Made by a program: the position numbers and the translations under genes | In this document: piece by piece, positions 1 through 64,000 of the stretch | Layout: each line of letters starts with the position of its first letter | Numbering within the stretch: the stretch's first letter is position 1 | Notes under the pieces: generated by a model | What the model was told of the DNA's origin: nothing | The model's input: the letters and a program-made list of their open reading frames with translations, nothing else | Database searches by the model: none | Assembly (NCBI GenBank): GCA_963808235.1 | Contig: CAWEEQ010000004.1 | Coordinates: forward strand, 480,001 to 544,000 | DNA from: an uncultured delta proteobacterium | Lineage (GTDB): Bacteria; Desulfobacterota; Binatia; Binatales; Binataceae | Direction: 5' to 3' | DNA length: 64,000 nucleotides

Positions 1-45
1 CGCGCACGCGAACCGTGGTAAACGGGCGACAGGAGGCCTTGAGCG

Positions 46-888
46 ATGGAATTCGAGATGATCGCAAGCGGCTACGGCCTGCTGGAAGCGCCACGCGTCG
101 ACGAGCGCGATCGACTGTACTTCAGCGACATTCCCAACGGCGGAGTTTATCGGCGAAATCCCGGCGGCAACGTCGAAACTCTGATCCCCAAACGAAAGGG
201 CGTCGGCGGGATGATGTTCAACACCAGCGGCGGACTCGTGCTCACCGGACGCGGCCTGATTCATTGGGACGAGAAGACCGGCAAGAGCCGCGACCTGTTC
301 GCCGCGTGGGAAGGCAAGCCGGTCAGCATGAACGATCTCACCACCGACGATCATGGCAGCGTGTACACCGGCACGCTCAACTTCGATCCGCTCGGCGACA
401 ACAAGCCGATTCCGGGCAGCCTGTTCCGGATCGATCCGCCCGGGCGCCCGGTGAAGTTGTGGGACGGTATCGAAGTCAGCAACGGTCTCGGACTAAGTCC
501 TGATCGCAAACATCTCTATCACTCGGACTCCACGACCGGCGCGGTATGGATTTACGACGTGACCCACGAGCGCGGGGTCAAGGATCGGCGCATCTTTGCG
601 AAAATGCCGACGGGATGGCCCGACGGGCTGGCCGTCGATGCGCAGGGCGGTGTCTGGGTCGCGGCGGTGCGCGTCGGCGAGGTTGTTCATTTTTCGAAAG
701 ACGCGACGGTCAAAAAGCGGATCAAACTCCCGGCCGCGATGGTGACCAGCCTCGTGTTCGGCGGGCGCGACATGCTCGACCTCTACGTGGTGACCGCGGA
801 CAACAGCGACGACCCAACTCGCAAGGGCACGATTTTCCGCGCGCGCGCGGACGTTCCCGGGTTGCCGGTGCCAAAAGCGAATTTCTAA
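46..888 (+). CDS. SMP-30/gluconolactonase/LRE family protein
   Basis: 280 aa; EAP..LYFSDI, MND, SNGLGLSPD, GWPDGLAVDAQGGVWVA and TSLVFGG beta-propeller motifs. Confidence 0.9.
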   Translation: MEFEMIASGYGLLEAPRVDERDRLYFSDIPNGGVYRRNPGGNVETLIPKRKGVGGMMFNTSGGLVLTGRGLIHWDEKTGKSRDLFAAWEGKPVSMNDLTTDDHGSVYTGTLNFDPLGDNKPIPGSLFRIDPPGRPVKLWDGIEVSNGLGLSPDRKHLYHSDSTTGAVWIYDVTHERGVKDRRIFAKMPTGWPDGLAVDAQGGVWVAAVRVGEVVHFSKDATVKKRIKLPAAMVTSLVFGGRDMLDLYVVTADNSDDPTRKGTIFRARADVPGLPVPKANF

Positions 889-900
889 GACAGGCTATCG

Positions 901-1797
901 TCAGCGGGCAGATCCTGCGGCGGCAGGCGCTGCGATCGTCGCATCGGGCGGTTGCTCGCGCGTTCCGGCCAGCAGTGCGCCCGACGCAATTGTGAGAAGG
1001 AAAGCGCCGATTCGCATCGCGGCTGCCGCAGGATCCGCCGGCAGATGCTCCCCAAATGCGAGCATCCCGCCCACTATGGGGACCAGGTTGGAGAGTGCGC
1101 CCGAAAGCGGCATCGCGATTATTCCGCGCGCGGAATGAAACGAGTTCTGCAGCGCAATTATCCCAGCGACGTTTGCGGCGACTACGCCATACGCGTAGGG
1201 ATTCGTGACGATTCGAAACGCGAGTGCACCGGCTTCATTGCCGAGGAACTTGTCGGTCATTGCCTTGGTGAACAATCCACCGAGTCCGAACGCGATGCCG
1301 GAAAAAATCGCGGCTGCTGCGCCACTATGCTTCAACCGCTCGATTCCCATCGGCGCCAATCCCGCGGCCAGCAGCAGGGCGGACAGCATCAGCAGCGTTG
1401 CCGGTTGCAGAGCGCCTTCGGCCTGACCGGCCGGCAGCGACAACGTCAGCATCACCATCCCGAACACGATCGCGCCGATACCGATCCATTCGCGCGGGCG
1501 CGCCCGCTCGCCCAGGATCACCACTGAAGCGATGACGAACAGCGCGATCCCGCTCTGCATCATCACTGCGACGATCGAGACCGAGGTCTGCGAAACCGCG
1601 ATCACGTAGAGCACCCAACCCGCGGTTTGCACTGCGAGTCCGCCGATCCAGGTTGGATCGCGAGTCCATGCGACGACCGCCCCGATCATATTCGCGCCGG
1701 CGGCCACCGGCAGATCGTCGGAGCGGCTCTTCATCATCAACAGGCCCAGCGCGAGCAACACGCTCGACACCGTCGCGAGTGATAAGTAGAAGATCAC
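901..1797 (-). CDS. DMT/EamA-superfamily membrane protein
   Basis: 298 aa, about 9-10 hydrophobic segments, LGERARPREWIGIGAIVFG and LAFGEHLP motifs; overlaps hpnI stop by 4 nt. Confidence 0.7.
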   Translation of the reverse strand: MIFYLSLATVSSVLLALGLLMMKSRSDDLPVAAGANMIGAVVAWTRDPTWIGGLAVQTAGWVLYVIAVSQTSVSIVAVMMQSGIALFVIASVVILGERARPREWIGIGAIVFGMVMLTLSLPAGQAEGALQPATLLMLSALLLAAGLAPMGIERLKHSGAAAAIFSGIAFGLGGLFTKAMTDKFLGNEAGALAFRIVTNPYAYGVVAANVAGIIALQNSFHSARGIIAMPLSGALSNLVPIVGGMLAFGEHLPADPAAAAMRIGAFLLTIASGALLAGTREQPPDATIAAPAAAGSAR

Positions 1798-2960
1798 GCG
1801 GCGCGGCTCTTAACTTCGCGCATCGCTCCGCCCCGCATCAGCTGGAACTTGCGGCCGGCCCACGTCACCTTGTTGCCGAGCAGGCTCGCAGCCCATACGC
1901 CGGTCATCACGAGGTCCTTGATTGGAACGAGCCAAAGATCGGCGAGCAACTCGGGCATCTTGAGCACGCGTCCCACGATCATCGCCGACATCGCGAGCCG
2001 CAGCGCGATTACCAGCACGAATGCCGCGACTGCAGGAGCACTTCCGCGCAAGATCGCAAGCAATACGAGCGCCCAGAACGGTCCATGCATCAGGATTGTC
2101 GCGATACTTACCGGGCGCACCGTTCGGAAGGTGCGCGCCCACCTCAACTGATGATGCCAGAAGTCGACGAAGCGGCGTTCTTCGCAAGCGAGTGTGACCA
2201 GCGCGCTGGAGAGTTTGATCTCATAACCTAGGGTGTTGACGAGCTTTCCCATGTAGAAGTCATCGGCAAGCAAGTTCTTCACCGCGGAGAATCCGCCGAT
2301 TGCTTCCAGCGCCGCCCGCTTGATCGCTATCGTCGCGCCGAGCCCATAGTGCATCGGCTCGACCATCTCGGCGAGCAGAATTTGCGGCAGGAAGTCGGTG
2401 TTTACGTACAGCGCCTCGAAGCGTGATGCGAGCGTGCCGATCGGACGGGCACGATAGGCGCAAGTCACGATTCCGATCTTCTCATCGGCGATCAGCTCAC
2501 CGACGATACGGCGCAGGTAATCTCGGTCGACCGATACGTCGGCGTCGCTCAGGACGAAAATGTCGGCCTTGGGCGCGCGCTCGGCCATCTTGATGAGCTT
2601 GGCAATCTTGCGATTGGAGCATCCCGGTTCCTCGCCCACGACCAGGGTGATGTTCGCGAACTGGTATCGCTGCCTGAGCGCGACCGGAACTTCGGCGGCC
2701 GGATCTTCGTAATCCGAGACGCCAAAAAAATAATCGAGGCGGGAATACGCCACTTCGAGAAAGCTCACCAGGTTGGCGGCGAGCGAATTGCTCTTTCCGT
2801 GCAGCGGCTTCAGCACTGCAACGCGCGGCGGAATTTTCGGAATGGGAAGCGCCGGCCTTGATGCGCGCGCGGCGAATCTAATCGTCGCCAGCGTCGCGGC
2901 CGCATAGTAGAAGAGCGAAATGGCAATCGCAACAGCGGGCAGAAGGACATAGATTGTCAT
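1794..2960 (-). CDS. hpnI: Hopanoid-associated GT2 glycosyltransferase HpnI (ceramide glucosyltransferase-like)
   Basis: LKPLHG, NRKIAKL, SDADV, LADDFYMG and HQLRWART motifs; directly downstream of hpnJ. Confidence 0.85.
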   Translation of the reverse strand: MTIYVLLPAVAIAISLFYYAAATLATIRFAARASRPALPIPKIPPRVAVLKPLHGKSNSLAANLVSFLEVAYSRLDYFFGVSDYEDPAAEVPVALRQRYQFANITLVVGEEPGCSNRKIAKLIKMAERAPKADIFVLSDADVSVDRDYLRRIVGELIADEKIGIVTCAYRARPIGTLASRFEALYVNTDFLPQILLAEMVEPMHYGLGATIAIKRAALEAIGGFSAVKNLLADDFYMGKLVNTLGYEIKLSSALVTLACEERRFVDFWHHQLRWARTFRTVRPVSIATILMHGPFWALVLLAILRGSAPAVAAFVLVIALRLAMSAMIVGRVLKMPELLADLWLVPIKDLVMTGVWAASLLGNKVTWAGRKFQLMRGGAMREVKSRAA

Positions 2961-3049
2961 CGCATGACTCGCGTGCCCAGCCGACCTGGCGCGAGGCTCC
3001 CCTTCATCGCTAACGAGCCGACAAGATTAGTCTCGGCCAGTTCTCGTCG

Positions 3050-4507
3050 TCAGGCTGATGCCTGCTCCGCCGCCTGCGCCGTCTGATGCCGACGCTGGCG
3101 CATCGTCGAAAGGAACTGTCTACCTTCGTTCAGCATCCGCTTGGTCTCTTCCATCGAGGTCAGCATTTTCTTGACCGATTTAAAAATGTAACGCGGACGG
3201 AAGTAGAAGCTGCGATAGAAACGCTCGACGGCGCCGTAAATTTCGTCGTTGCTCAGCCCGGGATAGGTGATCGTGCATTTCTGATAGCCCGACTCGTCGA
3301 GCAACGGATCGACCGCCAGGAATCCATTCTTGGTTACGTAGTCAAACAGCTCGGTGCCCGGGTACGGTGACGCGAGTGAGACCTGGATCGTTTCGCAATC
3401 CATCTCGCGCGCGAACCGAATCGATTCCTCGATCGTTTCCTTGTTTTCGCCCGGCAACCCGAGGATGAAGGTGCCGTGAATCAGGATTCCGAGTTCATGG
3501 CAGTCCTTGGTGAAGCGCCGCGCCCGATCGATTCCGACTCCCTTCTTGATATTCTTCAAAATCTGCGCGTTGCCCGATTCGTAGCCGACCACGAACAGCC
3601 GGAGCCCGCCGTCCTTCATGATCTTCAACGTTTCGTAGTCCACGTTGGCGCGCGAGTTGGTGGACCAGGTCACTCCGAGCGGCTTCAGCAGTTGCGCGAT
3701 TTTGCGCGCGCGCGCCGGGTCGGCGGTGAAAGTATCGTCGTCGAAGAACAGTTCCTTCATCTTGGGGAACTTCGACTTCATCGCCGCGACTTCTTCGTAC
3801 ACATTTTCCGGGCTGCGGACGCGATAGCGATGACCCTGCGTGACCTGCGGCCACAGGCAGAACGTGCAGCGCGCCGGGCATCCGCGTCCCGTGTACATCG
3901 ACACGTACGGATACTGGCAGTAGGGGCTGTTGTACTTCAGGTAGTCGAGATTTTTCTCGTAAACCTCGGTCACGAACGGAAGCTTGTCGAGTTCTTCGTC
4001 GGTGAGCGCGGGACGATCGGGATTGTGATGCAGCTCGCCATTTTTCTGATAGCTGATTCCGCCGATCGTGCTCCACTCGCGTCCTTCGGCAACTTCGAGC
4101 ATCGAGTAGTCGAATTCCTTGCGCGCCGCGATATCGATCGCCGGCGAAAGTTTTAGCGTTTCGTCCGGACGCGCCGTCGGATGACCCCCGACCATCGCGA
4201 TGATCGCGTTCGGGTTCGCGGCCTTGATTGCTTCCGCCGTGCGCGCATCCATCCGCAGCGACGGGGTCGAGGTATGAATCACGACCAGGTCGTAATTCTT
4301 TGCCTCGTTAATCGTCATCTCGACGGTGTAGTTATGCGGCGGCGCGTCGAGCAGTCGCGCGCCCGGAATCATCCCCGCCGGGTAGGCGAGCCAGGTCGGA
4401 TACCAAAACGACCAGACCTCGCGCGTCGCCTGATATCGTGAGCCGGCGCCACCGTCGAAGTCGTCGTAAGAGGGAGGGTTCAGGAAAAGCGTCTTCATCA
4501 CGTCCAT
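3050..4507 (-). CDS. hpnJ: Hopanoid biosynthesis-associated radical SAM protein HpnJ
   Basis: MKTLFLNPPSYDDFDGGAGSRYQATRE N-terminus typical of HpnJ; CPARCTFC radical SAM motif; FFDDDTF. Confidence 0.92.
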   Translation of the reverse strand: MDVMKTLFLNPPSYDDFDGGAGSRYQATREVWSFWYPTWLAYPAGMIPGARLLDAPPHNYTVEMTINEAKNYDLVVIHTSTPSLRMDARTAEAIKAANPNAIIAMVGGHPTARPDETLKLSPAIDIAARKEFDYSMLEVAEGREWSTIGGISYQKNGELHHNPDRPALTDEELDKLPFVTEVYEKNLDYLKYNSPYCQYPYVSMYTGRGCPARCTFCLWPQVTQGHRYRVRSPENVYEEVAAMKSKFPKMKELFFDDDTFTADPARARKIAQLLKPLGVTWSTNSRANVDYETLKIMKDGGLRLFVVGYESGNAQILKNIKKGVGIDRARRFTKDCHELGILIHGTFILGLPGENKETIEESIRFAREMDCETIQVSLASPYPGTELFDYVTKNGFLAVDPLLDESGYQKCTITYPGLSNDEIYGAVERFYRSFYFRPRYIFKSVKKMLTSMEETKRMLNEGRQFLSTMRQRRHQTAQAAEQASA

Positions 4508-4702
4508 AGGTAGAGGATACTCCAGGGCCTGTCCGCTTGGTTAGTCTCGGGAACTATACAAATCATGGCCGGCGAAGGCAAGGTTTTGAAAAAAACTTAT
4601 CCCCTTTCGGTCGATCATTTTCGATAAACGACGATGAAGCTAGCCCGTTATTAGGTTTTTTGCATGGCACAAGTGATGCGTTCTAATGCAGAGGCTAGGA
4701 AC

Positions 4703-5017
4703 ATGACTAAAAAGTTACTTTTGGCCGCCGGATCTTTGCTGCTCTTGTCGGGGACCATCGCGCTTCAGGGTTGCTACGATTCAGGTCCCGACTACGGTTA
4801 CGGATCGGGGTACTACGCGGGCTCAGGATATTATAGCCAACCGGTCTACGTTGGCGACTACGACGAGCATCACAGTTGGCATGATCGCGATTGGTGGGTG
4901 AACAATCATCGCGACTGGGTCCAGGATCATCACAAGGATTGGATCAGTCACAACGAGCAGCACGAGGATCATCAAGAGGCTCGGCGGTCCAGCGATCATG
5001 ACCACGACCGGAATTAG
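4703..5017 (+). CDS. Small lipoprotein with Gly/Tyr-rich linker and His/Trp/Asp-rich repeats
   Basis: AGGA RBS before ATG 4703; signal peptide ending in lipobox LQGC; 8-aa periodic (H/D)-x-D-W repeats. Confidence 0.75.
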   Translation: MTKKLLLAAGSLLLLSGTIALQGCYDSGPDYGYGSGYYAGSGYYSQPVYVGDYDEHHSWHDRDWWVNNHRDWVQDHHKDWISHNEQHEDHQEARRSSDHDHDRN

Positions 5018-5064
5018 CGAAAAGGTCACTCGCCGCATCTGGCGATGTCCGAGGCCACGCGAAC

Positions 5065-8000
5065 TTACGCGTTTAGTTGATCGAGCAGTGCCTTTGCGTC
5101 TTTGAGGTCGGCGGTTTCGAAGCCCTCTGTGAACCAGTTGTAGATATCGGCGAGCATCGCGCGAGCGTCATCGCGATTGCCCTGCGTGGCGAGCAGCCGT
5201 GCGAGGCTGGTAGTCGCGCGGAGTTCCCACGACTTCGCTTCCTGCTTCTTTGCAATATCGATCGCATTGCGGAAGCAATCTTCAGCGGTGCCTCGCTCTG
5301 TATTTCCCCGCATCAGCAGAAATTCTCCGCGGAGGCGATTCAACTCGGCTTCGTAGTAACGCTCCTCGGTCTGCGTGAACGGCAATACCTCGTCAACTGC
5401 ACTTAGAGCCTCATCGATTTGGCCTACCGCCGCGCATGCTTCTGCCAGCATCGCTCCGAACACCGAACGGTTTATGCCGAAGCGGGTCGCAGCCACCGTT
5501 GCCATCGCGTCGCGTATAATCGCTATCCCTTCGAGCTTCCCTTCCTTGGCCAGCAACCAGCCGCAAGCGACGTCTGCTCGGGCCAGCTGGATTTGTAAGT
5601 CTGCCGCCCAAGGGGCTTGCAACAGCGTTTGCGCGTTTTCTCGAACCTGCTCAAGATTGCCGCACCAGATGTCGATTTCGTTTGGCTGAAGCCCGAAGGC
5701 GTTCGCCACCGGATTGGAGCTCCGCTGACCCCTGATTTCGGCCTCGCGCATCTGCTTTAGCGCTTGGTCCGGGAAGCCAAGCAGCCAAAGCGTGCGACCG
5801 AGGTTCATCGGTAGGAGAACCTGAGGGATTTGCAGATCGGGAACGTCCGGAAGTGGATGGAACAGCTCGATCGATTCCTCAAGCATCTGCCTTGCTTGAG
5901 TCAGCTCCCCTAGCGTACCCAGGTTGATTGCTAAAGCGTACTGGAAAATCGCAAGCTGGATTGGATCATTGATCCTGCGGGCTATGTCCAGGGCCTCTCG
6001 TGCCACTACGACCGATTTGCGCGTAGCGCCCCTCGTCGCATGCACGAGTCTGATCCCGGACAATGCTCGTAGCAGGTCGGTACTCTCGCCGTCGCGAACG
6101 CAAAGCTCATAGGCTCGCGAAAAGGCCGCCTCGGCCTGATCGGAGGACGGGCCTTTCACAGTGATGGAGGCGGTGCCCAAAGTCAGCTGCATCTGCAATT
6201 CCTGCGCGTCGCGAGCGGGACTGTCGGGCAAAGTCTTGAGCAGTTCCAAGCCCGCCGTCAGATGCGCAAACGCTTCGGCGAAGGCCGACCGATTTAGTGC
6301 CTGTTCGCCGGCCAACCCCATGTATTGCACCGCCTTGGCGGCGTCGCCCGCACGCCCATAATGATGGGCCAGCTCGGTGTAGCGGTCTTCCAGCCGTTCG
6401 GCGTAGAGAGATTCGATCGCCGCGGCGGTGCGTCGATGCAGCTCCTTGCGGCGCTCGTTCAGCACCGAGCCAAACGCGACCTCCTGGGTCAGCGCGTGCT
6501 TGAAAGAGTACTCGATATCGCCCACAGCGGGCTGCTCATAGATGAACTCGCCGAGCTGCAAGTCATTGAGCATGCGGCTTAGTTCGTCGTCGGATTTCGG
6601 GACGACCGCACGAATCAACGAGAGCGAAAACTCCCTACCGATGACGGCCAGCGCTTGCAGCTCGTCCTTGGACTCCGCGGATAGCCGGTCGATGCGCGCG
6701 GCGAGAATCCCCTGCACGGTAGGAGGAATCTTAAGCTCGCCCAGCGGCCGGGTGAGCCGCATCATGGCGCCGTCGCGGACCAACGAACCCTCGTCGAGCA
6801 GGACCTGCACCGTCTCTTCCATAAAAAATGGGTTGCCCTCGGTGCGCTCGATGATCACGCGCTTGAGTTGCGCCATCCCCGCGCCGTCGCCGAGCAGCGC
6901 CGACAGCATCTCGTCGGCGCTCTCCTTGCCGAGCGGGTCGAGCCGAAGCTGCGTATAGATAGTCTTGCTGTTCCACTGATGAGAATATTCCGGGCGATAG
7001 TTCACCAGCAGCAGGATCTTCGCATTGGCGATCGAGTCGGCGAGCAGATTCAGCAGCGCCTGCGTCTCCTCGTCGATCCAATGCAGGTCCTCGAAGATCA
7101 CCATCAGCGGCTGATTGAGCGATTCGCGCAGCAGGATGCGCTTGATCGCATCGAGCGTGCGCCGCTTGCGGACCTGCGCGTCCATCTGCGCCAACGGATC
7201 GTCGCCCTCGACGATTCCGAGCAGCGCGAACAGATACGGCAGGGTGTCCTCCTGCGCGCGGTCGAGCATCAGCACCTTGCCGCCGATCTTCTCGCGCCGC
7301 GCACGGGCGTCGTCATCAATGGTGATTTTGAAATAGCCGTGCAGCAGGTCGAGCACCGGCAGGAACGCTGATGCCTTGCCATGCGAGACCGAAAATGTTT
7401 CGAGCACCATCCAGCCCGATTGATTTTTGACCTTGAACTCGTAAAACAGCCGCGACTTGCCGGTGCCCGCTTCCGCCATCGCGGCGACGATCTGTCCGCG
7501 ACTGGCCTGCGCGCGCTCGGCCGCGGTCTTCATCGCATCCATCTCGCGCTCGCGCCCGACGAACTTGGTAAGGCCGCGCCCTGCCGATCGCTGCAGCCGC
7601 GTGCGCAGCGGTCCGAGCCCCGTCACCTCGTACACGTTGACCGGTTCGCTGACCCCTTTCACCCTGGTCGGTCCCAGCGGCTTGAGCGCGAAGTAGCCCT
7701 CAACCAGCCTGCGCGTCTGCTCACTGACGGCGATCGATCCAGTCGGCGCGAGTGCCTGCATCCGCGAGGCGAGATTGGTCGTGTGACCGATCGGCGTGTA
7801 TTCGGTATGTCCTTCGCCGGTCGTGATCGAACGAATCACAACCTCGCCCGTGTTCACACCGACGCGTGCTTCAAGCGGCAGATTGCCTGCCTCGCGGAGC
7901 CGCGCCGAGTAGCGTTTCAGGTCCTCCTGCATGCGCAGTGCGGCGTAGAGCGCGCGTTGCGGATGGTCCTCGTGGGCGACCGGGGCGCCGAACAGCGCGA

Positions 8001-8412
8001 AGATGCCGTCGCCGGTGCTCTGCACGATGTACCCGTCGTAGCGGCGGACCGCATCGATCATCAGCTTCAGCGCAGGATCGATGATCGCGCGCGCCTCCTC
8101 GGGGTCGAGATCCTCCTCGAGTTCCGTCGCCCCCTTGATATCCGCGAACAGTGCGGTGACCGTCTTGCGCTCCCCTTCGAGCGCTTCCGGTGAACTACTG
8201 TCGGGCGCGACTCGCACTCCTGATTCTGGCGACGAGGTTGCGGCCGTGGTGCCCGCACTATTGGCGAGTGAAGTGCCGCACTTGCCGCAGAAGTCGGAGG
8301 TCGGCGGGTTTTCCGCCCTGCATTTTGCGCAATGTTTTGCGAGCGGAGTCCCGCACTTCGCGCAGAAGTTATTGGTTGCGGGATTATTCGTCCCGCATTT
8401 CGAGCAGTTCAC
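5065..8412 (-). CDS. Double zinc ribbon + class III nucleotide cyclase + AAA/STAND ATPase + TPR protein
   Basis: Four CxxC pairs at N-terminus; ERKTVTALFADIKG, TGDGIFALFGAP, TNLASRMQ; FVGRERE, EAGTGKSRL, FEDLHWID; C-terminal AKSWELRATTSLARL..WFTEGFETADL. Confidence 0.92.
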   Translation of the reverse strand: MNCSKCGTNNPATNNFCAKCGTPLAKHCAKCRAENPPTSDFCGKCGTSLANSAGTTAATSSPESGVRVAPDSSSPEALEGERKTVTALFADIKGATELEEDLDPEEARAIIDPALKLMIDAVRRYDGYIVQSTGDGIFALFGAPVAHEDHPQRALYAALRMQEDLKRYSARLREAGNLPLEARVGVNTGEVVIRSITTGEGHTEYTPIGHTTNLASRMQALAPTGSIAVSEQTRRLVEGYFALKPLGPTRVKGVSEPVNVYEVTGLGPLRTRLQRSAGRGLTKFVGREREMDAMKTAAERAQASRGQIVAAMAEAGTGKSRLFYEFKVKNQSGWMVLETFSVSHGKASAFLPVLDLLHGYFKITIDDDARARREKIGGKVLMLDRAQEDTLPYLFALLGIVEGDDPLAQMDAQVRKRRTLDAIKRILLRESLNQPLMVIFEDLHWIDEETQALLNLLADSIANAKILLLVNYRPEYSHQWNSKTIYTQLRLDPLGKESADEMLSALLGDGAGMAQLKRVIIERTEGNPFFMEETVQVLLDEGSLVRDGAMMRLTRPLGELKIPPTVQGILAARIDRLSAESKDELQALAVIGREFSLSLIRAVVPKSDDELSRMLNDLQLGEFIYEQPAVGDIEYSFKHALTQEVAFGSVLNERRKELHRRTAAAIESLYAERLEDRYTELAHHYGRAGDAAKAVQYMGLAGEQALNRSAFAEAFAHLTAGLELLKTLPDSPARDAQELQMQLTLGTASITVKGPSSDQAEAAFSRAYELCVRDGESTDLLRALSGIRLVHATRGATRKSVVVAREALDIARRINDPIQLAIFQYALAINLGTLGELTQARQMLEESIELFHPLPDVPDLQIPQVLLPMNLGRTLWLLGFPDQALKQMREAEIRGQRSSNPVANAFGLQPNEIDIWCGNLEQVRENAQTLLQAPWAADLQIQLARADVACGWLLAKEGKLEGIAIIRDAMATVAATRFGINRSVFGAMLAEACAAVGQIDEALSAVDEVLPFTQTEERYYEAELNRLRGEFLLMRGNTERGTAEDCFRNAIDIAKKQEAKSWELRATTSLARLLATQGNRDDARAMLADIYNWFTEGFETADLKDAKALLDQLNA

Positions 8413-8428
8413 TTACGCTTCTCCGGAA

Positions 8429-9529
8429 TCAGAAGGCCGAGCGCTTTTGTACCATCCGATGTGGCGCTACAGGCCAGCAGGATCGCTTGCCGCGCTGGTG
8501 GATGCGGATCGGGGCGGGGGTCGTCACGAATGCGATCGAGCCGGTCAGGCCACTTACCACCATCACCGCAAACCACAGCAATCCAAGTGCGATTGCGTCG
8601 TCTCTGCCCATTCCCGCCATTCCGAACAGTACCAGGTACGCCGACTCGCGCAGCCCAAGTCCATTGAGTGTGAGCGGCAGGCTCGCGAACACATTCGCAA
8701 TCGGAACGCACAGGATAAAGAGCGTGAGCGGGGCGCCAAGGCCGAGCCCCGCCGCGACCAGATATTGCGCGACCGCGAGGGTTATCTGCAGCGCAACTGA
8801 AAGCGCAATCGGCGCCAGCAGCGCCGTTGGATGATGAAGATATGGTGCGACGATTCCTCCCGCGCGACGAATCGGACGGGGCATCAGATGGATCAGGCGC
8901 GCGAGCAGCGGCGACGCGAGATAAGCGCCGAGAGCCAGCGCGCCAACTAGAATCGTAGGCGTGACTACGGACGGCGGCAGCGGTGCATAGTTCAGGAAAA
9001 TCGCCGAGAACGCTGCAAGCCAGAACAATCCGAGCAGTCCGACCAAGCGATCCGCGACGACTGAGGCAATCGACTCTCCCATGCGATTGCGTGGCCTGCC
9101 CAAATAGATAGATCGCGCCGCATCGCCGGCCAGCAATCCGGGCACGAACAGGTTGGTGAACATCCCGAGGAAGGTGTATGCGACAAAATCGGAGAAGCTC
9201 GCGTGTACTTTCAGGATTGCGGCCAGTAGTTTCCATCGATACGAAGACATCACCTGGCCGGCGAGATACAGCGCGACCGCGGATGCGAAATACGGGGGAC
9301 GCTCGCGGGCGAAGATTCGAAACACGGGACGCGCATCGAAACGCCACAGCAGCATGGCCACGACCGCCACCCCAAGGCCCGCTCGGATCGCAAACGCGCG
9401 GTACGGATGGGCCGGCGGTTTTGACGCGGGCGCGGGCGACGGAGTCACGGGTTCAGTTAGTGGTGATTGGCTCACGGTTGGAGATCCGTTCACGGCGAAT
9501 GATCGCGCGCTTTTTCCCTTCGATTGCAA
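8429..9529 (-). CDS. Lysylphosphatidylglycerol synthase TM-domain (flippase-like) membrane protein; true start probably GTG near 9475 or 9448
   Basis: SSYRWKLL, FTNLFVPGLLAGDAAR, SVVADRLVG and LPLTLNGLGLRE motifs. Confidence 0.8.
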   Translation of the reverse strand: MQSKGKSARSFAVNGSPTVSQSPLTEPVTPSPAPASKPPAHPYRAFAIRAGLGVAVVAMLLWRFDARPVFRIFARERPPYFASAVALYLAGQVMSSYRWKLLAAILKVHASFSDFVAYTFLGMFTNLFVPGLLAGDAARSIYLGRPRNRMGESIASVVADRLVGLLGLFWLAAFSAIFLNYAPLPPSVVTPTILVGALALGAYLASPLLARLIHLMPRPIRRAGGIVAPYLHHPTALLAPIALSVALQITLAVAQYLVAAGLGLGAPLTLFILCVPIANVFASLPLTLNGLGLRESAYLVLFGMAGMGRDDAIALGLLWFAVMVVSGLTGSIAFVTTPAPIRIHQRGKRSCWPVAPHRMVQKRSAF

Positions 9530-11249
9530 TGATGTCGAATTCCTCCAGCCGCTCTTTCATCCGCGCCAGGTCGCCCGCATCGAGCACGATCACCGTGCGA
9601 CCCGGCCGTTCCCAGACGCGGAACATCTGTTCGTCGTTGTTCAGGAACCATTCTCGCGCGTCCGGATCGTGACCCGCACCGAAGTCGAGTTCGGTCCGGC
9701 CGCCGACCAGGATCACCCGGCGTCGGTTGTAAAACGGAAGCGACTGAACGTAGCGATGATAACAGATGATAGTCGCGTCGGGTGCCTTTTCGGCGATCGT
9801 GCGGCTCAAGTCGGCGTACGAGCGCATCGGCTCGGTCTCCAGCCGCGCCCATCCCCCGGCCATCAGCGCGAACGCGAGCGTGACGACGATTGCACCGAGT
9901 CCCAGCGCCTTACGCTGGATCATGAAAATCGATGTAGTGATTGCGCCGCCGGCCAGCAAAATCGCGGCAATCGCGTACATCGCAGGTCGCGCCGCCATAA
10001 CATAAGGAGTGCGGAACTGCGCCGCTGCGATCGCCGCGATCATCACGCCAGCACCCATCAGGGCGAGCATCGGTCCGCTCTCGATCAGAATGCGGGAATC
10101 CGGCGGGCGAAGCGCGGCGCGAGAGCTGGCGTCGGGCCATGCGCAGCACGCCAGTCCGTCCGCGATCAAAACGGCAAGCGGAGGAACCGCCGGCAGCACG
10201 TATGGGATCAACTTGGCGCTCGCGCATGAGAACGCGACGATCGTCACGGCGGCTGCTACGACGCAGAATCGTCGCGCGGGATTTCTCGACGCCGAACGCC
10301 AGGTCAGGAACGGCACCAGCATCGACCACGGCAGCAATCCGAGCGCGAGAACCGGGATGTAGAAATAAAAGGATTCGCTATGGCTGTAGTCCGCATCGAA
10401 GACGCGTCTCAAATGCTCGCCGACGAAATAGAAATCGAAAAACCCGGGCTCGCGGATAGTCATCAGGATAAACCACGGCGCCGCGAGAAGCGTCGTGAGC
10501 GCGAGGCCGGGGATCACGCGGAATCTCCGGATTGCGCCGCCAAGTTCGCGATTCCATCCGAGAAATATCACCATCGTAAGGATCGGAAGCGCCGCACCGA
10601 CCGGTCCCTTGGTCATCACCGCCAAGCCCATCGCTGCGTAGGCAATCCAGCACCATCGCGCACTCTCTTTCCAGGCCAGATAAAAGGAGAAGGTTGCGAT
10701 CGTCACCATCGCTGTCAGCAGCATGTCGGTCGTAATCACCTGTGCCATGACCGCATAGAGCGGAGTCGTCGCGAGGATTGCGCCGGCAAGAATCGCGTGG
10801 CGTCGTCCGTACGCGTGAAGCGCGAACCAGTAGGTCGCGAGAATCCCGCCGATCGCTGACAATGCGACCGGCAACCGCGCGGCAAATTCCGAGACTCCGA
10901 AGATCCAGAAAGAAAGCGTCGTCAGCCAATAAAGCAGCGGAGGCTTTTCCACGTAGGCGACATAATTGAGATGCGGCACGATCGCGCTGCCGCCATGCAG
11001 CATCTCGCGAGCGATCTCCGCGTAGCGCGCCTCGTCAGGCTCCCACAGTCCGTACGAGCCCAGATGAAAGAAAAATATAGCGCTCGCGAGCGCGACAATC
11101 GCGGCGACGTCGTACGCGATCGATGTCGTCGGCGCATGCCGCTGAGACTCGGCGTCGAGTGCGGGCGTGGCGTTAGCGCTACGGGCGGTCTCGGACACGA
11201 AAGTTAAGTCTAACGTGTCGAGGCGGGACCGCGAAATCGCACGGGACAA
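9453..11249 (-). CDS. ArnT-like GT-C (PMT/GT39/GT83) polyprenyl-phosphate sugar transferase
   Basis: LWEPDEARYAEIAREM, YVEKPPLLYW, SEFAARLP, MTKGPVG, AKLIPYVLP; multiple TM segments; start uncertain. Confidence 0.88.
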   Translation of the reverse strand: MSRAISRSRLDTLDLTFVSETARSANATPALDAESQRHAPTTSIAYDVAAIVALASAIFFFHLGSYGLWEPDEARYAEIAREMLHGGSAIVPHLNYVAYVEKPPLLYWLTTLSFWIFGVSEFAARLPVALSAIGGILATYWFALHAYGRRHAILAGAILATTPLYAVMAQVITTDMLLTAMVTIATFSFYLAWKESARWCWIAYAAMGLAVMTKGPVGAALPILTMVIFLGWNRELGGAIRRFRVIPGLALTTLLAAPWFILMTIREPGFFDFYFVGEHLRRVFDADYSHSESFYFYIPVLALGLLPWSMLVPFLTWRSASRNPARRFCVVAAAVTIVAFSCASAKLIPYVLPAVPPLAVLIADGLACCAWPDASSRAALRPPDSRILIESGPMLALMGAGVMIAAIAAAQFRTPYVMAARPAMYAIAAILLAGGAITTSIFMIQRKALGLGAIVVTLAFALMAGGWARLETEPMRSYADLSRTIAEKAPDATIICYHRYVQSLPFYNRRRVILVGGRTELDFGAGHDPDAREWFLNNDEQMFRVWERPGRTVIVLDAGDLARMKERLEEFDIIAIEGKKRAIIRRERISNREPITTN

Positions 11250-11355
11250 AGCTTGGCGCCCTCTCCCGCACCGGCCTCGATGATGCTAGTGTCTGGCGTC
11301 ATCGAGCCGGAGGTTGCCGGCCGTTGAACTCCTATCATTCACTTCACGAGGTCGT

Positions 11356-11784
11356 ATGTCCTTCTATCGTCTAGTTGTACCAGCAATCCTCCTCGCCCTC
11401 GCGGCAGCGCCCCTGGCTGCCCGGGCTGCCGGCGAGTCCACCACGCCCAGCGGCCTGCGCATCATCGACGTCAAGCCGGGCACCGGACCCATGCCGCAGG
11501 CCGGCCAGACGGTGACGGTCAATTACACCGGCTGGCTGTTTGTCGACGGCAAGAAGGGCAAGAAATTCGACAGCTCACTGGACCGAAACGAGCCATTTTC
11601 CTTTACGATTGGCCAGGGCCAGGTCATCAAGGGTTGGGACGAAGGCGTCGCCACCATGCATGTCGGCGGCAAGCGCACGCTGATCATTCCGCCGGACCTG
11701 GGCTATGACGCGCGCGGCGCCGGCGGCGTTATCCCACCGGACGCCACGCTGATCTTCAACGTCGATCTGCTCGGCGTGAAGTAG
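11356..11784 (+). CDS. Exported FKBP-type peptidyl-prolyl cis-trans isomerase
   Basis: Signal peptide ending ARA; [32 protein letters not shown]. Confidence 0.95.
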
Positions 11785-11809
11785 CCGGTCGGCGCATCGG
11801 GACAGAGCG

Positions 11810-13546
11810 CTAGTATCCGAGCGCGCCGCCGCCTTTGCGCGGATCGAACGCGCCACGGAAATTTCCCGGCGCTAGCGTGATCGCGTTCACCGCACCGAGC
11901 ATCGGCACGACTTTGAGCTTGTACCCCATTTGTTCCAGCGCGTTGCGCGTGGCCGGCGCAATCGTCTGCTCGACTATCACTACGTCAGGCTCGGCCTGTT
12001 CATGGATTCTGGGTTCGGCTACCGCGCTTGCCGGGTCGAGATGAAAGTCGAGAATATTCAGCGCGACTTGCAACACGCCGCTGACAATCGTCGGTCCGCC
12101 GGAACCGCCGGTCGCCATGAACGGGCGCCCCTTCTTGGTAACGATAATCGGCGCCATCGAGGACAGCGGCCGCTTGCCCGGCCTGATCTCATTGGCGAGT
12201 TCGCCTTGTAGGTGATACGCGTTCGGCACTCCCGGCGCGATTCCGAAATCATCCATCTCATCGTTCAGCAGAATGCCCAGTGCGGGCACGCTCACCTTCG
12301 CGCCGAACACGGTGTTGATCGTTGTCGTCAGCGCGACGACGTTGCCGTCCTTGTCTGCCACCAGCAGATTCGACGTGCCATGGTCGTGCGCCGGCGCCGG
12401 CGGCGTCGGTGCCGGCGAATGTTTGTGCAGCGCGCGCTCGCGCAGCTCGAGAATGTGCGAGTCGGACAGCATCTGCTGGATTTCGACGCCGACGAAAGCA
12501 GGGTCTGCATATTGTGCGCGATCGATAAATCCCTGGCGCATCACTTCAATCAGCCGCGCTAGATATGGAGGCGAGTTGATGCCGAGTCCCGCCAGACGCC
12601 CAGTTTCCAGCGCCCCCAGCATCTCGAGCACGACTCCGCCCGACGACGGCGGCGGCATCGTATAGATGTCATAACCTTCATAGTGGCGGCGAATCGGATT
12701 GCGCCAGGCCGGGCGATAGTTCGCGAAATCGTTTGCGCCGATCAATCCGCCATGCGCCGCCATGAATGCTGCGATCGCCGCTGCGACCGTGCCGTGGTAG
12801 AAACTCGCGACCGGATCGTCGCCGAGACCCTTCAACGTCGCGGCGAGATTCTTCTCGACGATCGTGTCGCCCGCTTTCGGCGCGGAGCCGTCGGGCTTCA
12901 GGAAGACTTCGCGCAATCCAGGGTCGTCCTTGAGCTTCGCGGCCATCTGCGCAATCTCGCCGGCCAGATGCGGACTTGCGCCAAAGCCATCGCCGGCGAG
13001 CTTGATCGCGGGTGCGGCGATTTGCTGAAACTTCATGGTGCCGAAGCGCCGCAGGGCGGCATCGATTCCGGCTATTTCGCCCGGCACCGCGACTGCGAGC
13101 ACGCCATTCTGCGCGAGCTCGGTGTTGGGCTTGCCACCCTGCATGAACATGTCGGGATGAGCCTTCAGCGGCGCGGTCTCGCGATAGTCGAGCGCGTAGA
13201 AGGCACGGTCCTTCGCGACGTAAATCAGCATGAAGCCGCCGCCGCCGATTCCGCACGAAGCCGGATTCGTCACCCCGACCGCGAGCGCAGTCGCGACCGC
13301 CGCATCGATCGCATTTCCTCCATGCTTCAGTATCTCGAGCCCCGCGCCGGCTGCGTCTTCGCTCTCTGAGACAACCATCCCATGCGTTCCGACTGCGGAC
13401 CGATCCGGCGCCACGTCAGCGGCAAAAGATTGCGGTTGGATCGAAAAGGAAATCGCGAGCGCAATCGGTATGACCGTCGCGCGAAGGCATTTGGCGGACA
13501 GGCGGCCGCGGAATTTTACAAACATCAGCGCTTTACTAACAGCCAT
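11810..13546 (-). CDS. ggt: Gamma-glutamyltransferase
   Basis: GGNAIDAA, GIGGGGF, LDYRETAP, HGTSN (Thr nucleophile), LNDEMDDF, RPLSSMAP, GGSGG. Confidence 0.95.
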   Translation of the reverse strand: MAVSKALMFVKFRGRLSAKCLRATVIPIALAISFSIQPQSFAADVAPDRSAVGTHGMVVSESEDAAGAGLEILKHGGNAIDAAVATALAVGVTNPASCGIGGGGFMLIYVAKDRAFYALDYRETAPLKAHPDMFMQGGKPNTELAQNGVLAVAVPGEIAGIDAALRRFGTMKFQQIAAPAIKLAGDGFGASPHLAGEIAQMAAKLKDDPGLREVFLKPDGSAPKAGDTIVEKNLAATLKGLGDDPVASFYHGTVAAAIAAFMAAHGGLIGANDFANYRPAWRNPIRRHYEGYDIYTMPPPSSGGVVLEMLGALETGRLAGLGINSPPYLARLIEVMRQGFIDRAQYADPAFVGVEIQQMLSDSHILELRERALHKHSPAPTPPAPAHDHGTSNLLVADKDGNVVALTTTINTVFGAKVSVPALGILLNDEMDDFGIAPGVPNAYHLQGELANEIRPGKRPLSSMAPIIVTKKGRPFMATGGSGGPTIVSGVLQVALNILDFHLDPASAVAEPRIHEQAEPDVVIVEQTIAPATRNALEQMGYKLKVVPMLGAVNAITLAPGNFRGAFDPRKGGGALGY

Positions 13547-13658
13547 CGCTGAGCGATGAAAGTGTTAGATTTCGCGATCTGGAAGTGCTTTGATCACGCC
13601 AAGCACGTTCGAAAGAGCCCTAGGGCTCGCCGTCATATTCCGAACCGGAGGAATGAAA

Positions 13659-14477
13659 ATGAACTTTGCCGAAATCATCTACGAGAAAAAAGATCGCGTG
13701 GCCACCGTCACGATGAACCGGCCCGAGAAGATGAACGCATGGACGCCGAAGATGGGCGCGGAGATGCGCACTGCCATGATGGATGCGGAGCGCGACCCTG
13801 ACATCGGCGCGATAATCCTGACCGGCGCGGGCCGCGCATATTGCGCGGGCGCAGACATGAGTGCGCTTTCGAATATCGCGTCGGGGCACGGGTCGGCTCG
13901 CGCTGCCGAAGAGCCGGATCCGTCGATGGCCCAACAGCGCGCCGACTACCGCACCTCCTACTCGTGGCCGCTGGGACTCAGCACGCCGGTAATCGGCGCG
14001 ATCAACGGCGCGTGTGTCGGACTTGGCTTCACGACTTGCCTTTACCAGGACATCCGGATCGCGTCGGAGAACGCGCGCATGGGATTGATCTTCACCCAGC
14101 GCGGGCTTGCGATCGAGCACGGGAGCAGCTGGATGCTGCCGCGAATCGTCGGGCTGGCGCGTGCGATGGAGTTGGCGGTCACCGGCAGGCTGGTCGATGC
14201 GAACGAGGCGCTCGAGATGGGCCTGGTAAGTCGCGTCGTGCCGCAAGACAAATTGATGGCTACCGCGCGCGAGATCGCATCGGGGATCGCCACCAAGTGT
14301 TCGCCGCTCGGCGTCGCGCAGGCCAAGAAGATGATCTATCAGCATCTGTTCACCGATCTCGCGACCGGTGTGCGCGACGACGACGCGTCGATGGAGATGA
14401 TGACGCACTCGGAAGATTTCAAGGAAGGCGTGAAAGCGTTTTTGGAAAAGCGCGCGCCGAAGTTTACCGGCAAGTAG
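13659..14477 (+). CDS. Enoyl-CoA hydratase/isomerase (crotonase) family protein
   Basis: NRPEKMNA, AYCAGAD, AINGACVGLG, DFKEGVKAFLEKRAPKF; GGAGG RBS upstream. Confidence 0.92.
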   Translation: MNFAEIIYEKKDRVATVTMNRPEKMNAWTPKMGAEMRTAMMDAERDPDIGAIILTGAGRAYCAGADMSALSNIASGHGSARAAEEPDPSMAQQRADYRTSYSWPLGLSTPVIGAINGACVGLGFTTCLYQDIRIASENARMGLIFTQRGLAIEHGSSWMLPRIVGLARAMELAVTGRLVDANEALEMGLVSRVVPQDKLMATAREIASGIATKCSPLGVAQAKKMIYQHLFTDLATGVRDDDASMEMMTHSEDFKEGVKAFLEKRAPKFTGK

Positions 14478-14497
14478 GGGTCGTGAAGTAACGCAGA

Positions 14498-14538
14498 ACC
14501 CCCACCTAACCTCTCTCGTAAAGTAACGGGCGAGGGAG
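14498..14538. repeat. REP-like imperfect palindrome, intergenic copy between convergent genes
   Basis: acccccacctaacctctctcgtaaagtaacgggcgagggag; 36/41 nt identical to 48261-48301. Confidence 0.8.
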
Positions 14539-14545
14539 CAGAGAG

Positions 14546-15046
14546 CTACTTGTCGAGCGGGTGCTTGAATTTGCGATCGGGATGACGAATCGTCAGCACC
14601 GGGCAGGGCGCTTTCTGGACCACGCGCTCCGCCACACTGCCCATCAGGACGTGCGCCAACCCCGTGCGTCCATGAGTGCCGAGCACGATCAAGTCGGCGC
14701 CCTCGCTCTGCGCGGTGTGCAGGATCTCCAGGAACGGCGAGCCCACTTTGAGCAGACTCTTCACCTTGATGCCGCCGGTGCGCAGCTTGCCCGCGATCTT
14801 GTCGAGTTCCTTCTGCGCGAGCAGGCGCTGCTCCTCGGCGATTCGGCCCATCGCGCCCACGTCCATCGCCGGCCCGAGCTCCGGCGTCATCATGACCGGC
14901 GCGAGCGGCTGATCGACGTGCAGGAGTACGATCTCGGCGGAGAACTTGGTCGCCAATTCCTGCGCGAAGCTGAGCGCGAGATTTGAGTCCTCGGAAAAAT
15001 CCGTAGCAGCGACGATTTTTGAAAAGGTTGGCACAGTCGGAACCAT
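14546..15046 (-). CDS. Universal stress protein
   Basis: KIVAATDFSEDS, ADLIVLGTHGRTGLAHVLMGSVAERVVQKAPCPVL; start ATG 15046 or GTG 15034 rather than 15166. Confidence 0.93.
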   Translation of the reverse strand: MVPTVPTFSKIVAATDFSEDSNLALSFAQELATKFSAEIVLLHVDQPLAPVMMTPELGPAMDVGAMGRIAEEQRLLAQKELDKIAGKLRTGGIKVKSLLKVGSPFLEILHTAQSEGADLIVLGTHGRTGLAHVLMGSVAERVVQKAPCPVLTIRHPDRKFKHPLDK

Positions 15047-15158
15047 ACGACGCAAGCGTTGCGGTGGCAAGCGAAACAAACTGATGCGCGCGCGCGAGTC
15101 CTCGACCGCGCCACTATCGTGCGTTACATTTTCTTGAGGATCGTGGGAAACTGAGCAT

Positions 15159-15536
15159 ATGGCCACTCGCCGCGGATTTGGAATTGACGACTTCGAACGC
15201 GCCTTCGACGAGTTCTTCGACGAACTTCTGATCGATCGATGGAAGTGCGGAACCGAGTCCGGTCGTTTCGAGCGCGCCCAGGTGACCGATCATCCCGATC
15301 GGTACGAAGTTCACGTCGCCGCGCTGGGCGTCGATCCGGCAAAAATTCAGGTCGAAGTCTCAGGCCAGCGAGTCGCGTTACGGATGCCCGAGAACCTCGG
15401 CGGGATCCTGCAGAGATCGTTTTCTTTCTCCGACGCGATCGACGGTGAAGCTTCGACCGCGCGATGGTCCGAAGGCACGCTCATCGTCACGTTGCCCAAA
15501 AAGAAAGCGCGACGAATCTCGCTCAAGGACGTTTGA
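15159..15536 (+). CDS. Hsp20/alpha-crystallin family small heat shock protein (divergent)
   Basis: YEVHVAALGVDPAKIQVEV..QRSFSF..ID..ARWSEGTLIVTLPK pattern. Confidence 0.8.
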   Translation: MATRRGFGIDDFERAFDEFFDELLIDRWKCGTESGRFERAQVTDHPDRYEVHVAALGVDPAKIQVEVSGQRVALRMPENLGGILQRSFSFSDAIDGEASTARWSEGTLIVTLPKKKARRISLKDV

Positions 15537-15560
15537 GCCGCTCCCGACACAACTACTTAT

Positions 15561-18080
15561 ATGACCGACCACAGCGACCCCATCGCTACCCGCGGCAGCG
15601 CCGCGTTGCTTCCCGCGCAATCGCCCGCCGAGCTCGGCGCATCCGAATTGCGCATCCCGATTCTGCTTGACTCCGCGGCGCTCGAGCGCGCCGCGTCCGG
15701 CGACGGACTGATCGAGCTGTTCGGGCAGGGGCGGGCACTCGATGCAATCCGCCTAGCGATGGGAATCGATGCCCCCGGCTACAACGTTTTCGTAAGCGGA
15801 CTTCGCACTCGCCAGGAGCGCGAATCTGTACTGCGTCTGCTCGGCGAGAAAGCCGCAACGATGCCCACGCCGGGCGACTGGGTCTACGTAAATAATTTCA
15901 GAAATCCGGAATCTCCGGTCGCGATCTATTTGTTGCCGGGGCAGGGTGTGGAACTTCGCGAGCGCATGGCCGAGCTGCTGAGCTTTGTACTCGAGCAATT
16001 GCCCAAGGCGTTCCGGCGCGAGGACTTCGACCAGGAGCGCGCGGCGTTGCGCGACAAGTACAACAAGCGCGCGCAGGAACTGTTTGGCAATCTCGAGACT
16101 CGCGCGCGCGAGCGCGGGTTCGCGATCCAGAGCACGCCGTCGGGCCAGGTCATTTTCATTCCACTGATCGAAGGCAAGATGCCCGAGTCACCCGAGGCGC
16201 TGAACAAGGCGATGGCGGGAAGGACCGACGCCGAGCGCGAAGCGTTGGCCAAGGTCCAGGTCGAGTTGCAGGACGAACTCGCGACCCTGACCCTTCGTCA
16301 GCAGGAGATGATGCGCGAGTTGATCGAGGACATTCGCGCGATCGAACGCGCCTTTGCGGCCCGGCTCATCAACCCATCGATCGAAGACTTAAAGCATCGC
16401 ATTAAGAATCCTGCAGTAGATTCCTGGCTCGAACAGGTCGGCGAACACATGCTCGGCAATCTCGATCGGTTCCGCGAGCAGCCTGCCGAGCAGGGGCCGC
16501 CCCGGCCTCCTTCGATCGAGGACGGACCGCGATGGTTCGAGTACCAGGTCAACGTCCTGGTCGATAACTCGGCGACACGCGGTGCGCCGGTGGTGCTCGA
16601 GGACGCGCCGACTTATCGCAACCTGTTTGGCACCATCGAGCGCTGGATCGATCCGCTCGGGCGCTCGGGCACCAACTTCACGCGCATCATCGGCGGATCG
16701 TTTCTGAAATCGCACGGCGGTTTCCTGGTCTTCGACATGGAAGATGCGGCGATCGAGCCGGGAGTCTGGAAAACGCTCAAGCGCACGCTCAAGTCCGGCC
16801 GCATGACGCTCGAGACTTTCGAACCGTTGCCGTTTTTCTCGATGAGCGGGCTCAAGCCCGAGCCGATCGAGATTCACAACAAGGTCGTGGTGCTCGGCGG
16901 CGCATATCTTTACAACCTGCTCTATTTTTACGACACGGACTTCTCCGAACTGTTCAAAGTGAAAGCTGAGGTGCGGCCGGCGGTGGCCGCCGATGGGGCC
17001 GCTGCGGCGCATTACGCGGCGCGCGTCGGCGCACTCTCGCGCAGAGAGAATCTGCCGCCCTTCGACGCGAGTGCGCTGGAAAGAATTGTCGAGTTCGGGA
17101 TGCGCATGGCGGGCGATCGGACCCGGGTGCTCGCGATGCTCGAGCCGATCGACGATCTTGCGCGCGAGTCGGCTTACTTCGCGCGCGGCGAAGATGCCGC
17201 CCGGGTGAGCGGCGCGCATGTCGAGCGTGCGCTCGTGGAGCGGATGCTTCGGCTTAACTTTATCGAAGAGGAAATTCGCAGGCTCATCGCCAATGGCACG
17301 CTCATCGTCGAGATCAAGGGCACCAGCGTCGGACAGATCAACGGCCTCGCCGTGCTCGACGTCGGCGGGTACAGCTTCGGCCGTCCATCGCGCGTCACTG
17401 CGACGGTGGCGCTCGGGCAATCCGGCGTGATCAACATCGAGCGTGAAGCGCGGATGTCGGGCTCGACGCACGACAAGGGAATCATGATACTGAGCGGCTT
17501 TCTGCGCGCGCGCTTCGGACAGACTCATCCGCTCGCGATGACCGCGAGCCTTTGCTTCGAGCAATCTTACTCGGGAATCGACGGCGACAGCGCAAGCTCG
17601 ACTGAACTGTACGCGCTGCTCTCCGCGCTGTCGGGAGTGCCGCTGCGCCAGGACCTTGCGGTTACGGGTTCGGTCGATCAGCACGGCACCGTGCAGGCAA
17701 TCGGCGGTGTCAATCAAAAGGTCGAAGGCTTTTATCGTGTGTGCAAAACGATCGGTCTAACCGGCGCGCAGGGTGTGCTGGTGCCGCGCACCAACGTGTC
17801 GAATCTGACTCTGGATCCGGAAACCACCGGCGCAATCGAGCGCGGCCAGTTCCACATCTATCCAATTGACACGATCGATCACGGGATCGAGGCGCTCACC
17901 GGCGTGCGCGCGGGAACCATCGAGGAGCCTGGATCGATTAATTATCTCGTGGACCAGCGTCTGAAGAAGATGGCGGACATTCTGCGCGATCGCCCGATGG
18001 GCGAGACTCGCGTCGTGCAGGAGGCCGGCCAAAGTCCGCCGATTCCGAAACCGCCAACACCTCCAGAGCCGCCCCGCTAA
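15561..18080 (+). CDS. Lon-like S16 protease (LonB/LonC type with coiled-coil insertion)
   Basis: FGQGRA, YNVFVSG, DWVYVNNF, NLFGTIE, GQINGLAV, FEQSYSGIDGDSAS (Ser), IGGVNQKVEGF (Lys). Confidence 0.92.
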   Translation: MTDHSDPIATRGSAALLPAQSPAELGASELRIPILLDSAALERAASGDGLIELFGQGRALDAIRLAMGIDAPGYNVFVSGLRTRQERESVLRLLGEKAATMPTPGDWVYVNNFRNPESPVAIYLLPGQGVELRERMAELLSFVLEQLPKAFRREDFDQERAALRDKYNKRAQELFGNLETRARERGFAIQSTPSGQVIFIPLIEGKMPESPEALNKAMAGRTDAEREALAKVQVELQDELATLTLRQQEMMRELIEDIRAIERAFAARLINPSIEDLKHRIKNPAVDSWLEQVGEHMLGNLDRFREQPAEQGPPRPPSIEDGPRWFEYQVNVLVDNSATRGAPVVLEDAPTYRNLFGTIERWIDPLGRSGTNFTRIIGGSFLKSHGGFLVFDMEDAAIEPGVWKTLKRTLKSGRMTLETFEPLPFFSMSGLKPEPIEIHNKVVVLGGAYLYNLLYFYDTDFSELFKVKAEVRPAVAADGAAAAHYAARVGALSRRENLPPFDASALERIVEFGMRMAGDRTRVLAMLEPIDDLARESAYFARGEDAARVSGAHVERALVERMLRLNFIEEEIRRLIANGTLIVEIKGTSVGQINGLAVLDVGGYSFGRPSRVTATVALGQSGVINIEREARMSGSTHDKGIMILSGFLRARFGQTHPLAMTASLCFEQSYSGIDGDSASSTELYALLSALSGVPLRQDLAVTGSVDQHGTVQAIGGVNQKVEGFYRVCKTIGLTGAQGVLVPRTNVSNLTLDPETTGAIERGQFHIYPIDTIDHGIEALTGVRAGTIEEPGSINYLVDQRLKKMADILRDRPMGETRVVQEAGQSPPIPKPPTPPEPPR

Positions 18081-18116
18081 GCGCGATCTATCGCGCGCCG
18101 CAGAGATAGTTTCGCG

Positions 18117-19520
18117 ATGGCGATCGACCTCCGACTCGACCCCGCCGAAGTTGCGCTGCTGACCGATCTATACGAATTGACCGTCAGCGCGGCGTTCTTC
18201 GATCACGGCTTCAACGATATCGCGTCGTTTGAGCTCGCGATGCGCCGGATGCCGCCGGGGCGCGGCTTCATGATCGCGGCCGGTGTCGAGCGCCTGGCCG
18301 AAGCGCTGGAGCATTACCGCTTCGACGATGCGGCCATCGAGCATCTGCAATCGCTGAAGCTCTTCAAGGCCGAGTTTCTCGAGTACCTATCGAAACTCCG
18401 CTTCACCGGCTCGATCCGCGCACTACCCGAAGGAACAATTTATTTCGCCGGCGAACCAATTCTCGAAATTCGCGCGCCGCTCATCGAAGCCCAACTGATC
18501 GAGACGCTGGCGCTCAATCAGCTCGGTTTCGCGTCGATCGTCGCGACCAAGGCTGCGCGATGCTTTACAGTCGCCGGAGGCCGGCGCCTGGTGGACTTCA
18601 GCCCGCGTCGCGCGCAAGGCGCCGATGCGTCGCTCGTCGCGGCGCGCTCCAGCTACCTCGCCGGCTTTCACGGCTCCGCCAACGTGCTCGCGGGAAAACG
18701 TTATGGGATCCCCGTTTTCGGCACCATGAGTCACAGCTTCGTGATGGCGCATGAGAACGAGCGCGACGCGTTCAGCGATTTCGTAAACAGCTTCCCGACT
18801 CTGAGTACTTTGCTGGTCGACACTTACGATACGGTACGCGGAGTCGAAAATGCGGCGGCGGTGGCTGTGCAGGTTCGAGAGGCGGGCGCAAAAGTCCAGG
18901 CGCTGCGGCTCGACAGCGGAGATCTACACGCGCTCAGCCGCCGGGCGCGCGTGATTCTCGATAAGGCCGGTCACAGCGATATCTCGATTGTCGCGAGTGG
19001 CAACCTGGACGAGTTCAAGATCGCCGAGCTCGTCGACGCAAGCGCTCCAATCGACGCGTTCGGCGTCGGCACTGCCCTCGCCGTTAGTGACGACGCGCCC
19101 GCGGCCGACTTCACTTACAAGTTGGTCGATTACAAAAATCATGCGCGCCTGAAAACTTCGGCGGGCAAGATCTCCACCCCCGGCCGCAAGCAGCTCTTCC
19201 GTGCGTACGCATCGAACGGATCTTTTTACGCGGACTTGGTCGGCATTATCGATGAAGGCGCGACGACCGTCGCGCATGAATTCAAGACCGCGCCGGCCAA
19301 AACCGCTGCGCTGATGGAAAATATCTTCGAGCACGGCGCTCGCATCATGCCGCGTCCCGGTCTTTCCGAGGCGCGCGAGCGGGTGATGAATGGTCTGACC
19401 GCGCTGGACGCGCGGCACAAGGTGCTTCGCCGCCCGGCGGAGTTTCCGGTCCGTATGACCGCCGCGCTCAACGCGCTGATGATCAGCGAAAAGCTTCGCG
19501 CCGAAAAACGCCAGGACTAG
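18117..19520 (+). CDS. pncB: Nicotinate phosphoribosyltransferase
   Basis: LLTDLYELT, VATKAAR, GTMSHSFV, LLVDTYDT, RLDSGDL, ASGNLDE, FGVGT, YKLV. Confidence 0.95.
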   Translation: MAIDLRLDPAEVALLTDLYELTVSAAFFDHGFNDIASFELAMRRMPPGRGFMIAAGVERLAEALEHYRFDDAAIEHLQSLKLFKAEFLEYLSKLRFTGSIRALPEGTIYFAGEPILEIRAPLIEAQLIETLALNQLGFASIVATKAARCFTVAGGRRLVDFSPRRAQGADASLVAARSSYLAGFHGSANVLAGKRYGIPVFGTMSHSFVMAHENERDAFSDFVNSFPTLSTLLVDTYDTVRGVENAAAVAVQVREAGAKVQALRLDSGDLHALSRRARVILDKAGHSDISIVASGNLDEFKIAELVDASAPIDAFGVGTALAVSDDAPAADFTYKLVDYKNHARLKTSAGKISTPGRKQLFRAYASNGSFYADLVGIIDEGATTVAHEFKTAPAKTAALMENIFEHGARIMPRPGLSEARERVMNGLTALDARHKVLRRPAEFPVRMTAALNALMISEKLRAEKRQD

Positions 19521-19522
19521 GA

Positions 19523-21679
19523 TCAGTTGATCGCGCCCGCGATGAATGGCGTCGTACGCTCCGGCGGCGGCGAGGCTTTCAGCTCCCTGGCCGCCGATTG
19601 AATGCCGGCGGGATCGAAGATCACGAGGAGCGGTTTGATCTGATCGGTGGGTGGATTTGAAGCGCGGGTCCATCGGCTGGGGGCCGGGTATTCGATTTCG
19701 CGCGCGGTTGCGGCGTAGCGATCGATGAGTGGCTTTACGGCCTCGTACGAGCCAACGATCACGATTCCGAGCCGGCCGCCGGCCGCTGGTCCAACTAGCC
19801 AGTCGGTGTAGGCGCGCGGGGCGGCATCGACGAGCCAATCGGTTGGGAGCAGGTTGAGGCGCTTAAGTTCGAGTCGGGAAAGTTTCGCGGGATCGTTGCC
19901 GCCGGCGAGATACTTTGCCGCCGCCTCGACAATCGCGTCGAAGCGCAGCGCATCGGCGCGGGCTTCAAGCTGCGCGCCGGAAAGTTTGGCGTAAGCGGCG
20001 AAGGCGGCGGGCGGAATTTTGTAGATCCACACGCCGTCCTCTTTTGTTGGAGCGATGCCGAGCGATGCGAGTGGCTGCCGCCAAATCTCGAAACCCGCTT
20101 CTGCCGGATCGGCAATCACCGCCTGTATATCGAAGTGCGCCAGGTAGGCCTTCAGCTGATCGCCCACTTCGGGCAGATCTATCCCGCCGTAGGAATAGTT
20201 GATGACGGGCATTCGCGCGAACTCGAATGGCGCAATTACCCATCCGCAGGCCATCCGGAAGTACATGTCGCTTTTCGCCTGCCAGTACATGTAGATGCCG
20301 TCTTGCTGGAAGGGCAGCGGCAGGATGATTTCGCGCGGCGACAACTCCTTCGCGTAGCTTCCATCCTTGAAGAAGGCGGGGAGGTTGAGACCGGTTACCC
20401 AGAACGAAGCGCTTAAATTTGGCGCGAAGAATAAAACGACCAGCGCAGCGGCCAGGTATTTTGTTGAGGAACGTACTGCCGCGCTGCTGAACCATAAAGC
20501 CGCGATCAACGAAATCGCGAGCGACGAGTACATCGAGAATCTCGACGCCAGCGCATTCGATAAGACCGGCAACTTCGCGAACGCCGCCCACGGCATCGGA
20601 AACAGCGCCCGTCCTGCTACGTGAAGGACGGTTCCGAATGTGGCCACGATCGCAATCGCGAGCATCGCAATCAGAAATTTTCCGGTTGCCGTGCGCCATG
20701 TGTTCCGCCGGTACGCCTCGACGATGATGAGCAGCGGCAGTCCTATATAGACGCCGTTCTCGTACAGGTTTCCGCCGAACTTTTCTGTTATTGCACGCGC
20801 GAATCCAAAAGTGCCGAGCAGGTTGGTCTCGGTGGGAATAAAAAAATTGAGCAGATCGCCGGTGTACCTTTCAGGCGGCCAGATCGGACCATGCGGGGAG
20901 CCAAACGCGAAGAGATAGTAGAGGTACCACGAGACCGCGACGAGCGCGATCGCGTAAGCGCCGGCCAGAGGAGCAACCAAGCCGAGTATTCTCGCTCGCG
21001 TTTCGCGGTCGAAAAAAATAATCCCGAGCAACATCGCAAAGCCGGCGAACATTGTCATGGTCGCGAAGAGCTCGAGGCCGCAGAGAAACTGCACTACCAG
21101 CAGCGCGGCTATCTCGAGAATGAAGCGCCGCGCCGAAATCTCGCCATCGAGGCGGCGAAGCCCCGCCAGGGCCGCCAGTGGAATCGGAAACGCAAGCATC
21201 ATTTGGAAATGGCCCGGGAGCATCTGACCCAACATGTATGGCGAGAAGCCGAAGATGTAACCGCCCAGGATCGACGGCCAGAAAGCTCCGGTCACGCGAC
21301 GACAGAGCAGAAATGCCGAAAGCGCACTGACGGGAAGCGCGACGACGCAGAGAAAGTTGTAAGAGACGACTTCTCCGAATGCGGTGCTGAGCGGAATTAC
21401 GATCCATGCGGGCAGCGGAATAAAAGTGGCCCACGCGAGGTTCACTCCGCGCGGCGCCCACAATCGGTCGGTCAGAAAAGGGTTGACGCGATGCTCGAAA
21501 ACGTGGCGCCACCATCGGAGGAACCACAGCCACGTCGACGGATCGCATCCTTGCCCGATAAAGGCGGTGGTGAGATGGCCCTTGAGGCCGCGCCCGAACA
21601 GAAGAATTGGGAACGCGAGAAAGAGCAGGAAGGCTGCGGTCGAATCGTATCGGCCGTAGCGGCTATTGACGCGAGCCAT
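19523..21679 (-). CDS. Large polytopic membrane protein, probable GT-C fold glycosyltransferase
   Basis: DPSTWLWFLRWW..NPFLTDRLWAPRGVNLAW, IFGFSPYM, DLLNFFIP; many TM segments plus C-terminal soluble domain. Confidence 0.6.
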   Translation of the reverse strand: MARVNSRYGRYDSTAAFLLFLAFPILLFGRGLKGHLTTAFIGQGCDPSTWLWFLRWWRHVFEHRVNPFLTDRLWAPRGVNLAWATFIPLPAWIVIPLSTAFGEVVSYNFLCVVALPVSALSAFLLCRRVTGAFWPSILGGYIFGFSPYMLGQMLPGHFQMMLAFPIPLAALAGLRRLDGEISARRFILEIAALLVVQFLCGLELFATMTMFAGFAMLLGIIFFDRETRARILGLVAPLAGAYAIALVAVSWYLYYLFAFGSPHGPIWPPERYTGDLLNFFIPTETNLLGTFGFARAITEKFGGNLYENGVYIGLPLLIIVEAYRRNTWRTATGKFLIAMLAIAIVATFGTVLHVAGRALFPMPWAAFAKLPVLSNALASRFSMYSSLAISLIAALWFSSAAVRSSTKYLAAALVVLFFAPNLSASFWVTGLNLPAFFKDGSYAKELSPREIILPLPFQQDGIYMYWQAKSDMYFRMACGWVIAPFEFARMPVINYSYGGIDLPEVGDQLKAYLAHFDIQAVIADPAEAGFEIWRQPLASLGIAPTKEDGVWIYKIPPAAFAAYAKLSGAQLEARADALRFDAIVEAAAKYLAGGNDPAKLSRLELKRLNLLPTDWLVDAAPRAYTDWLVGPAAGGRLGIVIVGSYEAVKPLIDRYAATAREIEYPAPSRWTRASNPPTDQIKPLLVIFDPAGIQSAARELKASPPPERTTPFIAGAIN

Positions 21680-21698
21680 TAGATGCGGCGCGTCAATA

Positions 21699-22772
21699 TC
21701 AGCGGTGACTGGCGGAGGCGATCGCGCCGACGGCGTGCAGGGCGGAGGCGGCGTCGCGGAGGCATCGCTCTGTGGTCGCCCAATCGATGCATGGATCTGT
21801 AACCGAGACGCCGTACCTGAGCTTCGATCGATCGGCGCTGAGCGGCTGATTGCCTGCTTCGATATTGCTCTCGAGCATCACGCCCATGATCGCGTTGCTG
21901 CCCCCGCAAACCTGGTCGACCAGCGCCTGAAGCACCGCCGGCTGCCTGGTGTAGTCCTTGCTGGTCTGGGCGTGCGAGCAATCGACGATCACGCGCGGCT
22001 CGAGTCCTGCCGACGCGAGCATCCGGCTGCATTCGCCGATACTGTCTGCGTCGTAGTTCGGCTTGCGGCCTCCGCGCAGCACGATGTGAGTGTCGGGATT
22101 TCCCGAAGTGCGGATTACCGCGGAAATTCCGTCCTGGGTGATGCCGAGAAAAGCGTGCGGGCGGCGCGCGGATTGAATCGCGTTGATCGCGACCTGGAGA
22201 TTTCCTTCGGTGGTATTTTTGAAGCCCACCGGCATCGAGAGTCCGCTCGCCATCTCGCGATGGGTCTGGGACTCGGTGGTGCGCGCGCCGATTGCGGTCC
22301 ATGCGACCAGGTCCGCGATGTACTGCGGCGTGATCGGATCGAGCAGCTCGGTTGCCGCGGGCAATCCCATCCGGTTTATTTCGATCAGCACGCGGCGTGC
22401 GATCCGGAGTCCCTCGCGCATGTTGCAGCTATCGTCCATGTCGGGATCGTTGATGAGGCCCTTCCATCCCACCGTGGTGCGCGGCTTGTCGAAGTACACG
22501 CGCATCATGACGTAGAGCTGGTCCGAGATGGCTTCCTTGAGCCGGACGAGGCGGCGCGCGTAATCGAGTGCGGCGTCGGGATCGTGAATCGAGCAGGGAC
22601 CGACAATACAGAGCATCCGGCGGTCGCGCCCGGCCAGGATGCCGCGGATAGTCTCGCGAGACTCGACCACGACCCGCGCGATTCCCTCGTCTACCGGCAT
22701 CTCGGCCTTAAGCAGGCTCGGCGCGATGAGCGGCTCGGCGGCGAGGACATGAACGTCCTGAATTTGGCGCAT
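21699..22772 (-). CDS. aroG: 3-deoxy-7-phosphoheptulonate (DAHP) synthase, class I-alpha
   Basis: GPCSIHD, KPRTTVGWKGLINDP, AIGARTTESQTHREMASG, DCSH, SVTDPCIDW; aroF/aroG/aroH isoform not distinguishable. Confidence 0.93.
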   Translation of the reverse strand: MRQIQDVHVLAAEPLIAPSLLKAEMPVDEGIARVVVESRETIRGILAGRDRRMLCIVGPCSIHDPDAALDYARRLVRLKEAISDQLYVMMRVYFDKPRTTVGWKGLINDPDMDDSCNMREGLRIARRVLIEINRMGLPAATELLDPITPQYIADLVAWTAIGARTTESQTHREMASGLSMPVGFKNTTEGNLQVAINAIQSARRPHAFLGITQDGISAVIRTSGNPDTHIVLRGGRKPNYDADSIGECSRMLASAGLEPRVIVDCSHAQTSKDYTRQPAVLQALVDQVCGGSNAIMGVMLESNIEAGNQPLSADRSKLRYGVSVTDPCIDWATTERCLRDAASALHAVGAIASASHR

Positions 22773-22917
22773 ATAGTTAATAGATATTTTTATCCGAAAG
22801 GAGGGGGCTAACAAAGACGGTGGCCGGCGGCGCGTATGAGGTCGAAATTGGTAGTGCTCGATTGGCTCGCGGCCCTCACCCGTGCCTCAAAGATTCCCGC
22901 AGCACCAGACGGAATAC

Positions 22918-24207
22918 TCAGTTGGTATGCAGACGATTAGCTAGTTCCACGACGTGCGACGGATCGATCGCGACTATTGCTGCCGCGCCGACCGCGAACA
23001 TGATCACAAATCCCGCCATCAGGCGCAGGTAGAATGAGGGCTGATGGCTGGTTCGCGCGATCCCCGATTTGAAGACTGCGTTGACTCCGGCCGCGAGCGT
23101 CATCCCGATTACCGCATCGCGCGCTGAACTGGTGCCGGCGTTGACGAAACCGGCGAGGGAGAGCGAGATCGCGTCGACGTCGACGAGTCCGCTGATCGCC
23201 GAGACCGCCATCTGGCCGCCGTAGCCCAGATAGTTCTTTGCGAGCCGGACCACGAATAGGACTACGGTGAATACGACGCCGAACTTGAACGCTGGAGCGA
23301 GTGACAACGGGTTGCGGAAAGTCGAGGCCGCGACCTTGGCGCCGCTTTCGTGAGAGGCAATTCCAAGAATAAATGCCGCGCCGAAGCCGGCGAGCATCAT
23401 TGCGGCGAAACTCGGGACTCCCGCCAATGCCAGCGTCGGACTGACTACTGCGACTATTAGCAGCATCCGCGGGAACAAGATCGAATTGGCTATTAGCGCG
23501 TTGCGAGCCGCGGATATCGCCGTGTCGGGCGCCTCGGCTACTGCGCGCGAAATTCCGGTGGTATAGGCGGTCGTCGATGCAAGCGCTCCGAGCACCGCGG
23601 TCAGCAGCGCGCCGCGCTCGTCACCGGCGTACTTGGTCAGGAAGTAGCCGACGTACGATACGCCCGAGACCAAAATTACGAATAGCCAGATCTTGCGCGG
23701 ATCGAAAAATCCGAACGGTCCGTACGTGCCGGCGGGGAGCAGCGGGTAGATGATGAAAATCAAGCCGAGGAAGGTCAGCGTGTCGATATATTCCTGGTCG
23801 GAGATTCCTTCGAGCACGAAATGGCGCAACTGATCGCGCTCCGCCAAAATCAGCGCGAGCACGATTCCAAGTCCGGCGCCGAATTGGCGGTCTGACGTAA
23901 GGCAGAGAGCGGCCAGCGTGAAGGTCGCGATCGCGGCAAGCTCGGTGGTGATTCCGCTGCGCTCCGGATGCTGCATGCGCATCACGAGGATCGCGCCGAT
24001 CACGCCCGCGAAGAGCACGGCCGCAAGCACGACACTGCCAAGGTGTCCAGCTACCGCGCCGAGCAGCGCTATTATCAGGAAGTCGCGGGTGCCCGGCCGC
24101 GGCGGACCGTCAGCCGTCGGTTCTCGCGTGCGTCCAACCAGCAGGCCGATCGCAAGCGCAAGCAGAAATCCAAGCGCGGGAGAGTAGGGGCCGGTAGGCT
24201 CGGGCAT
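22918..24207 (-). CDS. MgtC/SapB family + DUF4010 membrane protein
   Basis: IGLLVG.TRE, PGTRDF, GITTELA, IWLFVILVSGVSYVGY, LASTTA, ISGLVDVDAISLS. Confidence 0.85.
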   Translation of the reverse strand: MPEPTGPYSPALGFLLALAIGLLVGRTREPTADGPPRPGTRDFLIIALLGAVAGHLGSVVLAAVLFAGVIGAILVMRMQHPERSGITTELAAIATFTLAALCLTSDRQFGAGLGIVLALILAERDQLRHFVLEGISDQEYIDTLTFLGLIFIIYPLLPAGTYGPFGFFDPRKIWLFVILVSGVSYVGYFLTKYAGDERGALLTAVLGALASTTAYTTGISRAVAEAPDTAISAARNALIANSILFPRMLLIVAVVSPTLALAGVPSFAAMMLAGFGAAFILGIASHESGAKVAASTFRNPLSLAPAFKFGVVFTVVLFVVRLAKNYLGYGGQMAVSAISGLVDVDAISLSLAGFVNAGTSSARDAVIGMTLAAGVNAVFKSGIARTSHQPSFYLRLMAGFVIMFAVGAAAIVAIDPSHVVELANRLHTN

Positions 24208-24231
24208 CGAGATTGCGATGTTATCGGAATG

Positions 24232-25485
24232 TCAGCGGAAATGCTTGCTCAGGAAATCCAGACATCGGCGCCATGAATCGAGGTTCGCGACGTGGTTGGC
24301 CTCAGGAGCTCCGCCCAGCGCCATCGGCGTTTTCACGACCGGATGAAAAATTTCACTTATCACCGGCGAATACGGAAAGCGGATGAAATGCCCGGCGCCC
24401 GCGTAGCTGACGTGTTCGTAGGAATGCGGAAAATCGTGCGCGATGAATCGTTGCATCGCAAGGTCGGCGAGATTCAGCGACGGCCACATCTGATCGTCGG
24501 TGCCGGAGAACATCAGGACCGGCCCGCCGATCTTTTCGACTGCGATTAGCGCGCGCTCGGCACTCTCGCGATTTTTGAGACATTCGAGAAACCAATTTCT
24601 GAGCGCGACCGGCGACTTGTTCCACACCTCGAGGCCGCGGGTCGTGGTCGCGATGCATGGCACATCCTCGCCGCGGATTGTCCACGCTGAGCGCACCGGA
24701 GCGTCGGCACCGCCGATTCCCGGCCACACGATACCGCTGGGCGCGTATGCGACCACCGCCGTGATCTGTGGAAACGTCGCGCCCAGCAGCAGCACCAGCT
24801 CTCCGCCGCGCGACGCACCGATCACAGCCAGCTTGTCGCCCGTTACTCCAGGGTGACGCTTCATCCACGCGATCGCCTTTGCAAAGTATTCGAGCGGGAT
24901 CCGCACAAGATCGCGCGGCAGACCGGGCATCGCGAAGTATCCGAGCGACATCACTGCATAGCCGCGACTTGCGAGCAGGGCAGGGTGATCGATCGCGAGT
25001 CCGCCGCCCGATCCCCCAACCAAAATAACGCCCGGCCGCGCACCGTCCTCATGATGGAACATCGTTGCGACGAGTCCGTCGTCGCTGACCTCGCTCCGCA
25101 CGACGCCTTCCGCCGCGAGCCTTCGCGATAGTTCCGCACTCGCGACGAGCCGGCCCTCCAGCGCTGCGCCGATCTTCACCGTCACCGGCGCTGTCGTCGT
25201 CTTGATGAACGGCGTGTGCTCTTTGATCGTTGAATCAAGTGTCATCGACCATAGGAGTCCCATCGCGTCCGCGACTCGATAGTTTCCGGCGACCGGGGCC
25301 TGACGCGCGAGGTCAACGGCCCCGTTCGAATCGGTGACAAATTCCGCGTGTGAGCTCCATCGATGCCCCAGATCGTCGTCCGCGGATGCCCTGACCACCA
25401 CCTGCGTGACGGCGGGAAATCCTTCGAGCCGAATAGAAACCGGCTCGTCGTAAAGCGCGTCGGTTTTGGAGGCGACGATTCGCAT
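24232..25485 (-). CDS. Acyl-CoA thioesterase / BAAT family protein
   Basis: N-terminal BAAT-like domain (MGLLWSM), GGSGGG, GASRGGE (Ser), DDQMWPS (Asp), AGH (His). Confidence 0.9.
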   Translation of the reverse strand: MRIVASKTDALYDEPVSIRLEGFPAVTQVVVRASADDDLGHRWSSHAEFVTDSNGAVDLARQAPVAGNYRVADAMGLLWSMTLDSTIKEHTPFIKTTTAPVTVKIGAALEGRLVASAELSRRLAAEGVVRSEVSDDGLVATMFHHEDGARPGVILVGGSGGGLAIDHPALLASRGYAVMSLGYFAMPGLPRDLVRIPLEYFAKAIAWMKRHPGVTGDKLAVIGASRGGELVLLLGATFPQITAVVAYAPSGIVWPGIGGADAPVRSAWTIRGEDVPCIATTTRGLEVWNKSPVALRNWFLECLKNRESAERALIAVEKIGGPVLMFSGTDDQMWPSLNLADLAMQRFIAHDFPHSYEHVSYAGAGHFIRFPYSPVISEIFHPVVKTPMALGGAPEANHVANLDSWRRCLDFLSKHFR

Positions 25486-25562
25486 AAGCCGGCCTTATCA
25501 GTATCTCGAGCGACCGTCAAAAAGCTCCTGCTCGTCCAATAAACAGCTTAAATTTCAGCGGC

Positions 25563-25592
25563 TTGCTGACAGGTCGGCCCCAGTGGTATCGT
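25563..25592 (+). promoter_or_regulatory. Putative sigma70 promoter of the rimP operon
   Basis: TTGCTG-N18-TATCGT with TG just upstream of the -10, immediately before the rimP leader hairpin. Confidence 0.45.
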
Positions 25593-25602
25593 GCTCACGT
25601 TG

Positions 25603-25625
25603 AGTGGGCGCGTGCCCACTTTTTT
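25603..25625 (+). terminator. rimP leader attenuator-like hairpin
   Basis: AGTGGGC-gcgt-GCCCACT stem followed by TTTTT, about 75 nt upstream of rimP; matches the known GGGC/GCCC rimP-leader terminator motif. Confidence 0.8.
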
Positions 25626-25698
25626 GTTGGTGTCGCAAAAGGAATCGCGCGAAAAACTGGGCTCTGGGTCGCGTGCCGGAGCGGGCGGAAGGAGGTGA

Positions 25699-26190
25699 GT
25701 GCCGACGGTGGCTCTGACGCTTCATCCGACCGCGGAAAAGGTGCTCGCCCTGCTTGAGCCGCACATCGAGCGCCAGGGTTACGAACTGGTTTCGGTGGAT
25801 TTTCGCAAGGGTACGCGCAATTCGATCCTCCGGCTGCTGGTCGATAAGCCGGGTGGTGGAATTGCGCTTAGCGACCTTGAGCGCCTGAGCCCGACGCTCG
25901 GAGATTTGCTCGACGTGTACGACCCGGTCGAAGGGCGTTACACGCTGGAAGTTTCGTCGCCCGGTATCAACCGGCCCCTGCGAAAGCTCGAGCATTTCGA
26001 GGCGGTCACGGGCGAACGCGTGAAGGTGCGGACCCATCGCGCGCGCGACGGACAGAAGACGTTTGTCGGCAAATTGGTTGCGGTGACCGATTCGGGAATC
26101 GAGCTTGACGATGAGAGCAGTCGAAAACGTCTAACGATTGGTTTCGACGAGATGTCCGGAGCGAATTACGAGTACGATTTTGACAAGTAG
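25699..26190 (+). CDS. rimP: Ribosome maturation factor RimP
   Basis: GYELVSV, LRLLVDKPGG, LDVYDP, YTLEVSSPGINRPL; GGAGG RBS. Confidence 0.95.
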   Translation: MPTVALTLHPTAEKVLALLEPHIERQGYELVSVDFRKGTRNSILRLLVDKPGGGIALSDLERLSPTLGDLLDVYDPVEGRYTLEVSSPGINRPLRKLEHFEAVTGERVKVRTHRARDGQKTFVGKLVAVTDSGIELDDESSRKRLTIGFDEMSGANYEYDFDK

Positions 26191-26295
26191 AATGACAAGA
26201 ATTCGCATGGAAAGCTCATTTTCATTCCGCCCCGCTGGTCGGGAGCGGCTTAACTCTATTGGCGCGTGGTTCTCATCGCGCCCCGGGGAGGCACT

Positions 26296-27771
26296 ATGCA
26301 GGTCGATCTGAACCGGGTAATCGAGCAGGTCTCCAAGGAAAAAGGCATCGACAAGACGATCGTGATCAACGCGGTCGAAGAAATGATGCATTCGGCGGCG
26401 CGGCGCACGTTCGGCCCCGACCGCAATATCGAATCGCGCTTCAATCCCGAGCTCGGCGAGATCGAGCTGTTCGAGATCAAGACGGTCGTCGACAAAGTGG
26501 CGAACTCCGCCGCCGAGGCCGACGTCGCAGAGGCGCGCGCGAAATACGATCCCGAAGCGGAAGTCGGCGACGAAATTTTGATCAAGCTCGACACGGCCAC
26601 GATGGGCCGTATCGCAGCTCAGGCGGCCAAGCAAAATCTCATCCAGCATATTCGCGACGCCGAGCGCAAACAGATCTTCAACGAGTACAAGGATCGCAAA
26701 CTCGAAGTCGTGTCGGGAATCGTGCAGCGCTTCGAGCGCAAGAACATGATCGTAAACCTCGGCCGCACCGAGGCGATCCTTCCCGAAAAAGAGCAGATCC
26801 CGCACGAGCGCTATCGCCAGGGCGATCGCATCCGCGCGCTGATCCTCGACGTCGATCTGTCGGAGAAAGGACTTTCGATCGTGCTCTCGCGCACTGCCAA
26901 CGACTTCCTGATGAAGCTGTTCGAGCAGGAAGTGCCGGAAATCTACGAAGGCATCGTCGAGATTCGCCAAAGTGCGCGCGAGCCCGGCGGACGCGCCAAA
27001 GTCGCGGTCTATTCCAAGGATTCGGACGTCGATCCGGTCGGCGCATGCGTCGGGATGAAGGGCACTCGCGTGCAATCGGTGGTGCAGGAATTGCGCGGCG
27101 AGAAAATCGACATCGTGCCGTGGACCGACGACCAGGCCGAGCTGGTCTGCCGCGCACTCGCGCCCGCAAAAGTCTCCAAGGTGATCATCGACGAGGACGA
27201 GCACGCGATGGAAGTGATCGTGCCCGACGATCAACTATCGCTGGCGATTGGAAAACGCGGACAGAACGTGCGATTGGCGCATCGGCTCACCGGATGGAAG
27301 CTCGACGTGCGCAGCGAGGCCGAGGCCGAAGAGGAAGCCCGCTCCGCGCGCGCCTCGCTCAACGCGATTCCCGGCATCGGCGACATCAACGCCGAGTTGC
27401 TCTACCAGTGGGGCTTCCGCTCCGCCGAGCAATTGTCGGAGGCCGATGAGACCGCCTTCGACGTCGAAGGCATCAGCAGTGAGCGCGCCACCCAGATAAT
27501 CAACGCGGCGCGCGACCATGTCTCCAACAAACGGATCGCGGCCGAAGCCAAGGCCGCCGCTGCAGAGGCTGCCGCCGCCGAGACTGCCGCGGCCGCCGCA
27601 CTTGCCGCGACTGAGGCCGAAGGCGCGGAGGCGGCTGCCGAGACGATTGCTGAAGATCCCGCTCCTGCGGCGAGCCAAGACTCCGTTCCTGCGGCGGGCG
27701 AAGATTCTGCTCCCGCAGCTAGCGAAGACTCCGCTCCTGTGGCGGGAGATGATGCGGGAGAAAAATCGTAA
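26296..27771 (+). CDS. nusA: Transcription termination/antitermination factor NusA
   Basis: GRIAAQAAKQ, LFEQEVPEI, AREPGGRAKVAV, DPVGACVGMKG, LSLAIGKRGQNVRLA. Confidence 0.97.
   Translation: MQVDLNRVIEQVSKEKGIDKTIVINAVEEMMHSAARRTFGPDRNIESRFNPELGEIELFEIKTVVDKVANSAAEADVAEARAKYDPEAEVGDEILIKLDTATMGRIAAQAAKQNLIQHIRDAERKQIFNEYKDRKLEVVSGIVQRFERKNMIVNLGRTEAILPEKEQIPHERYRQGDRIRALILDVDLSEKGLSIVLSRTANDFLMKLFEQEVPEIYEGIVEIRQSAREPGGRAKVAVYSKDSDVDPVGACVGMKGTRVQSVVQELRGEKIDIVPWTDDQAELVCRALAPAKVSKVIIDEDEHAMEVIVPDDQLSLAIGKRGQNVRLAHRLTGWKLDVRSEAEAEEEARSARASLNAIPGIGDINAELLYQWGFRSAEQLSEADETAFDVEGISSERATQIINAARDHVSNKRIAAEAKAAAAEAAAAETAAAAALAATEAEGAEAAAETIAEDPAPAASQDSVPAAGEDSAPAASEDSAPVAGDDAGEKS
27664..27759 (+). 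repeat. Four degenerate 24-nt coding tandem repeats in the NusA acidic tail
   Basis: [32 protein letters not shown]. Confidence 0.75.
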
Positions 27772-28066
27772 ACTAGAACCGGCCGGACCCAGGCCCGAGC
27801 GTACCTGTATCGGATGTATGAAAAAGGATTCGAAGTACGCGATGCTTCGAATTGCGGTCGTGAATGAAAAAGTCGAGGTGGATCTTGAGGCGCTTGCCCC
27901 CGGACGCGGCGGATATTTGCATCCGACGCTCGAGTGCGCCGACCGATTCGTCAATTCAAGGGTAAAGGAATTTCGCGCGATCGGACGCAACATCGATCGT
28001 CACGATCGGGTCACAATCGCCGAGTTCATTAAACGGCGACTGGATAGAAACTCGAAGGTCGAATAG
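27752..28066 (+). CDS. ylxR: YlxR/DUF448 family RNA-binding protein
   Basis: [23 protein letters not shown]; position between nusA and infB. Confidence 0.88.
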
Positions 28067-28076
28067 TATAATCAGG

Positions 28077-31004
<2,928 letters not shown>

Positions 31005-31006
31005 AC

Positions 31007-31034
31007 CAGGCTGGGATCTGCAGGCTGGGATCTG
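31007..31034. repeat. 14-nt perfect tandem duplication just after infB
   Basis: CAGGCTGGGATCTG x2. Confidence 0.8.
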
Positions 31035-31101
31035 AAGCAAGAATGCGCGGTCTCGTCCCGGACGCGCCGGAGAATTCGTCGCGTGGAGGAGGGGGCGTAT
31101 C

Positions 31102-31389
31102 ATGGTCGTCGGCGTTATGCGGCTGACCCTGTTTCTGCCGGAAAACCATTCTCTAAAAGGCAAACGACAGGTGCTGCGCGCGATCAAGGATCGCGTCCGC
31201 AACAAGTTTAACGTTTCCATCGCCGAGTCCGACGGCCACGATATGTGGCAGCGCGCCGAGCTGGGTATCTGCCAGGTTGGCAGCGATCGCGCCTTCGTCG
31301 ACAAGGCCCTGCGTGAGGTCGTGAACTTTATCGATTCGCTCGGGATGGCCCCGCTCGGCGAAGAACAGCTCGAGATCATCAACTACTGA
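31102..31389 (+). CDS. DUF503 (YlxP) family protein
   Basis: MVVGV..L.LPENHSLKGKRQV..KFNVSIAE..D.WQRAELG; canonical position between infB and rbfA. Confidence 0.92.
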   Translation: MVVGVMRLTLFLPENHSLKGKRQVLRAIKDRVRNKFNVSIAESDGHDMWQRAELGICQVGSDRAFVDKALREVVNFIDSLGMAPLGEEQLEIINY

Positions 31390-31439
31390 TGCCGCGGCTT
31401 CGCTGAGCCGCGTTGAGTCTACAATGCCGGTGAATCAAG

Positions 31440-31790
31440 GTGCCTGAAGGCCGAAGACCCGAGCGTGTCGCGGAGGCGCTGCTCCGCGAGCTGTCTGCGA
31501 TGCTGGTGCGTGACCTGCGCGACCCGCGCCTGCGCGGTATCACGCTGACCGGAGTCAAAATGGACGACGACCTGCGCCACGGCCACGTCTTCTTTTCCCA
31601 TCTCGAAGGCTCCGCGCGTGCGCCCGCCGCGATCGCAGGCTTCAAGAGCGCAAGCGGTTTCATCCGCCGCGAAATCGGCAAGGCACTCGCGCTCCGATAC
31701 ACCCCCGAGCTGAATTTCGAATTCGACCCGGGCCTCGAACGCGCCGCCCGCATCGACGCCCTCCTGAAACAATCCGCGCCGAAGGACTGA
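31440..31790 (+). CDS. rbfA: Ribosome-binding factor A
   Basis: RPERVAE, LRDPRL, DLRHG.VF, SASGFIR, LRYTPELNF.FD. Confidence 0.95.
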   Translation: MPEGRRPERVAEALLRELSAMLVRDLRDPRLRGITLTGVKMDDDLRHGHVFFSHLEGSARAPAAIAGFKSASGFIRREIGKALALRYTPELNFEFDPGLERAARIDALLKQSAPKD

Positions 31791-31850
31791 GCACCTCCGC
31801 GCTCGACGAAGAAAACGAGCCGCCCCTGACGGCTGAATAGGTAGCCAATC

Positions 31851-32063
31851 GTGAAAATTATCAGCAGAGCGGAAGACTTCGCCACGTTCGAAGCTTACAA
31901 AAGCTGGCTAGCCAAGAACGAAGGCAAGATCAGGGTCGTAAACGTGGTCTACAATCCCGATCGCATCGGCGTATTCCGATCCAAAAGATACCTCGTGACT
32001 TACGAAGTACAGGAAGGCTCAGAGCCCGAGCCCGACACAAAATCGGAAAGTTGGAAGCTCTGA
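31851..32063 (+). CDS. Small hypothetical protein (70 aa)
   Basis: Protein-like composition in a lower-GC stretch, same strand as neighbours; no family recognised. Confidence 0.5.
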   Translation: MKIISRAEDFATFEAYKSWLAKNEGKIRVVNVVYNPDRIGVFRSKRYLVTYEVQEGSEPEPDTKSESWKL

Positions 32064-32090
32064 TCCTGGACCCGGTCGAAGGAACGAATC

Positions 32091-32789
32091 GTGGGAATCG
32101 ATCCAATCAAGGCCGTGCTCTTCGATTCAGGAGATACCCTGCTCGAACCAGTCGGCGGCGCATGGTGGCCTCGACCGGCAATGCTCGCCGTGCTCAATCA
32201 GTCAGCCTCGCGTGTCGAACCGGACCGTCTGGGCGCGGCCTTGGATCTCGGGATGCAGTTTCTCGACACGCATCATCACGTCGAGACCGAGGACGCGGAA
32301 ATCGCCCAGTTCCGGGAATACTACACGTTCGTATTCGGCGAACTTCACTTCGACGCGGCTTCGGATACGATCGAGAAACTCGCGCGTGCTGAAGTCTTCG
32401 AGCTCCGGCAAACCCCGTTCGCTGACACACGCGACACCCTCGCCGAACTGCGCCGGGCGAGCCTCAAACTCGGCATCGTCTCGAACGCGTGGCCTTCTCT
32501 GGAACGCACTTATCTGACACTCGACTTGCGAAAATTCTTCGATGCGTTCGTGATCTCATCGAAGCTCGGATGTTTGAAACCAGATCCACGAATCTACCAC
32601 GCCGCAATTGAGCAGATAGCCGTCAAACCCGAGTCGATTCTCTTCGTGGACGATGGCCCGGACTACGTACAGGCGGCGAAGGCACTCGGAATGCGCGGCG
32701 CTGTTATGCGGCGCGGAACCCCAGATGGATGCGGCGATGGAACCGTAGCAAATCTCGCGGAGTTGAAAGCGCTGATTTGGAGCGGCTAG
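32091..32789 (+). CDS. HAD-superfamily hydrolase (subfamily IA)
   Basis: FDSGDTL (motif I variant), IVSNA, KPDPRIY, FVDD. Confidence 0.9.
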   Translation: MGIDPIKAVLFDSGDTLLEPVGGAWWPRPAMLAVLNQSASRVEPDRLGAALDLGMQFLDTHHHVETEDAEIAQFREYYTFVFGELHFDAASDTIEKLARAEVFELRQTPFADTRDTLAELRRASLKLGIVSNAWPSLERTYLTLDLRKFFDAFVISSKLGCLKPDPRIYHAAIEQIAVKPESILFVDDGPDYVQAAKALGMRGAVMRRGTPDGCGDGTVANLAELKALIWSG

Positions 32790-32899
32790 CCAGAGTATCG
32801 GAGTTCCGGTCGCCTCGCGGCCGGCAGGCGAGGGTTCCGCGGCTCAAGATGCAAGCCTGCTACGTCGCGCCCGGCTTTTTCTGTATCGCTCCGTCTTTG

Positions 32900-32927
32900 T
32901 GTCATTCTAGAGCGAAGCGAAGAATCC
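32900..32927. repeat. TGTC/CGTC-type REP-like palindromic element (single copy in window)
   Basis: TGTCATTCTAGAGCGAAGCGAAGAATCC resembles the widespread GTCATTCTGAGCGAAGCGAAGAATC repeat. Confidence 0.6.
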
Positions 32928-33000
32928 CGGATCCTTTCTGGAGTCATCGACGTACACCACCCAAAGACTGAGCACTCCCGCTATGCCATGATCACTCAGC

Positions 33001-33207
33001 ATGGAAGATCGGCGCAAAATTACAGCGCTCGTGAAGAGCGACTTACTCGCCAAAGCCCAAAGGGCCACGCGCGCCGGAATCAGCGAAACCGTTCGCGAGG
33101 GTCTCGAGTTACTAGCCGCGAACGAAGCCTATAGCGGCCTCCTGAAGATGCGCAGTAAGGTCAAGTTCTCCGTCAATCTGAGCCAACTGCGCCAAGACCG
33201 CCGCTAG
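33001..33207 (+). CDS. Putative VapB-like ribbon-helix-helix antitoxin (no adjacent toxin)
   Basis: RKITALVKSDLLAKAQRAT..GISETVREGLELL..LRQDRR pattern, 68 aa. Confidence 0.65.
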   Translation: MEDRRKITALVKSDLLAKAQRATRAGISETVREGLELLAANEAYSGLLKMRSKVKFSVNLSQLRQDRR

Positions 33208-33209
33208 TG

Positions 33210-33659
33210 CTAACCACGCTTGCGCGTGTCCGGATGCGGCAGCGTGTTGCCCTTGACCCGGATCAGATCGTCGGTCGTGTCGAACCATGAGAGCTTGCTC
33301 TCGACGAACTGATGAATCTGCGGGCGGATGCGCTCGGGCTCATCGAAGGTGCCGACTCTGACCGAAAAGTATCTTCCGTCCTTCACCAGCGGATTATTCG
33401 GGGCGTCGTACTCGCCGTACAATCCGGTCCCGCACTTTCCGCAGAAGTGGCTGCTGCCGTTTGCCGAAGTGGGATACACGCTCGGCGTGCCCTTCGTCAC
33501 GCGGAACGCATCGCCCGCGACCGCCGCCGTCAGAAGCACAGGAGCGCCGCTGCTATGCCGGCATGGATTGCAATGGCAGTAGATAACATCGAAGACCCGA
33601 TCGACTTCGTATCGGATCGCTTTGCAGAGACATCCGCCGGTGAATGGTCCCTCGATCAT
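33210..33659 (-). CDS. GFA (CENP-V/glutathione-dependent formaldehyde-activating) family protein
   Basis: GGCLCKAIRY, CHCNPCR, FCGKCGT, HQFVESKLSW. Confidence 0.92.
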   Translation of the reverse strand: MIEGPFTGGCLCKAIRYEVDRVFDVIYCHCNPCRHSSGAPVLLTAAVAGDAFRVTKGTPSVYPTSANGSSHFCGKCGTGLYGEYDAPNNPLVKDGRYFSVRVGTFDEPERIRPQIHQFVESKLSWFDTTDDLIRVKGNTLPHPDTRKRG

Positions 33660-33731
33660 GGTCGCTGATTCTAACGCAGGGCAAGGTTTCAGGGACAGGA
33701 TCGAGATTCTTGAAAACGCGATCTCCCGATT

Positions 33732-34796
33732 TCATTTATTGAGGAGCTTCTCTGCTTCTCTCTGATCGACAAAACGGCTCTCCCCCAGCTCTTTCCTGAA
33801 TACGGCGCACAAAGCGGGCCAGCGCGACAGCCGGGCATCGGGCCATCCACGCCCCGGCAGGAACGATCGCCACCGGGTCCAGTCCACCATGACGAAGCTG
33901 ACCGCCTTGATCTCCGGATGCGCTCCGATGAACGCGAACAGATCGCGGCCCCAGGCTGCGGCTTCGTCTTCGGATTTGGCTGCCCGAACTTGTCTGGCAC
34001 CGGGCGGATTAAACACTGGCGAAGTCTCCGCGATCAGAACCGGCCGCTTGTGCCGCACGGCATCAGCAAGGAACGCGGTCGTCTCGCCCAGCTGGAAATC
34101 GGAGGGATCGAACAGATTGACGCTCCACCAATCGACGTACTCGTCGCCGGGGTACCATCGCATATAACCCAGCTGCGAGAATCCGGACGCGGTTGCGTTC
34201 CACACTGCGGCTACATTGTCTGCATGCGCGGCTCGCAGGATTCCGACGATGTGGCGAAATGACTTCAGGTAGAGCGCAGGATCGTAGGTTGCCCACGGAT
34301 TGTTGAACTCGAAGCCGATTCGCATCAGAACGGGCCGGCGCTGAGCGCGGAGGATTTCAGCCAGGCGTATGAGTTCGCGGTCGCGCGATCCATCCGCGAC
34401 CTCGCGCTGCATGGTTTGAAACCCTAGACCGAGTTGCGCGACGAGAAATCCGCGATTCGCGCAGAATTCTTTATAGCGGCTCTCGAAGCCGGCGAGCATG
34501 CGATCATCTGGTGCGACATAGAATGAGATCATCGCGGCCTTATGCGGCGCAACGTCGGCCTCGTATTGGCCGAGCTGGGCCGCATCGTCACGCGCCGCAT
34601 CTTCGCCCAAGTCCCACGCGTGCGAGAACTGGCCCCATCCGTGTAGCACGCGTCCTGCGGGCGGCTCGAAACGCGCGCCGAAGTAGAGTTGATTCAGGGT
34701 CGCCGGGGATGCGGGATTCATTGCACTCGGCGCAATCGCGGTTGCCAGGATGGAAAAGAAGACAAAAAGTAATCGCCGACTCAGCGCGAGTTTCAC
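33732..34796 (-). CDS. Exported glycoside hydrolase family 26-like protein
   Basis: GTG start overlapping the ndh stop (GTGA); signal peptide; RIGFEFN (acid/base), WYPGDEYVDW, IAET (nucleophile). Confidence 0.8.
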   Translation of the reverse strand: MKLALSRRLLFVFFSILATAIAPSAMNPASPATLNQLYFGARFEPPAGRVLHGWGQFSHAWDLGEDAARDDAAQLGQYEADVAPHKAAMISFYVAPDDRMLAGFESRYKEFCANRGFLVAQLGLGFQTMQREVADGSRDRELIRLAEILRAQRRPVLMRIGFEFNNPWATYDPALYLKSFRHIVGILRAAHADNVAAVWNATASGFSQLGYMRWYPGDEYVDWWSVNLFDPSDFQLGETTAFLADAVRHKRPVLIAETSPVFNPPGARQVRAAKSEDEAAAWGRDLFAFIGAHPEIKAVSFVMVDWTRWRSFLPGRGWPDARLSRWPALCAVFRKELGESRFVDQREAEKLLNK

Positions 34797-36088
34797 TTCG
34801 AGAGCATCCGCTCGCGATCTTTCAGCTTCTCGCCGCGTTCGAGTAGCGGTTCCACGTCGCCGGTGATCAATCGGGCTCCGCGATCGTTGCGGATATACGT
34901 CCACGCCCATTCCACGATAACGATGAAGCGGTTGCGAAATCCAATCAGAAAGAAAATGTGCACGAATAGCCACATCAGCCACGCGACGATGCCGCTCAGA
35001 TGCATCCTGCCGATGTCGGCGACCGCGGCGGCCTTTCCAATTGTCGCGAGCGTCCCCTTGTCCCAGTAGCGAAACGGGAGCGTCGGCTCGCCGCGCATGA
35101 TGCGCACGATATTCTCCGCCGCATGCTGCCCTTCTTGCATCGCCGCCGGCGACAGTCCCGGCACCGGTTTTCCGTCCGACTTTATCGACGCGAGGTCGCC
35201 GATCACGAACACGCCGTCAGCGCCCTTTACTGAAAGATCCTGATTCACGATCACGCGGCCGGCGCGATCCAGCTCCGCGCCGAGGCTCTTGCCGAGCGTC
35301 GAAGCCGCCACTCCGGCCGCCCAGATAACCGTCCGCGTCTCGGTCTGAACTCCGCCGTGCATGACTCCGCGATCGTCGACTGCCGTGACCGGCGAATCTG
35401 TGACGACTTCCACTCCCAGCCGCTCCAGTTGCCGCCGCGCGCTCGTCGATGACTCCATCGACATCGCGGGCAGCACTCGCGGACCCGCCTCGATCAGGAT
35501 GATTCGGGCGCGGCCCGGATCGATTCGCCGGAAATCACGCTCGAGCACCCGCCGCGATATCTCAGCGAGTGCACCAGCCATCTCGACCCCCGTCGGCCCC
35601 GCTCCGATTATCACGAACGTCATCCAGTTCGCGATTTCATCCGCGTCGATCTCCCGCTCCGCCGCTTCGTAGGCGACCAGCACCCGGCGCCGAATCTCGA
35701 CCGCATCTTCGAGCGTCTTCAACCCTGGCGCCGCGCCTTTCCATTCCTCGTGGCCGAAGTACGAATGCGTCGCGCCGGCCGCGACGATCAAGTAGTCGTA
35801 AGCAACTTCACCGTCGGCGAGTTGTACGATTTTTTTGGCCGTGTCGATCGAGATCGCTTCGCCGAGAATGACGCTCGCGTTTCGCTGGCGGCGCAGAATC
35901 CGCCGTATCGGCGATGCGATATCGCTCGGATTCAGCGCCGCGGTCGCGACCTGGTAGAGCAGCGGCTGGAACAGATGATGGTTGCGCCGATCGACCATCG
36001 TCACCCGCACCGGCGCTCGCTTGAGCGCCCGCGCAGCCGCGATCCCGCCGAATCCGCCGCCGATGATCACGACGTGTTTTTCAGCCAC
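34793..36088 (-). CDS. ndh: Type II NADH:quinone oxidoreductase
   Basis: GGGFGG, HHLFQPLLYQVAT, IGAGPTGVEMAG, IWAAGV, IGD, AAMQEG, FRYWDKG. Confidence 0.93.
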   Translation of the reverse strand: MAEKHVVIIGGGFGGIAAARALKRAPVRVTMVDRRNHHLFQPLLYQVATAALNPSDIASPIRRILRRQRNASVILGEAISIDTAKKIVQLADGEVAYDYLIVAAGATHSYFGHEEWKGAAPGLKTLEDAVEIRRRVLVAYEAAEREIDADEIANWMTFVIIGAGPTGVEMAGALAEISRRVLERDFRRIDPGRARIILIEAGPRVLPAMSMESSTSARRQLERLGVEVVTDSPVTAVDDRGVMHGGVQTETRTVIWAAGVAASTLGKSLGAELDRAGRVIVNQDLSVKGADGVFVIGDLASIKSDGKPVPGLSPAAMQEGQHAAENIVRIMRGEPTLPFRYWDKGTLATIGKAAAVADIGRMHLSGIVAWLMWLFVHIFFLIGFRNRFIVIVEWAWTYIRNDRGARLITGDVEPLLERGEKLKDRERMLSK

Positions 36089-36144
36089 GATCTGATCGTA
36101 TCGATCTCATCCAGACGGATCGAATAAAAGAAACAAGTCGCGAA

Positions 36145-37047
36145 TCAGCCTCCGAGGCTTTCGAGGTTAAAGATTCGCTCGACTATCGCCGTTACTCGCG
36201 AGGTTGCCCGCGCAACCGCGATCAGATCTCCGCTCGTCGAAATCACTTTGAACAACGTTCCGCCCGATGGAACCAGGGAGTCGAGCGCGCGTGAATCGCC
36301 GTTGCGTAGCCGTTTTTCCGCGACCGCATCGAGCACGAGCTCCGGCATGCCGACCAGCGCATCGCGAAGACCAATCATGCCGGTCGGCCGCGCACCGGAA
36401 TCGAGCGTCGCGACGAGCGCCGCAAGCGCCATCGCGTCCGCAATCGAAAAGGCTCCGTTGCGCGTGCGGCGGAGTTCTTCGAGATGCGCGACTGTGCCCA
36501 GCGCGAGGCCGATATCGCGCGCCAACGCGCGAGCGTATGTGCCCGGCGAGCATGTCGCGACGAATCGAATCGCGTCGGGCGCTTCGCAAATGAGCTCGAG
36601 ACGTTTGATGTTGACGATTCGTTTTTCGGGCGGCGCAACGTCTTCACCGCGCCGCGCGAGCCGATAAAGCGGCACTCCGGCGCGTTTGATCGCGGAAAAC
36701 ACGGGAGGAATCTGCTCGATCGCTCCGGTGAATTGCTCGACGACCTCCGCAATTTTCTCGCCCGAGATGACCGGCACCTCGGCGCGGCGAACCTCGGCGC
36801 CGTCGCGATCGAGCGTGTCGGTCTCGACTCCTAGCCGAATGAGTCCCGCATACTCCTTGTCGCCACCGTCGATAAACGGCGCGAGCTTGGTCGCCTCGCC
36901 GACCATTATCGGCAGGAGTCCCGTCGCGAACGGATCGAGCGTCCCCAGATGTCCCACCCGGGCCGGCTTGAGGCGCGATTTGACGCGTCGCACGACCTCT
37001 GCCGACGAGATTCCAGCGGGTTTATCCACCAACAAAATTGCATTCAT
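36145..37047 (-). CDS. truB: tRNA pseudouridine(55) synthase
   Basis: DKPAGISS, VGHLGTLDPFATGLL, TDTLD, QIPPVFSAIK, CSPGTYARALARD, LRRTR. Confidence 0.96.
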   Translation of the reverse strand: MNAILLVDKPAGISSAEVVRRVKSRLKPARVGHLGTLDPFATGLLPIMVGEATKLAPFIDGGDKEYAGLIRLGVETDTLDRDGAEVRRAEVPVISGEKIAEVVEQFTGAIEQIPPVFSAIKRAGVPLYRLARRGEDVAPPEKRIVNIKRLELICEAPDAIRFVATCSPGTYARALARDIGLALGTVAHLEELRRTRNGAFSIADAMALAALVATLDSGARPTGMIGLRDALVGMPELVLDAVAEKRLRNGDSRALDSLVPSGGTLFKVISTSGDLIAVARATSRVTAIVERIFNLESLGG

Positions 37048-37196
37048 GGGGGCGTCCCTGATCTATCCACTCGTGAGTTTTCGCATTTCGTTCTCTTTCG
37101 TCCTTTCCCGAAATAGCCCTAGCTTTACTCCGCGGACCGGCTCTGTTAGTTTGGTCGGCTAAAGATAAAGGAAAAAAGGGAAAGTAAGAACTCCGA

Positions 37197-37466
37197 ATGC
37201 CTCTTCCAGCAGCCCGTAAGCGGGAAGTCATACAAGCCAACGCTCGAACCAGCAATGACAGCGGCTCGCCTGAAGTTCAGGTCGCGCTCCTCTCGGCCCG
37301 GATCGACCAGTTGACCGAGCACCTCGCGGCGCACAAGAAGGACCATCATACGCGCCGTGGATTGTTGCGTCTGGTCGGCAAGCGTCGTCGGCTCCTTGAT
37401 TACCTGCATTCGCGCGATTTCTCGCGCTATAAAGGGTTGATCGAAAAGCTGGGCATCCGGAGATAG
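37197..37466 (+). CDS. rpsO: 30S ribosomal protein S15
   Basis: [43 protein letters not shown]. Confidence 0.98.
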
Positions 37467-37502
37467 GCTGTGCATACACTTGCCGCGCTGCCCGCAACAT
37501 TC

Positions 37503-37550
37503 GGGCGCGCGGGCCTTGGCTGGCCGTCCGGTCGGCATCAAGGCGCGCCC
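37503..37550 (+). promoter_or_regulatory. Long stem-loop in the rpsO-pnp spacer (possible RNase III/autoregulatory pnp leader)
   Basis: Nested pairings GGGCGCG/CGCGCCC, CCTTG/CAAGG and CTGGCC/GGTCGG; position matches known pnp leaders. Confidence 0.45.
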
Positions 37551-37620
37551 CCTGCGGCGCCACGCGGAAATCAGAACCGCAATCGTCGCGCCGCCTCAGT
37601 CCTCCCTCAGGTAACATCGC

Positions 37621-39717
37621 ATGTATCAGAAACTCGAAATTGACTTTGCCGGGCGTAAACTCTCGCTCGAAACAGGCCGGCTCGCCCGGCAGGCGCATGG
37701 CGCAGTGCTCGCCACCTATGGCGACACGGTCGTCCTCGCGACTGCGGTCTCGCAGTATGAAGCCCGCCCCAACATGGATTTTCTGCCGCTCACGGTAGAC
37801 TACGTCGAAAAGACTTTCGCCGCCGGCAAAATCCCCGGCGGTTTTTTTAAGCGCGAAGGCCGCGCCTCCGAAAAGGAAACTCTCACTTCGCGGTTGATCG
37901 ATCGCTCGATGCGCCCGCTGTTTCCCAAGGGCTACGACCGCGAGACCCAAATTATCGTGACCGTCCTCTCCGCCGATCGCGACAACGATCCCGACATGCT
38001 CTCGCTGATCGCGGCGTCGGCGGCGCTCGGAGTCTCCGATATTCCCCACAACGGACCCGTCGCGAGCGTCCGGATGGGCCGGGTGGACGGCAAAATCGTC
38101 GTCAACCCAACTCTCGGCGACCTCGAAGGAAGCGACGTGTCGCTGGTCGTCGCGGCTAATCCCGAGTCGATCATGATGCTCGAAGGCGGCGCTCATATCG
38201 TCGACGAGGAGACAATCCTCGAGGCGCTCTTCACCGCGCATGAAGCGATGCAACCGATTTTCGCGATGCAGGAAGAGTTGCGTCGGCGCGCGGGCAAGCC
38301 CAAACGCGAATTCGTGCCCAAGGCACGCGATGCCGCGTTGCTCGCGGCGGTCGAAAAGAATGTCGGCGACAAGCTCGAGAAGGCTCTTGCCACCAAGGGA
38401 AAGAAAGAGCGGAACGCGGCGCTGTACGCACTCAGCGACAAGGTCGTCGCCGATCTTTCAGAAAAGTTCCCCGAGCGCACCGGCGAAATCGTCGACGCGT
38501 GCGACTACCTGGTGCGGACGCGAGTGCGAATGTCGATTCTGGACGACGACAAGCGAATCGACGATCGCAAATCCACCGAAATCCGCGCGCTGAGCGCGGA
38601 GGTCCACGCGCTGCCGCGCACCCACGGCTCCGCGGTCTTCACCCGCGGCGAGACCCAGGCGCTCGCGACCGTCACGCTCGGCACTTCGTCCGACGAACAG
38701 AAGATCGACGCGTTGCTCGGCGAGCGCTTCAAGAAATTCCTGCTCCATTACAACTTCCCGCCGTTCTCGACCGGCGAAGTGAAATTTCTGCGCGCCCCGT
38801 CGCGGCGCGACATCGGACACGGTGCGCTAGCCGAACGCGCGCTCGCGCCGATCCTCCCCGACGAAGCCGACTTCCCGTACACGATTCGCGTCGTGTCCGA
38901 AGTGCTCGAGTCCAACGGCAGTTCCTCGATGGCCACCGTTTGCGGTGGCAGCCTCGCTCTCATGGACGCCGGCGTGCCGATCAAGGCCGCAGTCGCGGGA
39001 ATCGCGATGGGCCTGGTCAAGGAAGGCGACAAGGTCCGCGTCATCACCGACATCCTCGGCGACGAGGATCACCTCGGCGACATGGACTTCAAAGTGGCCG
39101 GCACCAAAGAAGGCGTGACCGCGATCCAGATGGACAACAAGGCCGGCGGCGTGTCCAAGGAAATCATGCGCCAGGCACTGCATCAGGCCCGCGACGCGCG
39201 TCTGCAGGTGCTTGGCGTGATGAACAAGGCGCTCGAGTCACCGCGCAAAGACGTCTCGACCTACGCGCCGCGAATCGTCACCCTGCATATCAAGCCCGAC
39301 AAAATTCGCGAAGTGATCGGGCCGGGCGGCAAGGTTATCCGCGGCCTGGTCGAGCAGACCGGATGCAAGATCGATATCGAAGATGACGGCACCGTGCTGA
39401 TCGCGTCGGCCGACGGGGTCGCGATGGAAAAAGCGATCGAGATGATCCAGGCGATCACCGCCGAGCCGGAGATCGGCAAGATCTATCACGGCACGGTGCG
39501 CAAGATCGTCGAGTTCGGCGCCTTCGTCGAGATCATGCCCGGCACCGACGGCCTGCTTCACATCTCGCAGATATCCAACGAACGGATCCGGCGCGTCGAG
39601 GACGTCCTGCACGAGGGCGACGAAATCGACGTCAAGGTGCTCGACGTGGATCGCAGCGGCAAAATCCGGCTCTCGCTTCGCGAGGCGAAACAGGACCAGG
39701 CTCCCAAAGGCAATTAG
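37621..39717 (+). CDS. pnp: Polyribonucleotide nucleotidyltransferase (PNPase)
   Basis: GKIPGGFFKREGR, HGSAVFTRGETQ, SNGSSSMA, TDILGDEDHLGDMDFKVAG; KH and S1 domains. Confidence 0.98.
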   Translation: MYQKLEIDFAGRKLSLETGRLARQAHGAVLATYGDTVVLATAVSQYEARPNMDFLPLTVDYVEKTFAAGKIPGGFFKREGRASEKETLTSRLIDRSMRPLFPKGYDRETQIIVTVLSADRDNDPDMLSLIAASAALGVSDIPHNGPVASVRMGRVDGKIVVNPTLGDLEGSDVSLVVAANPESIMMLEGGAHIVDEETILEALFTAHEAMQPIFAMQEELRRRAGKPKREFVPKARDAALLAAVEKNVGDKLEKALATKGKKERNAALYALSDKVVADLSEKFPERTGEIVDACDYLVRTRVRMSILDDDKRIDDRKSTEIRALSAEVHALPRTHGSAVFTRGETQALATVTLGTSSDEQKIDALLGERFKKFLLHYNFPPFSTGEVKFLRAPSRRDIGHGALAERALAPILPDEADFPYTIRVVSEVLESNGSSSMATVCGGSLALMDAGVPIKAAVAGIAMGLVKEGDKVRVITDILGDEDHLGDMDFKVAGTKEGVTAIQMDNKAGGVSKEIMRQALHQARDARLQVLGVMNKALESPRKDVSTYAPRIVTLHIKPDKIREVIGPGGKVIRGLVEQTGCKIDIEDDGTVLIASADGVAMEKAIEMIQAITAEPEIGKIYHGTVRKIVEFGAFVEIMPGTDGLLHISQISNERIRRVEDVLHEGDEIDVKVLDVDRSGKIRLSLREAKQDQAPKGN

Positions 39718-39727
39718 CTTAATCAGC

Positions 39728-40990
39728 ATGATTCAAAAAAGCGTCCTCGCAAACGGCGTGCGGATTCTGACTGAGGCGATGCCTCAAGTCGTCTCGTCGT
39801 CGATCGGAATATGGGTTGAGAACGGTTCCCGCTACGAAGAGCCGGCCGAAAACGGCACCTCTCATTTCATCGAGCACTTGCTCTTCAAGGGCACCAAGAA
39901 GCGCACCGCCGCGGAAATCGCCGAGGTTTTCGACAGCGTCGGCGGAGTGCTCAACGCCTTCACCGGCAAGGAATACACCTGCTACTACGCCAAGGTGCTC
40001 GGCAAGGACCTCGAGATGGCGACCGAAGTGCTCGCCGATATTTTCCTCGAGTCGGTGTTCGATCCCGCCGAGATTGAGCGCGAACGCCAAGTCGTGCTGC
40101 AGGAAATCTCGCAGGCCGAAGATACTCCCGACGATTTTATCCACGATCTGTTCACCGAAAATTTCTGGAAGGGTCATCCGCTCGCGTTGCCGATTTTCGG
40201 ATCGGTCGAGACGGTCAACAAGATCGATCGCGATCTGCTGACCTCCTTCATGGCGGCGCGCTACCGCTCGAGCCGGGTCTTTATCGCCGCCGCCGGCCAG
40301 GTCGAGCACGAACGCTTGACCGCGAAATGCGCCGGGCTGTTCGGCGCGATTGCGGGCAACGGCAAAGTCGAGAAGACTTCGCCGCCAATCGATCGCCCGA
40401 TGGTGCTGAATCGCGAGAAGAAACTCGAGCAGGCGCATATTTGCATCGGCGGCCCCGGTATCAGCACTGTGCATCCGCTGCGCTACGCTGGCTTCGTGCT
40501 CAATACGGCGCTCGGCGGCGGGATGTCCTCGCGGCTGTTCCAGGAAGTGCGCGAGAAGCGCGGCCGCGTCTACAGCATCTACTCGTTCATCTCGTCCTTC
40601 ATCGATTCCGGATACTTCGGTGTGTACGCCGGAACCAATCCCGAGTGGGTCGATGAAGTCCTCGAAGTAACGGTCGCCGAGCTGCGGAAAGTCGAGCACG
40701 ACGGCCTCGCGCCAAACGAGCTCGCGCGCGCCAAGAGCCAGCTTCAGGGCAACATGCTGCTCGGGATGGAATCCACCGACAGCCGCATGAACCGCCTCGC
40801 CCGCAATGAGATTTCGTTTCGCCGCGACGTTCCCCTACAAGAATTGTCGGAAGGAATCGACGCAGTCACCAACGACAACATCGTCGAACTGGCATCGTCA
40901 TGGTTCAAGCCCGACAAACTCGCGATGGTCCTGCTCGGCGATCTGAAGGGCCGCAAAATCGGCGCCGAAGTCTTCGCCCCGCTCGCGTAA
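39728..40990 (+). CDS. M16 family zinc metallopeptidase
   Basis: HFIEH inverted zinc motif, NAFTGKEYTCYY, LGGGMSSRLFQEVRE. Confidence 0.95.
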   Translation: MIQKSVLANGVRILTEAMPQVVSSSIGIWVENGSRYEEPAENGTSHFIEHLLFKGTKKRTAAEIAEVFDSVGGVLNAFTGKEYTCYYAKVLGKDLEMATEVLADIFLESVFDPAEIERERQVVLQEISQAEDTPDDFIHDLFTENFWKGHPLALPIFGSVETVNKIDRDLLTSFMAARYRSSRVFIAAAGQVEHERLTAKCAGLFGAIAGNGKVEKTSPPIDRPMVLNREKKLEQAHICIGGPGISTVHPLRYAGFVLNTALGGGMSSRLFQEVREKRGRVYSIYSFISSFIDSGYFGVYAGTNPEWVDEVLEVTVAELRKVEHDGLAPNELARAKSQLQGNMLLGMESTDSRMNRLARNEISFRRDVPLQELSEGIDAVTNDNIVELASSWFKPDKLAMVLLGDLKGRKIGAEVFAPLA

Positions 40991-40997
40991 AGTTCCA

Positions 40998-42394
40998 CTA
41001 CGCAGCTTTCCAGAGGCCGTGGAATCCGACCGGCACGCGATGGTCGAGATGCGCCCGCGCGATCGGTCCGCGCTCGATTTCTTCGGCGTCGAATATCGCG
41101 AGATGGCTGGCGTTGCGATCTTCATCGAAGATGTTCGTCAGTAGATAACCGTCGCCGTCGCGCGCATCGCGATTTCTCGGCACGAACACCGGCTCCGCCA
41201 CCGCGCATCGAGGACCGGCAGCATAGACGCGCATCTGTTTCGTGGCCTGATCGAAATGCCCGATACCGCGATGAAAGATATCGTCGCTGCCCGGGCCACC
41301 GATGCACGCGACGTAGCCGTGGCGATAGCTCAGCCCGATTCGCCGCTCGTCGATTCGCGGATACTCGCATCGCTCGTCGCTCAGTCTCTCAACAGCGAAT
41401 CTGGATGAGATACCGGCCCAATCGAACTCCCAGCGAGTCAAATACTGCGTCGCGTGGCGAGGGTCCGTCGGCGATCCGTCGGCCAATGGAAACAGCGGCA
41501 CGTCCTGCTGGCATACGTCGACGACAATCCGGTCGTGCTCATTGAATGCATTCATCTGATGCCACGCCATGCACGACGGTCCCGAGAACCATCGGACATC
41601 CTCGACGCCGCCGTTTCTCGGCATGATTCCGACTTGCGTGCCCAAGTCCGGCTCCCACGCAATCAGCGGCGCGCCCGCCATCGCCCGTTTGATCGACACC
41701 GTCACCGGGCACATCGGGATGACGATAAAATCTCTCGTCACCGCGAAATCATGAACCAGCGCCGCGAACGGCCCCTTGATCATCTGCGATCGGACTAGCT
41801 CTCCCGATGCGTTCGCGAAGTAGAACTCGATATCGCCGTTTACTCGTCCGGTCGGAAAGTTCGCAAAGAAAACCATCTCGCCTGAATCGCGATCGATCTT
41901 CGGATGCGCGGTCATGTTCCGTCCGAGCTTGTTGTCAAACGACCAGCGGCCGATTGTCTCCAGCGACACAGGATCGATTTCGATAGGCCCATGTCCTTCT
42001 TCCAGGGCCAGCAATTTATTCGCGTGCCATACAAGGTTTGTATTCGCCACGCCGTCGGTCCGCATGCCCGCAACGCTCGAATCAGAATCCGTGGGGATCC
42101 CCGAAGTGCCAAACAGTGCTCGGCCGGCGCGATTCTCGAGCCTCCACTGCTCGGTCCGCACCCATCGATTGCGATACGAGACCGCACCATCGTGCAGATG
42201 GAACGCATGCACCATTCCGTCTCCATTGAGGGGATTGTAGTTGCCGCGCGGCGGAAATTGCGGGTTCGGTCCGATCCGATAGAACATCCCGTCGAGGTCC
42301 TTCGGACTTCGCCCTCTATGATCAAATGCGCCGAGTCGCACTCCATCCGAATCGGTTCAAAGCCGCGCGATAGATACGGATTGGTCGAAGACAT
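40998..42394 (-). pseudogene. Carotenoid cleavage oxygenase/lignostilbene dioxygenase family, split by a 1-nt deletion near 42304 (pseudogene or sequencing error)
   Basis: N-terminus MSSTNPYLSRGFEPIRMECD..IEGEV in one frame continues as PKDLDGMFYRIGPNP..DGMVH..ANT..TAHPK..HDF..H..EYPRI..EPVF..GFHG in another. Confidence 0.85.
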
Positions 42395-42558
42395 ACCTAA
42401 ACCCTGCGTGCGGCCGGATCCAATCGCAATACTGAAACTCGGATTTGCCCCCTTGATTTCCGCTTTTGGATGTTCCGCGGGCACTCGGCTGAAAATATTT
42501 TTTCTGTCAAGAGCGGGTGAAGGCGCCGGCACAGCACGCGACCATCGGGGTTGCCGCT

Positions 42559-43128
42559 TCACTGCGCCCGCTTGCAGACCGCGACCGTCACCCCGTTTTC
42601 ATCGATGCCGACCCAGTACATCATTCCGGCGGGCTGGCTCGCGACGACGAAGCTCTCGGTCACCCGCGTTCGTTCCTTTCGCATGTTGTTCAAGTCGAGG
42701 CCCTGGAAATGTTGTGGATGGAGAAAGTTGTCCGAGCAAACCTGGTCACTCAGCGTGCTTCCGCCGCCCTCCAGATAGTTCCAGCTCGTTTCAGAACGGC
42801 CGGTCCCGTCGGAATTCAAAATGTAAGTGCCGGCGCCCAGGTCAAAATCGCAGGGTCGGCTGTTGCGGATAATCGCAATATCGCCCGCACCGTGCGTGCG
42901 CATATGTCCGCTGACGAACTTACCCGCGCCGTCCGCTACCAGATCCATTGAACCGGTATAGGTCACGGCAAGTGGCTCGCCGACAGCGGCGGGGAATTTG
43001 GCGCCGGTGAGGCTGCAACGAATCGGGCCGCGCAGGCTCGCCTTGCCGAGCAGCTCGCCCGCGAGCGCCGTCGATGCGACCAGCATCAGAGCGATCAGAT
43101 CGAAAAGTACTTTTTTTCGCACCGCCAT
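42559..43128 (-). CDS. Hypothetical exported protein
   Basis: Signal peptide MAVRKKVLFDLIALMLVASTALA; beta-rich mature part with 4 Cys; no family recognised. Confidence 0.6.
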   Translation of the reverse strand: MAVRKKVLFDLIALMLVASTALAGELLGKASLRGPIRCSLTGAKFPAAVGEPLAVTYTGSMDLVADGAGKFVSGHMRTHGAGDIAIIRNSRPCDFDLGAGTYILNSDGTGRSETSWNYLEGGGSTLSDQVCSDNFLHPQHFQGLDLNNMRKERTRVTESFVVASQPAGMMYWVGIDENGVTVAVCKRAQ

Positions 43129-43201
43129 CTTTGCATCCGCGATCGCATATCGTACCTTAGCGCTTGCCATTGCGGAGAATTCGCTTTACGAGATTGGAAT
43201 C

Positions 43202-43645
43202 ATGCCACCGATTTTGAAAATTGCGCGAGTCCGCAAAAGTCCGAATCCGATGCCTGCCTATCAGAGCGAGCACGCGGCCGGAGTCGATCTGATGGCCGAC
43301 ATCGCCGCGCCACTCGAGATGGCGCCGCGCGAGCGACGCGCCGTCCCGACCGGCATCGCGGTCGAGATTCCGGTTGGCTACGAGGGGCAGGTGCGCCCGC
43401 GCAGCGGCCGCGCGATCAAGGACGGCCTCACGCTCGTGAACTCGCCGGGAACCATCGATGCGGACTATCGTGGAGAAGTTAAAGTATTACTTGTGAATTT
43501 GGGCGAGCAGCCGATTCTGATAAATCCCGGCGATCGGATCGCACAGTTGATCATTGCGCCGGTCGTTCGCGCCGAGATTGTCGAGGTCGATGAACTGGCG
43601 CCGACCTCGCGCGGATCAGGCGGCTTCGGCCATACCGGGCGCTAG
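43202..43645 (+). CDS. dut: dUTP diphosphatase
   Basis: AAGVDL, QVRPRSG, NSPGTIDADYRGE, DRIAQL, RGSGGFGHTG. Confidence 0.96.
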   Translation: MPPILKIARVRKSPNPMPAYQSEHAAGVDLMADIAAPLEMAPRERRAVPTGIAVEIPVGYEGQVRPRSGRAIKDGLTLVNSPGTIDADYRGEVKVLLVNLGEQPILINPGDRIAQLIIAPVVRAEIVEVDELAPTSRGSGGFGHTGR

Positions 43646-43714
43646 CATCGCGACCACCTCTCGATTGCGCTGCCGAGACCACGTAATTTGGTTTCGTCGG
43701 CATAACGTGAAGAA

Positions 43715-45130
43715 GTGAAAGACAAGCCAATCGAGACCGACGCGGCTTTGACCGCGGTGACGCCGATCGACGGCCGGTACCGCGCGCGCACCCGGAGCTT
43801 GGAAGCGTACTTCAGCGAGTTCGCGCTGATTCGCTACCGGGTCCGCGTCGAGATCGAATGGTATCTCTCGCTCGCCGCCGATCCCGCGATCGTCGCGCTC
43901 AAACCGATCGCGCCAGCGACTGCGAAGAAACTCCGTGCCATTTACGAAGACTTCGCGCTCGCCGACGCGCGGCGTGTGAAAGAACTCGAGGCGACCACCA
44001 ATCACGACGTCAAGGCAGTCGAGTACTTCGTCAAGGAACGAGTCGCCGCAGTCGATTCGAAGCTGCCGGTCGAGATGGTGCATTTCGCGTGCACGTCGGA
44101 GGACATCAATAATCTCGCCTACGCGCTGATCCTCCAGGAGTTCGCCGCAAACGATCTGACGCCGCGGATCGAAGCGGCGATCGCGCCGATCATCAAGCTG
44201 GCGCATCGCTACAAGTCACTCCCGATGCTCGCGCGGACGCATGGCCAGGAAGCCTCGCCGACCACGCTCGGCAAGGAGATGGCGATTTTCGCGACGCGGC
44301 TCACGCGCCAGCTCGGGCAGCTCAAGCGCCAGGAATTTCTCGGCAAGCTCAACGGCGCGGTCGGCAACTTCAATGCGCATCACTTTGCCCATCCCGACGT
44401 CGATTGGATCGCGCACTCGCAGAATTTCGTGCAGCGGCTCGGGCTCACCTGGAATCCGCTGACCACCCAGATCGAGAGCCACGACTTTATCGCCGAGCTG
44501 TTCGGCATCATGATGCGCATCGACACCATCCTGCTCGGATTCTGCCGCGACATGTGGAGTTACATCTCGATCGGATATTTCGCTCAGCAAGTCGTAGCCG
44601 GCGAGACCGGCTCGTCGGTGATGCCGCATAAAGTGAATCCGATCGATTTCGAAAACTGCGAGGGCAATCTCGGCATCGCCAACGCGTTGTTCGCACACCT
44701 CGCCGACAAGCTCCCGATCTCGCGATGGCAGCGCGATCTGACCGACAGCACGGCGATTCGTGCGATGGGAACGGCGTTCGGGCACATGATCGTAGCGCTC
44801 ATATCGCTCGAGCGCGGGCTCGGGCGCGTCGAAGTCAACGAGGCGCGCATCGCCGAGGATCTCGACGCCGAGCAGGCGTGGGAAGTCGTCGCCGAAGCGA
44901 TTCAGACCCTGATGCGCCGGCATGGGATGCCGCGGCCGTACGAGACCCTAAAGGAACTGACCCGCGGGCGCCGAATCGATCGGCGCGTGATCGACGAGTT
45001 CATCGCGTCGCTGCCGCTCGAGGAGAGCGCGCGGCAAAAGCTGCGCGAGCTCAATCCGCGCAGCTATGTTGGGCTGGCCGCGAAACTGGTCGAGCGCTTT
45101 GCGCCGCCCGCTCCGAAATCCGGCAGGTGA
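43715..45130 (+). CDS. purB: Adenylosuccinate lyase (E. coli type)
   Basis: PIDGRY, TNHDVKAVEY, HFACTSEDINN, GSSVMPHKVNPIDFEN, SRWQRDLTDST. Confidence 0.97.
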   Translation: MKDKPIETDAALTAVTPIDGRYRARTRSLEAYFSEFALIRYRVRVEIEWYLSLAADPAIVALKPIAPATAKKLRAIYEDFALADARRVKELEATTNHDVKAVEYFVKERVAAVDSKLPVEMVHFACTSEDINNLAYALILQEFAANDLTPRIEAAIAPIIKLAHRYKSLPMLARTHGQEASPTTLGKEMAIFATRLTRQLGQLKRQEFLGKLNGAVGNFNAHHFAHPDVDWIAHSQNFVQRLGLTWNPLTTQIESHDFIAELFGIMMRIDTILLGFCRDMWSYISIGYFAQQVVAGETGSSVMPHKVNPIDFENCEGNLGIANALFAHLADKLPISRWQRDLTDSTAIRAMGTAFGHMIVALISLERGLGRVEVNEARIAEDLDAEQAWEVVAEAIQTLMRRHGMPRPYETLKELTRGRRIDRRVIDEFIASLPLEESARQKLRELNPRSYVGLAAKLVERFAPPAPKSGR

Positions 45131-45136
45131 TGCGAT

Positions 45137-45190
45137 CTGTCCACATCGTGACCTTTGCCGATGTGCATAATCGAAAAAATTTGTGGATAA
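45137..45190. promoter_or_regulatory. Cluster of DnaA boxes in the purB-purC spacer
   Basis: TGTGGATAA (45182-45190) and TGTGCATAA (45162-45170) are reverse complements of TTATNCACA; CTGTCCACA (45137-45145) is a 7/9 match. Confidence 0.7.
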
Positions 45191-45278
45191 CGGCGCGGGA
45201 CTTCGTTGTCCTACGGCGACCGACCGGTAAGATGATTATCTTAAGCTCACTCACACCGAATTGAAGGGAGAACGAAGC

Positions 45279-45995
45279 GTGGAAACGACTCCGCAGAAAC
45301 TCGAGATGTTTTACGAGGGCAAGGCGAAGAAGCTCTACTCCACATCCGACCCTGACCTCGTAATCGCCTACTTCAAGGACGACGCGACCGCGTTCAACGG
45401 CAAGAAGCGCGACACGATCGAGGAGAAGGGCGTGATGAACAATCGGATCTCCGAGTTGTTCTTCCTCCTGCTCGAAAAGCACGGCGTGAAGACGCATTTC
45501 GTGCGCCGCCTGAACGATCGCGAGATGCTGTGTAAGCGCCTCGATATCATTCCGGTCGAAACCGTGGTGCGGAATATCGTCGCGGGCTCGATGGCGAAGC
45601 GGCTCGGTCGCGAAGAGGGCGAGCAGCTCCCGCATCCGATCGTCGAGTACTATTACAAATCAGACGCGCTCGACGATCCGCTGATTATCGGCGAGCATGC
45701 GATCGCGTTTGGGTGGGCGACGGCGGAGGAGCTCAAGCAGGTCGATGCGAAGGCGCTCAAGGTCGATGAGGTGCTGACTGAATTCCTCGACGAGCGCGGC
45801 GTCATCCTGGTCGATTTCAAGCTTGAGTTCGGGCGGCATCATGGCGAAATTTTGCTCGGCGACGAAATCTGCCCCGACACTTGCCGATTCTGGGACAAGG
45901 CGACGCGGCAGAAGCTCGACAAGGATCGATTCCGGCGCGATTTGGGCGGCGTCGAGGAAGCGTATCACGAGATGCTCCGCCGGGTCGAAAGTTGA
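45279..45995 (+). CDS. purC: SAICAR synthetase
   Basis: [49 protein letters not shown]. Confidence 0.97.
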
Positions 45996-46069
45996 CGCGC
46001 AAAAATTGGCGCGATTTGCGTTTAATTTTTCGAAGAACTTGAGCCATTTGCTGGCGTTTATCTCAAATA

Positions 46070-46085
46070 TGTTTCACGTGAAACG
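46070..46085. promoter_or_regulatory. parS centromere-like site (ParB binding)
   Basis: TGTTTCACGTGAAACG, 15/16 match to the consensus TGTTTCACGTGAAACA, in an AT-rich intergenic spacer. Confidence 0.85.
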
Positions 46086-46127
46086 TCATTTAGTTCAGGG
46101 GAACAAAACGCGAATCGAGGCGTTGAA

Positions 46128-46373
46128 TTGCAAGTAAGAGTTTTCGTCACGCCGCGAAAAGGAATCCTCGATCCGCAGGGACGTGCGGTCGAAAGCTCGC
46201 TGCACAGTCTCGGTTTCAAAAACGTCTCGGGCGTCAAAGTCGGAAAATATATCTTGCTCGAAGTCGAGGCGCGGAACGCCGCGGAGGCGCGCGACGAAGC
46301 GAAGAAGATGTGCGAGGCGCTGCTCGCCAATCCCGTGATCGAAGATTTCCGCTTCGAGGTCGATGGCGAATGA
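46128..46373 (+). CDS. purS: FGAM synthase subunit PurS
   Basis: ILDPQGRAV, VKVGKYI, MCEALLANPVIEDF. Confidence 0.96.
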   Translation: MQVRVFVTPRKGILDPQGRAVESSLHSLGFKNVSGVKVGKYILLEVEARNAAEARDEAKKMCEALLANPVIEDFRFEVDGE

Positions 46374-47074
46374 AGTGGGGCGTCGTACGGTTCCCCGGCT
46401 CGCTCGACGACGGCGACGCGATGCATGCGCTCGCCGATGTGATGGGCGAGGATGCGCGAATTCTGTGGCATAAGGAGACCACGCTCGGCGGCGCCGAGTG
46501 CGTGCTGCTGCCGGGTGGTTTCAGCTACGGCGATTATCTGCGCACGGGAGCGATCGCGCGCTTCTCGCCGATAATGAAAAGCGTTCAGCAATTCGCGGCC
46601 GACGGCGGACTCGTGATCGGCACTTGCAACGGCTTTCAGATTTTGTGCGAGGCGCATCTGCTGCCCGGCGCGCTGACGCGCAATCGTTCGCTGTCGTTCG
46701 TATGCGAGCGGGTGTGGCTGCGGGTCGAGAACGCGAACACGCCATTTACGCGCGCGATGAAGCAGGGCGATGTTTTGCGGCTTCCGATCAAACATGGCGA
46801 GGGACTATACGTCGCGCCCGAAGACGAACTCCGACAGATGGAGGAGCGCGGGCAGGTGATTTTGCGCTACGTCGATAAGGACGGGCGCGAGAGCGACGCG
46901 GCCAATCCGAATGGGGCTAATCCGAACGGAAGTATGCGCTCGATCGCGGGAGTCGCCAACGAGCGGTTCAACGTGTTCGGTCTGATGCCGCATCCGGAGC
47001 ACGCGGTGGAAGCGATGCTCGGCGGTATCGACGGGCGCAAGATATTCGAATCGATCGCCGGGAGCGCGCGATGA
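46370..47074 (+). CDS. purQ: FGAM synthase glutaminase subunit PurQ
   Basis: [39 protein letters not shown]. Confidence 0.97.
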
Positions 47075-49317
47075 GCGAGCGCGCGCCGGTCGCAATTCCC
47101 GGCGACGGAAAAGTCTCTATCGAACAAGCGCGTACGCACGGCCTTTCGGCCGACGAGTATCGCAAGATCGAACAGATCATCGGACGCACTCCAACCTGGA
47201 CCGAGCTTGGCGTTTTTTCGGTCATGTGGTCGGAACATTGTTCGTACAAATCTTCGCGGCGGCATCTGAAGACGCTGCCGTCGAAGAGCGAGTTGGTCGT
47301 GCAAGGGCCGGGCGAAAATGCCGGCGCGATCGATGTGGGCGACGGATGGGCGGCGGTTTTCAAGATCGAGAGCCATAACCATCCGTCATTCGTCGAGCCG
47401 TACCAGGGCGCGGCGACCGGCGTGGGCGGAATATTGCGCGACATCTTCACGATGGGCGCGCGGCCGGTCGCAAGCATGAACTCGCTTAAGTTCGGATCGT
47501 TCGATCATCCGCGGACACGCTACCTGCTCGGAGGAGTGGTGGGCGGAATCGGCGGCTACGGCAACTGCGTCGGAGTTCCGACGGTCGCGGGCGAGGTGAT
47601 GTTCGACGCAGCGTACAACGAAAACATATTGGTCAACGCGTTCTGTCTCGGGCTGGTGCGAAAGGACGAGATGATGAGCGCGCGGGCGCGCGGCGTGAGC
47701 AACCCGGTGCTTTACGTTGGCTCTGCGACCGGACGAGACGGAATTCATGGCGCGTCGATGGCGTCCGCGGAGTTCGACAAGGAGAGCGAGGCCAAGCGTC
47801 CGGCGGTGCAGGTCGGCGATCCATTTACCGAGAAGCTGCTGATCGAGGCTTGTCTGGAAGCAGGCCGAACCGGCGCGATCGTGGCGATACAGGACATGGG
47901 TGCGGCGGGGCTCACGTCTTCGTCGAGCGAGATGGCGGATCGCGGCGGACTTGGGATCGAGCTCGATCTGGATTTGGTTCCGCTTCGTGAAGCCAATCTG
48001 ACGCCGTACGAGATTCTGCTTTCCGAGTCGCAGGAGCGGATGCTGATTGTCGCCGAGCGCGGACGCGAGGCGGAGCTGCAACAGGTGTTCGAGAAGTGGG
48101 ATTTGCACGCGGCGGTGATCGGTCACGTGACCGACGACCGCCGATGGTGCATGCGCTGGCATGGTCAGGTCGTTGCGGATCTCCCGGTTGGGGCGCTTGC
48201 GGCAGATGCGCCGTTGTATGATCGGCCGGCGGTCGAGCCGAACTCGGTGCGCGATCCGGGACCCTCACCTAACCTCTTCCGTAAAGTGACGGGCGAGGTA
48301 GGAAAAGAGTTGCGGGCGCTGCTGGATAATCCGAACGTTGCGTCGAAGAAGTGGGTGTTTCGGCAGTACGATTCGATCGTGCAGAGCAACACCGTTGAGG
48401 GGCCGGGCAGTGATGCGGCGGTGCTGCGAATCAAGGGTTCGCGGCGCGGGATCGTGCTCAAGGTCGATTCGAATCCGCGCGCTTGCGCGCTCGACCCGTA
48501 TCTCGGAGCGGTCGGCACAGTTTGCGAAGCCGTCCGCAACGTCGCATGCGCGGGTGCGCGGCCGGTGGGGATCACCAATTGTCTCAACTACGGAAATCCG
48601 GAGCGGCCGGAGGTGATGTGGCAATTTATCCGCGGGGTCGCGGGACTCCGCGACGCGTCGCTCGCGTTCGGCGCGCCAGTCGTGAGCGGCAACGTGAGTT
48701 TTTACAACGAGACCGAGGGCCGCGCGATTCCACCAACGCCGACTATCGCGGTGCTCGGCGTGATGCTCGACGTGTCGCGCCATGTGACGCAGTTTTTCAA
48801 AAACCCCGGCGACTCGATCGCTCTGGTTCGCACGGCGCGGCCTTCGATTGCGGCGAGCGAGTATGCCGCGATGTTCGGAACCGGCGGCGGGACGCTCGAA
48901 TCAATCAACCTGACGCGCGAGGCAGCACTGGTCGACGGGCTGGTTGCTGGGGCGGAAGCGGGGCTGATAAGATCGGCTCACGATATCGCCGAGGGCGGGC
49001 TTGCCGTGGCAATGGCCGAAGCCTGTTTCAATCCGCGCGCGATTCTGGGGGCCGAGGTTGAACTTGGGCACGCTGGAAACGCTGACGCGGTTGATTTTTT
49101 TGGCGAGGGCGCATCGACGGTGATCCTGTCGATCGCGCCGGGCGACGCAGCTCGAGTCGAGCAGTTGTTCGCGCCGCGCGGACTTGAATTTGCAGTGATT
49201 GGCCGGGTGACGAGCGAGCCCCGGCTCAAGATTGGCAAAGCGATCGACGAAGACGTTTCGGAGCTGATGCGAATTTACGAAAACGCGATTCCGAGGAGGC
49301 TAGCCGGCGGTGACTGA
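47071..49317 (+). CDS. purL: FGAM synthase subunit PurL
   Basis: [56 protein letters not shown]. Confidence 0.98.
48261..48301. repeat. REP-like palindrome copy located in frame inside purL
   Basis: accctcacctaacctcttccgtaaagtgacgggcgaggtag; 36/41 identical to 14498-14538; encodes [13 protein letters not shown]. Confidence 0.8.
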
Positions 49318-50818
49318 AAAAGACTCGGTCATGGCGGTCGAAGCGATCGAAGAATCAAGGCTCGACGATTCGGAGTTCGAGGAATCGAACTTGGACGCGT
49401 TCCACGAGGAGTGCGGCGTCTTCGGCGTGTATCGGCATCCGGAGGCCGCGAACCTGGCGTACCTCGGACTCTACGCGCAGCAGCATCGCGGACAGGAATC
49501 GGCAGGAATCGTTTCGTCCAACGGCAGGTCGCTGATCTCGCATCGCGGGATGGGACTGGTCGCCGACGTTTTCAACAATACGATCATCGCAAAACTCGAA
49601 GGGACCAGCGCAATCGGGCACAACCGCTACTCGACAACCGGCTCGACAACGATCAACAACTGCCAGCCGCTGGTCGGCGAGTATGCGCATGGCGCGCTCG
49701 CGCTCGCGCATAACGGTAACCTGGTCAACTTCAAGGAATTGCGCGAGCGGCTCGAGGCGAACGGATCGCTTTTTCAATCGTCGTCGGACAGCGAGGTGAT
49801 GATTCATCTGATCGCGGGGTCGCGCGCGCCGACGCTGCCGGAGCGGGTTGCCGAGGCTCTGGCGCAGGTTAAGGGCGCGTACTCGCTGGTGGTGTTGACC
49901 GAAGACACGCTGATCGCGGTGCGAGATCCGCAGGGCTTCCGTCCGCTGGTGTTGGGTAATCTTAACGGCGCAACGATTGTGGCGTCGGAGACATGCGCGC
50001 TCGACCTGGTGCGCGCCGATTATATCCGCGAGGTCAATCCCGGCGAGATGATCGTCGTCGATGAAAGCGGGATGCGCGCGATCGATCCGTTCGGTCATGC
50101 GCCGGCTAAGCGATGCATCTTCGAGTACGTTTATTTCTCGCGCCCCGACAGCCAGGTGTACGGGCGCAACGTCTACATGGTGCGTAAAGAGCAGGGACGG
50201 GCGCTCGCGCGCGAGGCTCCCGCGATCGCGGATATCGTGGTGCCGGTGCCCGACTCGGGTACTCCGGCGGCGCTCGGCTACGCGGAAGAATCTGGAATTC
50301 CGTTCGAGATGGGGCTCGTGCGCAGCCACTATGTCGGGCGCACTTTTATCGAGCCGCGCCAATCGATTCGACATTTCGGGGTGAAGATAAAGTTCAATCC
50401 GGTCGCGGAATTGTTACGCGACAAGCGAATCGTGCTGATCGAGGACTCCCTGGTGCGTGGCACCACGCTTAGAAAAGTGATCCCGATGCTCCGCCAGGCG
50501 GGCGCGCGCGAGGTCCACATGCGAATCGCGGCGCCGCCGACTACGAACTCGTGTTTTTACGGAATCGACACGCCGACGCGCGAAGAGCTGCTCGCGTCGT
50601 CGCATTCGATCGAGCAGATTCGCAGATACATCACAGCGGACACGCTGGCATACTTGAGTTGGGACGGCCTTTACTCGTTCAACGGCGAGAGCCGCGAGGG
50701 ATTTTGCGACGCGTGCTTCACCGGAAACTATCCGGTGGAGATTCCGAGGGACAATGGGCCTTCGCAGTTGCACTTGTTTCTGGCCAATGAAGATGGGTTG
50801 AAGGACGATCGACGGTAG
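49310..50818 (+). CDS. purF: Amidophosphoribosyltransferase (propeptide, Fe-S type)
   Basis: [42 protein letters not shown]; Cys in RCIFE, SCFYG, CDAC. Confidence 0.97.
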
Positions 50819-50842
50819 GCGATTGGTGCGCCCCGCGCGCGA

Positions 50843-50890
50843 CCTCTCCCGGCTTGCGGATGTCCACGTAGTCGCCATCCGCTGGAGAGG
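50843..50890. repeat. Intergenic hairpin (CCTCTCC...GGAGAGG), REP-like, between convergent purF and dsbA-like genes
   Basis: Outer stem CCTCTCC/GGAGAGG, inner stem GCGGATG/CATCCGC. Confidence 0.6.
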
Positions 50891-50896
50891 CAGGAA

Positions 50897-51592
50897 CTAG
50901 CGGGTCTTAAGCTTCCGGTCGATTACCGACTCGAATGCTGAAGGCGGCTGAGCGCCACTCATCCCATGTCCGTTTACAATGAAATAGGGCGTACCGTTAG
51001 CGCCGACACTCTTGCCCTGCGATCGATCCGCGACCACGGCACTCTCGTACTTGCGATCATCGAGGCAGGTATCGAAACTTGCGGGGTCCAGCCCGAGCCC
51101 GGCCGCGGCCGTCTTTAATTCTGTCGTCGAGAGTCCCGACGGATTTTCGAGCAGTGCGTCGTGATAGGCCCAGAACTGACCCTGCTCATTGGCGCATCGC
51201 GCAGCTATCGCCGCTTCCATCGCGCGAGGGTGAAAAGGCAGCGGGAAGTCCATGTACACCAGTCGCACCTGGTCGCCGTATTTCTTCAGCACTTGCTTGA
51301 GCGACTTTTCGGCCTGGCGGCAAAACGGGCACTGGAAGTCGGAGTACTCCACAATCGTAATCGACGCGTTGTCGCCGCCGCGCTGCGGATGGTCTACGCT
51401 CACCTGGTCGTCTTGCGAGCTCGAGTGACTGGGAGACTTCGAATCGGAACTATCACTGGACGAAGGAACTCGAACCCAATCGTCCTGCGCGAGCATGACC
51501 GCGGCGTTATCGGATCCTGCCCCGGCAGAAGCAGCCGTCAGCATCGCGGCGCCGAAGGTCGCAGCCAGAATAAAATTTATCGCGGTCCGCAA
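50897..51592 (-). CDS. DsbA/BdbD-family thiol-disulfide oxidoreductase
   Basis: Signal peptide, Ser-rich linker, EYSDFQCPFC, DFPLPFH, AARCANEQGQFW, GTPYF. Confidence 0.92.
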   Translation of the reverse strand: MRTAINFILAATFGAAMLTAASAGAGSDNAAVMLAQDDWVRVPSSSDSSDSKSPSHSSSQDDQVSVDHPQRGGDNASITIVEYSDFQCPFCRQAEKSLKQVLKKYGDQVRLVYMDFPLPFHPRAMEAAIAARCANEQGQFWAYHDALLENPSGLSTTELKTAAAGLGLDPASFDTCLDDRKYESAVVADRSQGKSVGANGTPYFIVNGHGMSGAQPPSAFESVIDRKLKTR

Positions 51593-51719
51593 CAGTTCCC
51601 CCCGGTCGAAACAAATGCGGCTCGTAGTTTACGCGCGCGGGGATGGGCAGTCGAGAACCTTGCGGGAGCAGGCGTTTTCAGCGGTGCGAGCGGGCGCTGG
51701 AAATTTCTGAGATTTAGTT

Positions 51720-51750
51720 CCTCGCCCGACGCTTCGTTGTCAGGGAGAGG
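51720..51750. repeat. REP-like hairpin, reverse-oriented relative of the 14498/48261 element
   Basis: Reverse complement CCTCTCCCTGAC-aacgaagc-GTCGGGCGAGG has the same CCTCTCYC...GGGCGAGG arms. Confidence 0.55.
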
Positions 51751-51757
51751 CAAATGA

Positions 51758-52576
51758 CTAGGGTTCGGAGGCTGCTATGTCCTGCACGAATTGGTTCATC
51801 GTGCGGCGCGAGACCAGCATGCACATGAACCCGCCGTGCGGGTAGCTCAGGCAGATGCTGTAGCCCTTGTACACGTAGTAGTTGTGGTCGCCCATCGCGC
51901 GGATTGCGCCGGGCGGGGGCTCGAAGCCGTGCGACTGCATGTAGGTGCACAGGATGGTGCCGGTATCGCTGCGATAAAAAGTGAACGAGACCGGGCTTCC
52001 GTCGCGCAGATGCTCAACGCGTCCGCCGACAAGCTTGTAGCCGCTCGGCTGCAGATTCCACAGAAATCCCGGCAAATGATTGTCCATGTAGGCGCCCGAG
52101 ATATCGGGCGGCGAGTTCCCTTTCACGTTGGGTTCGAAGTGAACCGCGAATTGTGAGTAGTGGTTGATCGCGATATCGAAAGGCGTGATCGCATGAGCGG
52201 GCGTGCGCGAGATGCCGCCGTGCAGAACCACAACCACAATCGCGGCAGCCGCGGCGAGCATAATCGGAACCCACACGCGCGCGCGGCGAAGTACTGAGGG
52301 CCTGCGGCGATCGGCGTCGGCAGAGCGCTCGCGATTGCGCTCGGTTGTGTCGGCGGCGTCGAGCGCGGCAAGGATCGATCCGCGGACCATCGCGGGCGTG
52401 CGCATCATCTGGGCGCGTTCGCGCATCAGGGATTTGACGGCCCGCTCTTCGGCGAAGCGCGTGCGGCAGCTGGCGCATCCGGCGAGATGTTCTTCGGCGG
52501 CGCGAAGCTCATCGGCGCTCAGCTCGCCGTCGACGTGAGCCGAAAGGTATTTCTCGATGTAAGTGCCGCAATCCAC
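51758..52576 (-). CDS. Membrane-anchored zinc-binding (zf-HC2/ZAS) anti-sigma factor
   Basis: C..LSAHVDGEL..EEHLAGCASC, one TM helix, extracytoplasmic domain; downstream of the ECF sigma. Confidence 0.9.
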   Translation of the reverse strand: MDCGTYIEKYLSAHVDGELSADELRAAEEHLAGCASCRTRFAEERAVKSLMRERAQMMRTPAMVRGSILAALDAADTTERNRERSADADRRRPSVLRRARVWVPIMLAAAAAIVVVVLHGGISRTPAHAITPFDIAINHYSQFAVHFEPNVKGNSPPDISGAYMDNHLPGFLWNLQPSGYKLVGGRVEHLRDGSPVSFTFYRSDTGTILCTYMQSHGFEPPPGAIRAMGDHNYYVYKGYSICLSYPHGGFMCMLVSRRTMNQFVQDIAASEP

Positions 52577-52577
52577 G

Positions 52578-52766
52578 TTATGGTGCCACGTCTATAGGGT
52601 CGTTTCGCTCGACGGTCGTCCGTTGTACTCGGTCCCGGGAGAGTTGCATCGCGTAAACGACGCTTGATGTGTCGAATAGGCTGTATGCTTGTTGGGAGTC
52701 AAGACTATTTTTATCAGCAGAGGACTCATCACAGTAAACCAAGTTGCTCGTCGTATAAGAAGCCAC
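52578..52766 (-). CDS. Possible 62-aa ORF between sigma and anti-sigma
   Basis: GTG start preceded by AGGA, stop 1 nt before the anti-sigma start; no recognisable family. Confidence 0.25.
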   Translation of the reverse strand: MASYTTSNLVYCDESSADKNSLDSQQAYSLFDTSSVVYAMQLSRDRVQRTTVERNDPIDVAP

Positions 52767-52776
52767 GGTCTTTTCC

Positions 52777-53352
52777 TTACCTTACTAAACCACGTTCCCT
52801 GGCAAATGCTGCCAGGCTTTCGCGCAAGATGGCGCGTCCGCGCGAGACCCGGGATTTTACCGTACCGATCGGTATGTTCAGAACCCCCGAAACCTCCTGA
52901 TAGCTTAGCTCCTCCACGTCGACGAGCAGGATCGCTTCGCGGAATTCCTCAGGTAGACTGGCCAGCGCCGTCTCGACTTCGCCCTCCATCCCGCGGCCGG
53001 AGAGCATCGACTCGGGATTCGAAGCGGCCGGATCGGCGTGCATGCTCTGTGTCTCCAGCTTGCGCTCGAAATCCTCTGTCGAGGCGGCGGGCTGCTCGCG
53101 CGACGATTTGCGATAGCCGTTGCGAAAGTTGTTGAAGAGAATCGTGAGCATCCACGCGCGGCAATTGGTGCCGGTCTCGAACTGATGAAAGAAGCGATAG
53201 GCGCGCAGGATCGTTTCCTGAAGCAAATCGCCGGCGTCGTCGGAATTGCGGGCGAGGCGCAACGCCATCGAGTAGAGCGCGTCGAGGTGAGGCAGGGCTT
53301 CCTCCTCGAATCGCTTGCGCCGGTCTTCGCCGGTGCCGCTTTTGTCCGTCAT
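52777..53352 (-). CDS. ECF sigma factor (SigH/SigR-like)
   Basis: HLDALYSMALRL..DAGDLLQET.LRAYRFF.QFETGTNCRAW..I; LPEEFREAILLVDVEELSYQEV..IPIGTVKSRVSRGR. Confidence 0.93.
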   Translation of the reverse strand: MTDKSGTGEDRRKRFEEEALPHLDALYSMALRLARNSDDAGDLLQETILRAYRFFHQFETGTNCRAWMLTILFNNFRNGYRKSSREQPAASTEDFERKLETQSMHADPAASNPESMLSGRGMEGEVETALASLPEEFREAILLVDVEELSYQEVSGVLNIPIGTVKSRVSRGRAILRESLAAFARERGLVR

Positions 53353-53472
53353 ATGCGAATTTGGAAAACATATCACCCTACATGATCAAAATCTTGGGTC
53401 GAGGTGAAATGTTCCCGAAAAGCCAGAATTATCGCTGGAGACCTCAGAGTCTTGCGAAATCCACGCGGCGGA

Positions 53473-53547
53473 GGAATACGTAATTCAGTACAGGTGGTTG
53501 CGCAATATAATGCTTGTGTATGGAACGATAGCTTCCGAACAGGTGTT
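53473..53547 (+). promoter_or_regulatory. Two tandem SigH/SigR-like ECF promoter motifs upstream of the precursor gene
   Basis: GGAAT-N19-GTT (53473-53499) and GGAAC-N18-GTT (53522-53547); both contain CAGGTG at the -10 end. Confidence 0.5.
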
Positions 53548-53634
53548 TAGACATTGGCATCACGCTGTATTTATTTCGGCGCGATTGGTAAGTCGGTAAC
53601 TATCAGGCATGAAACCCGAAAGGAGATAAGGATC

Positions 53635-53904
53635 ATGAGAAAAGCGAAAATCACCGGTGCGATGCTCGCGACTGCGGTGGCGCTGGTCTTTGCGGGCAGT
53701 GTGGTGCAGGCCGCGGACTCCGGCTCGGCGGCGTCGCAAGTCAAGTGCGTCGGCGGCAACTCGTGCAAGGGGCAGAGCGCGTGCAAGAGCGCGTCGAGCG
53801 ATTGCAAGGGTCAGAATGCATGCAAGGGCAAGGGCTACGTGATGACTCCAAGTGCGAAAGAGTGCCTGGCGGCGGGAGGAAAGCCGGAGACGAAGAAAGA
53901 TTAG
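53635..53904 (+). CDS. Secreted Cys-rich MNIO precursor peptide, bufferin BufA2-like
   Basis: AGGAG RBS; Sec signal ending VQA; mature part CVGGNSCKGQSAC..CKGQNACKGKG..C with 6 Cys; immediately upstream of DUF692. Confidence 0.85.
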   Translation: MRKAKITGAMLATAVALVFAGSVVQAADSGSAASQVKCVGGNSCKGQSACKSASSDCKGQNACKGKGYVMTPSAKECLAAGGKPETKKD

Positions 53905-53949
53905 GGCCACTGGCGCGTTGGTAGAAAAACGGAGCGTCGAATCATTGCG

Positions 53950-54859
53950 ATGAAGCGATCAGATTTTCCACGTTTGGGTTTCGGCGTGGGGCTACGGCGG
54001 CCTCACTATAAACTGATCGTCGAGACGCATCCGAAAGTAGATTGGTTCGAGGTCATCTCGGAAAACTTCATGGTCGAAGGCGGACGCGCGCTCGAAGTGC
54101 TCGAAGCGGTGCGCGAGCAGTATCCAATTGCGATGCACGGGGTGTCGATGTCGATTGGCTCGAGCGATCCGCTCAGTCGCAAGTACCTGCGTCAACTGCG
54201 CGATCTCGCGCGGCGCTTCGAGCCGGCGTGGATCTCGGACCATCTGTGCTGGACCGGCGTTGGCGGGCGCAATCTGCATGACCTCTTACCTTTGCCATAC
54301 ACCGAAGAAGCGATCCGTCATGTGGCGGCGCGGATTCGGCGGGTCCAGGAAACGCTCGAGCGGCCGATGTTGATCGAAAACGTTTCCAGCTACATGGCAT
54401 TCGCCGACTCGACGATGACCGAGTGGGAATTCATTTCGTGCGATAGCCGAAGAGGCTGACTGCGGAATCCTGCTCGACATCAACAACATCTTTGTGAGCG
54501 CGTTCAATCATCGCTTCGACGCCAACGATTATATCGACGCGGTGCCGGCGGATCGCGTGGTGCAGTACCATCTCGCTGGGCATAGCGACCACGGTACTTA
54601 CCTGCTCGATACGCACGATCATCCGATCCGCGAAGAAGTGTGGGCGTTGTATGAGCGCGCGGCGCGGCGATTCGGCGAAGTCGCGACGCTCGTCGAGTGG
54701 GACGACAACATCCCGGAGTTCGCCGTGCTTGCCGACGCGTCGGAGCGGGCACGCGGCATCTTCAATACAGTTACCAACGAGCATGACGCGCGGAGTCGCG
54801 ATGGCCGTTCGCCTGAAGCGATTGGAAAGCATCCTCTATCGGCTGATCACCGCCCCTAG
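53950..54859 (+). CDS. DUF692 multinuclear non-heme iron oxidase (MNIO, BufB-like), split by a +1 frameshift near 54434-54436
   Basis: GVGLRRPHY, WFEVISENF, HGVSMSIG, SDHLCW, HDLLPLPY, IENVSSY, then in the shifted frame ADCGILLDINN, YHLAGH, DTH, VEWD. Confidence 0.92.
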
Positions 54860-55673
54860 CGGTGTCGCCGAAGGATTGGCCGCCGAGCGCGAGCTGCCGG
54901 CAGGCGGCCTCGATGCGCTCGTGCGCGGTGACGATCGTCTGTCGGCCGAGGATCGTGTCGATATCTACGCGAACATGTACTTCTACCGCCTGCTCGATGT
55001 GCTCAAGGAAGATTTTCCCGCAACGCTGAAAGTCCTCGGCGACGACAATTTTCATAACCTCGCGACCGGCTACCTGCTCGAATATCCGCCGACCGAGCCG
55101 TCGGTGTACTACTGCGGGCGTCATCTGGCGGATTTCCTCCGCGCTCATCCACTCGGAAGCGACACGCCGTACATTGCGGACCTGGCAGCACTCGAGCGCG
55201 CGGTGGTCGAAGTATTTCATGGCCCCGACGCGGCCGCGCTCGAGCCCGAGCATCTTCGCGTTATCGCTCCTGAAAAATGGCAGGCGTTGAAACTACGGAC
55301 GCATCCCGCGGTGCAAATTCTCAATCTCAAATGGCGAGTCGTGGAAATTTTGCGGGCGGTGGAAGAGCATCGTGAATGGAAGCCCGCCGATGCCGGCGCG
55401 ATCCAGGCGATCGTGTGGCGGCGCAACTCGCGGGTATTCTACCGTGAACTCGAAAAGGTTGAGGAACGAGCGCTCGAAACTGCTCGCGCCGGCGTCACGT
55501 TCGCGAAAGTGTGCGAGCTCGTCGCTGCCGACGGTGACCCGGCGCGCGAACCGGTGGAGGAGCTGAATCGATTGCTCGCGCGATGGCTCGGCGACGGCAT
55601 TCTAACCAGCTCCAGAACTTCGCGCCGCATCGGAGCGGGTGATCTTTCGACGGCTCGCGGATATAAGTCATAG
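54801..55673 (+). CDS. DUF2063 (BufC/HvfC-like) MNIO partner protein
   Basis: RVDIYANMYFYRLLDVLKEDFPA..LG.DNF..L..YL..YPP, ADLAALERA, HPAV, VWRR. Confidence 0.88.
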   Translation: MAVRLKRLESILYRLITAPSGVAEGLAAERELPAGGLDALVRGDDRLSAEDRVDIYANMYFYRLLDVLKEDFPATLKVLGDDNFHNLATGYLLEYPPTEPSVYYCGRHLADFLRAHPLGSDTPYIADLAALERAVVEVFHGPDAAALEPEHLRVIAPEKWQALKLRTHPAVQILNLKWRVVEILRAVEEHREWKPADAGAIQAIVWRRNSRVFYRELEKVEERALETARAGVTFAKVCELVAADGDPAREPVEELNRLLARWLGDGILTSSRTSRRIGAGDLSTARGYKS

Positions 55674-55706
55674 ACGCCCGGCATCAGGAGCCGAGCGGAA
55701 ATCTCC

Positions 55707-56804
55707 GTGACCGGCAACAGCATTCGAGTCGAGCGCCCGTCGAGCAGCGAGCAACTTGATGAGTTCGCACGCCTTCCGTTTCAAGTCTATGGAAATCGTG
55801 ACGCGTGGTGGCCGCCTGACGTCCAAAACGAGATCGATCTGCTCTCGCGCCGCAGCTTGCTTGCCGCGTACCTGGAAATCGAGCCGTTCTGTGCGTGGCG
55901 CGCGGGCAAGCTGGTCGCGCGTGTGACGGCAATCGTCAATCGCCGGTACATCGAACATTGGAACGAGCCGCTCGGCCAGCTGATTCATTTCGAGGCGCTC
56001 GAAGACGAAGACGAGGCAGTCGCGGCGATGCTCGCAGATAGCCGGCGATGGCTCCGCGAGCGCGGGATGCGCTTCGCGCGGAGCGGCTTCGCGGCGTTTC
56101 TGGATTATCCGTATGTGATCGACAACTATCGATCGTTCCCGTCGTTTCTGCTGCGCGGAAATCCTCCGTCGTACCATCGCTACTTCAAGGATGCGGGCTT
56201 CACCACGGAAAAAGGGCAGGTTGATTACACCGCACCGCTAAGCGCCGAGATGCTCGCGCGCTATCGCGGTATGGCCGAATCGGCAAGCGCGTCGGGAGTT
56301 ACGATTCGAAGCTGGCGCGAGTTCGGATTTCTGGCCGCAATCGACGCGTGGACCGACGTGACCAACGCGGCTTTCAATCGGCACTGGGGATGGAACCCGG
56401 TGACGCGGGCGGAAGTGCGGCCGATGCTGACAACGCTGTGGGAAACTCCGGTCGCCGACTTGTCGATGCTCGCGTCGGTTGGCAGCGAGGTCGTAGGCGC
56501 AGTCTTCTCGGTGCCGGACTTGAGTGCTGCGCTTGCGCGGGTGCGCAGGGGAGTCAGCCTTGAGCCGGAGCGCGGCGGCGGTACTCGCGGCGCGTTGATC
56601 AATATCGGAGTCATCGAGAGGGCGCGCGGGCGTGGGATCGCGCTTGCGATGGCGGCGCGATCGTTCCTCGCGATGGCGTCGCGCAAGATGCGATTCGCGG
56701 GCTACACGCTGGTGCTCGATGACAATTGGGCATCGCGCCGAACCGCGCAGAGCCTGGGCGCGCAGGTGACGAACAATTTCGTCACCTATCGTTGCGAGCT
56801 TTAG
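55707..56804 (+). CDS. Tandem GNAT-fold acyltransferase (resembles the YghO/bacterial ceramide synthase-like family)
   Basis: F..LPFQVY..WWPP, GKLVARVTA, HFEA, WLRERGM, NPPSYHRYF..AGF, AFNRHWGWNP, IGVIERARGRGIA, LVLDDN. Confidence 0.7.
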   Translation: MTGNSIRVERPSSSEQLDEFARLPFQVYGNRDAWWPPDVQNEIDLLSRRSLLAAYLEIEPFCAWRAGKLVARVTAIVNRRYIEHWNEPLGQLIHFEALEDEDEAVAAMLADSRRWLRERGMRFARSGFAAFLDYPYVIDNYRSFPSFLLRGNPPSYHRYFKDAGFTTEKGQVDYTAPLSAEMLARYRGMAESASASGVTIRSWREFGFLAAIDAWTDVTNAAFNRHWGWNPVTRAEVRPMLTTLWETPVADLSMLASVGSEVVGAVFSVPDLSAALARVRRGVSLEPERGGGTRGALINIGVIERARGRGIALAMAARSFLAMASRKMRFAGYTLVLDDNWASRRTAQSLGAQVTNNFVTYRCEL

Positions 56805-56838
56805 TTTCAGTCTCAAAGAGGATAGAAAGCCGTGTTTG

Positions 56839-57321
56839 ATGCTTAGCCTCCGCCTGGTCGTGCTCTTCACCCATGTTGTTGCGGTAATCGTCGCACTCGG
56901 CAGCTCGCTGTTCAGCACTTTTGCGCTAGCGCCGATTCTTGCGGATGAACTCGAACCGCCCAACCGGATTCGAGTCGCACGCCGCGTGATTCGACGGCTC
57001 GGCGCCATTGTCCTGACATCACTTGCCGTGCTGATCGTGACCGGAATCCTGAACGTGCTCTTTGTCGGCGGCGTCTCGATTCTTCTTTTGATCAAGCTGA
57101 TACTGGTAATCGTCGTGATCGGACTCGCGCTGTATCAATACGGAAACCTCGGTGCGCGGATTTGGCGGCTGTCCGCGGGTGGTCCGAGTCCGGAGATCGC
57201 GGAGTTGCAAGCGCGTTTTCGACGAGTGGGACTGACCGTCGGAGCGCTGGTACTGCTGATCGTTTATCTGTCGCTCGGGCTGACGCGCGGATCCGAAGCG
57301 ATCGTCGCCGCGATTCGCTGA
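56839..57321 (+). CDS. CopD-like four-helix membrane protein
   Basis: FTHVVAV..LGS..F...LAP, RRL..LIVTGILN, LLIKLILV pattern typical of CopD/DUF4149-like proteins. Confidence 0.6.
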   Translation: MLSLRLVVLFTHVVAVIVALGSSLFSTFALAPILADELEPPNRIRVARRVIRRLGAIVLTSLAVLIVTGILNVLFVGGVSILLLIKLILVIVVIGLALYQYGNLGARIWRLSAGGPSPEIAELQARFRRVGLTVGALVLLIVYLSLGLTRGSEAIVAAIR

Positions 57322-57324
57322 ACG

Positions 57325-57882
57325 ATGCTGCGCCGAAGAAAATCGCCGCGCCGAATTCCGCGATGGATACGGTTGCTCACCGACCTGGCGATTTTTCTCG
57401 CGGTCATCACGACGCTGAGCTACGGTAGCGGAGCGCATATTGTGGTTCGATATCTGAATCCGCCGTTCGGCGCATGGTGGAACGCCAACGAGTTTGCGAT
57501 GATCGAGTGCTCCGCGGCCGCTTTCGGGATGCTGGCGGGAATAAAGCTGAGTGCGCGGCTGGTCGATGGTCAATCGCTAACGCAAAACTCGATGATCGCC
57601 GCGGTAGTCGCCGGCGCGCTCGCGTTGCCGGTGGTTGCGAGCCTTGGCGCCCAGGTTGCGCGTTATCGATTCACGCGCGGTGCGTCCGCGAACGCATGGC
57701 TTATCGATCACGCCGGCTACGACACGGGAATGTTCCTTGACAAGCTTCTCGGCGCTGGCGTTTACTCGACGAAGATTGCACTGATCGCGCTTCCAGTCGG
57801 GATGATTCTCTTCGGACTCGGGATCGTTATTTTCCCAAACGCCGCGCCCGAAGCCGACCCTGGGCAAGCAATTTCGAAATGA
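57325..57882 (+). CDS. Hypothetical membrane protein
   Basis: About 4 hydrophobic segments; 3-nt gap to the upstream gene and 4-nt overlap with the downstream gene. Confidence 0.6.
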   Translation: MLRRRKSPRRIPRWIRLLTDLAIFLAVITTLSYGSGAHIVVRYLNPPFGAWWNANEFAMIECSAAAFGMLAGIKLSARLVDGQSLTQNSMIAAVVAGALALPVVASLGAQVARYRFTRGASANAWLIDHAGYDTGMFLDKLLGAGVYSTKIALIALPVGMILFGLGIVIFPNAAPEADPGQAISK

Positions 57883-58550
57883 GCATCGACGATCGCAAAC
57901 CGCTGAGACCGCCCGCGATCAGCCGTCGATCGTTTATCAAGGGCGCCGGAGCGGTCGCGGCCGCAGCCGGTCTGGCGCGCGTTCCGGTTGCGTCGGCAGA
58001 TCAAAAATCTCTGCCCCCAGGTGTCACCGAAAGTCTGGGCCCTGCGGCCGAGGCAATTGAACTGAAAATCAATGGCAACTTGACCAGGCTCACGATCGAG
58101 CCGCGCGTTACCTTGCTCAGTGCGCTCCGCGAGCATCTTGGATTGACCGGAACTAAGCTGGTCTGCGATCGAGGCGCCTGCGGCGCATGCACGGTGCATC
58201 TCGACGGCAGACCGATCACTTCATGCATGATGCTGGCGGTGGACGCGCGCGGGCATGATGTCACGACAATCGAGGGGCTCGGGACGCCGGCGAAAATGCA
58301 TCCGGTGCAAGCGGCATTCGTCGAGGCCGACGCGTTGCAATGCGGATTCTGCACGCCGGGCATGGTGATGTCGGTGGCAGCAGCGCTCGAGCGCAATCCG
58401 GCGGCTACGCTCGACGAAATCAAACACGCGACGGCTGGAAATATTTGCCGATGCGGAACTTATACGCACGTCTTTGCAGCGGCGATGAATGTCGCCAAGT
58501 CGTCGACTGTCAAGACAGCGCGCATACCGCGTTCGCGTGGAGATTCCTGA
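57879..58550 (+). CDS. Tat-exported 2x[2Fe-2S] subunit of a xanthine oxidase-family molybdoenzyme (PaoA/YagT-like)
   Basis: SRRSFIK Tat motif; CDRGACGACTV, SC, QCGFCTPG, NICRCGTY. Confidence 0.93.
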   Translation: MSIDDRKPLRPPAISRRSFIKGAGAVAAAAGLARVPVASADQKSLPPGVTESLGPAAEAIELKINGNLTRLTIEPRVTLLSALREHLGLTGTKLVCDRGACGACTVHLDGRPITSCMMLAVDARGHDVTTIEGLGTPAKMHPVQAAFVEADALQCGFCTPGMVMSVAAALERNPAATLDEIKHATAGNICRCGTYTHVFAAAMNVAKSSTVKTARIPRSRGDS

Positions 58551-60751
58551 TGTCGCGACGCGTCACGCTCAACCTTGGAAGAGAAGGTGACACACGCTCG
58601 GTCACGGTGGACATTCCCGACGACGAACCGACGCCGTGGGATTGGGGCGCGCGGCTCTCGATCGTCGGGCGTGAGACACCGCGCGTCGATGGGCCGCTGA
58701 AGGCGTGCGGCAGTGCGCATTACACTTACGATATCGAACTGCCGGGGATGCTTTACGGCGCGATCCTGCGTAGTCCGTGGCCGCACGCGAGAGTGCGCGA
58801 GGTCGACTTGTCGGGGGCGAAGCGGATGGCGGGAGTGCGTGCGGCGATTGCCAGCGACGATCGCGAAATTCGTTTCGCGGGACAGGAAGTCGCGGCGGTC
58901 GCGGCGCTCAGCAGCGATATCGCGTCCGACGCGCTGAAACTTATCAAGGTCGATTACGAAACTTTGCCGTTCGTGGTCGATGTCGATTCCGCGATGACCG
59001 ATTCGTCACCGCGCGTATTCGGCAGCGGTTCCAATCTTGGCCGCGTGACTACTTCGAACAGCGGCAATGTCGCGCGCGGACTGGAACAAGCGGCCACCAC
59101 TATCGAGACGACCTACACGACGCAGGTACAGACTCACGTCTCGCTCGAGACGCATGGCGCGGTCGCGAGCTTCAGCGGCGACGAACTCACGGTCTGGTGC
59201 TCGACGCAGGGAATTTTCTCAGTGCGCGACGACCTGGCAGTGTACTTCGATCTGCCGCCGGAGAAGGTGCGCGCGGTTTGCGAATTCCTGGGCGGCGGCT
59301 TCGGATCGAAATTCGGTGCGACCCCTGAAATCATCGTCGCCGCTCGCCTTGCAAAGGCAGCGGGCGTGCCGGTGAAGGTCATGCTTCCGCGCGCCGATGA
59401 GCATCGATCAACCGGCAATCGTCCAAGCTCGGTGCAGGCGGTCAAGCTCGGCGTCGATGGCGGCGGGAAGTTGACGGCGATCGATCTGGTCCAGCATGGA
59501 TCGGGCGGGATCGGCGCCGGCTCCGGCAGTTCGGGCCCGTTCAAATCAATCTATCGATGCGACAATATCCATACCGAAGAGCGCAACGTGTATATCAACG
59601 CGGGCCCCGCTTCTCCGATGCGCGCGCCAGGATGGCCGCAGGGATGCTACGCGCTGGAACTCGCGATGGACGAGATGGCGCGCAAAATCGGGATCGACCG
59701 GCTCGAGTTCCGGCGCCGCAACAGCGACAATCCGGTCCGCACGGCCGAGTATGATATCGGCGCGCGCAGGTTCGGATGGTCGGAAAAGAGTGCGCCGAAA
59801 AAATCTACCGGCCCTCTGAAGCGCGGGGTCGGAGTCGCGTCGGCGGCGTGGCACGCGGTCGGAGTGTCGGGCCCCGAGGCGCAAGTGATTGCGAATCGCG
59901 ACGGCAGCGTCGAGGTTCGGGTCGGCACCCAGGATATCGGCACGGGCACGCGCACGGTTTTAGCGATAGTCGCGGCGGAGGAACTTGGTCTGCCGATCGA
60001 TCGGGTCAAGTCTGAAATCGGCGATACGCGATTCCTTTTTTCGGTGCCTTCGGGCGGCAGTCTGAGCGCACCCTCGAACACGCCGGCGGTGCGGCAGGCC
60101 GCGGCACATCTCAAGGACAAGCTGTTTCGAATCGCGGCGCCGATGCTCGGCGCAGAGCCCAACGATCTCGAGGCGTCGAATGCGACGATTCGAGTCCGTA
60201 CCAATCCGTCGCGCGCGATCGCGTTTGCCGACGTCTGCAGGCGGATTTCCGGCGATTCGATCTCGGCGCAGGGCGAGCGGGTTCCGAACTACGGCGGATA
60301 TCGGACCGACCAGGCGGGATGCCAGTTCGCGGAAGTCGAAGTCGACACGGAAACCGGAATCGTTCGGGTTGTGCGCGTGGTCGCGGTGCATGACGCGGGG
60401 CGGATTCTCGATCCGTTGACGGCGCGGAGCCAGGTCAACGGCGGCGTCTTGATGGGAATCGGGTTCGCGCTCTTCGAAGATCGGCGGATGGATCCGCAGC
60501 TCGGAATAATGGTGAATCCGACCATGGACGATTACAAAATGCTCGGTTCGATGGACGCGCCGCAGATCGATGTGACTTTCGTCGACGTTGCCAACGGGCT
60601 CAACAACACCGGTGTGATGGGGCTCGGCGAGGTGGCGCATCTGGCGAGCACCGCGGCGGTCGCATGCGCGGTGTCTGACGCGATCGGATTGCCGGTGCGC
60701 TCGCTTCCGATGACGCCGGATCGGGTGCTGGCCGTTTTGGGGCACGCTTGA
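58550..60751 (+). CDS. Molybdopterin-binding large subunit (PaoC/YagR-like)
   Basis: ATG overlaps the small-subunit TGA; RVDGPLKA.G.A.Y, LGGGFGSK, MRAPG, QDIGTG, GGS, QVNGG, GLGE (catalytic Glu), LPMTPDRVL. Confidence 0.93.
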   Translation: MSRRVTLNLGREGDTRSVTVDIPDDEPTPWDWGARLSIVGRETPRVDGPLKACGSAHYTYDIELPGMLYGAILRSPWPHARVREVDLSGAKRMAGVRAAIASDDREIRFAGQEVAAVAALSSDIASDALKLIKVDYETLPFVVDVDSAMTDSSPRVFGSGSNLGRVTTSNSGNVARGLEQAATTIETTYTTQVQTHVSLETHGAVASFSGDELTVWCSTQGIFSVRDDLAVYFDLPPEKVRAVCEFLGGGFGSKFGATPEIIVAARLAKAAGVPVKVMLPRADEHRSTGNRPSSVQAVKLGVDGGGKLTAIDLVQHGSGGIGAGSGSSGPFKSIYRCDNIHTEERNVYINAGPASPMRAPGWPQGCYALELAMDEMARKIGIDRLEFRRRNSDNPVRTAEYDIGARRFGWSEKSAPKKSTGPLKRGVGVASAAWHAVGVSGPEAQVIANRDGSVEVRVGTQDIGTGTRTVLAIVAAEELGLPIDRVKSEIGDTRFLFSVPSGGSLSAPSNTPAVRQAAAHLKDKLFRIAAPMLGAEPNDLEASNATIRVRTNPSRAIAFADVCRRISGDSISAQGERVPNYGGYRTDQAGCQFAEVEVDTETGIVRVVRVVAVHDAGRILDPLTARSQVNGGVLMGIGFALFEDRRMDPQLGIMVNPTMDDYKMLGSMDAPQIDVTFVDVANGLNNTGVMGLGEVAHLASTAAVACAVSDAIGLPVRSLPMTPDRVLAVLGHA

Positions 60752-60752
60752 G

Positions 60753-61745
60753 ATGAATCGATTTGAGATAGTCACGCCGGCCGACGTAGCAAGCGCCTCG
60801 CGCTTGATGGCGGAGAACGGCCACGCGGCGCTGGCGGGCGGCGTGGATGTCGTCGATCTTGCGAAGCAAAATATAGCGACGCCGACGACGTTGGTGAATC
60901 TGAAAGGCCTGAAGGGGCTCGGCGGAATCGAGGTGCGGCCGTCTGGCGAATTGCGCCTCGGTGCGACGGCGAAGCTGAGCGAAGTCGCGGAGCATCCGGC
61001 GATCCGCGCGAAGTTCACCGCGATTGCGGACGCGGCGGGTGAAGCGGCGACGCCGCAGATTCGCAACCTCGGCACCGTCGGCGGAAATATTCTGCAACGT
61101 CCGCGATGCTGGTACTTTCGGAATCCTGACGTGAATTGCCTGAAGAAGGGCGGTGACAAGTGCTACGCGATTGGCGGGCTCAACCGCTATCACTCGATCC
61201 TGGGCGGAGGGCCGTCGTATATCGTGCATCCGTCGAACCTGGCGCCCGCGCTGATCGCGTTTGGCGCGAGTGCGACTATCGTCGGTCCCGACGGTGAGCG
61301 CGCCGTCGAGCTCGAGAAATTTTTCGCGCTGCCGACGGTGGATCCGCGGCGCGAAAATCTTCTCAAGCCCGGCGAAATTATCACCGAAGTAATTGTGCCC
61401 GCGCCGTCCGCGAACGCCCGCAGTGTCTATCTTGAAGCGCGCGAGAAGCAAAGTTTTGACTGGCCGCTGGTGAGCGCGGCGGTTGTGATCGACGGCACGC
61501 CTGGCGCGAAGAGTATCCGCGATGCGCGCGTGGTGATGGGCGCGGTTGCGCCGGTCCCGTGGCGATCGCTCGACGCCGAGAATGTGCTCAAAGCCGGGTC
61601 GCTCGACGAGTCGCGCGCACGCACGGCCGCCGATGCGGCGCTGAAAAATGCGCAGCCCATGTCGGACAACGCTTACAAGGTCGTGATCGCAAAAGTGATC
61701 GTGCGCCGTGCGATCATGCGCGCCGCCCGACTGGAGGCCGCATAA
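60753..61745 (+). CDS. FAD-binding subunit (PaoB/YagS-like)
   Basis: LAGGVDVV, ATPQIRNLGTVGGNILQRPRCWYFR, HPSNLAPAL, AVAPVPWR, DNAYKV. Confidence 0.93.
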   Translation: MNRFEIVTPADVASASRLMAENGHAALAGGVDVVDLAKQNIATPTTLVNLKGLKGLGGIEVRPSGELRLGATAKLSEVAEHPAIRAKFTAIADAAGEAATPQIRNLGTVGGNILQRPRCWYFRNPDVNCLKKGGDKCYAIGGLNRYHSILGGGPSYIVHPSNLAPALIAFGASATIVGPDGERAVELEKFFALPTVDPRRENLLKPGEIITEVIVPAPSANARSVYLEAREKQSFDWPLVSAAVVIDGTPGAKSIRDARVVMGAVAPVPWRSLDAENVLKAGSLDESRARTAADAALKNAQPMSDNAYKVVIAKVIVRRAIMRAARLEAA

Positions 61746-61747
61746 GC

Positions 61748-61960
61748 ATGGCCTCGCGAACCGACAACTTTTGCGCGCTGCTTCGCACCAAGACTGCTTA
61801 CTATCGCAATCCCGAGGGCGAGCGGATCTTCGATCCGGAAAGTTCCACCGCCTGCTACACCTGTCTCAAGACGCAGCGCCCGGTCGGTCCCGATGGTTTA
61901 CCCGTCGACGCGCAATCGTGCGGCGCCGAGCGTGGATGCTTTGAGGAGGAGCGAACATGA
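61748..61960 (+). CDS. Small Cys-rich protein (70 aa) translationally coupled to the molybdoenzyme genes
   Basis: ATG 2 nt after the FAD-subunit stop; stop overlaps the cupin ATG; CALLRTK..CYTCLKTQRPVGPDG..C..RGCF. Confidence 0.7.
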   Translation: MASRTDNFCALLRTKTAYYRNPEGERIFDPESSTACYTCLKTQRPVGPDGLPVDAQSCGAERGCFEEERT

Positions 61961-62619
61961 GTGCCAACCTCGAGAAAGAATACGGTCCGGTTGCGACGCG
62001 GATGCTTTTCGACAATGACGCCGTGCGAGTGTGGGAGATGGATCTCGCGCCGGGCGGAGTCTGCGGACTGCATCATCATACGATGGACTACGTGCTGTTC
62101 ATCCTGTCGGGCGCGAACGTTGGCGCGCAGTCTCCCGGCGGGCGCAAGATGATGCCGTTTCCGGTCAAGGCGCGCGCGACATATTTTCTTCCGGCGGGCG
62201 GAATTGAAGCGGCGCACAACATGGGTGATACGCGATTCTTCGAGGCGCTGTTCGAGCTCAAGCGGGCGGCGAAATCAGGACGCGAAAAGCTGGGCTTCGT
62301 CGGATGCGAAGCGGTCGCGGGGAAGGAGCCGGAGCCGGGCTCGATCACAATCCTCGACAACGCGCGGGTCAGGGTGTCGGAAACCACGCTCGCGCCCGGT
62401 GGGCATAGCGAGGTGCGGCGATGGTTGCATGACACCGCCGTTTACGTCGCGGAGGGCGGACCGGTGAAGCTCGTGGAGCGCGGTGTCGGTAACCTGGAGA
62501 ACACCCGCGAGGAAGTTTTTCCCGACGGCCGAGTGCTATGGTTCGAGAAAGGGTCACATCGTGGGATCATCAACACCGGGGGAGGACGCTTCCGCCAGGT
62601 AAACGTCGAGTTAAAGTGA
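61957..62619 (+). CDS. Bicupin (two cupin domains)
   Basis: FDNDAVRVWEMDLAPG..LHHHTMDYV..H and a second LDNARVRVSETTLAPG..H...N..ELK repeat. Confidence 0.82.
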   Translation: MSANLEKEYGPVATRMLFDNDAVRVWEMDLAPGGVCGLHHHTMDYVLFILSGANVGAQSPGGRKMMPFPVKARATYFLPAGGIEAAHNMGDTRFFEALFELKRAAKSGREKLGFVGCEAVAGKEPEPGSITILDNARVRVSETTLAPGGHSEVRRWLHDTAVYVAEGGPVKLVERGVGNLENTREEVFPDGRVLWFEKGSHRGIINTGGGRFRQVNVELK

Positions 62620-62629
62620 TACACTAAGA

Positions 62630-63931
62630 ATGGAAAAACCGCTCCGTCCGGCTAAAGCATTTGTACGGCTTCTTTCCGCACTCTCGATCGCCATGATCTT
62701 TGCCGCGACGCCGATCGCGCACGCCCAGGTCAAGCCCGGCGACGTTATCACCGCCAAGAACGCCGAGCAGGTGCGATCGCTGGTCAGCCCAGGCACCTAC
62801 GCCGCGGTCGCCAAGGGCATGCAGATGAACATCGTCGCCTCGGGGCGCATCGATTGGCCGCCGCCATACCAGAACGCGACCGAGAAATATTCGAGCCAGG
62901 TGCGTCTCGCGCCCAACCATCGTGACGTTCTCGGCTACGTCGCGGGACAGCCGTTTCCGTTGCTCGATCCAAACGACCCCAACGTCGCGACCAAGATCAT
63001 GTGGAATCAATACTTCAAGCCGATCGCGACTGACGACTTCGATCTGCGCTATTTCGAATGCCAGGTTGCGACGCAAAATCCGGGCGCCGCGCAAAATCTT
63101 TTGAAGATGACCGAGACCGGACACCTGGCCGGATACTTCGATATCGGACGCACCGAAGTGGATCCGATGCCGGCCGATCCGGATTTCAAAGTAAGCGGAG
63201 TGTGGTGGCGCGCAGCGGCGTATCCAACGCTGGCGCCGGCGGACGATCGCGGCAGCGGCGGAATCCGCTATCGCTATTGGGATCCTGATCACGCCGACGA
63301 CGCGTGGGCATTTCTGGCCGGTACCCGGCGCGTGCGACGCGTGAACGAAGTTATTTTGAGCGCGTCGCCGGGACTATCGACATGGGATCCGGATCACGCG
63401 GGCGGCTTTGCCGCGAAGCCGCAGGAATATCAGTTCAAGTTCCTGGGTGAGCGCAATATGCTCGGATGCGTGCACGCGCGGAATTCGCCCGCGCATCCGT
63501 GCACCAGCGACGGGGGCGCAACTTCATGCAACGACGACTGGGAGATGCGCCATCTCTACGTGGTGGAAGTCACGCCGCGTCCGGAGCGAATCGCGGGCGT
63601 CCTGCAGTCGAAGACGGTCGTCTATATCGACGGCGAGGGATGGTTCAATCCTTACGTCGACAGTTACGATCGCAAGGGCGAATTGTGGACGACGCAGATC
63701 TACCTTGGTACCTATCGCGACCGGCCGGTGCCCGACGCGAAGATCGCGATCTATCCGTTCAAGCGTGAATTCGGCACCGCCGCCTCGAGCCTCGACGTGC
63801 AGAGCGGAGTCTCAACCACCTGCTATCTGCCCGGACCGGACACCGAAGAGCGCGAGTGCTGGTACATCAACATGGGCGCGGTGGGCCGCGATTTCTTCAC
63901 CACTGAGGCGTTGGTAAAGGCCGGGCACTAA
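62630..63931 (+). CDS. DUF1329 family exported protein
   Basis: Signal peptide ending AHA; VKPGDVIT..N, YVAGQPFP, KIMWN, DDAWAF..RRVRR, WEMR..YVVE, YDRKGELW. Confidence 0.85.
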   Translation: MEKPLRPAKAFVRLLSALSIAMIFAATPIAHAQVKPGDVITAKNAEQVRSLVSPGTYAAVAKGMQMNIVASGRIDWPPPYQNATEKYSSQVRLAPNHRDVLGYVAGQPFPLLDPNDPNVATKIMWNQYFKPIATDDFDLRYFECQVATQNPGAAQNLLKMTETGHLAGYFDIGRTEVDPMPADPDFKVSGVWWRAAAYPTLAPADDRGSGGIRYRYWDPDHADDAWAFLAGTRRVRRVNEVILSASPGLSTWDPDHAGGFAAKPQEYQFKFLGERNMLGCVHARNSPAHPCTSDGGATSCNDDWEMRHLYVVEVTPRPERIAGVLQSKTVVYIDGEGWFNPYVDSYDRKGELWTTQIYLGTYRDRPVPDAKIAIYPFKREFGTAASSLDVQSGVSTTCYLPGPDTEERECWYINMGAVGRDFFTTEALVKAGH

Positions 63932-64000
63932 TTTTTTCAGTTGACGTGCATCACGGCGAGCGCATCTGGGTCGGCCCGATCAGCTTGCTGTAGCCCCCGA

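Follow-up and report, generated by a model that had tools for sequence, protein, structure and literature searches.

A putative Buf2 bufferin cassette and its train of downstream neighbors in Candidatus Binatus

Does a long, tightly spaced run of genes behind a bufferin-type maturase amount to one extended peptide pathway, or to a succession of neighbors with separate histories? The question is raised by a region of the chromosome of Candidatus Binatus (Binataceae), a soil bacterium, of which a stretch of 64,000 nucleotides (the window) was analyzed. An earlier sequence-only reading had described a tight co-directional run opposite genes for an ECF sigma factor, a ZAS anti-sigma factor and DsbA, and had proposed that a GNAT and a CopD-like protein act on the modified peptide; this interpretation as a whole is partly supported. 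The layout is borne out by re-measurement of ORFs, strands and gaps: every listed ORF on the + strand between 53635 and 63931 was confirmed in the window, the successive gaps from bufA to the DUF1329 gene are 45 nt, an overlap, 33, 34, 3, -4, -1, 1, 2, -4 and 10 nt, and the three regulatory and redox genes lie divergently on the - strand. HMM searches likewise recovered the families proposed for BufA2, MNIO, DUF2063, the PaoA/C/B-like subunits, the cupin and DUF1329. We consider it quite probable that the region, an old part of the Binataceae chromosome following purL-purF, is a string of separable modules of which the first is a standard Buf2 cassette; the GNAT, membrane-protein and molybdoenzyme genes look like inherited neighbors that were gained, lost or moved separately, rather than added steps of the peptide pathway.

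The bufferin cassette

The precursor gene (53635..53904, +) encodes a BufA2 bufferin with a Sec signal (hydrophobic stretch 6-24) and a six-Cys core, the combination that defines Buf2 (BUF_6/12Cys), as supported by alignment and by 79.9 bits on NF050166 (cut-off 60). It is followed by a BufB-type MNIO (DUF692) maturase (53950..54859, +), which matches PF05114 in two pieces, and by the DUF2063/RRE, BufC-like partner expected after the MNIO in a Buf2 cluster (54801..55673, +; PF09836 60.1 bits, cut-off 27.2; NF050145 below cut-off). Judged from these profile matches, the core is a standard Buf2 cassette, and the sequence-only reading was right to call the locus bufferin-type. It was also right that no DoxX gene is present, as a profile search gave no match among the 16 ORFs; that the GNAT and the CopD-like protein fill the place of DoxX is, however, a wrong premise. 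The Caulobacter buf2 operon is described without doxX, which is dispensable for Buf1 (PMC11626156, available portion), so that its absence is normal next to a BufA2 precursor. The C. vibrioides buf2 cluster (CCNA_02999-03001; BufA2/BufB2/BufC2) resembles the present one in its six-Cys Sec-exported precursor, MNIO and DUF2063 partner, in identical gene order, in the lack of doxX and in ECF-sigma control, as far as the available portion of PMC11626156 goes. The Caulobacter regulator is SigF/NrsF, whereas here a SigH/SigR-like sigma with a ZAS anti-sigma is encoded next door and dsbA adjoins the locus in some strains; sigma genes have been reported in Buf1 but not in Buf2 clusters (PMC12452194, section 14).

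The mass shift of -18 Da of Caulobacter Buf2 corresponds to four oxidations and one disulfide (PMC11626156, same portion). By analogy, the MNIO and its DUF2063 partner would oxidize the four central Cys of BufA2 to 5-thiooxazoles in the cytoplasm (-4 Da each), Sec would export the modified peptide, a CysI-CysVI disulfide would then form, with the adjacent DsbA as a candidate catalyst, and the mature bufferin would bind excess copper. The BufB cut-off is passed in 125 of 151 Binataceae genomes, so that the known range of Buf2 bufferins now takes in a soil family that is abundant and uncultured.

Relatives read through in frame at about 54439, where an extra base splits the MNIO gene here; on NF050167 its two halves reach 234.7 and 140.7 bits, and orthologues exceed the cut-off of 310. 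This one-base frameshift is probably an assembly error. That the gene is instead a true recent pseudogene, such that this strain makes no modified bufferin, is unlikely. In its favor, the break is present in the assembly, its site contains no long homopolymer, and a rough test of the 46 places in G000 matched by ORFs of relatives found only 3 to be split, so that assembly errors are not dense. Against it, the short-read contigs of three studies each lack one letter across this site: X1, which may stem from the source sample, spans 474 positions with 473 letters and differs at one other letter, X2 spans 679 positions with 678 letters (in both, the gap position falls outside the rows listed), and X5 leaves out one letter at 54440. 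Moreover, metal-ligand motifs are kept in both halves, and the frame is kept in 51 of the 53 full MNIO starts.

ECF-type and internal promoter-like motifs

The divergent ECF sigma factor (52777..53376, -) is nearest to the SigH/SigR-like model TIGR02947, at 162 bits below the cut-off of 251.55. The ZAS anti-sigma factor (51758..52576, -; PF13490, with TIGR03988 RsrA below cut-off) carries HxxxCxxC and one TM helix (101-119), and the DsbA-like thioredoxin (50897..51592, -; PF13462, PF01323) an N-terminal export signal; its true start is probably the ATG at 51544, and the gene is optional, being found in only some relatives. An autoregulatory promoter-like motif, GGGAAC-N18-ATTT, precedes the sigma gene (53388..53416, -) and recurs in 45 of 46 distinct upstream regions, as against none of 20000 random windows. 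The same motif before dsbA (51572..51600, -), overlapping its TTG start, is the third-best genome-wide match of a matrix built from the sigma factor's own upstream sites. Before bufA, the related GGAAC-N18-GTTT (53522..53548, +) is conserved in genus loci, in full form in 10/28 (background 1.4%) and as the GTTTASAC half in 23/28 (1.2%). The matrix scan found no ECF motif on the + strand between 53550 and 63931, and at the locus only sigma, bufA and dsbA carry one. The sigma and anti-sigma pair probably drives its own genes, bufA and dsbA, as predicted from these motifs; with a defined ECF promoter motif in hand, this small candidate regulon (sigma, bufA and dsbA) lends itself to testing in a heterologous host.

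Further downstream, GNAT, PaoA and DUF1329 are each preceded, by sequence match, by a conserved promoter-like motif of their own. That of the GNAT gene is sigma70-like (TGAT-N17-19-TATAA, 55640..55667, +), occurs in 26/35 genus loci (background 0.7%) and is retained where GNAT directly follows purF; the RRE-GNAT gap is short (33 nt) because the RRE frame of this strain extends over it. The motif before paoA (TTGACA-N18-TTTACT, 57737..57766, +) is found in 28/36 loci (background 1.1%), and its region is non-coding in some relatives. An extended -10-like motif (GTGCTATGGT) inside the 3' end of the cupin gene (62533..62542, +), with TGCTA in 23/30 genus loci (background 1.8%), is a probable DUF1329 promoter. 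We saw no clear motif of its own ahead of the CopD-like gene in places where that gene abuts GNAT. A generic sigma70/terminator scan, with counts at or below chance and otherwise uninformative, detected no terminator-like site from DUF2063 to DUF1329, so that transcription from the ECF promoter could read through.

The downstream proteins

The gene at 55707..56804 (+) encodes a protein with no TM segment and no Pfam or NCBIfam match of its own. Its identification as a tandem GNAT stands nevertheless, on homologues (85/102 match PF00583) and on fold: the predicted model (pLDDT 96.1) matches 7q3a with Z 25.3 and rmsd 3.3 over 305 aligned residues, and full-length homology to E. coli YghO (20% identity, E 9e-15) places it in the YghO family, although a PDB sequence search gave nothing below E 0.3. 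Compared with YghO and other tandem GNATs resembling bacterial ceramide synthases, it belongs to a distant clade restricted to Binataceae. The ceramide synthase bCerS (CCNA_01212) is a GNAT annotated as 'dATP pyrophosphohydrolase'. In BL21, the YghO gene is grouped with genes for spt, ACP, an epimerase and a fatty acyl-AMP ligase, and plasmid homologues sit in similar lipid loci. Matches to TIGR01825 (alpha-oxoamine synthase/serine palmitoyltransferase) are strong in 13/41 family genomes; G000 (93% complete) has none, which makes ordinary ceramide synthesis unlikely, and we rejected a working ceramide synthase in G000, where no Spt-like gene was found. The protein, which makes up the second module, is probably a housekeeping cytoplasmic acyl-CoA-dependent N-acyltransferase with its own promoter, and its substrate would most likely be a small amine or a lipid precursor, not the bufferin peptide.

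Of the two proteins described as CopD-like, only one deserves the name, and that one falls below the CopD cut-off (PF05425 20.9 bits against 32.1); for DUF4149 it scores 25.7 bits, with a cut-off of 24.6, and BLAST to E. coli YebZ gives only E 0.02. This four-helix membrane protein (56839..57321, +) has one conserved His, as do truncated four-helix forms of the CopD family, which make up about 35% of its members, but it lacks the eight helices and two His that a copper-importing CopD needs (PMC11923076, available portion). With this signature absent, PF05425 below cut-off and no CopC match among the 16 ORFs, a role as copper importer was rejected. The second membrane protein (57325..57882, +) has no Pfam family, falls into unnamed clusters only, and travels with the CopD-like and Pao genes.

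The proposed PaoABC-like periplasmic molybdoenzyme is confirmed as three XO-family subunits with TAT export on the Fe-S subunit: a PaoA-like 2x[2Fe-2S] protein (57879..58550, +; PF10518, PF01799, TIGR01409), a PaoC-like molybdopterin subunit (58550..60751, +), whose best solved relative is E. coli PaoC (5g5h, E 4.8e-94), and a PaoB-like FAD subunit (60753..61745, +). The E. coli enzyme shares this composition, the TAT signal and the conserved Glu of the GxGE motif. The present one differs in scoring far below the PaoABC equivalog cut-offs (NF008514 185.7 vs 322; NF041671 419.3 vs 1180), in the order A-C-B and in an extra [4Fe-4S] site with three of its four Cys, the fourth being missing in the window and in 28/28 orthologues; the stretch also contains no paoD/XdhC gene, and the subunits lie between a pair of membrane proteins and a Cys-rich protein. 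The latter, a conserved protein encoded after the PaoB-like gene (61748..61960, +; 70 aa), has 56 homologues, four invariant Cys in an alignment, no Pfam or NCBIfam family and, in the ESM Atlas, only unnamed clusters under 0.9; a fold search was meaningless because the model is poor (pLDDT 56.7). The two membrane proteins, the three subunits and the Cys-rich protein would make up a third module, predicted to be an aldehyde oxidoreductase of the molybdo-flavo type that is exported by TAT and has probable partners in the membrane. A cupin protein (61957..62619, +; PF07883 below cut-off), of which relatives often keep no more than a 3' remnant, and an exported DUF1329 protein (62630..63931, +; PF07044 149 bits) would constitute a fourth module.

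Linkage across the family and competing readings

The downstream genes keep their order behind the MNIO triad in relatives, other genera of the Binataceae among them, so that a lack of synteny, in its simple form, does not count against the sequence-only reading. GNAT follows MNIO in 32/32 orthologous genus loci, and five genera share a near-complete order as far as the Cys gene. A search for related loci listed at least 13, at 67-83% identity, and covered near contexts. The comparison set comprised 151 Binataceae genomes, 95 of them good. The relatives compared are not independent samples.

Nevertheless, the claim that the GNAT and the CopD-like protein are parts of the peptide pathway is not supported, as both are kept without MNIO, linked to purF as often as to MNIO, and mobile, and GNAT, PaoA and DUF1329 have separate promoter-like motifs. 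GNAT is a near-core gene of the family, with an orthologue in 139/151 genomes and 94/95 good ones, as compared to 130/151 for MNIO, and 16 genomes have it without any MNIO match. It is linked to purF in 91/134 genomes (20 genera) and to MNIO in 81/118 (14 genera), with purF-MNIO linkage in 70/119, and neither its co-occurrence with the precursor and maturase genes nor its linkage to them rises above background, unlike what a RiPP-tailoring GNAT would show. In 12 genomes GNAT is still beside purF with MNIO elsewhere; in 15, MNIO and GNAT are linked and purF and MNIO are not, some of which contig breaks account for. Three genomes (G007, G034 and G070, 96-98% complete) have the order purF-GNAT-DUF1329, and in G034 and G070 the whole block from the CopD-like to the Cys gene is found at another place. 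This block is lost or moved as one unit, also in bufferin-free genomes: it is present in 20, absent from 10 and cut off in 2 of 32 genus loci, and 11 of the 67/151 genomes with the CopD-like gene have no MNIO match. Inserts of more than 600 nt, several of them opposite-strand genes, split RRE from GNAT in 3 and GNAT from CopD in 6 of the 32 loci. GNAT, the CopD-like gene or the second membrane gene occurs in 0/11 paralogous buf2 loci of the genus and in 0/19 MNIO loci outside the family. In genus g31, GNAT directly follows MNIO in 8/9 mapped loci and the RRE gene has moved away; GNAT as a substitute MNIO partner was rejected there, given that the RRE gene is elsewhere in 5/5 genomes tested.

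As the gene order is old within Binataceae, loose co-regulation may exist. A loose stress island, in which metal or thiol stress co-induces biochemically separate modules by ECF read-through and the order is kept by selection for this, would account for the single strand, the short gaps, the retention of the order between genera whose proteins are about 65-75% identical, the lack of a detected terminator-like site and the CopD-like gene that abuts GNAT with no clear motif. We regard it as doubtful, given that purF is linked as often, that the run is interrupted by opposite-strand inserts, that modules occur elsewhere in bufferin-free genomes and that the internal promoter-like motifs are conserved. 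A variant pathway, in which the peptide modified by the MNIO is acylated by the GNAT prior to export or hands its copper to the CopD-like protein, appears very improbable indeed. It could appeal to the invariable adjacency of GNAT and cassette in the genus, to Lys residues in the BufA2 core seen in alignment, and to GNATs in other RiPP clusters, one with an MNIO fusion (bioRxiv 10.1101/2025.10.30.685615, available portion), for which, however, no activity was seen on the full-length peptide. Yet BufA2 precursors look alike whether or not the locus is GNAT-linked, GNAT persists in the MNIO-less genomes, distant members of its YghO family lie in lipid loci, and the CopD-like protein has the wrong architecture for an importer. 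Furthermore, the GNAT has no export signal and the N-terminus of the mature peptide is made in the periplasm, so that only side chains would be within its reach, before export. We thus return to separable modules as the preferred reading; tight spacing and family-wide synteny resembled a pathway until the purF control and the bufferin-free genomes were considered, a cautionary case.

The boldest elaboration, highly speculative and very improbable, is that a housekeeping YghO-family acyltransferase was co-opted in Binataceae to acylate Lys side chains of the Buf2 bufferin before export, yielding an acylated copper metallophore, and that the SigH/SigR-like sigma co-induces the peptide with an exported molybdo-flavoenzyme that is without the fourth Fe-S Cys, has an accessory subunit rich in Cys and is partnered in the membrane by the truncated CopD. 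If acylation were true, this would be the first tailored bufferin within the literature searched (bufferin/MNIO/copper, MNIO with GNAT, Binatota, bCerS/YghO), where neither a GNAT-tailored bufferin nor the present locus was found; the main text of PMC12452194, in its available portion, does not mention GNAT, acetyltransferase, CopD, xanthine or Binat, and its supplementary BGC tables might list such neighborhoods. A point against separable modules is that GNAT dN/dS is higher among three MNIO-less genomes (0.26-0.40) than in MNIO-bearing pairs (0.05-0.16); the DUF1329 control is also raised in the MNIO-less genomes (0.23-0.31), all three of which form one clade with G028.

The Buf2 cassette and its MNIO gene

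The genome under study, G000, comprises 4.59 Mb in four contigs and is 93% complete; the named homologues of its GNAT and CopD-like proteins come from Candidatus Binatus and Binataceae. All of the genes named in the sequence-only reading were recovered with the spacing described there. Profile scans of the 16 ORFs of the locus yielded matches for DsbA-like, ZAS, ECF sigma, two MNIO pieces, DUF2063, cupin and DUF1329 proteins, for three xanthine-oxidase-family subunits with a TAT signal, and, in one ORF, for DUF4149 with a weak CopD match, while the GNAT, the second membrane protein and the Cys-rich ORF matched no profile. The precursor scored above the profile cut-off for BufA2, and none of the 16 ORFs matched DoxX, an absence that had already been remarked upon. 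The locus is a Buf2 bufferin locus of a known kind, with the modest twist of an adjoining ZAS-regulated sigma factor and dsbA.

The earlier suggestion that the GNAT and CopD-like proteins occupy the place of DoxX loses its premise. According to PMC11626156, the Caulobacter buf2 cluster itself contains no bufD/doxX gene, and doxX is dispensable for the modification and function of Buf1; given a BufA2 precursor, no stand-in for DoxX is needed, and the two loci are alike in being BufA2-type without doxX beside the cassette. The same paper assigns the mass shift of -18 Da in Buf2 to four oxidised central Cys and one disulfide; by analogy, thiooxazole formation, export, disulfide formation and copper binding would be expected here. 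A second, paralogous buf2 locus in the genus has a divergent upstream doxX in all 11 cases, and no DoxX was found near purF-linked loci among the matches listed. In Ca. Binatus this second locus (L058, L060-L069) shows ~60% MNIO identity and a different ECF-like motif, TGAAAC...ATCAAA, ahead of bufA.

Relative to its relatives, the MNIO gene in the window carries one extra base at about 54439; of the 53 full MNIO starts examined, 51 are in frame. Among contigs from 4 of the 13 listed sequencing runs, short-read assemblies of three studies each span the site with one letter fewer: X1 (473 letters across 474 positions, with one other letter) and X2 (678 across 679), in neither of which the missing letter is localised, and X5, which omits one letter at 54440. 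X1 may derive from the source sample itself. By a rough test, frame-change splits occur in 3 of 46 places in G000. The extra base is quite probably an assembly error, which we consider the likelier reading.

The neighbouring proteins

The GNAT is predicted (pLDDT 96.1) to adopt a tandem GNAT fold (match to 7q3a with Z 25.3, rmsd 3.3, 305 aligned) and is homologous to E. coli YghO. The neighbours of YghO and two plasmid homologues are Spt-like, epimerase and acyl-AMP-ligase genes; a search for an alpha-oxoamine synthase in G000 gave no match. The substrate could be a small amine or a lipid precursor. The GNAT has no hydrophobic export segment, whereas the mature bufferin N-terminus is made in the periplasm. 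A second YghO-like GNAT with 40% identity (L033, G000:C4:2331290-2332342) faces a nitrite-reductase-like gene in convergent orientation, with a sulfatase-like gene close by, both named by sequence appearance.

Four helices and a single conserved His characterise the CopD-like protein, whereas PMC11923076 ties copper import by CopD to eight helices and two His; the protein here resembles the truncated four-helix forms with one His described in that paper. The closest solved structure to the molybdoenzyme is PaoABC, with scores below equivalog cut-offs. Two genes occupy window 60753-61960. The first encodes the PaoB-like subunit, in which, unlike in PaoABC, the extra Fe-S site has only three Cys, the fourth being absent in the window and in 28/28 orthologues. 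The second encodes a conserved protein of 70 aa, four of its Cys invariant, that could serve a variant molybdo-flavoenzyme as an accessory subunit. The GNAT and the molybdoenzyme would have independent housekeeping roles.

Modular gain, loss and relocation

The synteny comparison used 60 of the 65 MNIO matches outside G000; each of the other five is either a contig-end stub or a second piece or fragment that lies at, or close to, one of these 60. The GNAT follows the MNIO in 32/32 orthologous genus loci (the window and one later locus counted), and near-complete gene order extends to genera g27, g31, g32 and g100. Of these 32 loci, 20 carry the block from the CopD-like to the Cys-rich gene, 10 lack it and 2 are cut off. 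No GNAT, CopD-like or second membrane gene occurs at the 11 paralogous buf2 loci or at 19 MNIO loci outside the family, 4 of which have <6 kb downstream; PMC12452194 describes further conserved genes in bufferin clusters as rare. Inserts of >600 nt split the RRE gene from the GNAT in 3 loci and the GNAT from the CopD-like gene in 6.

Several rearrangements were observed in individual lineages. An opposite-strand ferritin-like gene (by sequence appearance) follows the GNAT in one lineage (L035, L042, L044, L049, L050, L070, L092). The DUF2063/RRE gene is relocated away from bufA-MNIO in genus g31 (L129, L134, L136, L168-L172; L184-L188), MNIO-RRE stands at a locus without bufA in G017 and G027 (L051, L052), and bufA stays beside the sigma gene with the MNIO elsewhere in G158 and G061 (L140, L141). 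Where the CopD-Pao block is gone (L124, L125, L126, L037), 3' ends of the membrane-protein gene (with a TTGACA motif) and of the cupin gene persist before DUF1329; these remnants mark past deletions.

MNIO, GNAT, CopD-like and purF genes were sought in one set of 151 family genomes. A GNAT orthologue is present in 139 of these (94/95 good genomes), and matches beyond the family have ~40% identity or less. Of the 151 genomes, 16 have the GNAT and 11 the CopD-like gene without an MNIO match. The control pair purF-GNAT is linked in 91/134 genomes (20 genera). MNIO and GNAT are linked in 81/118 (14 genera) and purF-MNIO in 70/119; these MNIO counts leave out 7 genomes without coordinates, 25 MNIO matches being unlisted. 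Among 113 genomes with all three genes, the trio is intact in 65, the remainder being purF-GNAT only (12), MNIO-GNAT only (15), purF-MNIO only (4) and none (17), with all unlinked classes inflated by contig breaks. In G007, G034 and G070 the order is purF-GNAT-DUF1329, and in the latter two the whole CopD-like/membrane/Pao/Cys block lies at another place. MNIO adjacency requires 6 changes on the 58-row GNAT tree. In a trio of MNIO-less genomes forming one clade, GNAT dN/dS is 0.26-0.40, below 1, close to that of the DUF1329 control (0.23-0.31) and above that among MNIO-bearing pairs (0.05-0.16).

The long order kept within the genus and in other genera favours, as to ancestry, the pathway put forward in the sequence-only reading, in which the GNAT acylates the bufferin or the CopD-like protein receives it. 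As evidence of pathway dependence, synteny fails against the purF control and the MNIO-less genomes, and we regard such tailoring or hand-off as very improbable. Loose co-induction of the modules is a somewhat better candidate, albeit an unlikely one; the scan found no terminator-like site inside the gene run, and in the window no ECF motif lies ahead of the genes downstream of the cassette. The probable arrangement is one of separate modules, namely the bufferin cassette, the GNAT, the Pao block with its membrane proteins and Cys-rich protein, and the cupin with DUF1329. The bufferin core of the original proposal stands, and its extended pathway is mostly an inherited neighbourhood.

Promoter-like motifs

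The motifs counted here were chosen by eye from the alignments used for counting and are sequence matches, not evidence of transcription; among them, GGGAAC-N18-ATT(T/C) lies upstream of the sigma gene in 45/46 regions and in 0/20000 random windows. It resembles the SigH/SigR consensus, in agreement with the best model for the sigma factor, TIGR02947. Before bufA, a similar ECF-type motif occurs in the window and in 10/28 genus loci (its downstream half in 23/28), and another precedes dsbA (window 51572-51600), where it overlaps the TTG start. This overlap suggests a later start for dsbA, whose product might, under control of the sigma factor, catalyse disulfide formation in the peptide; the ECF sigma is predicted to control both bufA and dsbA.

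Different motifs accompany the other genes, against backgrounds of 0.7-1.8%: TGAT-N17-19-TATAA at the GNAT gene (26/35 loci), an extended -10-like motif at DUF1329 (23/30) and TTGACA-N18-TTTACT at PaoA (28/36). The last lies within coding sequence in this genus, which partly accounts for its conservation, and is non-coding in L140, L141 and L176.
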